Below are positions 1-53,468 of a DNA stretch of 53,468 nucleotides, in pieces. The position numbers and the translations under genes were made by a program. The DNA comes from Malacoraja senta. Its lineage: Eukaryota. Positions within the stretch are counted from its first letter, which is position 1; each line of letters starts with the position of its first letter. Where the stretch lies: contig JAXLNO010004858.1 in the NCBI GenBank assembly GCA_038087875.1, positions 1-53,468 of the forward strand, given 5' to 3'. The notes beneath the pieces were generated by a model. That model saw only the letters and a program-made list of their open reading frames with translations, was not told the origin of the DNA and did no database searches.

Positions 1-1447
1 GGGTGGGGGGGTATGTTAGACAGACATACCGCCGAGTCGCTCGCCTGATTGACGTCACTCACTCGTTGCAAGCAGCCAGAGTGTTATCAGCGGGCAGTCC
101 CGTTCTTTTCTCCCGTTTTCAAACAATTTTGCGTGGGAGCTAGCTGGCGCGGACCTCTATTCCTCATAGCGCCACCGGAAGTCTATACTCTAAAGGCAGC
201 CTCACCAACATCTTATATAACTGCAACATGACCTCCCAACTATACTCAATACTCTGACTGATGCAGGCCACTTCCTGCTGTCAAACATTAAAACTTAGCA
301 ATATTACAGTTCTGTACAAGCATCCATGTGCTCTTCCACAATGCCGAGCTCAGTATGACTTGCAGCATGCCAGTAAAATTATGTCAGGAGCAACTTAATC
401 CTCTAAAAGCTCAACATAACCAAAAACAAGCAGAGGCTTCAAACTGAAAAATACAAGCTTCATCTTGTCATCTTAAAAAAATGATAAATCCAGTTAGTTA
501 GTGCAATATTCTATTATTCAAGAGAATAATAAAATGCAACTTTGTGAAAGAGCAGTTTTTGAAATAAGAATATAAGCCAATATTTAAAGCTTTTGTTCCC
601 CACAGACAATATTATTGCAGGAAATATAAACAAACATGAAAGCTTACAGCTTACATTTAAACTATTAGACAAAATACAGATTTAGTCATGCTTTTTTGGT
701 GCAATATTCAGCAAAGCACCTAATGCTGGATGTCTGTCATTGCTTATGATAATAATGGGTATAATTTGACTTGATTAAGGAATATTAAAGTATATTTGGT
801 TTGAATGCATTAAAAAAATAACTAGTATTAATTTGCAGAACAAATCCAATGATACCGGTAAAATAGATATAAAAAGCTATAAACACGCCTTCCACTATAA
901 CAAACTATGAAGGATGCTGAGGATACAAAGACCTTCTGTTAGAGGGCATTTTGTACTTTACCCATAGTCTATATCTGACTTTACTCAGATAGGCACAGAC
1001 ACAAATTGAAAAAACTCATAGATCAGTCGCGAGTCTATCTAACATGTCAGTTTAATAAAGGCCTCAGCAAAATACATCGGGAAGCAGTGTGAGCAAACTC
1101 AAACTACTTCAAAATCCTACAATAACTGTAGGATTCTTATACCCTCATGACACAATGGTTACTTGTGGAGTTGAAATAAACAATCATTAATCAACGTCTC
1201 CCCAAAGTTGACTTAAATCTTGCCTTTCTTGTTGTTTGGAATTCTCCCACCCACTTATCTCACCTGTGGATGCCATAAATGGCCAGATTCCCCCACCAAA
1301 TGGAATCCCCTTGTAAAAGTGGCAATTTGTTAACCTTTGCGAGACCTGGCTGCTAAACATAATGACCAAGAGCAGCTGTAATGCAAGATTGCAACAGATA
1401 AGAACCCAGACACAACTGTGAAGGACTATCCTTCCCTCCGACTGATA

Positions 1448-2290
1448 AGAAACATAGAAACGTAGACATAGAAACATAGACATAGAAAATAGGTGCAGGA
1501 GGAGGCCATTCGGCCCTTCGAGCCAGCACCACCATTCATTGTGATCATGGTTGATCGTCCCCATCAATAACCCGTGCCTGCCATCTCCCCATATCCCTTG
1601 ACTCCACTAGCCCCTAGAGCTCTATCTAACTCTCTCTTAAATCCATCCAATGATTTGGCCTCCACTGCTCTCTGTGGCAGGGAATTCCATAAATTCACAA
1701 CTCTCTGGGGTGAAAACTTTTTTTTCTCACCTCAGTCTTAAATGACCTCCGCTTTATTCTAAGACTGTGGCCCCTGGTTCTGGACTCGCCCAACATTGGG
1801 AACATTTTTCCTGCATCTAGCTTGTCCAGTCCTTTTATAATTTTATGTTTCTATAAGATCCCCCTCATCCTTCTAAAGTCCAGTGAATACAAGCCTAGTC
1901 TTTTCAATCTTTCCTCATATGATAGTCCCCGCCATCCCAGGGATCAATCTCGTGAACCTACGCTGCACTGCCTCAATCACAAGGATGTCCTTCCTCAAAT
2001 TAGGAGACCAAAACTGTACACAATACTCCAGATGTGGTCTCACCAGAGCCCTATACAACTGCAGAAGAACCTTTTTACTCCTGTACTGAAATCCTCTTGT
2101 TATGAAGGCCAACATTCCATTAGCTTTCTTCACTGCCTGCTGTACCTGCACGCCAACTTTCAGTGTACAAGGACACCCAGGTCTCGCTGTACCTCCCCCT
2201 TACCTAACCTAACCCCATTGAGATAATAATCTGCTCCCTTGTTTTTGCCGCCAAAGTGGATAACCTCACAATTATCTATATTATACTGCA
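1448..2290 (-). mobile_element. CR1-clade LINE (family A), 5'-truncated 3' fragment
   Basis: Minus ORF encodes MQVQQAVKKANGMLAFI...RPHLEYCVQFWSP (CR1 ORF2 C-terminal region); (CATAGAAA)n tail at about 1448-1490. Confidence 0.9.
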
Positions 2291-2470
2291 CAGGGGCTCT
2301 CACTTAACTTTTTTCCCTGTTGCCAGCCGGGCAACCTTGACAGCTTTTTAGGTTGCCAAATGACAGTTTAGGTGGTCATTGAAGACGGTTTGCATGACCC
2401 GTGCGATAATGTGCTCGGACGAAGTGCGTAGGTACCATTCGGAATTATGCTCAATGAAGCATTCACATAT
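2291..2470. mobile_element. Possible hAT-like MITE end
   Basis: Starts CAGGGGCTCTCAC at the CR1 truncation point; only one end seen. Confidence 0.3.
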
Positions 2471-2477
2471 TATGTTC

Positions 2478-2610
2478 AAGAAGGACTGCAGATGCTGGAA
2501 AATCAAAGGTAGACAAAGGTGCTGGAGAAACTCAGCGAGTGCAGCAGCATCTATGGAGCGAAGGAAATAAGCAACGTTTCAGGCCGAAACCCATCAGTCT
2601 GAAGAAGGGT
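2478..2610 (-). mobile_element. Short hammerhead-core (Penelope-like-derived) element
   Basis: Shared body ctgcagatgctgg...gcagcatctatggag...acgtttc...; degenerate core on the minus strand, followed by the start of a plus-strand CTGAAGAAGGG. Confidence 0.65.
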
Positions 2611-2849
2611 GAAACCCATCAGCATATGCTTAACCATACACACTACAAATTGATGCAACCGTGTTTCTGTGAAGGACCGAAAATTACCATGACATGTCCA
2701 TAGCATGGGTCGTTATTGCTATTGGCACAGAAACACTCTGGCTTCCCACATAATTTATCATAACAAATATACAGGTTGCAAGAAAATTTCTAAAGGCATT
2801 TTATGATAATAGCTGGTAATACCGACTATTCCTGACTGTACCGACTATA

Positions 2850-3332
2850 CCAGACTGATTCCTGAGATGTCAGGACTTTCATATGAAGAAAGACTGGATA
2901 GACTTGCTTATACTCGCTAGAATTTAGGAGATTGAGAGGGGATCTTATAGAAACTTACAACATTCTTATGGGGTTGGACAGGCTAGATGCAGGAAGATTG
3001 TTCCCGATGTTGGGGAAGTCCAGGACAAGGGGTCACAGCTTAAGGATAAGGGGGAAATCCTTTAAGACCGAGATGAGAAAAAACTTTTTCACACAGAGAG
3101 TGGTGAATCTCTGGAACTCTCTGCCACAGAGGGTAGTTGAGGCCAGCTCATTGGCTATATTTAAGAGGGAGTTAGATGTGGCCCTTGTGGCTAAAGGGAT
3201 CAGGGGGTATGGAGAGAAGGCAGGTACGGGATACTGAGTTGGATGATCAGCCATGATCATATTGAATGGCAGTGCAGGCTCGAAGGGCCGAATGGCCTAC
3301 TCCTGCACCTATTTTCTATGTATCTATGTATA
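2850..3332 (+). mobile_element. CR1-clade LINE (family A) 3' fragment
   Basis: RGDLIETY...RGHSLRIRG...FFTQRVVNLWNSLP; TTTCTATG-like tail. Confidence 0.9.
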
Positions 3333-3679
3333 CCATCTGACCAGGTTAAACATTACACTAACTGACAAGAGATGGCCAAAGGACATAACTGCAGCAAATG
3401 TTCTTTTGGTAATATGTTTAAAGGTGTCAAAACAAATAATAACATTGGGAATTAAAACACATTTGATTACATTCAGTTATCAAACATAATCAATGTTCGC
3501 TCTGAAGACCATGAAGCACAATAGGGTCAGGGGTGTGTGGAATCAGTGTGGGGTGGATAGATGGCGGGGGGGGGGGGGGGGGTGAGAAGGCAATCGGTGC
3601 GGAATGTATGGATTGAGGCAGGTGATTAGTACGTGTTGGTTGGAGTATGTAAAATTGTGAGAGGAGAGCACGGGGGATG

Positions 3680-4410
3680 TCAGTGGTGTTGAATGGGGGG
3701 GGGTCAATATGGGATGGATGGGGGGAATCAGTATAGGATGAATGGGGGTTCAGTACAGACGAATGGGGTAGACAAAAAGGCTGGAGAAATTCCAGCGGGT
3801 GAGGCAGCATCTATGGAGCTTAAAGAAATAAGCAACGTTTCGGGTCGAGACCCTTCTTCAGACTGTTCCCCCCCATTCTTTTTGAATGGGGGGGATCAGT
3901 ACAGGGATGGATGGGGGGGGGATCAGCACAGGATGAATGGGGGGATCAGTACAGGATGAATGGGAGGGTCAGAGCAGTGTGGATCGGGAGGGTCTATGCA
4001 GGATGAATGGGAGATCACTACAGGATGAATGAGGGGATCAGTACAGGATGAATGGGTGATCAGTAAAAGATGAATGCGGAGATCACTACAGGATGGATGG
4101 GGGGATTGGTGCAGGGTAAATGGAGGGTGGGTCAGTACGGGATGAATGGGAGGATCAGTGCAGTATGAATGGGGGGGGGGGGGGGAGGAAGTGCAGGATG
4201 GATGGGAAGGGGGATCAGTACAGGATGAATTGGGGGACCAGTGTAGGATGGATGGGGGGGGGGGGTGGCAGAAGAATCAATGCGAGGTGGGTAGGGTGAT
4301 GAATAGATTGGGGGGGGTAGGTAGATGGGGGTGGGAAGCACAGAGGATGTCAGCGAGGACTGAATAGAGGAGGGAATGGGGATCAGTGCGGGATGGAGAG
4401 GAGGGGTCCC
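3680..4410. repeat. G-rich minisatellite with a 23-24 bp unit (GGATGAATGGGGGGATCAGTACA)
   Basis: Many degenerate tandem units, interrupted by a hammerhead-core element. Confidence 0.8.
3768..3865 (-). mobile_element. Short hammerhead-core element
   Basis: Reverse complement of 3835-3861 reads CTGAAGA-A-GGGT-CTCG-ACCC-GAAAC-GT. Confidence 0.7.
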
Positions 4411-4489
4411 AGGATAAGAGCGGGTGGAGGGGGGCGTACAAGAGAGAAGAGAGAAAGAGGGGGGGGGGGGGAAGGGGCATAGGAGGTGG

Positions 4490-5011
4490 GAAGGAAGAAA
4501 GGTAAGCGCTCCTCGGACATCGCCCCGCTGCCTTGGCCGTCCCTGTCCAACACCAAAGTGCCGTCGCCGCCTCCTCGCCACCGCCTCCCCTCCTCCGCCA
4601 GCCGACAGGAAGGTGCGGGGGCCGAGCGGTGCAGCTCAAAGATCCTATAGCTGTAGGATCTTTGGTGCAGCTGCTTCACACGGCGGAAGGAGCCTCCCTC
4701 TCCCTCCCTCCTCCCGGCCTCGGCGTGCGAGTGGGGTTGGTTTGAAAGTGTCGTTAGCGGAGTTGCAAGCAGCGACCGTTATCAGGGCGATAGGAGCCAC
4801 TGATGGCAAATCCGCAAAAGACGCTTTCAAAACAACCCCCTCTCGCACGCCGAGGAGGGGGGGAAAGAGGAGGGAGGCCCTCCTTCCGCCGGGCGGGAGG
4901 CGGTGCAGCTGCTGTCGCGGCCACTGTTTGCCGCTGTTCGGGGCCCGTCATTCGCCCCGACCCTTCGTCACCAGGCACCTAGTATCTTTGACCCGCAATC
5001 AAAGATACTAG
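4490..5011. repeat. GC-rich repeat containing two related palindromes
   Basis: Palindromes at 4638-4663 and 4979-5011; blocks GTTGCAAGCAGC and GTTATCAG shared with positions 65-90. Confidence 0.5.
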
Positions 5012-5023
5012 AGGAATACAGCC

Positions 5024-5093
5024 GCCGACCCGAAACGTCAATTCCTATTCGCTGGAGATGCTGCATGAGTTACTCCAGTTTTTGCGTCTACCG
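5024..5093 (+). mobile_element. Partial hammerhead-core element
   Basis: GACCCGAAACGTC...GATGCTGC...GAGTTACTCCAG; lacks the CTGANGA part. Confidence 0.55.
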
Positions 5094-5164
5094 GTATAAA
5101 CCAGTATTTGGGTGCCAAGCCGGGCAAAATGAGTCGGCGTTTAGGTTGCCCGGGGGCACTTTCT

Positions 5165-5995
5165 GTGGTCAATGGTGCCCAGGCAACCGCTAATTTCCAG
5201 CCCTGCTGCATCTGCCCACTCACTCAACCTGTCCAGGTCACCCTGCAACCTCCTAACATCCTCTTCACAGTTCACACTGCCACCCAGCTTTGTGTCATCC
5301 GCAAACTTGCTAGTGTTGCTCCTAATTCCCTCTTCCAAATGATTAATTTATATGGTAAACAGTTGCGTCCCAACACCGAGCCTTGCGGCACTCCACTCGC
5401 CACTGCATCCCATTCTGAAAAGGACCTGGTTCACTCCTACTCTTTGCTTCCGGTCTGCCAACCAATTTTCTATCCATGTCAACACCCTACCTCTAATACC
5501 GTGCTCTAATTTTAGTCACCAGTCTCCCGTGCGGGACCTTATCAAAGGTTTTCTGAAAGTTCTATATACACTACATCCACTGGCACCCCTTCATCCATTT
5601 TACTTGTCACATCCTCAAAAAATTCCAGAAGATTAGTCAAGCATGATTTCCCTTTCATAAATCCATGTTGACTTGGACTAATCCTTTTACCGCTATCCAA
5701 ATGCCCCATTATTACCTCTTTAATAATTGACTCCAGCATCTTTCCCACCACCGGTCAGGCTAACTGGTCTGTAATTCCCTGTTTTCTCTCTCGCTCCTTT
5801 CTTGAAAAGTGGGATAACATTAGCTGTCCTCCAATCCACAGCAACTGATCCTGAATCTATTGAACATTGGAAAATGATCACCAATAGAGCCACCTCCCTG
5901 AGAACCCTGGGATGCAGACCATCAGGCCCAGGGGATTTATCATCCTTCAGTCCCATTAGCCAACCCAATACTATTTCTCGCCTAATGAACTCTAC
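5165..5995 (-). mobile_element. CR1-clade LINE (family A) internal RT fragment with deletions
   Basis: KSPGPDGLHPRVLREVA, HGFMKGKSCLTNLL, SKFADDTKLGG. Confidence 0.9.
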
Positions 5996-6233
5996 CCCCT
6001 TAGATCCTCTGTCCTCCAGTCTGCTTTTCAGCAAAATGATTCAGCTTTGCTATTCTGACTACATTCTTGGCCATTGTCCACACCATGCTTCCCAGTATGC
6101 GAGTTCCTACTTATCTTACTTTAACATTTTCAAAATTCCCTACAACACCTACCAACAATGCTAAATTTCATCTGAAGGCCTCCCTCTCCCCCTCTACCCC
6201 TCACTCTCTCCCCCTCCCTCTCATTAACACAGT

Positions 6234-6545
6234 TAAACCCGTCTCACGAGGTACCCCGAGCTGACCCACGAGCTGACCCACGAGGTACCCCGAGCTTAAA
6301 ACAAATTTAACTCGTGGTAATCACTTACAATTAACGTAGTGGGAATGTCGGAACTCGTGGACGCAACTTAGCGACTCGTGGCGCTAACGGCAGGTACCCG
6401 TGAAACTTGTTAACTGTTGAAAAAGTTCAAACATGTTTAAAGTTTTCCACGAGTAAAATTTACTCTTGAGGTTAAAATTGAAACATTTGTAAGAACTTGG
6501 TGGCCCTTGAGTTAAACTTAGTGACTCTTGAGTCTACCGTGTTGG
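6234..6545. mobile_element. Harbinger-like MITE, left-end-type fragment
   Basis: Subterminal GAGCTGACCCACGAGGTACCCCGAG is the inverse of the sequence at about 11800-11830. Confidence 0.45.
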
Positions 6546-6639
6546 ATTAACGTTTCGAGTGCGATCTTTCATCAGAGCTCCTTTAATTAATAAATCCAGC
6601 CACGGTATTTTGACATCAGTCTAGATACACTACATCCAC

Positions 6640-9367
6640 TTTTGCCACTAGCTGTGTGCGCTATTTTGCCGCCTTTGAAGGGGGGGCGGGGTTAAAACGC
6701 GGGTTTCTCCTACCTTGTCCTGAATTATATTTCGTTGGAGTGCCAGCTTTTGCTGAAGAATCGTTCCGATGGGCGTTATGTGTATTTTGTTTTAAAAATC
6801 TCCCGACAAGTTCAGCGCTGGAGTCATTTTAAAATCAGCTTCTGAAGCCGTCAACGCCGACAACGGGGACGGATTTCACGCACGGGACAGGTAAACGAAA
6901 GCAGTTTATTTTATGTATAAAAGTGCTCCTTAAGAGGCCTTTAATTCACATTTTAATTTGCGAAAAGGTGATTCTTTTCCCCGAACTAATGGCAGTATTT
7001 TTCATGCCGATACGGGGTTAAATTCACCGCAAATCAACGTTCCAAATGATCGCGTTCCAGAAAAACCCACTCGCAAGATGATTTAAATGCCCATTAATTT
7101 ACAGGTATTAAACATTACAGGTATTCGTTCCATTTGGCCTATAAAATCCATGACAATGAGATTTTAAAATGATGTTATATTGTGAATTCTTGTGTGAATG
7201 TTATTTGGACACTTAGGCTATTTAAAAATGTTAATCTATTCTTAAGAATTTGATAAGATGTTTAGATCTAGTAAATTAGTTACAATTAGGTACTAACTAA
7301 TTATATGCTTTAAATTTCATGTCATCTAAGTAAGATTGTCCGCAAATTCCACCAGCATGTGCAGTGCCCTACCAGGGGCTCAAACACATTGGATAAAGTG
7401 TACACCAACATCAAGGACGCATACAGAGCTCTCCCCCGCCCATCCCTAGGACAATCCAATCACCTCTCACTGTTTATACTGCCTGCATACAAACCCCTCA
7501 TCCGCAAGACCAAACCTGCAATAAGGACGGTCAAAATATGGCCCGAGGACGCCACCCTACAACTCCAGGACTGCTTTGATCGCACCAACTGGGACCTGTT
7601 TGCACAACAGGCTACCAGTGGTACAGAGGTAGACTTGGAGGAGTACACTTCCACTGTGCTCTCCTACATCAATTGCTGTGCGGAGACTGTCACAGTGGAC
7701 AAGCAAATAAAGATGTTCCCAAACCGGAAACCCTGGATGAACAAGGAGGTTCAGGATATGCTAAGGGCATGCAACATTACCTTTAAATCCAGGGACACTT
7801 CTGCTTACAGTGCGGCCAGGTCGAACCTGAACAGAGGCACAAAAAGGCAAAAGACATCCACAGGCAAAGGGTAGAAGACCACTTCAACACCGCGGACACC
7901 AGAAGCATGTGGCAGGGTGTCAGGGACATCACCGACTACAAGAGCAGCCCAGCCTGCCCCCACGGTGATATCACACTGGCCAACGAACTAAACACCTTCT
8001 TTGCCCGGTTCGAAACTGGCAACACCACCAGGAGTGGAATAACCCCGACCATGGCGGAGGGACAGGCCTTAACACTGAGCACCCAGGAGGTACAGTGCGC
8101 TCTGCGTAGGATTAATCCACGCAAGGCTGCAGGCCCGGATGGAGTCCAGGGAAGGGTACTAAAGGACTGTGCTGTACAGCTGGCGGAGGTATTCACGAGA
8201 ATCTTCAATGTGTCTCTATCTCTGGCAACGGTCCCCAAGTGCCTGAAAACAGCCACCATAGTGCCGGTGCCAAAAAAGTCCAAAGTCACCAACCTGAACG
8301 ACTACCGCCCGGTTGCCCTAACTCCAACCCCAATGAAGTGCTTCGAAAGGCTGGTCCTCTCCCCATATCAAATCCAGCATCCCTGCCTCACTGGACTCCC
8401 ATCAATTTGCATACAGGGGATGCCATCTCTCTGGCTCTTCACACTGTCCTGACTCACCTGGACAGACAGGGCACGTATGTGAGGAAGCTCTTCATTGACT
8501 ATAGCTCTGCATTCAATACGGTCATCAATACCCAAGCTCACCACCAAACTCGATATGCGATTGGATCTTGAACTTTCTGACGGAGCGACTGCAGGCAGTG
8601 AGACTGGGCCCGCACCTGTCCTCCACTATCACCCTGAGCACCACAGGGCTGTGTACTAAGCCCCATGCTCTACTCCCTCTTCACTCACGACTGTGTCCCT
8701 GCATTCGACACCAACACCATCGTGAAGTTTGCAGACGACACCAACGGTGATCACCAACAGTGATGAAACAAAATACAGAGTGGAGGTGCAGAACCTGGCG
8801 GACTGGTGCGCTCATAACAACTTGTCACTAAACACCTCCAAGACCAAGGAGCTGATTATTGACTTCAGGAGGTCCCATAATGGAGAATACGCCCCAATCT
8901 CCATTTACGGGGAAAGGTGTGGAGAGAGTGTCCAGCTTTAAGTTTCTGGGCACTCACATTTCAGAGGACCTCACATGGTTTATTTATTTTACTTTTCTTG
9001 TACATCGGTGGAGCTGCATACTAAATCTCGTTGCACTGACGTGCAATGACAATAAAAGATATTATTATTATTATTATATTTGTTTCAGAATGCTTCAATC
9101 TATAACTGAAAATTTCTTTCAGTTCTCTTAATTTTAAGAAAGTTATGGGCTTTTGACTGTCCTCGATCACAGCTTTTGTGTTAAGTCAATGGAAAAGCAA
9201 TAGGGAACAAGATGCTAATTTCCGAGTATGAAAATGGCCATAGCTTTTTTAATACTGAAGATATGAAAGTGAATTAGGTGTCAAATTAAACGTCTTTTTA
9301 TGCTTTATCTGACGGGATAAAATTACAGACTTGATTTTTTAAATCTCAAAATGTTGTAACATTGCTA
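6640..9367. mobile_element. Probable non-autonomous DNA element split by a Rex1-like LINE (pieces about 6640-7340 and 9079-9367)
   Basis: AT-rich non-coding pieces flank the LINE and read as one repeat from memory; right end TGTAACATTGCTA. Confidence 0.4.
7340..9078 (+). mobile_element. Rex1/Babar-clade LINE, 5'-truncated and frameshifted
   Basis: [48 protein letters not shown]; (TAT)n tail at about 9058-9078. Confidence 0.85.
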
Positions 9368-10125
9368 CTCATAGAGTCAGTCTTACAACACGGAAACAGC
9401 TTATTTGGTCCAATTTCTCCATGCCGAACATGGCGCCCCACATGCCAGCGTATGGCCCATATCCTTCCAAACCGATGCTATCCATCTGATAAGATAGTAT
9501 GCAAAACAAAGCTTTTACACGTGACAATAATGTAATAATTTATTTTGAATCGTTGCTGTGTTTTATTGCTAACCTAAATTTAGCAAGTAATTTTAAGCCG
9601 TTCCCTGGCAATATAACTACATTTCACTTGCTATTTTAATTATTTCTGAACAAAATTCTACAGCATGTGACATTTATAAAATATTTACAATATATTTACT
9701 ACTCTACATATAGTAGAGTACACTTCTTTTTTTTGATAAATATATGTAGAGTAGTAAATATATTTTCTGCCAGCAGATGTTAAAAAGTGACATAATCCTG
9801 CATATTTCCTTTGGTTGTTTTTTTTACCAATAGTTTAATACATTAGACCACAGTTAAAAAAATAAATAGTTAAAGACTATAAACTGTAGACAAAGGAACA
9901 ATATTTTGAGAGTTTGCTATATTTGTAGAATCGAATCGAGCTTTGCAATGTACTTTCTCGTGAATTAACGTGGTGCTTTCTTATTTTGATTGAAAAGCAA
10001 GAATCCAGTCACTGATTATAGGGGTGCAGGTAATATTAAACTGCGCACCCCTGTTTCTGCAATGGATATTGCAAAAGTTCTGCTTCGCCTGGAAAACTCG
10101 TTATCAATTCATAGGATATCATATT

Positions 10126-10490
10126 GAATTGAATTGAATTGAATTAGACTTTATTAATCCCCTTATTCAGGGGAAATTCAGATGTCCTTGCAGCACACTA
10201 ATAAAATACAACACAGTATTAAAAATAAGTTCAACACCAAAACATCCCTCCATCAGTGGAAACCACTGTGGGGGAAGGCACAAAGTCCAGTCCCATCCTC
10301 TTGTCCACCCAGAGTCGGGCCCACTGAGGCCTCCACAGTCGCTGCCACAGCGCCCGATGTTCTCGCCGGGTGATGGTGCTCCGGCGTCGGGAGAACCCCC
10401 AGCGGCTTGGAGTTCCAGGAACGACCACCTTCCCACCGAAGACCGCGGCTTCCAAGCCAACAGACCGCGCCGGACGGAGCTCCACACACT
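10126..10490 (-). mobile_element. Short retroposon with (TTCAA)n tail
   Basis: (TTGAA)n on + at about 10124-10145 followed by a GC-rich body. Confidence 0.45.
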
Positions 10491-10751
10491 ATGAAGAAGA
10501 AACTAGATCAGCCGTGATCTACCTGGACGGCGGAGAAGACCCAAGGATTGCTTACTCCAGCTTAAATTTATTTACGTCCTTATTAACGGTCAGTATTTGA
10601 AGGTTTATCCTTTAAATGAAATAGTTATTGCCATTCCTAAAGGCTTTTGCGAAAACTTAAACCGTGGTTTATTATTAAGACACTTGAGAATGTTGTTTCA
10701 TTAACAAATGCTCCTGCAGTTACTGAGATCAATTTAAAAACCTTCAGTGCA

Positions 10752-11145
10752 TTTTTTTTTTTTTTTAAACTTTATTCATAAAAAGATGTACAGGATATGC
10801 AATACACCAATGCCATGTGTAATTTCAAAAATAATGTTTCTCCTGAATAAAAATGTATAAAACAAAAACCGTGTGAAATCTTTTCATAGATTCTCAGTGG
10901 TTAATGCCTTTGATATTTTTCTAAAATAAACTTTACTCAGAATAAGAAATGTGCATAAAACAAAAACAGTGCAATGCATTATCAGTGTCTATACATTCAA
11001 TAGTGTCATACTTAGGAGTGTTTCCATCTATATTTAAACAAAACTCTCTTGTCGCTATGTGCCCCTTAGGGTGATATCCCTACCCTTGTCTGACGGGTGT
11101 CCCCATTTCAATATCCTGCAGCGGAAGGGCCATAGACTGTGGTCC
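10752..11145 (-). mobile_element. Tx1-like LINE, 3' UTR-only copy
   Basis: Poly(T) and TTTATT on +; reverse complement of about 11110-11145 (GGACCACAGTCTATGGCCCTTCCGCTGCAGGATAT) matches the ORF2 stop region of the full-length Tx1 at about 36637-36671. Confidence 0.65.
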
Positions 11146-11504
11146 AAATGAACTGCACGTAAATGCAATGCAGATACAAATATTCTGCGTCTGTGTCTGC
11201 CATTTCCGTCTTTATGGCTTTCATGTCACGATTGCCAGTTCAATGAGTAATTCGGCTTAATTCAGATTTTATATGCGGATGCGAATAGTTTAATTATAAA
11301 GTTTAAATTCTATTAAATATGTTACAGGGAAAAACGTCCAGCAACGAAGAGACATCCCTGTATTTAAATAGCACCCATCACAAACTCAGGAGGTTCCAAC
11401 ATCTATTACAGTAAAGGAAGTACAGTGAACGTACTTCGATAAACATAATGTTGAGCATGAATATTGTTTTGTTTAAAACGGTGATAACAAGGCTTGTAAA
11501 TATG

Positions 11505-11602
11505 CAAAGGCAAACAAAAAATGCTGGAGAAACTCAGTGGGTGAGGCAGCACCTACGGAGAGGAGAGATATGCGACGTTTCGGGTCGAAACCCTTCTTCA
11601 GG
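11505..11602 (-). mobile_element. Short hammerhead-core element (best-preserved core)
   Basis: Reverse complement of 11574-11601 reads CTGAAGA-A-GGGT-TTCG-ACCC-GAAAC-GTC. Confidence 0.7.
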
Positions 11603-11644
11603 AACACTGTTGCTTATTAAAACAGACCTTCATTCACGTTTGGC

Positions 11645-11845
11645 TCAAGAGTAACTCGGGAGAGGAACTTGGTAACTCGGGACACGAACTTGGAACATCG
11701 CAAAAATGACAAGTTAACGGCAAACGTAGTCATACCCGTGGGAACTCGGTTAAATTCTTGATCATACACTTGGAATCTCGTACACAACCACGAGTCTTTC
11801 ACTCGGGGTACCTCGTGGGTCAACTCGCACCGTGCGACAGGGCCA
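11645..11845. mobile_element. Harbinger-like MITE, right-end-type fragment
   Basis: Ends GTGCGACAGGGCC; inverted similarity to 6234-6295. Confidence 0.45.
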
Positions 11846-11849
11846 TTAC

Positions 11850-13322
11850 ACTATGGGCCACCTCCCTGAACCAGGCCATTGTTCCATCATGTTTCAAGAC
11901 AGCCACCATCATACCAGTTCCCAAAAAGTCTACAATAACCTGCCTAAATGATTACCGCCCCGTAGCACTCACACCAATAATAATGAAGTGCTTTGAGAGG
12001 CTTATTAAGCAGCACATGGTCTCTAAACTACCCCCCAGTTTTGACCCATTCCAGTTTGCTTATCGCCCGAACCGCTCCACAGAGGATGCTATCTCCTCTG
12101 CAGTCCACCTGAGCCTACACACCTGGAGGTGAAGAACACCAACGTGCGGATGCTGTTTGTTGACTTCAGCTCAGCATTCAATACGATAATCCCCCAGCAT
12201 CTGGTGAGCAAACTGGCACCCCTAGGATTCAATACCACACTATGCAACTAGATCCTGGATTTCCTTTCTGAAAGACCCCAGTCTGTGCGGGTGGGGAAAA
12301 ACACCTCCTCGGTCATCACACTGAGCACCGGCTCCCCTCAGGGCTGTGTCCTGAGTCCGCTGCTCTTCACATTGATGACACATGACTGTGTCGCCAAGTC
12401 CACTACTAACCATATCATCAAATACGCTATTGACACAACAGTAGTGGGCCTCATCCGCAACAACGACAACCAGGCATACAGAGAGGAGGTGGAGCAGCTG
12501 GTGCAGCAGGAACAACCTTCTCCTAAATGTGGACAAAACCAAGGAGATTGACGTCGATTTCAGAAAGAAAAATCAGCCCAGTCACATTAACAACTTAGCA
12601 GTGGAGCAGGTGAAAAGCATCAAGTTCCTGGGTGTGCATATAACGGATACCTTAACTTGAGCTACTAACATCACATCTCTGGTAAAACGGGCACAGCAGC
12701 GTTTGTACTTCCTCCGCAGGATGAGAAGATCACACCTCCACCCTCCCATCCTCACCACATTCTACAGAAGCACCATTGAATCAGTCATGACCAGCTGCAT
12801 CTCTGTGTGGTGCGGCGGCTGTACAGCTGCGGACTGGAAGTGCCTTCAGAGAGTGGTGAGGACAGCGGAAAAAATCATTGGGACTTCTCTTCCCTCCATC
12901 ATGGACATTGGTTACAAACGCTGTCTGTCAAGAGCTAAGGGCATTACCAGAGCCCCCACACACCCACAATATGGACTGTTTACACTGCTGAACTCTGGGA
13001 GGAGGTACTGCAGCATGAAGGACCGGTCAACCAGGTTCTGCAACAGTTTCATCCCCCAGGCCATAAGATTATTGAACTCACAATCAAACCGATGCAAAAA
13101 ACTGTCTTATACATTGCCACTTTTTAAAAACTTTCCTTTTTTAACTATGCACATGAAGCACTTTTTATGGACACACTAAGCATTTTTACTGATCGCCTGA
13201 TATAAATGGTATATTCTGCTGCTACTTGGAAGAGTCAATGCAACGAAATTTCGTTCAATGTGCACTGTGTCTATGTGTATATTTGAATGACAATTAAAGT
13301 TATATTATTATTATTATTATAT
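11850..13322 (+). mobile_element. Rex1/Babar-clade LINE, 5'-truncated
   Basis: [30 protein letters not shown]...FYRSTIESV; (TAT)n tail at about 13305-13322. Confidence 0.85.
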
Positions 13323-13635
13323 TGCATAAGTAGACATTCTTTTTTCCTCAATATCTGTTGTACTAATATCTTGTTTTATCCATACTTGTGCATGTCAATA
13401 AACTCAATTTGAATCCAACCATGAGCCCCACTCTCCCCTCCACTCCTTCCCCAGTCCCTCTCTCCTTCTCTCCCCTACCCCTCACCTCTTCCTCCCCTCC
13501 ACTCCTTCCCCATTCCCTCTCCTTCTCTCCCCTACCCCTCCCTTCCCCTACCCCTCCCCTCCCCTCCCCCTCCCCCTACCCCTACCCCTCACCTCCCCCT
13601 ACCCCTCACCTCCCCCTACCCCTCACCTCCCTCTC

Positions 13636-13730
13636 TCCCTCACCTCCCTCACCTCCCTCACCTCCCTCACCTCCCTCACCTCCCTCACCTCCCTCACCTC
13701 CCTCACCTCCCTCACCTCCCTCACCTCCCT
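13636..13730. repeat. Perfect 9-bp tandem array (TCCCTCACC)x10 inside a CT-rich tract
   Basis: Counted directly; translates as (GGE)x10 on the minus strand. Confidence 0.95.
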
Positions 13731-13791
13731 CTGCTCCCCTCGCCACTCGTCTCTCCCCCTCTGTCTCCACCAGGGCCTTTCTTGTTTTCAC

Positions 13792-13872
13792 CTCGAGTTC
13801 CTCCACACGACGAGCCAGGCGGCCGATCTTGGTGCCGATGTCGTTCTTCTGCAGTCTCCCCGACGACGACAT
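13792..13872 (-). CDS. ZW10: ZW10 kinetochore protein-like first coding exon (27 aa, MSSSGRLQKNDIGTKIGRLARRVEELE)
   Basis: 16/24 identities to recalled human ZW10 [24 protein letters not shown]; phase-0 donor GAG|GTGAAA at the position where I recall human exon 1 ending. Confidence 0.75.
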
Positions 13873-14030
13873 CTTCCCGCTTCCACTGTAGATGGCCGCT
13901 GTGCCGCAAAGCGCGCCGGGAAATGTAGTCGATCCCGCCCAAAGTTACTAGAGGAGCAAGATGGACCAATCGTCTGACGTAGTGACGTTGTCACGTCACG
14001 GCCGCCATTTGCTGATGCCAAACGCGACTT
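13873..14030 (-). promoter_or_regulatory. CpG-rich putative promoter and 5' UTR of the ZW10-like exon
   Basis: High CpG density; TGACGT at 13975 and 13983, CCAAT at 13966, CCGCCATTT (YY1-like) at 14002. Confidence 0.5.
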
Positions 14031-14051
14031 GTGGTAATGTTGACCTCCCTC

Positions 14052-14391
14052 GCTAGATGCAGGAAACACATTCGAGATGTTGGGTGAGTCCAGAACCAGG
14101 GGCCACAGTGTAAGAATAAGGAGTAAGCCATTTAGAACGGAGACAAGGAAACACTTTTTCACAGAGTGTTGTGAGTCTGTGGACTTCTCTGCCTCAGAGG
14201 GCGGTCGAGGCTGGTTCTCTGGACACTTTCAAGAGAGAGCTAGACAGGGCTCTTAAAGATAGCGGAGTCAGGGGATATGGGGAGAAGGCAGGAACAGGGT
14301 ACTGATTGGGGATGATCAGCCATGATCACATTGAATGGCGGTGCTGGATCGAAGGGCCATATGGCCTACTCCTGCACCTATTGTCTATTGT
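14052..14391 (+). mobile_element. CR1-clade LINE (family C) 3' fragment
   Basis: GCTAGATGCAGGAAAC...CTCCTGCACC; (TATTGTC)n tail. Confidence 0.85.
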
Positions 14392-14764
14392 GTATTTGGG
14401 TGTGGTCCACACACATTTAAAGAGCTGGTTCTTGCCACAGATTTGCCCATTCACTTCATTTATCCTTATCTCAGCAAGGATACCATCCAGATGCTCTGTT
14501 GACACTTCTGCTTGCCTTGTGTGAGCGGCAAACTTGGTCGTGTGGCTTTCTATCCGACATCTCAACTATCAATAAATATAGTGAATAGCTTCAGCCCTGA
14601 ACACGTTGCCACAGGCAAAGCTCATCACTGGCCCTTCCTTCTGTAACTTTCCACTTTCTGAATGAGTTTATCAAATGCATTCACAAAGATGATCAAAACT
14701 CCTTTCCCTGTTCATTATCTTTGAATATTTCAAAGACCAGAAAGGTTCATCACGAATGTGTGGG

Positions 14765-14877
14765 AAGGAACTGCAGATGCTGGTTTACACCAAAGATAGA
14801 CACAAAACTCTGTAGGACATGCAGCATCTCTGGATAGAAGGAATGGGTGACATTTCGGGTCGAGAACCTCCTTCAGA
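14765..14877 (-). mobile_element. Short hammerhead-core element, degenerate
   Basis: ggaactgcagatgctgg...gacatttcgggtcgagaacctccttcag. Confidence 0.6.
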
Positions 14878-15179
14878 ATTTTCTATTCTTTGGACGGAGG
14901 AGACTAATACATGTATATTTACATAATCTGTAGAAAGACAATGTGCTAACTTAGATCCAGGTCACCTGTTCCCCACCAACTTGGCAACACCTCCCAAAAC
15001 GCACCAACAGGGAACACCAACACCAACACTACATGTATATTCTTTATTGAACATTGATAGGTTACATTGACACAAACACACATGTAGCCTCTTGTGGGGT
15101 CTCTGCAGGTTTCATGCAGGATCAGACCTGACACAAAGATGTTATCATAATAACTGCAAGTTCTCTGAAACTTTGGTAA

Positions 15180-15670
15180 TTGATATTTCAAGAGTCAAGA
15201 GAGTTTTATTGTCATGTGTCCCAGATAGGACAATGAAATTCTTGCTTGCTGCAGCACAACAGAATATGTAAACATAATACAGAACAGGAGATAAAAGTTC
15301 AGTGTGTCTATAGACCATATATATATACATATATATACACAATAAATAAACAGATAAAGTGCAATAGGCTGTTATTGTTCAGAGTTTGTTTGATGGCTGT
15401 GGGGAAGTAGCTGTTCCTGAACCTCGATGTTCCAGATTTCAAGCTCCTGTATCTTCTTCCTGATGGCAACGGAGAGATGAGTGAGTGGCCAGGATGGTGT
15501 GGATCTTTGATGATGTTGGCAGCCTTTTTGAGGCAGCGACTGCGATAGATCCCTTCGATGGTAGGGAGGTCAGAGTTGATGATGGACTGGGCAGTGGTCA
15601 CAACATTCTGCATTCTTTTCCGCTCCTGGACGTTCAAGTTGCCGAACCAAGCCATGATGCAACCAGTTAT
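15180..15670 (-). mobile_element. Rex1-like LINE 3' fragment
   Basis: TIEGIYRSRCLKKAANIIKDPHHPGHSLISPLPSGRRYRS. Confidence 0.75.
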
Positions 15671-15944
15671 GTTTAACCAAAAAATGATGTTTGATATGAA
15701 TTTGGTCTGGAATCCATTTTCATTCTCAGTTGACGTTCTCTCCCTGGCTGAGTAATGTGAACTCTGGAACACCAGTCTGCACAAGACACTGCATAGCAGT
15801 GACTTTCTGGAGAGACATTCCCTTTCCTCAAGAGTAGCAACTGCTCAACTAACCACAGCCTGGTCTTGTTACTATCGGCACAATATCACAAGAGGAGATA
15901 ACCACATTTGACAGAGTGCAGGAGATGGTTAGACACACGTATGT

Positions 15945-16600
15945 ACAACCAGGCTCCTTTACCCAGAGCATGGGTTTAAAGTGAGGGGGGACAGATTTAA
16001 TGGGAATCTGAGGGGCAACCTTTTCACACAGAGGGCACTGGGTACATGGAATGTGCTGCAGGAGGAGGTAGTTGACGCAGAAACTATGACAATGTTTTAA
16101 AGTTATTTGGACAGGTACATGGATAGGACGAATAGTGAAAGGCCTGGACTGAGCGGATGTAAAGAGGATGATTCCACTGGTGGGAGAGTCGAGGACCATA
16201 GCCTCAGAATTAAAGGAGGTTCCTCTAGGAAGATGAGGAGGAATTTGTTTTGTCACAGGGTAGTGAATCTGAGGAAGTCATTGCCACAGAAGGCTGTGGA
16301 GGCCCACTCAATGGGTATTTTTAAAGCAGAGATAGATTGATTCTTGATTAGTATTGGTGTCAAGGGGAGAAGGCAAGAGAATGGGGTTAGGAAGGCGAAG
16401 TAGATCAGCCATGATTGAATGGCAGAGTAGACTTGATGGGCTGAATGGCCTAATTCTGCTCCTATCACATGAACATGAGATGATCAGTGATTTAGGCCAA
16501 ACACGGGGAGACGGGACTAGTGTAGATCGGGCACTTGGTTGGCAAAGGCAAGCTGAGCCGAAGGGCCTGTTACCGTCCTGTATAAATCTATGACTCCATG
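15945..16600 (+). mobile_element. Cluster of old CR1 3' fragments
   Basis: Repeated FF.QRV.N.W..LP-type coding remnants and 3' UTR motifs. Confidence 0.65.
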
Positions 16601-16904
16601 ATCACTCCAATGCCAACACGCTTGTACCCAGCTCCATCCACTCAATGGACTTTCTGATGGACCTCTTTTCCAGTGTCGACAAACAATTGTACAAGTACAA
16701 ATACTCAACTCCACTCTTCAAATTAGCAGCAAGCCAACTAGACTGAGATGCCACACACAGAGGGCTGACAACAATGAGTGGACTGACCCTGTGACACTAA
16801 TTTTGAAGAACAGCAGGCTTGGTCTTCTCAGTGTCCTGGCTACTGAGCAGTTTTGGAATAAACTGAAGATGTAAAAGTACAGAGATATTTAGCATTGTGC
16901 CCTA

Positions 16905-17400
16905 GTTCTGGTTGCATCGTGGCCTGGTTCGGCAACTTGAACGTCCAGGAGCGAAAAAGACTACAAAGTTGTGACTACTGCCCAGTTCATCGCCGGCTTT
17001 GACTGTCGAAGGGATCTATCGTAGTCGCTGCCTCAAAAAGGCAGCCAAAATCATCAAAGACCCACACCATCCTGGCCACACACTCATCTCACCATTGCCA
17101 TCAGGAAGCAGTTACAGGAGCCTGAAAACTGTAACGTCCAGGTACAGGAACATCTACTTCCCTGCAGCCATCAGGCTATTAAACACAACGAATAAGCTCT
17201 GAGCTCTGAACTGCAAAAGATTATATTATTATTTGTTATTTGCACTATTTGTTATTTATTGATCTTTTTCTATTTTTCTCTTCCCCCCGTTATGTACTAT
17301 GTTTACATATTCACATATTCTGTTGTGCTGCAGCAAGCATGAAATGCATTGTCCTGTCTGGGGCATATGACAATAAAACACTCTTCACTCTTCTTGACCC
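16905..17400 (+). mobile_element. Rex1-like LINE 3' fragment
   Basis: TVEGIYRSRCLKKAAKIIKDPHHPGH; same family as 15180-15670. Confidence 0.75.
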
Positions 17401-17532
17401 TAGTCTAGGCCTCTTGGTTATCACTCACTCACTCACACACTGCAACACCTGTCCTTCAGTGCTAAACTTGCCTGGCCCTATTTTGTGACGGGGTAAAAGA
17501 TGTGTTCATTAAAGTGAATCCCAGCACCGTAC

Positions 17533-17850
17533 CTTGAAAGCTTTTCACTTCCCGACTGATACTGGTGTTCGAGGTGGGATGAGACACTGTACAGCCGAAG
17601 ACTGAGCCTTTCTTCCAATCCTCTGAACTCACAGTCAGGAAGTGGCAAGCACTGAAAGTCCCCCCCTGCTCCAGAGCAGTCGGTGTAGCGTTGGTGGTGG
17701 AGGAGATCGGGGCTCCGTCTTTCTCCCAAGTGACGTTTATGAGGTCCGGGTAGAAACCAGAGAGCACACATTCGAGGGTGGCTGTGTGGCTACGCGTGGT
17801 CTCTTGATGAGCTGGAGGCAGCAGGCTGACCTTGAGTCTTTTTGTTTCAA
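17533..17850 (-). CDS. IgW: IgW-type heavy-chain constant exon (C1-set; resembles the IgNAR C3 / long-form IgW CH4-type domain)
   Basis: 318 nt, open; TTCCAG acceptor, G|GTACG donor, phase 1-1; ATLECVLSGFYPDLINVTWEKDG...PTALEQGGTFS...WKKGSVFGCTVSH with both Cys and the Trp conserved. Confidence 0.85.
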
Positions 17851-17891
17851 CTGGAACAGAGGAGCAAAGTAGATGTGAGACCCTCTTCCTC

Positions 17892-18630
17892 AAGGGCCTG
17901 TCCCACTTACGCAACTTTTTCAGCGACTGCCAGCACCCGTCATTGGTCGTTACAGGTGGCTGAAAATGTTCAACATGTTGAAAATCCAGAACAAGGTACG
18001 ACTCTTTTGGCAACTACTCACGACCATACAGGCTTCACCACGCGACATGTCGCCAGTATGGTCATGAGTAGTCTCCTCAGTCTCCCAAAGAGTCGTAGAG
18101 TCTTCTGGTCACCGTTGGATTTTCAACATGTTGAAAATTTTACCCAACTATGACGGGTGCCGGTAGTTGCAGAAAAAAATTTCGGAGCTCCCGCAACGGC
18201 AACTTCTCCCGCCCGAGTTGCGGGGTTGAAAATGACCTGGAGCGGGGCCTTACATCACACAGCGCGGCTTTAAATGGCCGCGGGACTTGCTAGCGCCCGC
18301 CAAGGGCTCCAACATCAAGACCCGGAGCGCGGCCTTGCATCGCTCCGGCGCGGCTTTAATAGCCGCGGGACTTACCATCGCCCGCTGGGGGCTTTGACTT
18401 TGACATCGGGAGGAGAATGAGGAGAGCAGGGGAGAGACAAGACTTTGCCTTCCATCACAGTGAGGAGGAGATTCACTGTGATGGATGTTTGTGTGTAAAT
18501 TGTGTTGTGTCTTGGTTCTTTGTACTTGTTTGCATGACTGCAGAAACCAAATTTCGTTTGAACTTAGGTTCAAATGACAACAAATAAATTGTATCATTGT
18601 ATTAAAATTGCGGAATTGGGACAGGCTCTT
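17892..18630. mobile_element. Harbinger-like MITE with a nested short retroposon (about 18190-18600)
   Basis: Inverted termini AAGGGCCTGTCCCACTT / AATTGGGACAGGCTCTT (15/17); internal TTCAACATGTTGAA palindromes. Confidence 0.6.
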
Positions 18631-18701
18631 TATGGAAAGCCAGGGTAGAAATCCAAACAGGTGTCTTATAAAAGAACTTTAAGATGTTTATGTCATCACA
18701 T

Positions 18702-18796
18702 AAAAGACTGATCAATGGCAGATCAAACTATACACTGGCTAGATTTATTGCAAAAGACTGACCAATGGCAGATCAAACTATACACTGGCTAGATTA
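18702..18796. repeat. 50-bp tandem duplication
   Basis: AAAAGACTGA(T/C)CAATGGCAGATCAAACTATACACTGGCTAGATT occurs twice. Confidence 0.95.
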
Positions 18797-19502
18797 TTGA
18801 AAACAGAATAGCAGAAAAACTTGTGTTAAATAGCAGGTTGGGTGCTTTGACTGAAAAAAACCCAGAACAAAGGAGCCGTCAACTGGGATTTGACTCTCTT
18901 TCCCATCACCATGATCAGCTGGTACATTACAGGGGCACAATTTGATATGTGCTTTGCTTGGAACCCCTGCAGCATCGATTAGTAATACTGAGCAACATGA
19001 ATGAGAAACGCTACTTTTCTCCTTGTAGGATTGCCTGGGATTCCCTCGGTTTAAGAATGTCACATGCTGATATCGCAGTCTTACTCTGACCATGTGTCTC
19101 ACCATCTCTGAAACCTTTACCACAAACACAAGCTTCTGTAAAGGTGTCATTCTTCCAACTCTGGGCACATAAGCCTGCACTCCTTTCACCTTTGTACCAC
19201 TTGCTGTGTCACGTTGCAGTGTTGCTCACAAGCACCAAAGCAGACTCAGCAGATTCATCCCCCGCATCGACATGAGCTCAAAATTCCAACCCATGATCTG
19301 GGAATTTCAATTTTATTAATAAATGCATTCTGACGTAAAATGCTTCCGTTGGTGGTGACGCATGTCGATAGTTCACTGCTGCACTTCATGGAAGGGAATG
19401 TGTCATCATATCTGTTCTAGCCAGTACGCAACTACATACCTGTAGCAAAATGGCTACAGACTAGTGTCAGTTTGGTGTGACTGTGCTCCAGTGAAGACTT
19501 TG

Positions 19503-19928
19503 AGGCGTTTCAGTAATTGATAGAAACTATCTGAAATAAATTAGTGGCTGACTCTCCAGCGACAGCAGAGCAAATCATAAATGGTTAGAAGTATCAAGGT
19601 CCCCCTCCTGCTGCAGATTGGGATGAAATTCTGCATTAGATGTATTTTCCCGTTTCACTTCAGAATCATTGGGGGAGGAAGAGAATGATTCATTCATTCA
19701 TTGCCGCTGACTGACCTGCACTGCCACTTGTCCTCTGAAGCAGCATCATGAGTCTAGTTCCACTCAGCTCACTCTCGTGTGTGCACTGTTTACACACTCA
19801 GTCACTTGGGCCACATGAGCTGATTTTGCTTTCAAACACTTATTGTGGAGGGTGATAACGTTTGTGTCAGAATTGAAACTATCAGAGCCCGGAGATCAAA
19901 GTCTTCAACTGCGTAGGAAGCAGTCATA
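19503..19928. repeat. Inverted duplication, copy 1 (partner 53041-53468)
   Basis: Near-identical reverse complement over about 426 bp. Confidence 0.95.
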
Positions 19929-20035
19929 ATATTCTCACCTCCACTATATTACAATTATCTTTGGTGCTGGATTTGATGGGAGAGGAGAGAGAGAAGCAGG
20001 GAGGAGAAGGGAGGAGAGGGGAGCCCCTTTACATT

Positions 20036-20612
20036 GGAGACCTGGGATGGAGAGTGTGGTGGCGTGTAATGAACTTTTGAGTCGGATCACGGACTCGTCG
20101 GCCGCCTGTATTTTCTGTGGTGATGAGGAAACCGTGTTCCACGCGTATATGGAGTGTGAGAGGTTACTGCCCCTGTACCAATATCTGAAGGGGTTGTTCC
20201 TCAAGTTCTGGTTGCATTTTAGTCCCATGATTCTCGTGTTTGGACACAAGGCAGGGAGTGAGGAGAGCCGATCGGGGGGTGGGACCTCCCTGTCGGTTTG
20301 CTCCTGGGCCTGGCCAAGATGGCCATTCGTGGGTCCAGGCAGTGGGCGGTCGATGGTCATGCTAGAGTCGGCTGTCTGCCCCTCTTCCGGGCCTACATAC
20401 GTGCTCGCGGGTCCCTGGAGAGGGAACACGTGGTGTCCTTGGGGACTCTGGATGCCTTCCGTGGGCGCTGGTCACCACATGGGGTTGAGAGTATCGTAAA
20501 TAATGAATGCATCATTGTACTATAATGATTATTTGATACATTGTAACTTCTGATTGTGTTTTTGATGTATCCTGTGTTTGTGCTTAATAAAGTTTTTGAA
20601 AAGGAAAGAAAA
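20036..20612 (+). mobile_element. Tx1/L1-clade LINE 3' fragment (second family)
   Basis: CIFCGDEETVFHAYMEC zinc-knuckle region, LLGLAKMAI; AATAAA and A-rich tail. Confidence 0.8.
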
Positions 20613-21837
20613 AGAGGAGAGAAGAGGAGGAATGGAGGGGAGGGAAGAGGGGAGTGAAGGGGAGGGAGAGGAGATGGGAAGGGTGAAGAGAGGGGAGAGG
20701 AGGGGAGAGCAGAGGAGACAATCTCTCACCTAGTCCATATTGCAATTATTTTTGGTGCTGGTTTTGAGGGGAGAGAGAGGGGATGAGAGATAAGGGGAGA
20801 AGGGGTGCAGAGGAGCGGGTAGGAGGAGAGAGGAGAGGGGAGGGGAGAGAAGCAGAGGGGAGGGGAGGGGAGGGGCAAGAGGAGAGGTGAGGAGAGGGGA
20901 GAGGGGGAGAAAGGAGAGGAGAGAGGGAGGTAGCAGAGAGCAGGGGAGGAGAGGGGAAGAAAAGAGGAGATGTGGGGACGAGGGGAGAGGGGAGGGCAGG
21001 AGAGGAGAGAGAGGGAAGAGGAGAGTAGAGAACAATCTCTCACCGCCACTATATTATCTTTGGTGCTGGATTTGAAGGGAGGGGGAGAGAGAAGCAGAGA
21101 GGGGAGAAGGGGTGAGGGGAGGAGTGAAGAGGGCAGAGGAGGGGAGGGGAGAGAGAAGAGGAAAGTAAAGGAGAGGAGAAATAAGGATGGGGAGGGGAGG
21201 AGAGTTGAGAGGAGGGGGTGAAAAGTAGGGGAGGGGATAGAAGAGTGGAAAGTATAGGAGTGGAGGGGGGTGGGGTGAGAGGAGAGAAGGGAGGTGAGGG
21301 AGGCAGAGTAGGGGAGAGGAGAGAGGAGGAGAAGGGGGGAGAGGGGAGAAGAGAAAGGAGGAGAGTAGAAGGTAGGAGGGAGAGGAGAGAAGAGGGAGGA
21401 GAGAAGATGGGGGGGAGAGAGGGGGAGGAGAGGGTAGAAGAGAGGACAGGGTAGAGGAGAGGGTAGAGGAGAGGAGAGAATGGCAGGAGAGGGGGAGAGA
21501 GGCGACAGGGAGAGGGAGTGTAGGGGTAGAGGAGAGGAGAGTAGGGGAGAATGTAGGCGAGGAGGGGAGAATGGAGGGGAGGAGGGTAGTGGAGGTGAGA
21601 GGAGAGTGAAGAGGGGAGATGTGAGGAGTGGAGGGGAGAAGAGAGGTGGTGTGGTGAGGAGAGGAGGGGAGGATGGAAGGAGAGAGGAGGGGAGATGGGA
21701 GGGAAGAGGAGAGTGGATGAGGGGAGTTTAGAAGAGACGAGAGGGGAGGGGAGGAGAGGATGTGTGGAGAGGTGAAGGGAGGATGGGAAAGAGGAGAGGT
21801 ATGTAAAGGAGAGGAGAAGTAAGGATGGGATGGGGAG
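20613..21837. repeat. About 1.2 kb homopurine (GA-rich) low-complexity tract
   Basis: Almost all A/G on +, punctuated by a repeated ~50-nt motif. Confidence 0.9.
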
Positions 21838-23505
21838 GAGAGGCCGATAAATCCCCAGGGCCAGATAGGCTGCATCCCAGAGTACTTAAGGAAGTAGCCC
21901 CAGAAATAGTGGTTGCATTAGTGATAATTTTTCAAAACTCTTTAGATTCTGGAGTAGTTCCTGAGGATTGGAGGGTAGCAAACGTAACCCCACTTTTTAA
22001 GAAGGGAGGGAGAGAGAAAACGGGGAATTACAGACCAGTTAGTGGGGAAACTGCTAGAGTCAGTTATTAAAGATGGGATAGCAGCACATTTGAAAAGTGG
22101 TGAAATCATTGGACAAAGTCAGCATGGATTTATGAAAGGTAAATCATGTCTGACGAATCTTATAGAATTTTTCGAGGATGCAACTAGTAGAGTGGATCAG
22201 GGAGAACCAGTGGATGTGTTATATCTGGACTTTCAGAAGGCTTTCGACAAGGTTCCACATAAGAGATTAGTATGCTAACTTAAAGCACACGGTATTGGGT
22301 GTTCAGTATTGATGTGGATAGAGAACTGGCTGGCAGACAGGAAGCAAAGAGTAGGAGGAAACGGGTCCTTTTCAGAATGGCAGGCAGTGACTAGTGAGGT
22401 ACACAAAAATGCTGGAGAAACTCAGCGGGTGCAGCAGCATCTATGGAGCGATGGAAATAGGTAACGTTTCGTGCCGAAACCCTTCTTCAGTGACTAGTGA
22501 GGTGCTGTGTGCTGCGACCCCAGCTATTTACAATATATATTAATGATCTGGATGAGGGAATTGAATGCAACATCTCCAAGTTTGCGGATGTAACGAAGCT
22601 GGGGGGCAGTGTTAGCTGTGAGGAGGATGCTTGGAGGCTGAAAGGTGACTTGGATAGGTTGGGTGAGTGGGCAAATGCATGGCAGATGCAGTATAATGTG
22701 GATAAATGTGAGGTTATCCACTTTGGTGGCCAAAACAGGAAAGTAGACTATTATCTGAATGGTGGCCGATTAGGAAAAGGGGAGATGCAACGAGACCTGG
22801 GTGTCATGGTACACCCGTCATTGAAAGTAGGCATGCAGGTGCAGCAGGCAGTGAAGAAAGCAAATGGTATGTTAGCATTCATAGCAAAATAATTTGAGTA
22901 TAAGAGCAGGGAAGTTCTACTGCAGTTGTACAGGGTCTTGGTGAGACCACACCTGAAGTATTGCGTACAGTTTTCGTTGCCTAATCTGAGGAAAGACATT
23001 CTTGCCAAAGAGGGAGTACAGAGAAGGTTCACCAGACTGATTCCTGGGATGGCAGGACTTTCATATGAAGAAAGACTGGATAGACTCGGTTTGTACTCGC
23101 TAGAATTTAGAAGATTGAGGGGGGATCTTATAGAAACTTACAAAATTCTTAAGGGGTTGGACAGGCTAGATGCAGGAAGATTGTTCCCGATGTTGGGGAA
23201 GTCCAGAACAACGGGTCACAGTTTAAGGATAAGGGGGAAGTCTTTTATGACCGAGATGAGAAAACATTTTTCACACAGAGTGGTGAATCTGTGGAATTCT
23301 CTGCCACAGATGGTAGTTGAGGCCAGTTCATAGGCTATATTTAAGAGGGAGTTAGATGTGGCCCTTGTGGCTAAAGGGATCAGGGGGTATGGAGAGAAGG
23401 CAGGTACAGGATACTGAGTTGGATACTGAGCCATGATAATATTGAATGGCGGTGCAGGCTCGAAGGGCCGAATGGCCTACTCCTGCACCTATTTTCTATG
23501 TTTCT
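21838..23505 (+). mobile_element. CR1-clade LINE (family A), 5'-truncated, interrupted by a hammerhead-core element
   Basis: KSPGPDRLHP, DFQKAFDKVPH, SKFADVTKLGG; TTTCTATG tail. Confidence 0.92.
22401..22490 (-). mobile_element. Short hammerhead-core element with a 16-bp target site duplication
   Basis: CAGTGACTAGTGAGGT at 22385-22400 and 22488-22503. Confidence 0.8.
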
Positions 23506-23850
23506 CTGTAACTTAGTTGCTGAAACCCAGGCAACATTCTAGTAAATCTCCTCTATACTCTCTCTATTTTGTTGACATCTTTCCTATAATTTGGCGAACA
23601 AAATTGTACACCATACGCCAGAATTGGCCTCACGAATGCCTTGTACAATTTTAACATTACATCCCAACTTCTATACTCAATGCTCTGATTTATAAAGGTC
23701 AGCACACCAAAAGCTTTCTTTACCACCCTATCTATATGAGATTCCACCTTCAGGGAACTATGCACAGTTATTCCTAGATCCCTATGTTCAACTACATTCC
23801 TCAATACGCTACCTTTTACCATGTAATTCGCTACCATTTACCATGTAATT
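23506..23850 (-). mobile_element. CR1-clade LINE (family B) internal fragment
   Basis: RDLGITVHSSLKVESH...YGVQFCSPNY. Confidence 0.85.
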
Positions 23851-23914
23851 CGCTTCCATTTACCATGTGTATATATATACACACATATATATATATCCAC
23901 ACATATATATCCAC

Positions 23915-24900
23915 TTCACAGTTCACACTGCCACCCAGTTTTGTGTCATCCGCAAACTCGCTAGTGTTGCTCCTAATTCCCTGTTCCAAATCATATATAT
24001 ATGGTAAACAGTTGCAGCCCCAACACCGAGCCTTGCGGCACTCCACTCGCCACTGCCTGCTAATCTGAAAAGGACCCGGTCACTCCTACTCTTTGCGTCC
24101 GGTCTGCCAACTAATTTTCTATCCATGTCAACACCCTACCCCCAACACCATGTGCTCTAATTTGAGTCACCAGTCTCTCGTGCGGGACCTTATTAAAGGC
24201 TTTCTGAAAGTCTAGATACACTACATCCACTGGCACCCCTTCATCCATTTTACTTGTCACATCCTCAAAAAACTCCAGAAGATTAGTCAAGCATGATTTC
24301 CCTTTCATAAATCCTTGTTGACTTGGACTAATCCTTTTACTGCTATCCAAATGTCACCACCGAAGTCAGGCTAATTGGTCTGTAATTCCCCGTTTTCTCT
24401 CTCACTCCTTTCTTGAAAAGTGGGATAACATTAGCTATCCTCCAATCCACAGCAACTGATCCTGAATCTATTAAACATTGGAAAATGATCACCAATGCAT
24501 CCACTATTTCTAGAGCCACCTCCCTGAGGATCCTGGGATGCAGACCATCAGGCCCAGGGGATTTATCATCCTTCAGTCCCATTAGCCTACCCAATACTAT
24601 TTCTCGCCTAATGAAAATTTCTTTCAGTTCCTCTACCCCCTTAGATTCTCTGTCCTTCAGTACATCTGGGAGATTGTTTGTCTCTTCCTTAGTGAAGACA
24701 GATCCGAAGTACCTATTCAACTCTTCTGCCATTTCCTTGTTGCCCATAATAATTTCACCTGTGTCTGCCTTCAAGGGACCCACATTTGACTTTGCACCTC
24801 TTTTTCCCTTAACATATTTAAAGAAGCTTTTACTGTCCTTTACATTCCTGGCCAGCTGCCCTTCGTACTTCATCTTTTCAGCCCGTATTGCCCGTTTTGT
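23915..24900 (-). mobile_element. CR1-clade LINE (family A) internal fragment
   Basis: KSPGPDGLHPRILREVA, DFQKAFNKVPH, EFADDTKLGG. Confidence 0.9.
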
Positions 24901-24939
24901 TTCCTTCTGTTGTCCTATGAAAGTTTCCCAATCCTCTGG

Positions 24940-25587
24940 CATCTGCTCCAGAAAAGCAGACATGGGCGGTGCCCGTCCATCAGGGCTAACATCTTCGCCA
25001 TGATGGTGGATGGCCGCCGGTCGCCGACACTGTCCATGTGCAGCAGCTTCGCTGCCCTGTCTCTGTGGCTGAGACCATAAGCGTGGAGCAGCAGGGCCGT
25101 CAGCCCTTCGTATTTGGCGATGGACGGCGGGTCCCTGATGTAGGGCAACAACCTCGAGGCACAGTCCTGCGGCAAAGCCCCCACCACATGGAAATACATT
25201 GTGTCGTCCGCTACGATGCGATGGAGGTGAAACTGTGCCTCAACGTGGGCGAACCACACCTGAGGTTGGTCAGGCCAAAACGCTGGCAATTTGAAAGACG
25301 GTGAGCCCTGATTCTGCGGGAACGTTGTCTTCCTGCATAATTCTCTTGTCTAACGACGGGTAGACAGGTCGGGGTTACCAATTTGGCGGTTACAAGAACG
25401 ACAACTGAACAAAATTAACTTTTCAGTAAACAGGTTCTCTGGACATGTCTGGCCACATCGGTGGTCAGTGCTGAACTAGCGCGCGAGAGCAAAACCGCGC
25501 GAAAACAAGCAGCCCCTCCCGAGTCACGTGACCGCGGCTTCCGAACGCCGGGTTCGATACCTGTGTGCGCCAGTAGGCGCCACTATA
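24940..25587 (-). mobile_element. Gypsy LTR retrotransposon (CsRn1-like) 5' LTR, PBS and gag fragment
   Basis: FWPDQPQVWFAHVEAQF...GDRRPS gag motif; PBS TGGTAACCCCGAC (tRNA-Trp-like) at 25368-25380; LTR about 25381-25587. Confidence 0.75.
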
Positions 25588-25611
25588 ATGTGTTCTTTCC
25601 AACATCTGACG

Positions 25612-25832
25612 GCATTATAACCATATAACCATTACAGCACGGAAACAGGCCATCTCGGCCCTTCAAGTCCGTGCCGAACATTTTTTTTCCTTCTGTCTTC
25701 CCCCTAGTCCCATCTACAGTACCTGCACTCAGACCATAACCCTCCATTCCTTTCCCGTCCATATCCCCATCCAATCTATTTTTAAAGGATAAAATCGAAC
25801 CTGCCTCCACCACTTCCACTGGAAGCTCATTC
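25612..25832 (-). mobile_element. CR1 family B older copy, 3' piece
   Basis: (ACCATATA)n tail; the sequence resumes at 28975. Confidence 0.85.
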
Positions 25833-28800
25833 CATATAACCATATAACCATAACAGCACGGAAACAGGCCATCTCGGCCCTTCAAGTCCGTGCCGAACAT
25901 TTTTTTTAAATTTTTTTAAAAAAATTAAAAATAAATACTTCCCCCTAGTCCCATCTACCTGCACTCAGACCAAAACCCTCCATTACTTTCCCGTCCATAT
26001 ACCCATCCAATCTATTTTTAAAGGATAACATCGAACCTGCCTCCACCACTTCCACTGGAAGCTCATTCCACACAGCTACCACTCTCTGAGTAAAGAAGTT
26101 CCCCCTAATGTTCCCCCTAAACTTCTGTCCCTTAATTCTCAAGTCATGTCCCCTTGTTTGAATCTTCCCTACTCTCAATGGGAAAAGCTTATCCACGTCC
26201 ACTCTGTCTAACCCGCTCATAATTTTAAAGATCTCTATTAAGTCCACTCTTAACCTTCTGCGCTCCAAACAATAAAGACCTAACTTGTTCAACCTTTCTC
26301 TGTAACTTAGTTGCTGAAACCCAGGCAACATTCTAGTAAATCTCCTCTGTAGTCTCTCTATTTTGTTGACATCCTTCCTATAATTAGGCGACCAAAATTG
26401 TACTCCATACTCCAGAATTGGCCTCACGAATGCCTTGTACAATTTTAACATTACATCCCAACTTCTATATTCAATGCTCTGATTTATAAAGGCCAGCACA
26501 CCAAAAGCTTTCTTTACCACCCTATCTACATGAGATTCCACCTTCAGGGAACTATGCACAGTTATTCCTAGATCCCTCTGTTCAACTGCATTCCTCAATT
26601 CGCTACCATTTACCGTGTACGTCCTATTTTGATTTGTCCTGCCGAGATGTAGCACCTCACATTTGTCAGCATTAAACTCCATCTGCCATCTTTCAGCCCA
26701 CTCTTCCAAATGGCCTAAATCTCTCTGTAGACTTTGAATATCTACTTCATTATCCACAACACCACCTATCTTAGTATCATCTGCATACTTACTAATCCAA
26801 TTTTCCACACCATCATCCAGATCATTGATGTACATGACAAACAACAGTGGACCCAACACAGACCCCTGAGGCACCCCACTAGTCACCGGCCTCCAACCTG
26901 ACAAACAGCCATCCACCATTACTCTCTGGCATCTCCCATTCAGCCACTGTTGAATCCATCTTGCTACTCCACCATTAATACCCAACAATTGAATCTTCTT
27001 AACCAACATTCCATGAGGAACCTTGTCAAAGGCCTTACTGAAGTCCATATAGACAACATCCACTGCTTTACCCTCATCAATTTCCCTAGTAACCTCTTCG
27101 AAAAATTCAAGAAGATTAGTCAAGCATGACCTTCCAGGCACAAATCCATGTTGACTGTTCCTAATCAGACCCTGCTTATCCAGATGCTTATATATATTAT
27201 CTTTAAGTATCCTTTCCATTAATTTGCCCACCACTGACGTCAAACTAACAGGTCTATAATTGCTAGGTTTACTCTTCGAACCCTTTTTAAACAACGGAAC
27301 AACATGCGCAGTACGCCAATCCTCCGGCACTATTCCCGTTTCTAATGACATTTGAAATATTTCTGTCATAGCCCCTGCTATTTCTACACTAACTTCCCTC
27401 AATGTCCTAGGGAATATCCTGTCAGGACCTGGAGACTTATCCGTTTTCATATTTTTCAAAAGTCTCCGCACCTCCTCTTCTTTGAATCTCACAGTTTCCA
27501 TTGCTACTCTGCTTGTTTCCCTTACCTAACATAATTCCATATCCTTCTCCTTCGTGAATACCGAAGAAAAGAAATTGTTCAATATCTCCCCCATCTCTTT
27601 TGGCTCTGCAGATAGCTGTCCACTCTGACTCTCTAATGGACCAATTTTATTCCTTGTTATCCTTTTGCTATTAATATAGCTGTAGAAACCCTTTGGATTT
27701 ACTTTCACCTTACTTGCCAAAGCAACCTCATATCTTCTTTTAGCTTTTCTAATTTCTTTCTTAATATTCTTTTTACAATCTTTATACTCCTCAAGCACCT
27801 CATTTACTCCATGCTGCCTATAATTATTGTAGATCTCTCTCTTTTTCCGAACCAAGTGTCCAATTTCCCTTGAAAACCATGGCTCTTTCCATTTTTTACT
27901 ATTTCCTTTCAACCGAACAGGGACATAAAGATTCTGTACTCTTAAAATTTCACCCTTAAATGTCCTCCATTTTTCTTCTACATCCTTCCCATAAAACAAC
28001 ATGTCCCAATTCACTCCTTTTAAATCCTTTCGCATCTCCTCAAAGTTAGCCTTTCTCCAAACAAAAATCTCAACCCTAGGTCCAGTTCTGACCCTCTCCA
28101 TAATTATATTGAAACTAATGGTATTGTGATCACTGGACCCGAAGTGCTCCCCGACGCATACCTCCGCCACCTGCCCTGTCTCATTTCCTAACAGGAGGTC
28201 CAGCATTGCCCCTTCTCTAGTAGGTACCTCTATGTATTGCTGCAAAAAACTATCTTGCACACATTTTACAAACTCCAAACCATCCAGCCCTTTTACAGAA
28301 TGTGTTTCCCAGTCTATGTGTGGAAAATTGAAATCTCCCACAATCACTACCTTGTGCTTACTACTAATATCTGCTATCTCCTTACATATTTGCTCTTCCA
28401 ATTCTCGCTCCCCATTTGGCGGTCTATAATACACCCCTATAAGTGTTGCTACCCCTTTCCCATTTCTCAGTTCCAACCAAATAGCCTCCCTAGACGAGCA
28501 CTCTAATCTATCCTGCCAAAGCACTGCTGTAATATCTTCCTTGACAAGCAATGCAACACCCCCACCTCTTACCCCTCCAATTCTATCACCCCTGAAGCAA
28601 CGAAATCCTGGAATATTTATTTGCCAATCACAGCCCTCCTGCAACCATGTTTCACTGATCGCCACAACATCATACTTCCAGGTGTCAATCCAGGCTCTAA
28701 GCTCATCCACCTTTCTTACAATGCTCCTAGCATTAAAATATACACATTTAAGAAACCTTCACCACTTATTCTCTGTTTATTATCTTTTTCTTCTTTCTCC

Positions 28801-28974
28801 CCTACATTTTGGGTCCGAGTGCTTCCCTTCTCTGCCTCGTGCCTCCCACATTTTCCACTAGGTTTCTCTATTTGTGTCCCTTCCCCCAACCGTTCTAGTT
28901 TAAAGTCTCCCCAGTAGCCTTTGCAAATCTCCCCGCCAGGATATTGGTCCCCCTCGGGTTCAAGTGCAACCCGT
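25829..28974 (-). mobile_element. CR1 family B, about 3.1 kb copy with a near-complete ORF2, nested in an older family B copy
   Basis: APE ORF 27526-28710 (ISETWL, GDFN, SDH) and RT ORF 25945-27501 (DFSKAFD, QGSVLGP, YADD) separated by one frameshift. Confidence 0.92.
25945..28710 (-). pseudogene. CR1 ORF2 (APE endonuclease plus reverse transcriptase), one frameshift near 27510
   Basis: ORF track 394 aa plus 518 aa in adjacent frames. Confidence 0.88.
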
Positions 28975-30180
28975 CCACACAGCTACCACTCTCTGAGTAA
29001 AGAAGTTCCCCCTAATGTTACCCCTAAACTTCTGTCCCTTACTTCTCAAGTCATGTCCCCTTGTTTGAATCTTCCCTACTCTCAATGGGAAAAGCTTATC
29101 CACGTCAACTCTGTCTAACCCGCTCATCATTTTAAAGACCTCTATCAAGTCCCCCCTTAACCTTCTGCGCTCCAAAGAATAAAGACCGAACTTGTTCAAC
29201 CTTTCTCTGTAACTTAGTTGCTGAAACCCAGGCAACATTCTAGTAAATCTCCTCTGCACTCTCTCTATTTTGTTGACATCCTTCCTATAATTAGGCGACC
29301 AAAATTGTACTCCATACTCCAGAATTGGCCTCACCAATGCCTTGTACAATTTTAACATTACATCCCAACTTCTATATTCAATGCTCTGATTTATAAAGGC
29401 CAGCACACCAAAAGCTTTCTTTACCACCCTATCTACAGTACATGAGATTCCACCTTCAGGGAACTATGCACAGTTATTCCGAGATCCCTCTGTTCAACTG
29501 CATTACTCAATTCGCTACCATTTACCATGTACGTCCTATTTTGATTTGTCCTGCCGAGATGCAGCACCTCACATCTATCAGCATTAAACTCCATCTGCCA
29601 TCTTTCTGCCCACTCTTCCAAATGGCCTAAATCTCTCTGTAGACTTTGAAAATCGACTTCATTATCCAAAACACCACCTATCTTAGTATCATCTGCATAC
29701 TTACTAATCCAATTTTCCACACCATCATCCAGATCATTGATGTAAATGACAAACAACAGTGGACCCAACACAGACCCCTGAGGCACCCCACTAGTCACCG
29801 GCCTCCAACCTGACAAACAGCCATCCACCATTACTCTCTGGCATCTCCCATTCAGCCACTGTTGAATCCATCTTGCTACTCCACCATTAATACCCAACAA
29901 TTGAATCTTCTTAACCAACATTCCATGAGGAACCTTGTCAAAGGCCTTACTGAAGTCCATTTAGACAACATCCACTGCTTTACCCTCATCAATTTCCCTA
30001 GTAACCTCTTTGAAAAATTCAAGAAGATTAGTCAAACATGACCTTCCAGGCACAAATCCATGTTGACTTCCTAATCAGACTCTGCTTATCCAGATGCTTA
30101 TATATATTACCTCTAAGTATCCTTTCCATTAATTTGCCCACCACTAACGTCAAACTAACAGGTCTATAATTGCTAGGTTT
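28975..30180 (-). mobile_element. CR1 family B older copy, RT piece
   Basis: Starts CCACACAGCTACC, the continuation of ...CATTCCA at about 25832; DFSKAFD, YADD. Confidence 0.88.
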
Positions 30181-30195
30181 ATAATTGCATTGCTC

Positions 30196-30480
30196 TCACA
30201 AGAAGAAGCCCTGCTGCTTGCAGCAGCCCTCATGCTTAAAGATCAGCAAGACAGAAGGACAAGAAGAATGGGGAAGAGGAAGCCCAAGAAGAGGTGTGCG
30301 TGGTTGAAGCACTTGTCCCTGTAGAGACCCAGGTTGGGCCAGTATGACAACCTGACGATTGAGCTCCAGCAAGAAGATGAGGATGCCTTCAGAAACTTCA
30401 CCAGGCTTCCCCCAGAGCTGTTTCAGGAGCTGAAGACACTGGGTGGGCCCTATCCTGGAGAAAAAGGAGACCCACGGAGG
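30196..30480 (+). pseudogene. PIF/Harbinger transposase N-terminal fragment
   Basis: Translates ...RLGQYDNLTIELQQEDEDAFRNFTRLPPELFQEL..., with a stop and a frameshift. Confidence 0.6.
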
Positions 30481-31249
30481 AGTCACTGTCGTAGCCTGAT
30501 GTAGCTAGTCACGTCAACTGTTGCCGATGGTCGCCAGCTGTCGTAGTGTGAGTCTCCATTTTCTCTTACATCGGTTGTTTCGACAATAATCGACTGGACA
30601 CCTGGGTTGGTTTAAATGTACATTTATTCAGCAGGAGTCTTTACACAGGTTAGCAACCTAGCAAAGAGTCAAGCTCAATGCCTTTATTCGTAATGCCTTA
30701 TATACTTTAAGGCTACGGTTTATGCCTCCCATATTACTGAAACAAAGCAACAGACACGTACGCAATGGTCAGGATAACAGGCACGTACATATTGGGAGGT
30801 GTTATTTAGTGGAACAATACTAGAGATAAGACAGGTACATTCCTCAGACTTCTGGGCGCGGCGGTTTGTATATTCCTCAGACTTCTGAGAGCCAGCCATC
30901 TCAGTCAGACGGGTGCGGGTAATACCATAGTCGCGAATATGCAGTAACAGCAGGACAATGTGTATTTCTCCTGACCACAACTTCTTGAAACCGGCAGCTA
31001 CATATTAAGCAACTTTGGTCAGCAGACATTTTATGTTTTAATCCAGTCCACCTGGCCAAACCATTTTACCTTCACAGAACAATCTTACAGCGTTTATTCA
31101 AGATTTACATTCACAGTAACATGTTGCCAGTAAGGTCGTAGCTTGTTGTCGGTATGGTCATACATTGTCGTAGATTGTCGCCGATATAGGTGTAGATGGA
31201 CTTCATTCATAGCATCACGACTGGCTGTTGTAGCTTGACTTCTGTGCTC

Positions 31250-31448
31250 TATCTACCTCATTGGAGACCCTCGGACTATCTTTGATCAGAATTTACTGGT
31301 TTTATCTTGCACTGAACTTTATTCATGTTATTCCCTTCATCATGTTTCTGCTCACTGTGCTCGATTGTAATCATATATTGTCCGTCTGTTGTCTGGTTAA
31401 CATGCAACTAAAGCTTTTCACTGTACCTCGGTACATGTGACAATAAAC
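31250..31448 (+). mobile_element. LINE/SINE 3' UTR fragment
   Basis: Ends ...CACTGTACCTCGGTACATGTGACAATAAAC, like other retroposon tails in the window. Confidence 0.5.
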
Positions 31449-31539
31449 CCGACTCACTGTCTCTCAGTCCTCTCATTGATGTGGATATCTGCACTAATTG
31501 GTGTCTCTCAGTCCCTCTCTCTCACCAGGATATCTGTAC

Positions 31540-31589
31540 ACCTGGCAGGGGAGAAACCTTGATCACCAAGGAGGTTCTCCCAGGACGAG
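31540..31589 (+). ncRNA. U1 snRNA-derived fragment (about nt 7-56, stem-loop I) at the 5' end of a Tx1 LINE; not a complete U1 gene
   Basis: ACCTGGCAGGGGAGAAACCTTGATCACCAAGGAGGTTCTCCCAGGACGAG matches recalled human U1 at 44/50. Confidence 0.85.
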
Positions 31590-31748
31590 TATTTGAGTAA
31601 AAGAGACTCTCTGTTCTTATTAGAACAGTTCTGGCGGCCCCTTGGGGACAATCAGAATCAGAATCAGTGACGAGGAGTCGGTCGGCTGCGGGCTTAGAGG
31701 TGGATCCATGCTGGTTGGGCAACCAACCTAACACCTCATTCAGCCACA

Positions 31749-33225
31749 ATGGCAGCAGCAACTGGAGCGGGAGTACAGGGTATCCGCAATACCCTGAGAA
31801 TCAGCGTTAAGGACCTCAGCAAGGGGGTTCCCTTCTCACGGGACCTGTTCGTGAAGAAGGTCTTGCTAGAGGCCTGCAAATTTGAGGCCAAGGACATCTA
31901 CTGCCTCCAGGAGTTCCCGGGTAATGGATACATTGATGTTACCTTCAAGTATCCGACGGGATGGCAAAAGTTGATGGAAGACTTCCGGGAGAAGGGGAAT
32001 GAAGCTCCGCTGCCGCTCTTCATCCCCCCCACCCAGAAGGAAAGGATGATCACGTTGCACATGTTCAACCCACATGTGACCGTAGTGGATGTCCTCACCT
32101 TCCTTGCTCGTCATGTCGAGGGAGCAGGGAACTGTGTGGACATAAAGGACCTGTACGGGATCTGGACGAGCAAGCGGCAAGTGAAGGTGAAGCTGAGGGT
32201 GGACAAGAACGGAGCCATCATCCACCCTCCCTCGTTGTTCGCTATCAGAGGGAACCGAGGGTACATGAGCTACACGGGGCAACCCAGGCTGTGCAGGAAA
32301 TGCAACAAGCCTGGGCATGTGATGGTCCAATGCACTGCAGTTGTCAAAGGACTGTCAGGCCAGCAAGAACTGCAACCTGTGTGGGGAGGCAGGCCACCTT
32401 TACAGGGCCTGCCCTAAAAGAGCCTGCACCTATGCACAGGCGACAAGAGGGGCTGCTGCCAGCACCCCCAGGGTGGGTGAGACACCCCTCACCATTGCCA
32501 AGACTGCAGCAGAAAGGGGGAACAGGGACGATTACAGCCCGACCACCTCGAGCCCCCAAGTGCCGGAAGGAGACCCCCATCACCCTGCCCAGGAGGGAGA
32601 GTCGATGGAGGAGGGGGGACAGCAGGAGAAATGGACGATGGTTATGTACAAGAAGCACCAGAGGGTTCAGCCGAAAGAGCCGAGGTCGGAAAGGGCTGGT
32701 AAGTCCAAAAATAAATCCCAAAAAAGATCTTTCTCCCTGACAGAAGGCAGCAACCTCTCCTCGTCGGAGGATGAGGCGACCTGGAAGTCCCAACGATGGA
32801 GGCAGAGGAAGAAAACAGGGGAGGAAAAGAGAAAGGCCACGCCGATCATCCCCCAGCCCCAGGAGACCGAGAGCAGAGCAGCGGCCGAGGGGCTCCAGCG
32901 CCAGGACATCGGAAGCAGTGCAGAGGCCGAGGGGCTACAGCCCCTGGAGACCGGGATCATCGCAGCGGTCGATGGGGCCCAGCTCCGGGCAACTGGGAGC
33001 ATTGCAGCGGCCAATGGGCCCCAGCTCCGGGCGACCGGTAGCAGCGCAGCAGCCGATGGGCCCCAACCCCGGGCTTGCAGGAGCAGTGAACCAGCCACCG
33101 TACCCCAGCTACGGAGGAAGCAGCGCGCCCTGAAGCGGGTGGAACGAGTAGGCCCCTCCCAACGACACCTTGGGTTACACCACAGGAAACCCACCTCATT
33201 GAGGATGCCGGCACTGGGTTCCTGA
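31749..33225 (+). pseudogene. Tx1 ORF1 with CCHC knuckles, frameshifted
   Basis: CRKCNKPGHVMVQC and CNLCGEAGHLYRAC; the middle knuckle appears partly deleted near 32345. Confidence 0.85.
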
Positions 33226-33301
33226 GCCCAGGAAAGCTGAGGCAATTCACCGAAGCGGTGGGCATGAGGGGACACGAGAATGGTCAGTGACTCTAAAGAC
33301 A

Positions 33302-36300
33302 ATGGAGATAAAACTGGCATCTTTAAACGTGCGCAGTATAAAGAGCACTGGGCGATGTGTAAATGCCTTGCAGTACCTGGCCAAGGTCAAGGCAGATGTG
33401 ACTTTTCCCCACGAGTGCGGGCTGCCGCACCTCCGCTGCTATCGGAGGTGGTCGCGATGGTGGCCCCACGGACTGGTAGTGTGGTCGGGGGGCAATGACT
33501 GTTGCGATTCCGGCCTGGGGATCTTGCTGCGGGGAGGGAACTTCGCCATCGCTGAGGTCAGGGAGGTGGTTGGGGGGCGTCTCCCCGTGGTGGATGTTAT
33601 GTACCGTGGTTCTACGCTCCAGCTGATTAATGTGTATACCTCACCCGTGCAGAGCGAGCGGCTGGCCGTTCTCCAGCAGCTCCCATCGCTGCTGGCCACG
33701 TCCCGGCAGCTCGTTCTGGCCGGTGACTTCAACTGCATCATCGATGCGGCTGGACGATCCGGCAGTGCCGACAACAGACTGGACAGCACGTCCAAGTTCC
33801 TCATGGAGACGGTAAAAGACGCAAAGCTGCACGACGCCTTCAGCAACCATGCAGGCAGGTCCCAGCTGCATTTCACCTGGTCGAGATCGGACGGTTTAGC
33901 CCGACCCCGGATAGACTTCGTCTTCACGACGAAGGCCGTCACGGTGAGACACACCGACCTCACGCCGGTGTTCTTCTCTGACCACTGCCTCCTTCGGGCT
34001 TTCTGTCACCTACAGGAGGACCGGAAGGCAGGCAGGGGGACGTGGAAGTTAAATATGAAGCTGTTGACCCCAGAGAACGTTGAGGAGCTAAAGAGGGACT
34101 ACGCATGTTGGAGAACGGTGAGGCCCCTCTTTGACTCCCCGACACGCTGGTGGGAAGCAACCAAGGAGAACATTAAGAGGTTCTTCATAGTTAAAGGGGT
34201 TCAGAGAGCAAGACAGAGTCAGAGGGAATTGTGCCAACTCCAGACAGATTTGCAACAACTGCTCCTTCTGCAGTCGAGAGGGGTGGATGTGAGGGAGGAA
34301 CTTAGAGAGGTGAAGGACCGGCAAGCTCGGCTCTTTACGTCTGAATCCTCCGAGATCATCTTCCGATCCAGGGTCCGCCATGTGCAGCAGGATGAGACGT
34401 GCTCACGTTTCTTCTTCCATAAGGTTCACAGGGGAAGCTCTGTGATGAACAGCCTTAGGGAAGAGGACGGCTCGGTAACATCCTCGCAGACGGACATGCT
34501 GAGGATCTGCAAATCCTTTTACACGGATTTGTACGACAAAAAGGCCACAGACAGCACCGCCTCCCAGAACTTCCTGTCCTCTATCACGGAGGTCTTGGAG
34601 AACAGCAAGCGGGAGAGTCTGGACCAACCACTGACCCTAGAGGAGCTGACTGGCTCCATCCGTTCCTTTGACTCGAGTAAAACTCCCGGAAACGATGGCT
34701 TACCGGCCGAGTTGTATTCGGCTCTGTGGGACTGGGTGGGCCAGGACCTGCTGGAAGTGTACAACGACATGCTTCTAGCCAGCAGCATGTCAGACTCCAT
34801 GAGGAATGGCAGCATCACCCTAATCTACAAGCAGAAGGGGGAGATGAAGGATATAAAGAATTGGAGACCCATCACATTGTTGAATGTAGATTACAAGATC
34901 CTGTTTAAGGCCATCGCCAACCGGGTCAAGTCAGCTCTGGAACAGGTGATCCAACACAAACCTGTGCTGTACCTGCTGCTGAGAGATACCATCGCCTACG
35001 TGCAGGACAGATGGGTGGATGCCTGCCTAGTCAGCTTGGACCAGGAGAAGGCCTTCGACAGGATATCGCACACGTTCATGAGGGACGTGCTCTCCAAAAT
35101 GGGTTTTGGGGAGGGAATCCGAAATTGGATCAAACTGCTCTACACCAATATCCGTAGTGCAGTCCAAATCAATGGGTGGGAATCAGACAGTTTCCCTGTA
35201 AGGTCTGGAGTCAGGCAGGGGTGCCCTCTCTCTCCTGTCTTGTTTATCTGCTGTATTGAACCTTTTGCCGAGTCCATCAGGAATATGCGAGCATAAGAGG
35301 AGTGACATTGCCAGGCAGTGGGGGCATTCGTCAAAATTTCCCTGTACATGGACGATGTCGCTGTCTTCTGCTCGGATCCAGGGTCGGTCCGCAGACTGAT
35401 TAGTATCTGCGACCAGTTTGAGTCGGCCACGGGAGCCAGGGTGAACCGCAGGAAGAGCGAGGCCATGCTCTTTGGCAACTGGCCCGACCGAATTTCTGTC
35501 CCCTTCACCATCAAGCCTGACTTCTTGAAGGTGCTGGGGATCTGGTTCGGGGGGGCTGAGGCGTGTAACAAGAATTGGCTGGAGCGGATAGTCAAGGTGG
35601 GGAAGAAGCTGGAGCTGTGGAGACAACGCTCCTCTCCATAACCGGAAAAAATGTGGTCATCAGGTGTGAGGTGCTCTCGGGGCTGCTGTACTTGGCGCAA
35701 GTGTGGCCTGTCCCTCCCTCCTACGCCACAGGGATCACTCGGGCCGCCTTCCAGTTCATCTGGGGGTCGAGGATAGACCGGGTGCGACGGGCCACAATGT
35801 ACAAGTCAGCAGACAACGGGGGTAAAAGCGTGCCCAACGTCGCCCTCACCCTGATGGCCACCTTTGTGTGTGGCTGCATCAGGCGGAGTGTAGAGCCAAG
35901 GCACATGGGCACCAAGTGTCACTACCTGCTGAAGGATGCGAAGGATGGGCCTGGCGCAGATGCCACGCAATGTGCCAGTCAGCTGGACATTGCTGCCCCA
36001 TCTGTCGTCTGTGGAAAGGTTCTTCCGGACCAACACCTTTGACCACATGTCCATTGGGCAGTGGTCAGCACGGAACGTCCTGCAGGCACTGCAGGGAAAG
36101 GACTCGATTGATCCGGTGGCGTGGTTCCCAGAGCAGACTGCCCAGCTTGTCGGGCAAAATGCCTCATCGCCAGAACTCACCAACAAGCACCAAGACCTGG
36201 CTTGGCTGGCGGTGAGGGGAGCCCTCCTAGTCAGATCTTTCCTGCACCGTCGGGAACCTCACTGCCAGTGCACGGGACGGCTGCTATGGAGAGGAGACGG

Positions 36301-36650
36301 TTGCCCACCTCTTCACAGAGTGTGGATTTGCAAAAAGAATCTGGAGACGTATGCAGGGATCCCTGGCACGCTTTATCCCGAACAGCTCCGTCACAGAGGA
36401 CTCTGTGATTTACGGACTGTTCCCAGGGACACATTCAGAGACTGACATCGAATGCTGCTGGAAGGTCATCAACTCGGCAAAAGACGCTATTTGGTCTGCC
36501 CGAGCGTTCTTCACCACCCAGCAGAGCGAGATGTCCGTCAGGGAATGTTGCCGACTGGCCCGCTGCAGACTGCAGGAGTACGTGCTGAGGGACGCACTGA
36601 AGCTTGGTGCAGCCAACGCCAAGGCTCGATGGGGGAGGGCCACAGTCTAG
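33302..36650 (+). pseudogene. Tx1 ORF2 (APE endonuclease, RT), several frameshifts
   Basis: LASLNVRS, GDFNC, SDH; DQEKAFD, GVRQGCPLSP, YMDD. Confidence 0.9.
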
Positions 36651-36937
36651 GGTCCTCCCGCTGCTGGACATGGGGGGCACGGTATGGTGGAGACGCCCCT
36701 CAAAATAAGGGAAGGTATCCCACGCCAGGGGGCCACATGAGTGGCACGGGTGGGGGACGGATTTGTGGAATTTGAAAAAAAATGTATTAACTGCATTGGA
36801 CAATTTGTATAGCCTCCGAAAATGCTGGATTAATTTTTCGCACGGTTCACGTATTGTATATATTTATTACTTGAATAAAGTATATTTTGAAATTTAAAAA
36901 AAAAGGAGTGTCCAAGTGTGTGTCAGTGCTCAGAGTG

Positions 36938-36983
36938 ATGGGGGTCGCTGCTTATCTCTGTCTCCTTCTGTCCTGTCTGCCAG
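36938..36983 (+). pseudogene. IgW: IgW VH leader exon (MGVAAYLCLLLSCLP)
   Basis: Hydrophobic signal peptide, G|GTGGGC donor, 101-nt intron to the V exon. Confidence 0.88.
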
Positions 36984-37084
36984 GTGGGCATCACCCCCAC
37001 TCGGGGCCGAGCTACTTCTTGGACACTCTTTCACCCTCTGCCTCTTCAACTTTTTATTCAACATTGTTTCTCTTTTATTGGCAG

Positions 37085-37384
37085 GCGTTCGATCCGCGGT
37101 CGTGCTGAATCGTGGCAAAGTCTGGAGGGTCCCTCAAACTGACCTGTGCAACCAGCGGGTTCAGCCTCAGCAGCTACACTGGGTGAAACAGGTCTCCGGG
37201 AAAGGGCTGGAGTGGGTGGCGAGGATGAGGTATAATGGTGACAAAAATTACGCACCTGTCTTCAGCGGCCGATTCGAGGTTTCCAAGGACATCAGCAATG
37301 TCTATCTCCAAATGAACGGCCTGAGACTTATTACTGTGCGAGATGACAACTGGGGTGCAGGAACCTCGCTGACAGTGACTTCAG
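37085..37384 (+). pseudogene. IgW: Germline-joined IgW V-J exon with frameshifting deletions
   Basis: GVRSAVVLN, SLKLTC, WVKQVSGKGLEWVA, RFEVSKD, YYCAR fused directly to NWGAGTSLTVTS|GTAAGA; no RSS; close to recalled skate IgX. Confidence 0.88.
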
Positions 37385-37599
37385 GTAAGACCAATTCCTC
37401 AATTCCATTTTACCCAGTTGTATTTCATTAATTTATGGTCTTTGGAAATTCTGTAATTGACCTGAACTCGGTGAGATATTTGGAACAATTGCATGGATTT
37501 CCCGGAGACTGGCGGGTTTCTGCAGTTAGAATCTACCCAGCAACAGTACATTTCCCACCGCGTTGAACTGCCCCACAGGCTGTTCTTTCCCTGAGTCTC

Positions 37600-38090
37600 A
37601 CCATCATCTATCTTGTGCATGCCGACCAAGCTGGTTTTCTGGGCTCGTCCCTTTGGCCACATATCCTTCTCATCCATATATCGGATTTGTTTGATAATAA
37701 GAATTCTATCTACTTTTATAGTTTCCTCTGGCAACTCATTCCAGATACTGCCTATTGAAGGCAGTCTGCCAAAAGCCACCCCAGCTCCCTGTCCACCTAA
37801 CTCACCACTCTCAGCGAACCATGCCCCTGCATTTCCACATCTGTCTGTTCTACAACTCTCTCCGGGCTCTACCATTTAATGTGTAAGTCCAGCCCTGGTT
37901 TGATCGACCAAAGTTCAACACCCCCTCACAAGTCAGAGTTAAATTCCATTTGGCATTCCTTGGCTCACCTTCCCAGCTGATCTAGATCTTTTGGTAAACT
38001 TATCCTTCCTCACTGTCCACTCGGTCACTGATTTTGGTGTCATCTGCAAACTTACTATCAATGTCCACTATATTGTATGGCAAACTGTTA
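37600..38090 (-). mobile_element. Old CR1 fragments
   Basis: IWNELPEE and KFADDTK-type remnants. Confidence 0.55.
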
Positions 38091-38094
38091 ATCA

Positions 38095-38760
38095 GATTCA
38101 GGTTCAGATTATTTAATGACCACACAGTCAAGCTGGTGGAATTCATGTTCAGTACAGGATGTTACACAATAGGCTGATTCCCGTCAAACATAACATAAAA
38201 CACAACAACATACAGTATACAGTACATGCACAAGGCGGCTATGTGATGTTGTCATAGAGTGTTCAGAGTTCGAATTGCATATGGGTAGAAACTGTTTTTA
38301 AATCGTGATGTTTTGGCGGGCAGTGAGCTGTAGCGCCTTCCTGACGGCAGCAGGTGGAAGATGTGGTGAGCTGGGTGGGAGGGATCAGAAATGATTTTCT
38401 TCACCCTTGACACAGACCGTTTGAGATTGAGTGAATCTATTGATGGGAGGGGGTGCTGATGATTTTGGATGCTTTGTTGACAATGCGCTGTAGTTTATTA
38501 CGGGAGTGAGTGTCTAAGCTGCTGTACCAAACTGTTATTGATGAAGTGAGCATGCTTTGGATGATGGCTGTGTAAAATCGGATTAGGAGATGTTTCCTCA
38601 CTCTGAACTTCTTGAGCTGACGGAGAAAGAAAAGTATTTGATTGGCTTTTTTATAAATGTGATCTGAATTGATTTTCCATTTGAGGTTATTGCTTATGTG
38701 AGTGAGTGCCAAGAAATTTTAATGTAGATAACAAACAACAGTGGTCTCAGCACTGACCCC
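38095..38760 (-). mobile_element. Rex1-like LINE 3' fragment
   Basis: FLRQLKKFRV...FYTAIIQSMLTSSITVWY; short-repeat tail near 38095. Confidence 0.7.
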
Positions 38761-38829
38761 TGCAGCAGTCCACTTTCTCCAAGCTAATTTAGCTCATGTT
38801 GGGTTTCATATGATCTAACCTTCCACGCC

Positions 38830-39750
38830 AGCCCACCATGCCAGACCTATCAGGTTCATGAGGCACAATTTCCCAAACACAAGCCATGCAGTCCCTAATC
38901 CTTGGCCCACCCTACCAAGTGATCTAGATCTTCGTGTAAACTTAGGACTATCCCTAATCAGTCCGTGCCTGTCCAAATACTGGTAGTTCCTGTCATGAAG
39001 GACATTCCCACCAATGACGTCAGGCTCACTGGTGCAGATCCCTGGCTTGGCCCTAATGTCCTTCTTCAATTACACTTCAGTATCAGCCACCCTCCAGTCA
39101 TTTGGAGATTAATCTGCAGCGGAAGATGATGTAAATACCTCTGACGGAAAGTAAATTATTTTTCTGAGCTTCCCACAAGATCAGAGGATGCAGTTGTAAG
39201 GCACTGGGGATTTATCCACCGTAATGCACTTGAACGCTGCCATTAGCTCCTCTTTGGTCATTTGGTTATGATCTAAGACATCACAACTCCTATGATTCAA
39301 CTCATTAGCTTCCATGATCTTCTCATTAGTTACTGCGGATAGGAAATATTCATTTAATATCTCGCCCATCTCTTGCGTCTACACGAAGGTGGCCATGCTG
39401 ATCTGAATTTTAAGGGGACCTATTCTTCCCCAAACTACTTTATCGTTATTTGACTATAGAGTCCCTCTTAGGGTTTTCCTTGACCTTGCCTGTCAGAACC
39501 ATTTCATGGCCTCTTTATTGCCCAAGTGCATTCTTTAGTGTGTTCCTACGCTTCTTATACCCACTGAGGCATTCGCTTGAGCGCGACAGCCTTAATCTGA
39601 GGTATGTCTCCTGCTTTTATCTGACCAGAGACTCAACATCACTCAAAAACCAGGATTCCATGAACGTGCCAGACTTGCCCTTCACCCTAACATTAATAAG
39701 CTGCCCCTGCACTCTGGCTATCCCACTTTTGAAAGCCTCCCACATGTCAG
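38830..39750 (-). mobile_element. Old CR1 internal fragments
   Basis: EILNEYF...VDKSP, YLDRHGLIRDS. Confidence 0.55.
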
Positions 39751-39897
39751 CCATCCCCTAACCACTAATAGACTCTCCCAAACAAACTCTGCAAGTTCCA
39801 GACCAATGCTTCCAAAATCAGCCTTAACTCAGTTAGGATCTTCATTTGTGGGCCAGTTTCATGCTTCTCGATAACTACTTTAAAACTAGTAGAGGTG

Positions 39898-40140
39898 TAG
39901 GACGTAACTGCAGATGCTGGTTTAAACTGAATATAGATACAAAAAGCTGGAATAACTCAGCGGGTCAAACAGCATCTCTGGAGAGAGGGAAACGGTGACA
40001 TTTAGGGTCGAGACCCTTCAGATTGAGAGTCAGGGGAAAGGACTCTCAGGCTGAAGAAGAGTCTTGACCTGAAACACCATCTATTCCTTTTCTCCAGAGA
40101 TGCTGTCTGACCTGTAGAGGCAATCTAGCTTTTTTTGTTT
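39898..40140. mobile_element. Palindromic (inverted double) hammerhead-core element
   Basis: Arms CAGCATCTCTGGAGA (39970) / TCTCCAGAGATGCTG (40091); centre TGAGAGTC-9nt-GACTCTCA. Confidence 0.75.
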
Positions 40141-40514
40141 AAAACTGGAAGAACTATGGTCACTGGTCTAAAAATGCTTCCACACTGACATCTCATCCCT
40201 TGCCTCATATCTGAAGCGGAGGTTTAGTGTTGTATTCTCTATAGCGGTTCCAGCAGAACCCTCTTTGAGTTCATTAAGGAATCTTTCTGAGATGCGGTTA
40301 ACAAATTCTATCTCATCCTAGCACTTAATATTGTGGGATACCCAGTCAATATGAGGGAAGTTTAAATCTCCCACTAATACCACACTATTATTCATCCAAC
40401 TCAGCTAAAGGACAAGTACGGACACAATCAGATGAATGGCCCCGTTCTGTGCTCTGAGATTCAATGAATCTATTATTTATTTTGTAAATCCAGTTGCAGT
40501 TGTATCAGATTACT

Positions 40515-41245
40515 ATCTAAATGGTGTCTAGTTGGGAAAAGGGGAAGTACAACGGGATCTGGGGGTCCTTGTTCATCAGTCTATGAAAGTAAGCATGCAG
40601 GTACAGCAGGCAGTGAAGAAAGCGAATGGCATGTTGGCCTTTATAACAAGAGGAATCGAATATAGGAGCAAAGAGGTCCTTCTGCAGTTGTACAGAGCCC
40701 TAGTGAGACCACACCTGGAGTATTGTGTGCAGTTTTGGTCCCCTAATTTGAGGAAGGACATTCTTGCTATTGAGGGAATGCAGTGTAGGTTTAATTCCCG
40801 GGATGGCAGGACTGTCATATGCTGAGAGAATGGTGCAGCTGGGCTTGTACACTCTGGAGTTTAGAAGGATGAGAGGAGATCTCATTGAAACATATAAGAT
40901 CGTTAAGGGTTTGGACACGCTAGAGGCAGGAAACATGTTGCGGGAGTCCAGAACCAGGGGCCACAGTTTAAGAATAAGGAGTAAGCCATTTAGAACGGAG
41001 ACGAGGAAACACTTTTTCTCACAGAGAGTTGTGAGTCTGTGGAATTCTCTGCCTCAGAGGGCGGTGGAGGCAGGTTCTCTGGATGCTTTCAAGAGAGCTA
41101 GATAGGGCTCTTAAAAATAGCGGAGTCAGGGAATATGGGGAGAAGACAGGAACGGGGTATTGATCGGGGATGATCAGCCATGATCACATTGAATGGCGGT
41201 GCTGGCTCGAAGGGCTGAAGGGCGTACTCCTGCAACTATTGTCTA
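40515..41245 (+). mobile_element. CR1 family C 3' fragment
   Basis: QRDLGVLVH...FFSQRVVSLWNSLP; TATTGTC tail. Confidence 0.88.
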
Positions 41246-41790
41246 TTGTCTAAGACATTGGTGAGACCGCATTTAGAATATTGTGTTCAGTTCTGGGCAC
41301 CATGTTATAGGAAAGATATTGTCAAGCTTGAAAGGGTTCTGAAAAGTTTTACGAGGATGTTGCCCGGACTAGAGGGTGTGAGCTGTAGGGAGAGGTTGAG
41401 TAGGCTGGGTCTCTGTTCCATGGCGCATCAGGATGAGGGGAGATCTTATAGAGGTATACAAAATCATTAGATGCACGGATTCTTTTACCCAGAGTAGGGG
41501 AATCGAGGACATAGGTTCAAGGTGAAGGGGAAAAGATTTAATAGGAATCCGAGAGGTAACTTTTTCACACAAAGGGTGGTGGGCGTATGGAACAAGCTGC
41601 CAGAGGAGGTAGTTGAGGTTGGGACTATCCCATCGTTTTATGAACCAGTTGGACAGGTACATGGGTAGGACGGGTTTGGATGGTTATGGACCAAGCGCAG
41701 GCAAGTGGGACTAGTGTAGCTAGGATATTGTTGGCCGGTGTGGACGAGTTGGGCCGAAGGGCCTGTTTCCACACTGTATCACTCTATGAC
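41246..41790 (+). mobile_element. CR1 3' fragment (another family)
   Basis: RPHLEYCVQFWAPCYRKD. Confidence 0.8.
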
Positions 41791-41859
41791 TCAATGTCTC
41801 CAATACCTGCTCCCGCAAAGAGATCCCATCAAACATATCCAGGTCAGACAAAGCACGAG

Positions 41860-42190
41860 TCAAATGCAGAATATATCTCCCCGTGTCACTGTGCTGTCAG
41901 CTACAGATTAGATACAACATTCCATCTGTCCTATCCCAACGCTCCCAGGGAAGGGACAGCACAGGTTAGAAAAGGAGTGAGGCTCCCTCCAACCTGTCCC
42001 CACACACACCCAGGTTACAGGTTAGTCACTGAGTGAAGTTCCCTCCAACCTGTCCCCACACACACCCAGGTTACAGGTTAGTCACTGAGTGAAGTTCCCT
42101 TTACACTGTTACATACTCCCAGTGCAGGGACAGAGTGTTTGACACAGAGTCAAGCTCCCTCTACATTGCTCTGTCAAACACTCCTTGTTT
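41860..42190. repeat. About 56-bp unit minisatellite in the J-CH1 intron
   Basis: Identical units start at 41985 and 42041 (period 56); degenerate flanking units. Confidence 0.8.
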
Positions 42191-42929
42191 CAGAACACAG
42201 AAGGTTCTCTAGATTGTAAAACAAATTGATGCTGTTTGGTTCAAAAACAAAGGTTCACAACAATTAATGATTTGAACATAATGAGAGAATGTTGTACATG
42301 GTTCTGGATGTGGGGTTTAGTACACCAGGTTTTCTTTGCATCTTGTATTGAATTTCAACATTTAGAGATCCTTAGTAAGTCAATACCTTTTATTCTTCAT
42401 TGTGAATTCACTGATGGTCGTAGATTAGATTCTGAGTCCAGTTACTTGGTGTTTTTGATGTGAGTTTTGCTGCACAAAAGAACTGCTTTTTCTCAGTTCA
42501 CAGACAGAGGAATGGCTCTAATTTCTGGGTTTGTCCAACATGTGCTTTGCTCCTTTAACCAGGGTTGCTGGTGTCTCAGTGAATCTCAGTGGTCATTCAC
42601 AGAGCACCTTTCATGGTGTCCCCGCACCTTTCACAGGCAGCGAGGCATGTTCACAGTACAGCCGTGTTGTAATGAAGGAATGGATGAATAAGTTTATTGG
42701 CCAAGTATTCACATACAAGGAATTTGCCTTGGTGCTCCGCCCGCAAGTGACAACGACATACAGTGACAGTTAGGAATGACATGTAAAATAGTAAATATTA
42801 ATAATAAAACATTGATTAAACATGTGAATTAATTATAATACCAGAGCAAAAGGAGGGTACAGATTTTTGGTTATTGAGTAGAGCCACTACTCGTGGAAAA
42901 ACAACTGTTTTTATATCTGGCTGTGGCAG

Positions 42930-43735
42930 CTTTGACAGTCCACTTTGGTGGCAAAAACAGGAAAGTAGACTATTACCTGAATGGTGGCCGATTAGGAAAA
43001 GGGGAGATGCAACGAGACCTGGGTGTCATGGTGCACCAGTCATTGAAAGTGGGCATGCAGGTGCAGCAGGGAGTGAAGAAAGTGAATGGTATGTTAGCAT
43101 TCATAGCAAAAGGATTTGAGTATAGGAGCAGGGAGGTTCTACTGCAGTTGTACAGGGTCTTGGTGAGACCACACTTGGAGTATTGTGTACAGTTTTGGTC
43201 TCCTAATCTGAGGAAGGACATTCTTGCCATAGAGGGAGTACAGAGAAGGTTCACCAGACTGATTCCTGGGATGTCAGGACTTTCATATGAGGAAAGACTG
43301 GATAGACTCGGCTTGTACTCGCTGGAATTTAGAAGACTGAGGGGGGATCTTATAGAAGCTTACAAAATTCTTAAGGGGTTGGACAGGCTAGATGCAGGAA
43401 GATTGTTCCCGATGTTGGGGGAGTCCAGAACAAGGGGTCACAGTTTAAGGATAAAGGGGAAATCTTTTAGGACTGAGATGAGAAAAAAAAAATTTACACA
43501 AAGAGTGGTGAATCTGTGGAATTCTCTGCCACAGAATGTAGTTGAGGCCAGTTCATTGGCTATATTTAAGAGGGAGTTTGTGGCCCTTGTGGCTAAAGGG
43601 ATCATGGGGTATGGAGAGAAAGCAGGTACAGGATACTGAGTTGGATGATCAGCCATGATCATATTGAATGGCGGTGCAGGCTCGAAGGGCCGAATGGCCT
43701 ACTCCTGCACCTATTTTCTATGTTTCTATGTGACA
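42930..43735 (+). mobile_element. CR1 family A 3' fragment
   Basis: Open ORF2 C-terminus to 43639; TTTCTATG tail. Confidence 0.92.
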
Positions 43736-44742
43736 TGGCTGTGGTTGTGGCTCACATTGTAGCCTCTGGCTGGCAGTGCTTTCTTCAGGTCGCTGCCACT
43801 GACAGGGTGCACGCTCACCATGCGGCACCCTCTCCTCTCACCAGCTGCTGCTTCCAAGGTGCAGTATGTTGGTGACTCCAGGGAAAAGGAGGAGGAGATG
43901 GCAGTGGAGGGGGGAGGGGGGGAAGAGGCCGAGTGGACAGAGCGAGGGGAGGACGAGGGGGAGATGGCGGTCGAACAGGGAGTGGACAGCAGCAGGTGGA
44001 GGGGAGGGAGCCTCATGGTGACCAAGCACGTCCTGTCTAGGATGGCAGCTTGAAGAAAGTGCTCATCCCGGGGGCTCCGTGAGCTGCAACAACACCAGCA
44101 TCATGGACCATATGGTGGTGGGTGAAGAAGGGCTCACTTGCGAGTCGGAGGTGGAGTTGGAAGCCGGGGCTCTAAGCGGTCAGGAGCCATACGTGCAAGG
44201 GTGGTATTGGCAGGTCCGTCTGCTATATCCAAAATCTGTTATAATGGGGTCTGTTAAAATGAGGGATTACTGTATCTCAATTCCCTGACTCATGAAGAGC
44301 TTTTTTTACCAACCTATTTACCTGTGACAACGCTTCCTGGGATCTGTGTACCTGTACTCCAAGATCCCTTAGTTGTACAACACTCCCCGGGCGCCAGCAT
44401 TGAGGAAGGTCCACAACAGGCCAGATCCAGCAACATTTGGCCCGGTGCGTGTGGATATGGTCCATCTGGCATCGTACCATGTGCTTCCTGACCTGGGATA
44501 CATCACCCAGAGCACAGGCCGGTTTGTCCCTCTGGTTGGCAGAAGTTGCTTCGCCAGTGTGAGATCAGCATTTCACTGCTTGGTCATGCACGGTGTGAAA
44601 GGGATTGGGGAAAGGAACCAATTCTCTGTTCTGCCTGGCCTTCTCTCAGCCTGAATCACCTGCATTTACTCAGCAACCTGTTGCATGCGCTGATAATAAT
44701 CCATTTACTACAGAACCAATTGTTAATTTATTTACTTTTCAG

Positions 44743-45049
44743 AGATTAAGACCTTGCCTTCAGTCACTCATCACTCTTCCTGCAACACAGAATCTGACCA
44801 AGAGATCAGCATCCTCTGTCTGGTCAAGGACTACCAGCCTGAGATCATCAGTCAGACATGGTCCACCAGCAGTGGGGACATCACCACTGGAATCACAAAG
44901 TACCCACCTGTGTTGGGCCAAACAACATGTACACAATGAGCAGCTGCTGCGAGTCCCTGTGGCAGATTGGAACAAGAAAAACGTCTACTACTGCAAGGCA
45001 GGATACAAGCTGGACAACATGGTGAGAACGGAGTTCCAGAAGCCTCAAG
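44743..45049 (+). pseudogene. IgW: IgW CH1 exon, frameshifted as assembled
   Basis: TTTTCAG acceptor, G|GTTAGT donor; SSCNTESDQEISILCLVKDYQPEIISQTW...YYCKAGY; 307 nt with two apparent single-base deletions. Confidence 0.85.
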
Positions 45050-45394
45050 GTTAGTATGAGATTTTGTTGTCCATTTAAAGCTAATGATAGAACTGAAGTG
45101 GAAGCCTTTGTCGAACAATGTAGGAGGAAGCCAATTAATTATTTTGCTCATTCATTCTCCTCCTATCAGCCAGGAGTGCTGCTGCACAAGGAAAAAGACA
45201 GTGAGAATTTATGTGGAAGGAGATAAGGTGGGGGGGGTTCACGGAGGAAGCATCTCGTCTTGAACTGCCTCCATTCTATCCACTGCTTTGTCTAATTCCT
45301 GCAGCTCTCTACCACCCCAAACACCTCCCTGCAGATCAGCTGCTGTGCACAGTCACACCTATTGTGCCCATGCACAGTGTGGAGATTGAAACCA

Positions 45395-47445
45395 TATATA
45401 ATAACCATATAACCATTACAGCACGGAAACAGGCCATCTCGGCCCTTCAAATCCGTGCCCAACACTTTTTTTTTCCTTCTTTTTTCCCCCCCCTTCTTGC
45501 TTCTTACTTCCCCCTAGTCCCATCGACAGTACTGCACTCAGATAACCCTCCATTCCTTTCCCGTCCATATACCCAACCAATCTATTTTTAAAGGATAAAA
45601 TCGAACCTGCCTCCACCACTTCCACTGGAAGCTCATTCCACACAGCTACCACTCTCTGAGTAAAGAAGTTCCCCTCTAATGTTCCCCTAAACTTCTGTCC
45701 CTTAATTTCTCAAGTCATGTCCCCTTGTTTGAATCTTCCCTACTCTCAATGGGAAAAGCTTATCCACGTCCACTCTGTCTACCCGCTCATCATTTTAAAG
45801 ACTTCTATCAAGTCCCCTCTTAACCTTTCTGCGCTCCAAAGAATAAAGACCTAACTTGTTCAACCTTTCTCTGTAACTTAGTTGCTGAAACCCAGGCAGC
45901 ATCTAGTAAATCTCCTCTGTACTCTCTCTATTTTGTTGACATCCTTCCTATAATTAGGCGACAAAATTGTACTCCCATACTCCAGAATTGGCCTCACCAA
46001 TGCCTTGTACAATTTTAACATTACATCCCAACTTCTATACTCAATGCTCTGATTTATAAAGGCCAGCACACCAAAAGCTTTCTATACCACCCTATCTGCA
46101 GTACATGAGATTCCACCTTCAGGGAACTATGCACAGTTATTCCTAGATCCCTCTGTTCAACTGCATTCCTCAATTCGCTACCAATTTACATGTACGTCCT
46201 ATTTGATTTGTCCTGCCGAGATGTAGTACCTCACATTTATCAGCATTAAACTCCATCTGCCATCTTTCAGCCCACTCTGCCAAATGGCCTAAATCTCTCT
46301 GTAGACTTTGAAAATCTACTTCATTATCCACACACCACCTATCTTAGTATCATCTGCATACTTACTAATCCAATTTTCCACACCAATCATCCAGATCATT
46401 GATGACATGACAAACAACAGTGGACCCACACAGACCGCTGAGGCACCCCACTAGTCACCGGCCTCCAACCTGACAAACAGCCATCCACCATTACTCTCTG
46501 GCATCTCCCATTCAGCCACTGTTCAATCCATTTTGCTACACCACCATTAATACCCAACAATTGAATCTTCTTAACTACCTTCATGAGGAACCTTGTCAAA
46601 GCCTTACTGAAGTCCATATAGACAACATCCACTGCTTTACCCTCATCAATTTCCCTAGTAACCTCTTCGAAAAATTCAAGAAGATTAGTCAAACAGGACC
46701 TTCCAGGCACAAATCCATGTTGACTGTTCCTAATCAGACCCTGCTTATCCAGATGCTTATATATATTATCTTTAAGTATCCTTTCCATTAATTTGCCCAC
46801 CACTGACGTCAAACTAACAGGTCTATAATTGCTAGGTTTACTCTTCGAACCTTTTAAACAACGGAACAACATGCGCAGTACGCCAATCCTCCGGGCACTA
46901 TTCCCGTTTCTAATGACATTTGAAATATTTCTGTCATAGCCCCTGCTATTTCTACAGTAACTTCCCTCAATGTCCTAGGGAATATCCTGTCAGGACCTGG
47001 AGACTTATCCGTTTTCATATTTTTCAAAAGTGTCCGCACTCCTCTTCTTTGAATCTCACAGTTTCTCCATTGCTACTCTGCTTGTTTCCCTTACCTCACA
47101 TAATTCATATCCTTCTCCTTGGTGAATACCGAAGAAAAGAAATTGTTCAATATCTCCCCCATCTCTTTTGGCTCCGCAGATAGCTGTCCACTCTGACTCT
47201 CTAATGGACCAATTTTATTCCTTGTTATCCTTTTGCTATTAATATAGCTGTAGAAACCCTTTGGATTTACTTTCACCTTACTTGCCAAAGCAACCTCATA
47301 TCTTCTTTTAGCTTTTCTAATTTATTTCTTAATATTCTTTTTACATTCTTTATACTCCTCAAGCACCTCATTTACTCATGCTGCTATAATTATTGTAGAT
47401 CTCTCTCTCTTATTCCGAACCGTGTCCAATTTCCCTTGAAAACCA
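45395..47445 (-). mobile_element. CR1 family B copy with many small indels
   Basis: (ACCATATA)n tail near 45395; RT and APE-linker remnants. Confidence 0.9.
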
Positions 47446-47683
47446 TGCGGCTCGTTCCAATTTTACCTATTTCCTTCCTCACTCTTCCTGCAGTTTCCTT
47501 CAACCCTGCAGCCAACCCTCACCAAGTGAAATCTGAAATCCAGTCTCCTTGTGGAAATGACATGAATCTGCTTCCACTCTCACTTTTACCACTGCCTTCA
47601 GTTCTGATCAAATCATTGCTGCCATAAAAAATATTGTTTCTCGTCCATCTGACCTCCTTTCCTATTAAACTTAAAGTTGTGTC

Positions 47684-47812
47684 AGAAGGAATTGCAGATG
47701 TTGGTTTAAAGTGAAGATAGACAGCTGGAGTAACTCAGCGGGTCAGACAGCATCTCTGGAGAAATGGAGTTGGTGACGTTTTGGGTCGAGACCCTTCTTC
47801 AGACTGAGAGTC
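47684..47812 (-). mobile_element. Short hammerhead-core element
   Basis: gacgttttgggtcgagacccttcttcagactgagagtc. Confidence 0.65.
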
Positions 47813-48236
47813 GGGAAAGGGAAAAGAGAGAAATAGACGGTGATACATTCATTTTCCGCTTGGGCACTTTGTCAAGAGGTCCCTTCCGCAGTTGTACAGG
47901 GCCTAGTGAGACTACACCTGGAGTATTCCGGGAATTAACCTGATGAACCTACGCTGCACTCCCATTCTATTATTACAACCCATTTATAAGATTCAAATCC
48001 AACCCCTGGTATCCATTGGGTTCAGTGTACCAGAGGGTGGGAAAATACTCAATTCAAGCTGCCTCCCTCTCCCCTCCACTAATCCCCTCCACTAATTGCC
48101 TGTATATTCATTCATTTGCAGACATTGCTGCTTCACATCCCAGTTGCCACTGGCCAGATTTCTTCATGCTCAGACTCTAGTCAGCAAGGATCACCCAGAG
48201 ATCGCAAGGCAGGAGATGTTTAAGGTGAATGGTGTG

Positions 48237-50155
48237 AAACATAGAAAATAGGTGCAGGAGGAGGCCATTCGGCCCTTCGAGCCAGCACCGCCATTCATTG
48301 TGATCATGGCTGATCGTCCCCTATCAATAACCCGTGCCTGCCTTCTCCCCATATCCATTGACTCCACTAGCCCCCTAGAGCTCTATCTAACTCTCTCTTA
48401 AATCCATCCAGTGACTTGGCCTCCACTGCCCTCTGTGGCAGGGGAATTCCATAAATTCACAACTCTCTGGGTGAAAAAGTTTTTTCTCACCTCAGTCTTA
48501 AATGACCTCCCCTTTATTCTAAGACTGTGGCCCCTGGCTCTGGACTCGCCCAACATTGGGGAAAAAATTTCCTGCATCTAGCTTGTCCAGTCCTTTTATA
48601 ATTTTATATTTTTCTATAAGATGCCCCCTCATCCTTCTAAACTCCAGTGAATACAAGCCTAGTCTTTTCAATCTTTCCTCATATGACAAGTCCCCGCCAT
48701 CCCAGGGATCAATCTCGTGAACCTACGCTGCACCTGCCTCAATCACAAGGATGTCCTTCCTCAAATTAGGAGACCAAAACTGGACACAATACTCCAGATG
48801 TGGTCTCACCAGAGCCCTATACAACTGCAGAAGAACCTCTTTACTACTATACTGAAATCCTCTTGTTATGAAGGCCAACATTCCATTAGCTTTCTTCACT
48901 GCCTGCTGTACCTGCACACCAACTTTCAGTGACTGGTGTACAAGGACGCCCAGGTCTCGCTGCACCATCCCCCCTTACCTAACCCCATTGAGATAATAAT
49001 CTGCCCCCTTATTTTTGCCGCCAAAGTGGATAACCTCACATTTATCTATTTATACTGCATCTGCCACGCATTCTGCCCACTAACTCAACCTGTCCAGGTC
49101 ACCCTGCAACCTCCTAACATCCTCTTCACAGTTCACACTGCCACCCAGTTTTGTGTCATCTGCAAACTCTCTAGTGTTGCTCCTAATTCCCTCTTCCAAA
49201 TCATTAATATATATGGTAAACAGTTGTGGCCCCAACACAGAGCCCTTGCGGCACTCCACTCGCCACTGCCTGCCATTATGAAAAGGACCCGTTCACTCCT
49301 ACTCTTTGCTTCCGGTCTGCCAGCCAATTTTCTATCCATGTCAACACCCTACCACCAATACCATGTGCTCTAATTTTAGTCACCAGGCTCCCGTGCGGGA
49401 CCTTATCAAAGGCTTTCTGAAAGTCTAGATACACTACATCCTCTGGCACCCCTTCATCCATTTTACTTGTCACATCCTCAAAATATTCCAGAAGATTAGT
49501 CAAGCATGATTTCCCTTCATAAATCCATGTTGACTTGGACCTAATCCTTTTACTGCTATCCAAATGCCCCATTATTACCGCTTTAATAATTGACTCCAGC
49601 ATCTTTTCCACCACCGAAGTCAGGCTAACTGGTCTGTAATTCCCCGTTTTCTCTCTCGCTCCTTTCTTGAAAAGTGGGATAACATTAGCTAGTCTCCAAA
49701 CCACAGGAACTGATCCTGAATCTATTGAACATTGGAAAATGATCACCAATGCGTCCACTATTTCTAGAGCCACCTCCCTGAGGACCCTGGTATGCAGACC
49801 ATCAGGCCCAGGGGATTTATCATCCTTCAGTCCCATTAGCCTACCCAATACTATTTCTCGCCTAATGAACATTTCTTACAATTCCTCTAACCCCCTTAGA
49901 TCCTCTGTCCTCCAGTACATCTGGGAGATTGTTTGTGTCTTCCTTAGTGAACACAGATCCGAAGTACCTATTCAACTCTTCCTGCCATTTCCTTGTTGCC
50001 CTTAATAATTTCACCCGTGTCCGCCTTCAAGGGACCCACATTTGACTTTGCTACTCTTTTTCCCTTAACATATCTAAAGAAGCTTTTACTGTCCTTCTTT
50101 ATATTCCTGGCCAGCTTCCCCCCCGTACTTAATCTTTTCAGCCCGTATTGCCCGT
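48237..50155 (-). mobile_element. CR1 family A, about 1.9 kb 5'-truncated copy
   Basis: KSPGPDG, DFQKAFDKVPH; tail near 48237. Confidence 0.9.
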
Positions 50156-50479
50156 ATGTCAAAGTGGCTCAGTAAAAAAATTGGGGTGACCCTTTAATAA
50201 AGGCAAACTGGTGAGGCAAGATCCAGGGCTCTAACCGGTGTCGAGTCCTATACTGACTTTGGGTGAAAACCGTGGTTAGCACAAATTGCCACATATTTAT
50301 TAACCCACCTCCCAGACACAGACCTCAGTCCAAAGGAAAAATTCAGGGAATGCAAGGAATGTTGCAAGGAATGGACGTGTTTGGTTATAATCATCCAAGG
50401 ATGAGCAATACAAAATGTCTCTCGTGGAAGATACCAATATTTTACAGCATGGAGAGTATCTATACTCTGCCAGGTTTCA

Positions 50480-52580
50480 TATGGTTGCAGGAGGGCTGTG
50501 ATTGGAAACTAAATATTCCAGGATTTTGTTGCTTCAGGTGTGATAGAATTGGAGGGGCAAGAGGTGGAGGTGTTGCATTGCTTATCAGGGAAGATATTAC
50601 AGCAGTGCTTTGGCAGGATAGATTAGAGGGCTCTTCTAGGGAGGCTATTTGGGTAGAACTGAGAAATGGGAAAGGGGTAGCAACACTCATAGGGGTGTAT
50701 TATAGACCGCCAAATGGGGAGCGAGAATTGGAAGAGCAAATATGTAAGGAGATTGCAGATATTAGTAGTAAGCACAAGGTAGTGATTGTGGGAGATTTCA
50801 ATTTTCCACACATAGACTGGGACACACATTCTGTAAATGGGCTGGATGGGTTGGAGTTTGTAAAATGTGTGCAGGATAGTTTTTTGCAGCAATACATAGA
50901 CGTACCTACTAGAGAAAGGGCGGTGCTGGACCTCCTGTTAGGAAATGAGACGGGTCAGGTGGCAGAGGTATGCATTGGGGAACAGTTCTGGACCAGTGAT
51001 CACAATACCATTAGTTTCAATATAATTATGGAGAGGGTCAGAACTGGGTTGAGATTTTTGATTGGAGAAAGGCTAACTTTGAGGAGATGCGAAAGGATTT
51101 AAAAGGAGTAAATTGGGACAGTTTGTTTTATGGGAAAGATGTGGAAGAGAAATGGAGGACATTTAAAGGTGAAATTTTAAAGAGTACAGAATCTTTATGT
51201 CCCTGTTCGGTTGAAAGTAAATAGTAAAAATTGGAAAGAGCCATGGTTTTCAAGGGAAATTGGACACAGTTCGGAAAAAGAGAGAGATCTACAAGATTTG
51301 TGCCTGGAAGGTAATGTTTGACTAATCTTCTTGAATTTTTTGAAGAGGTTACTCGGGAAATTGATGAGGGTAAAGCCGGGGATGTTGTATATATGGACTT
51401 CAGTAAGGCCTTTGACAAGGTTCCTCACGGAAGGTTGGTTAAGAAGGTTCAATGGTTGGGTATTAATGGTGGAGTAGCAAGATGGATTCAACAGTGGCTG
51501 AATGGGAGATGCCAGAGAGTAATGGTGGATGGTTGTTTGTCAGGTTGGAGGCCAGTGACTAGTGGGTGCCACAGGGATCTGTGTTGGGTCCACTGTTGTT
51601 TGTCATGTACATCAATGATCTGGATGATGGTGTGGTAAATTGGATTAGTAAGTATGCAGATGATACTAAGATAGGTGGGGCTGTGGATAATGAAGTAGAT
51701 TTTCAAAGTCTACAGAGAGATTTATGCCGGTTGGAAGAGTGGGCTGAAAGATGGCAGATGGAGTTTAATGATGATAAGTGTGAGGTGTTACATCTTGGCA
51801 GGACAAATCAAAATAGGACGTACATGGTAAATGGTAGGGAATTGAAGAATGCAGGTGAACAGAGGGATCTTGGAATAACTGTGCACAGTTCCCTGAAAGT
51901 GGAATCTCATGTAGATAGGGTGGTAACGAAAGCTTTTAGTGTGCTGACTTTTATAAATCAGAGCATTGAGTATAGAAGTTGGGATGTAATGTTAAAATTG
52001 TACAAGGCATTGGTGAGGCCAATTCTGGAGTATGGTGTACAATTTTGGTCGCCTAATTATAGGAAGGATGTCAACAAAATAGAGAGAGTACAGAGGAGAT
52101 TTATTAGAATGTTGCCTGGGTTTCAACAACTAAGTTACAGAGAAAGGTTGAACAAGTTAGGGCTTTATTCTTTGGAGCGCAGAAGGTTAAGGGGGGACTT
52201 GATAGAGGTCTTTAAAATGATGAGAGGGATAGACAGAGTTGACGTGGATAAGCTTTTCCCATTGAGAGTAGGGAAGATTCAAACAAGGGGACATGACTTG
52301 AGAATTAAGGGACAGAAGTTTAGGGGTAACATGAGGGGGGACTTCTTTACTCAGAGAGTGGTGGCTGTGTGGAATGAGCTTCCAGTGAAGGTGGTGGAGG
52401 CAGGTTCGTTTTTATCATTTAAAAATAAATTGGATAGTTATATGGACGGGAAAGGAATGGAGGGTTATGGTCTGAGCACAGGTATATGGGATTAGGGGAG
52501 AATACGTGTTCGGCACGGACTAGAAGGGTCGAGATGGCCTGTTTCCGTGCTGTAATTGTTATATGGTTATATGGTTATAT
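50480..52580 (+). mobile_element. CR1 family B with an internal deletion near 51295
   Basis: APE (WLQEG, GDFN, SDH), RT (YADD); (ATATGGTT)n tail. Confidence 0.9.
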
Positions 52581-52919
52581 GAGGTGATTTCCCCCCAACA
52601 CCGCGATGGTGGAACTCCATGACTGTCACTGATATGGGATGGGATTGAGCATCTTGCAAACACACATGTTTAACAATATCACATTGCTGATTAAAACAAG
52701 ATTCACAAAGCAAGAACAATGTACACTGTTAAACTAGGCTTACAAATTTCTGATGACACTGCAGCAACTGTGATCCACACTAATACCACGCACATAACTA
52801 TTGTTTAAATGAATTTGCTCGCCATTTTGCTTAAAGAAGGAGGGGTTGTGAAATAGACAACATCTTACATTGACAAATGTGATGTCTCCTGTCAGACATA
52901 CACAGTGTGTATGACTTGT

Positions 52920-53040
52920 TTAAGAAGGAACTGCAGATGCTGCAAAATCGAAGGTAGACAAAAATGCTGGAGAAACTCAGCAGGTGAGGCAGCATCTATG
53001 GAGCGAAGGAATAGGCGACGTTTCGGGTCGAGACCCTTCT
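52920..53040 (-). mobile_element. Short hammerhead-core element, truncated at the duplication breakpoint
   Basis: gacgtttcgggtcgagacccttctt with the CTG lost. Confidence 0.65.
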
Positions 53041-53468
53041 TATGACTCTGCTTTCTACGCAGTTGAAGACTTTGATCTCCGGGCTCTGATAGTTTCAATT
53101 CTGACACAAACGTTATCACCCTCCACAATAAGTATTTGAAAGCAAAATCAGCTCATATGGCTCAAGTGACTGAGTGTGTAAACAGTGCACACACGAGAGT
53201 GAGCTGAGTGGAACTAGACTCATGATGCTGCTTCAGAGGACAAGTGGCAGTGCAGGTCAGTCAGCGGCAATGAATGAATGAATCAATCTCTTCCTCCCCC
53301 AATGATTCTGAAGTGAAACGGGAAAATACATCTAATGCAGAATTTCATCCCAATCTGCAGCAGGAGGGGGACCTTGATACTTCTAACCATTTATGATTTG
53401 CTCTGCTGTCGCTGGAGAGTCAGCCACTAATTTATTTCAGATAGTTTCTATCAATTACTGAAACGCCT
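53041..53468. repeat. Inverted duplication, copy 2 (partner 19503-19928); runs to the window end
   Basis: Near-identical reverse complement. Confidence 0.95.

What the first reader, a model, noticed from the sequence alone, without database searches (positions are those of the whole stretch)
31540..36904. Full-length Tx1 LINE capped by a U1 snRNA-derived head
Seen: 50 nt matching U1 nt ~7-56 (44/50 versus recalled human U1) lie directly upstream of the 5' UTR, ORF1, ORF2 and poly(A) of a complete Tx1 element. The rest of U1 does not follow the poly(A), so this copy is not an insertion into a U1 gene. Established: some Tx1 families are target-specific (Keno inserts into U2 genes), U1/U2-headed SINEs occur in crocodilians, and snRNA-LINE template-switch chimeras occur in mammals. 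Inference: master copies may sit inside U1 genes, use the external U1 promoter and so carry a U1 head; alternatively the family has captured stem-loop I. I cannot tell whether this family is already catalogued.
Basis: partly seen in the sequence, partly recalled or inferred. Interest (0 to 1): 0.85.

Follow-up and report, generated by a model that had tools for sequence, protein, structure and literature searches.

The report
U1-headed Tx1 LINE in a skate
A dead, nearly full-length Tx1-type jumping gene really does begin with the first ~50 bases of U1 snRNA; the head is shared by other copies in several skate species and most likely comes from relatives that insert into U1 genes, a variant of something already described in crocodilians.

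Summary
Window 31540-31589 is U1 snRNA nt 7-56, joined directly to the 5' UTR, ORF1, ORF2 and poly(A) (36896-36904) of a Tx1-type LINE, and no U1 3' half follows.

The copy is not intact. ORF1 has one frameshift. ORF2 has one stop and at least three frameshifts. The head lacks the first ~6 nt.

The head belongs to the family and is not a one-off:
- Contigs from runs of at least three organisms (one apparently the window's own) bridge the same head-UTR junction from other loci, and flanks before 31540 end in ATACTT (U1 nt 1-6).
- Leucoraja (L001) and Amblyraja (L016) loci carry U1-headed copies.

The 5' UTR behind the head is U2-derived, sister copies carry U2 nt 1-50 heads, and more distant relatives in a teleost and a sturgeon sit behind U2 nt 1-34 like Keno.

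In Amblyraja, the poly(A) of a sister copy abuts U1 nt 40-164 plus a 3'-box-like motif. Three different junctions end U1 at nt 54-56. This fits insertion into U1 genes with a 17-bp target duplication and read-in from the U1 start. Promoter use is untested.

U1-headed Tx1 families are published for crocodilians (Kojima 2015), and this scan noted another U1-headed Tx1 elsewhere in this genome. I rate it a new variant of a known kind, of moderate interest.

The parts
31449..31541 (+). 5' flank: two units of a ~45-bp repeat (GATATCTGYAC...TGTCTCTCAG...CACCAG). The insertion point is after GTACAC, and AC at 31540-31541 could belong to either flank or head.
   Evidence: Motif positions. In other genomic copies of the repeat, GATATCTGTACAC continues with TGACCG.TGTCTCTCAG (loose ends and joints).
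31540..31589 (+). U1 snRNA-derived head: U1 nt 7-56, comprising part of the 5' arm and stem-loop I. It is 5'-truncated by about 6 nt relative to the family.
   Evidence: Rfam U1 E=9.8e-5. 43/50 identical to a teleost U1 gene. nt 40-56 are identical to the Amblyraja U1 (sequences). Other copies have ATACTT before 31540.
31590..31650 (+). 5' UTR core shared with the U2-headed sister subfamily. It contains a U2 nt 36-49-like motif, TCTGTTCTTATTAG.
   Evidence: Alignment A3. 13/14 match to U2. Homologous stretches in L002 and L016 score as U2 in Rfam at 61-61.5 bits, above the gathering score of 46.
31651..31668 (+). Copy-specific (AATCAG)3 that replaces the family sequence GGGCCGTGGAT.GCGGAGCG...
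   Evidence: Depth falls to about 0 here, and loose ends on both sides give the family sequence. L001 and L016 carry the family version.
31669..31748 (+). 5' UTR segment present in the window and L001 (absent from L016c) and absent from the short-UTR sister subfamily.
   Evidence: Alignment A3. L016c lacks window 31652-31737.
31749..33225 (+). ORF1: two ZCCHC3-type RNA-binding domains plus CCHC knuckles. It is broken by one frameshift within 32323-32414.
   Evidence: Pfam PF23057 (1.1e-16), PF23058 (1.5e-22) and zf-CCHC. Frames. Fold hits to ZCCHC3 and Xenopus Tx1 ORF1, none to L1 ORF1p.
33287..36650 (+). ORF2 with an AP-endonuclease domain (about 33300-34020) and reverse transcriptase (about 34850-35545). 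It has a stop at 35294-35296 and at least three frameshifts further on.
   Evidence: Pfam Exo_endo_phos and RVT_1. Frames. Best reviewed match is Xenopus Tx1 ORF2 P14381 at 26% identity.
36651..36895 (+). 3' UTR with AATAAA at 36874-36879.
   Evidence: Sequence. 85.7% (L001) and about 79% (L003, L016) identical over the last 100-250 nt, within which the terminal GAATAAAGT.TATTTTGAAA is conserved.
36896..36904 (+). Poly(A) tail of 9 nt. The 3' flank starts GGAGTGTCC, with no U1 continuation.
   Evidence: Sequence. No U1 hit in an Rfam scan of 36700-37500.

Best explanation
This is a dead, dispersed copy of a skate/ray Tx1-clade LINE of the Keno (snRNA-gene-targeting) lineage. Its family carries a U1 nt 1-56 head on top of an older U2-derived 5' UTR.

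The most likely mechanism has four steps:
1. The lineage's endonuclease nicks snRNA genes: U2 at nt 34|35 and U1 at about nt 39|40.
2. Second-strand cleavage 16-17 bp downstream gives a target duplication (U2 nt 35-50; U1 nt 40-56). A full-length insertion therefore sits directly behind U2 nt 1-50 or U1 nt 1-56.
3. Transcription of the interrupted snRNA gene from its external promoter starts at snRNA +1 and reads into the LINE. The RNA, and every full-length daughter copy, then begins with the snRNA head.
4. Daughters that land outside snRNA genes, like this one in a 45-bp repeat just upstream of an Ig VH-like segment, keep the head but lose the promoter, and they decay.

Shown here:
- The head is family-wide and starts at U1 +1.
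- A sister-subfamily copy is inserted at U1 nt 39|40 of a U1 gene.
- The U1 and U2 endpoints are constant across different junctions.
- The more distant relatives whose DNA could be read (one teleost, one sturgeon) sit behind U2 nt 1-34.

Inferred:
- The 17-bp duplication, because no copy was seen with both U1 halves.
- Use of the U1 promoter.
- That this route, rather than template switching, produced the head.
For: Family-wide head:
- Contigs from other loci bridge 31589/31590. X22 record 2 is 1648 nt with an unrelated upstream part. X22 record 3 is an exact 58-mer at about twice single-copy depth. X23 records 9 and 10, X6 records 17 and 18, and X8 records 25 and 26 also bridge it.
- Indels at 31586-31589 are seen in four runs.
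- Loose ends before 31540 end in ATACTT in X22, X23 and X8.
- L001 (Leucoraja) aligns from exactly 31540.
- L016:5382- (Amblyraja) has the same GGACGAG|TA junction.

U1 gene as target:
- L016 poly(A) is followed by GGTTCTCCCAGGACGAG GCTATCCC... through the Sm site and stem-loop IV (Rfam U1 79.5 bits, above the 69.5 gathering score), then ATTTAAAAATGAAAAATAGA.
- The U1 endpoint is nt 56 in the window/L016c junction type, nt 56 in the L016a remnant (CAG GACGAG CGTCAGGGG), and about nt 54 in L001.

U2 analogy:
- Heads end at U2 nt 50 in L002/L004 and in L016a, with different sequence following.
- 3' junctions read poly(A)|ATCTGTTCTTATC (L003) and, in a teleost, poly(A)|U2 nt 35- with U2 nt 1-34|5' UTR (L006).
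- A sturgeon copy (L005) has a U2 nt 1-33 head.

Tx1-type proteins.

Literature:
- Keno targets U2 (PMC4494074, PMC4640811).
- The same paper cites R2 for dependence on co-transcription with the target.
Against: - No locus was obtained with U1 nt 1-56 plus a PSE upstream and U1 nt 40- downstream of one element.
- The one U1-gene insertion seen belongs to the short-UTR sister subfamily, is internally deleted, and has a chimeric 5' end (ORF1 fragment, U2 nt 5-50, GACGAG). That chimera shows template switching also occurs in this lineage.
- Flanks upstream of ATACTT are heterogeneous (agreement 0.57-0.74), so many headed copies are dispersed.
- Neither the window copy nor L001 has a clear duplication.
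- No RNA evidence was obtained; the run kinds were unknown.
- Kojima (2015) explains the crocodilian heads by template switching.
Confidence: 0.6

Rival explanations
1. Template-switch origin, as proposed for crocodilian SINEU and Tx1-Mar. During reverse transcription the enzyme jumped from the 5' end of the LINE RNA onto U1 snRNA and copied it to nt 1. One such chimera became a source element, or heads are re-added repeatedly.
For: - Kojima 2015 (PMC4494074, sections 16-19) documents recurrent 5' addition of U1/U2 sequence, and a U1 part of about 53-58 nt followed by U2 in SINEU-2.
- L016a shows a chain of ORF1 fragment, U2 nt 5-50, a U1 remnant and the 5' UTR, which is best read as serial template jumps.
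- L001 has U1 followed by U2 nt 24-47.
- Heads start at the exact RNA 5' end.
Against: - Three different junctions stop at U1 nt 54-56, and two stop at U2 nt 50. That is expected for a site fixed by target cleavage, and less so for jumps onto a folded RNA.
- A sister copy is physically inserted in a U1 gene 17 bp upstream of that endpoint.
- A chimera that lost the external snRNA promoter has no evident way to be transcribed from U1 +1, yet the head persists in several species.
Confidence: 0.28
2. Captured functional module. Whatever its origin, the U1 5' arm and stem-loop I are kept by selection because they help the LINE RNA, for example through U1-70K binding, nuclear handling or start-site definition.
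For: - Stem-loop I pairing is 93.9% kept across a teleost U1 gene, the window and L001.
- Pair 26-39 is A-U, U-A and G-C in those three.
- The head alone folds into the stem-loop.
- The head persists across species.
Against: - With n=3, 105 of 500 shuffles reach the observed covariation score.
- Fold z-scores are only -0.7 to -2.0.
- Variants could simply be inherited from different U1 genes.
- The L001 loop has diverged from the U1-70K-binding loop.
- Sister subfamilies do without U1.
Confidence: 0.1
3. One-off chimera, or chance adjacency of a LINE to a U1 pseudogene fragment.
For: Only one copy lies in the window, and no duplication brackets head plus element.
Against: The same junction occurs at other loci in at least three organisms and in Amblyraja, and a U1 head occurs in Leucoraja.
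Confidence: 0.02

Closest known systems
Crocodilian Tx1-Mar families with U1 or U2 heads (Tx1-2_Crp, Tx1-2B_Crp, Tx1-4_AMi, Tx1-11_Crp) and SINEU-2 (Kojima 2015, PMC4494074)
   Same: - Autonomous Tx1 LINEs related to Keno whose 5' end is U1-derived.
- The U1 part is about 53-58 nt and is followed by U2-derived sequence in SINEU-2.
- U1 and U2 pieces are layered at the 5' end.
   Different: - The host is a skate or ray, whereas the paper found no SINEU outside crocodilians.
- No Mariner target preference is seen for this copy.
- Here a relative is found inserted in a U1 gene at a position that accounts for the head's 3' end. The paper invokes template switching and leaves transcription open.
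Keno, the U2 snRNA gene-specific Tx1 lineage (Kojima and Fujiwara 2004, as cited in PMC4494074 and PMC4640811)
   Same: - ORF1 and ORF2 architecture.
- Relatives at 33-42% ORF1 identity sit exactly behind U2 nt 1-34 (L006, L005).
- The skate 5' UTR carries U2 motifs, and sister copies insert at the U2 nt 34|35 motif.
   Different: - This copy is not in a U2 gene.
- The skate heads run to U2 nt 50 or U1 nt 56, implying 16-17-bp duplications. The teleost locus (two adjacent copies) shows none.
- A U1 target has not been reported for a non-LTR element in the papers read. PMC4640811 lists only Dada-U1 for U1.
snRNA-L1 template-switch chimeras of mammals (Buzdin 2002 and Garcia-Perez 2007, as cited in PMC4494074)
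   Same: snRNA sequence is fused 5' of LINE sequence, and the snRNA 5' end is complete in the family.
   Different: The mammalian chimeras are single events with variable junctions and mostly truncated LINE parts. Here the junction is inherited by many copies in several species and lies at the start of the 5' UTR.
R2 and other target-co-transcribed LINEs
   Same: The proposed reliance on the promoter of the interrupted multicopy RNA gene.
   Different: R2 is processed out of the rRNA transcript by its own ribozyme. Here the target's 5' part stays on the RNA and is copied into daughters.

Membership tests
Tx1 clade of non-LTR retrotransposons | ORF2 with an N-terminal AP-type endonuclease followed by reverse transcriptase, and a poly(A) tail | tested here: met
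   Pfam Exo_endo_phos and RVT_1. A9 tail after AATAAA.
Tx1 clade of non-LTR retrotransposons | ORF1 of the RNA-binding-domain plus CCHC-knuckle type, not the L1 coiled-coil/Transposase_22 type | tested here: met
   PF23057, PF23058 and zf-CCHC. Fold search returns ZCCHC3 and Xenopus Tx1 ORF1 P14380 and no L1 ORF1p.
Tx1 clade of non-LTR retrotransposons | RT groups with Tx1 rather than L1 in a phylogeny (RTclass1-type test) | tested here: inconclusive
   The best reviewed match is Xenopus Tx1 ORF2 at 26% identity, but L1 ORF2 proteins follow at 23-24%. No labelled reference set was available for a tree.
Keno (U2-gene-specific Tx1) | Copies inserted at one site of U2 snRNA genes, flanked by the U2 5' and 3' parts | tested here: not met
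   The window copy lies in a 45-bp repeat with no U2 flanks. Relatives do meet the feature: L006 has U2 nt 1-34|element and poly(A)|U2 nt 35-.
Keno (U2-gene-specific Tx1) | Descent from the U2-targeting lineage (U2-derived sequence at the element's 5' end) | tested here: met
   13/14 U2 motif at 31609-31622. Homologous UTRs behind U2 nt 1-50 heads.
U1-headed Tx1 (Tx1-Mar type, Kojima 2015) | The 5' end of the family, not of one copy, is U1-derived | tested here: met
U1-headed Tx1 (Tx1-Mar type, Kojima 2015) | [quoted passage not shown] | not testable with these tools
   No Repbase sequences were available. The flank here is a short tandem repeat, not an evident Mariner.
snRNA-LINE template-switch chimera (one-off) | A unique junction per locus with a variable snRNA 3' endpoint | tested here: not met
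   The junction is shared across loci and species. Endpoints are nt 54-56 in three junction types.
SINEU | Short (<500 bp) non-coding retroposon with a U1 or U2 head | tested here: not met
   The element is 5.4 kb with ORF1 and ORF2. L001 is a 1.8-kb internally deleted derivative.

The most novel reading that the evidence does not exclude
Skate Keno-like Tx1 elements use U1 genes as a second natural target: a nick at nt 39|40 and a 17-bp duplication up to nt 56. They are expressed from the U1 promoter. The ~55-nt U1 heads of crocodilian Tx1-Mar and SINEU have the same target-derived origin. Interrupted snRNA genes would then be the hidden source loci and promoters of all snRNA-headed retroposons, which answers the question Kojima left open of how SINEU is transcribed.
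Probability: 0.35. Interest if true: 0.7.

Novelty: new variant of a known kind. Interest (0 to 1): 0.55.

Why it matters
snRNA-headed retroposons are a puzzle because U1 and U2 promoters lie outside the transcribed region, so a head by itself should not drive transcription.

A LINE lineage that inserts into U1 and U2 genes at fixed sites offers a simple answer. The head's end would coincide with the edge of the target duplication. The interrupted snRNA gene would be the source locus and would lend its promoter.

The finding would also add U1 to the short list of snRNA genes targeted by non-LTR elements, and it extends U1-headed Tx1 from crocodilians to cartilaginous fish.

For this particular copy nothing functional is at stake: it is a decayed insertion just upstream of an Ig VH-like segment.

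Tried and rejected
- Rfam at gathering threshold on the whole window found nothing. The U1 head is visible only in a short-region E-value scan.
- A self-BLAST found no second copy in the window.
- Looking for a target-site duplication gave only 5-mers, which is chance level, for the window and for L001.
- Protein routes to more copies were poor:
  - Few close homologues are on record.
  - Five of twelve contig look-ups returned no DNA: four because the Mobula chromosome files are too large, and one (basking shark) because the gene range was too long.
- A search for RNA runs returned runs of unknown kind, and no read-laying run was left, so there is no expression evidence.
- The protein atlas gave only generic endonuclease/RT clusters.
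- The covariation test on stem-loop I was not significant with three sequences.
- Paper searches found no description of Tx1 heads in cartilaginous fish. No supplement of Kojima 2015 is held, so the crocodilian head sequences could not be compared base by base.
- Rejected: a one-off chimera, and an insertion of this copy into a U1 gene.


Full report
**1. What is at the coordinates**

Window 31540-31589 reads as U1 snRNA nt 7-56.
- An Rfam scan of 31300-31900 gives U1 as best hit (26.4 bits, E=9.8e-5). Model positions 1-48 (5' arm and stem-loop I) align at high posterior, and the rest is filler.
- The stretch is 43/50 identical to nt 7-56 of a complete U1 gene found on a teleost contig (L006:1090-1253, 164.7 bits).
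- Its last 17 nt (31573-31589) are identical to U1 nt 40-56 of an Amblyraja radiata U1 gene part. I read this from the sequences printed; that script's own comparison was set one base off and printed False.

Directly behind the head come:
- a 5' UTR (31590-31748);
- ORF1 from 31749, with two ZCCHC3-type RNA-binding domains and CCHC knuckles;
- ORF2 from 33287, with AP endonuclease and reverse transcriptase;
- AATAAA at 36874-36879;
- A9 at 36896-36904.

The 3' flank (GGAGTGTCC...) is not U1.

The copy is not intact, however.
- ORF1 shifts frame within 32323-32414.
- ORF2 has a stop at 35294-35296 and at least three further frame changes.
- No target-site duplication is recognisable.

**2. Is the head a property of the family?**

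Yes. Logan contigs of runs from several organisms were laid on the region. Organism E's exact-match contigs suggest it is the window's own species.
- The unique flank 31475-31539 has depth 35-70 in X22.
- Depth rises to 180-390 from 31541 on, and stays at that level (about 230-290) at the start of ORF1.
- Contigs from other loci bridge the head-UTR junction:
  - X22 record 2 is 1648 nt, and its first 1565 nt do not match the window.
  - X22 record 3 is an exact 58-mer (31540-31597) at about twice single-copy depth.
  - X23 records 9 and 10, X6 records 17 and 18, and X8 records 25 and 26 also bridge it.
- Loose ends before 31540 end in ATACTT in three runs, with unlike sequence further upstream. 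ATACTT is U1 nt 1-6, so full heads start at U1 +1 and the window copy is about 6 nt short.
- Its junction with the flank repeat (GATATCTGTACAC|TGACCG... in uninterrupted units) allows a 2-nt microhomology.
- Two X6 contigs leave the head at 31589 with GCTATCCC, which is the real U1 continuation.

Three fetched loci confirm this.
- L001 (Leucoraja erinacea) is an internally deleted copy that aligns to the window from exactly 31540.
- L016:5382-9097 (Amblyraja radiata) carries the head from U1 nt ~19 and the same GGACGAG|TA junction.
I did not check that locus.

**3. A second layer: U2**

The 5' UTR core behind the head contains TCTGTTCTTATTAG. This is a 13/14 match to U2 nt 36-49 (about 0.005 such matches expected by my estimate).

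A sister subfamily shows the connection. It is about 78% identical to the window in the 5' half and 87-90% in ORF2.
- L002 and L004 carry U2 nt 1-50 in front of the same core (Rfam U2 61.5 bits, gathering score 46).
- L016a carries U2 nt 5-50 (61 bits).
- L003 holds two tandem copies. The poly(A) of the first abuts ATCTGTTCTTATC (U2 nt 35-47) at the head of the second.

More distant relatives behave like Keno.
- On teleost contig L006, one copy ends poly(A)|U2 nt 35-. The next begins U2 nt 1-34|5' UTR, inside a U2-U1-U5-U2 gene cluster.
- A sturgeon copy has a U2 nt 1-33 head.

So the window's element belongs to a snRNA-gene-targeting Tx1 lineage. In L001 the U1 head is followed by U2 nt 24-47 and then the core, which means U1 was added on top of an older U2 remnant.

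**4. Where the U1 head most likely comes from**

In L016 the poly(A) of a sister-subfamily copy (ends at 3448) is followed at once by GGTTCTCCCAGGACGAG GCTATCCCATTGCAC... This runs through the Sm site and stem-loop IV (Rfam U1 79.5 bits, above the gathering score of 69.5). About 3 nt after the U1 end comes ATTTAAAAATGAAAAATAGA, which resembles the snRNA 3' box as I recall its consensus.

The 3' junction of a LINE marks the nicked target, so this is an insertion into a U1 gene at nt 39|40.

The heads end 17 nt further on.
- nt 56 in the window/L016c junction.
- nt 56 in a U1 remnant inside L016a (TTATCAG GACGAG CGTCAGGGG).
- About nt 54 in L001.

Three different downstream sequences share the same U1 endpoint. 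That is what a cleavage-defined boundary predicts: a 17-bp duplication of U1 nt 40-56. It parallels U2, where the head ends at nt 50 and the 3' junction is at nt 35, giving 16 bp.

A full-length insertion would then sit behind U1 nt 1-56. A transcript from the U1 start would carry exactly the head seen here.

What is missing:
- a single element with both U1 halves;
- a PSE upstream of it;
- any transcript evidence.

Template switching is the published explanation for crocodilian heads (PMC4494074). It clearly also happens in this lineage: L016a's 5' end is a chain of an ORF1 fragment, U2 nt 5-50 and a U1 remnant. It remains the main rival, and I put the two at about 0.6 and 0.28.

**5. Stem-loop I**

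The head folds into the U1 stem-loop. Pair 26-39 is A-U in the teleost gene, U-A in the window and G-C in L001.

With three sequences this is not significant: 105 of 500 shuffles do as well. If heads are sampled from different U1 genes, the covariation would belong to U1 rather than to the LINE. I give a selected function low odds.

**6. Classification**

- ORF2's best reviewed match is Xenopus Tx1 ORF2 (26% identity), only just ahead of L1 ORF2 at 23-24%.
- ORF1 matches ZCCHC3 and Xenopus Tx1 ORF1, and no L1 ORF1p.
- Together with the Keno-type relatives, Tx1 clade is well supported, although no RT tree was made.
- Homologues come from skates and rays (Leucoraja, Amblyraja, Mobula, Rhinoraja) and more distantly from sharks, sturgeon and teleosts.
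- The window's species is probably a skate. That is an inference.

**7. Novelty**

[quoted passage not shown] He also reports that SINEU-2 is U1 (about 53-58 nt) plus U2, that heads were added repeatedly, and that no SINEU was found outside crocodilians. How they are transcribed is left open.

PMC4640811 lists only Keno and Utopia (U2), Dada-U1 and Dada-U6 as snRNA-gene-targeting transposons.

The kind is therefore known. What is new here:
- the host group;
- the U1-on-U2 layering in an autonomous element;
- the physical link to a U1-gene insertion site that accounts for the head's boundary.

I could not search Repbase or Dfam, so the family may already be catalogued.

**8. Verdict**

This is a real, family-level U1 head on a decayed Tx1 copy. 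It is a new variant of a known kind, of moderate interest. Its main value is a testable, target-derived explanation for snRNA-headed retroposons.

Noticed in passing
window 31249-31448: Very high-copy SINE-like repeat. Contig word depth is 10^5-10^6 in every run. In other copies the unit ends near 31446-31448 and continues as a TAAAC-type repeat.
   Followed up: partly
window 31449-31541: Two units of a ~45-bp repeat (GATATCTGYAC ... TGTCTCTCAG ... CACCAG). It is moderately repeated in the runs and is the site of the LINE insertion.
   Followed up: partly
window ~37090-37400: Immunoglobulin heavy-chain V-like segment. One frame reads WVKQVSGKGLEWVARMRYNGDKNYAPVFSGRFEVSKDISNVYLQMNGLRL...WGAGTSLTVTS, which looks like a germline-joined V(D)J. 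FR1 (GGSLKLTCATSGFSLSSY) is in another frame, so it is probably a pseudogene. The LINE sits about 190 bp upstream.
   Followed up: partly
L003:7908-19199 (Leucoraja JAMYXN010000931.1): Two near-full-length Tx1 copies lie head to tail. The first ends poly(A)|ATCTGTTCTTATC, which is the U2-like motif at the head of the second. The elements therefore appear to target the U2 remnant in each other's heads. This fits earlier scan notes of stacked Tx1 insertions at one short motif.
   Followed up: partly
L016:1-3450 (Amblyraja CM021366.1): The 5' end of the copy inserted in the U1 gene is a chain: an ORF1 fragment (window 32009-32194 equivalent), then U2 nt 5-50, then GACGAG (U1 nt 51-56), then the 5' UTR. 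It looks like serial template jumps or repeated snRNA-gene insertions.
   Followed up: partly
L016:5116-5400: A truncated copy's ORF2 3' part is fused to the U1 head of the next copy through the shared letters CAGGGAA / CAGGGGAGAA.
   Followed up: no
L006 (GCA_009362195.1 VOSZ01000056.1, filed as E. coli): A fish-derived contaminant contig in a bacterial assembly. It carries a tandem U2-U1-U5-U2 snRNA gene cluster with Keno-type Tx1 copies in the U2 genes at nt 34|35. Several other Tx1 ORF1 homologues carry bacterial or MAG labels.
   Followed up: partly
window 36905-36915 and L001:8294-8303: The 3' flanks of the two dispersed U1-headed copies (GGAGTGTCC and TGAGGTGCTC) resemble U1 nt 37-47 (GGAGGTTCTCC). 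L001 matches GAGGTTCTC at 8 of 9 positions. This may be residual preference for U1-like sites. With only two cases it is a lead only.
   Followed up: no
L001:6526-8290 (Leucoraja CM054041.1): A 1.8-kb U1-headed derivative that lacks window 32568-36336. It could be a non-autonomous offshoot, and it is annotated in NCBI as 'ZCCHC3-like'.
   Followed up: no
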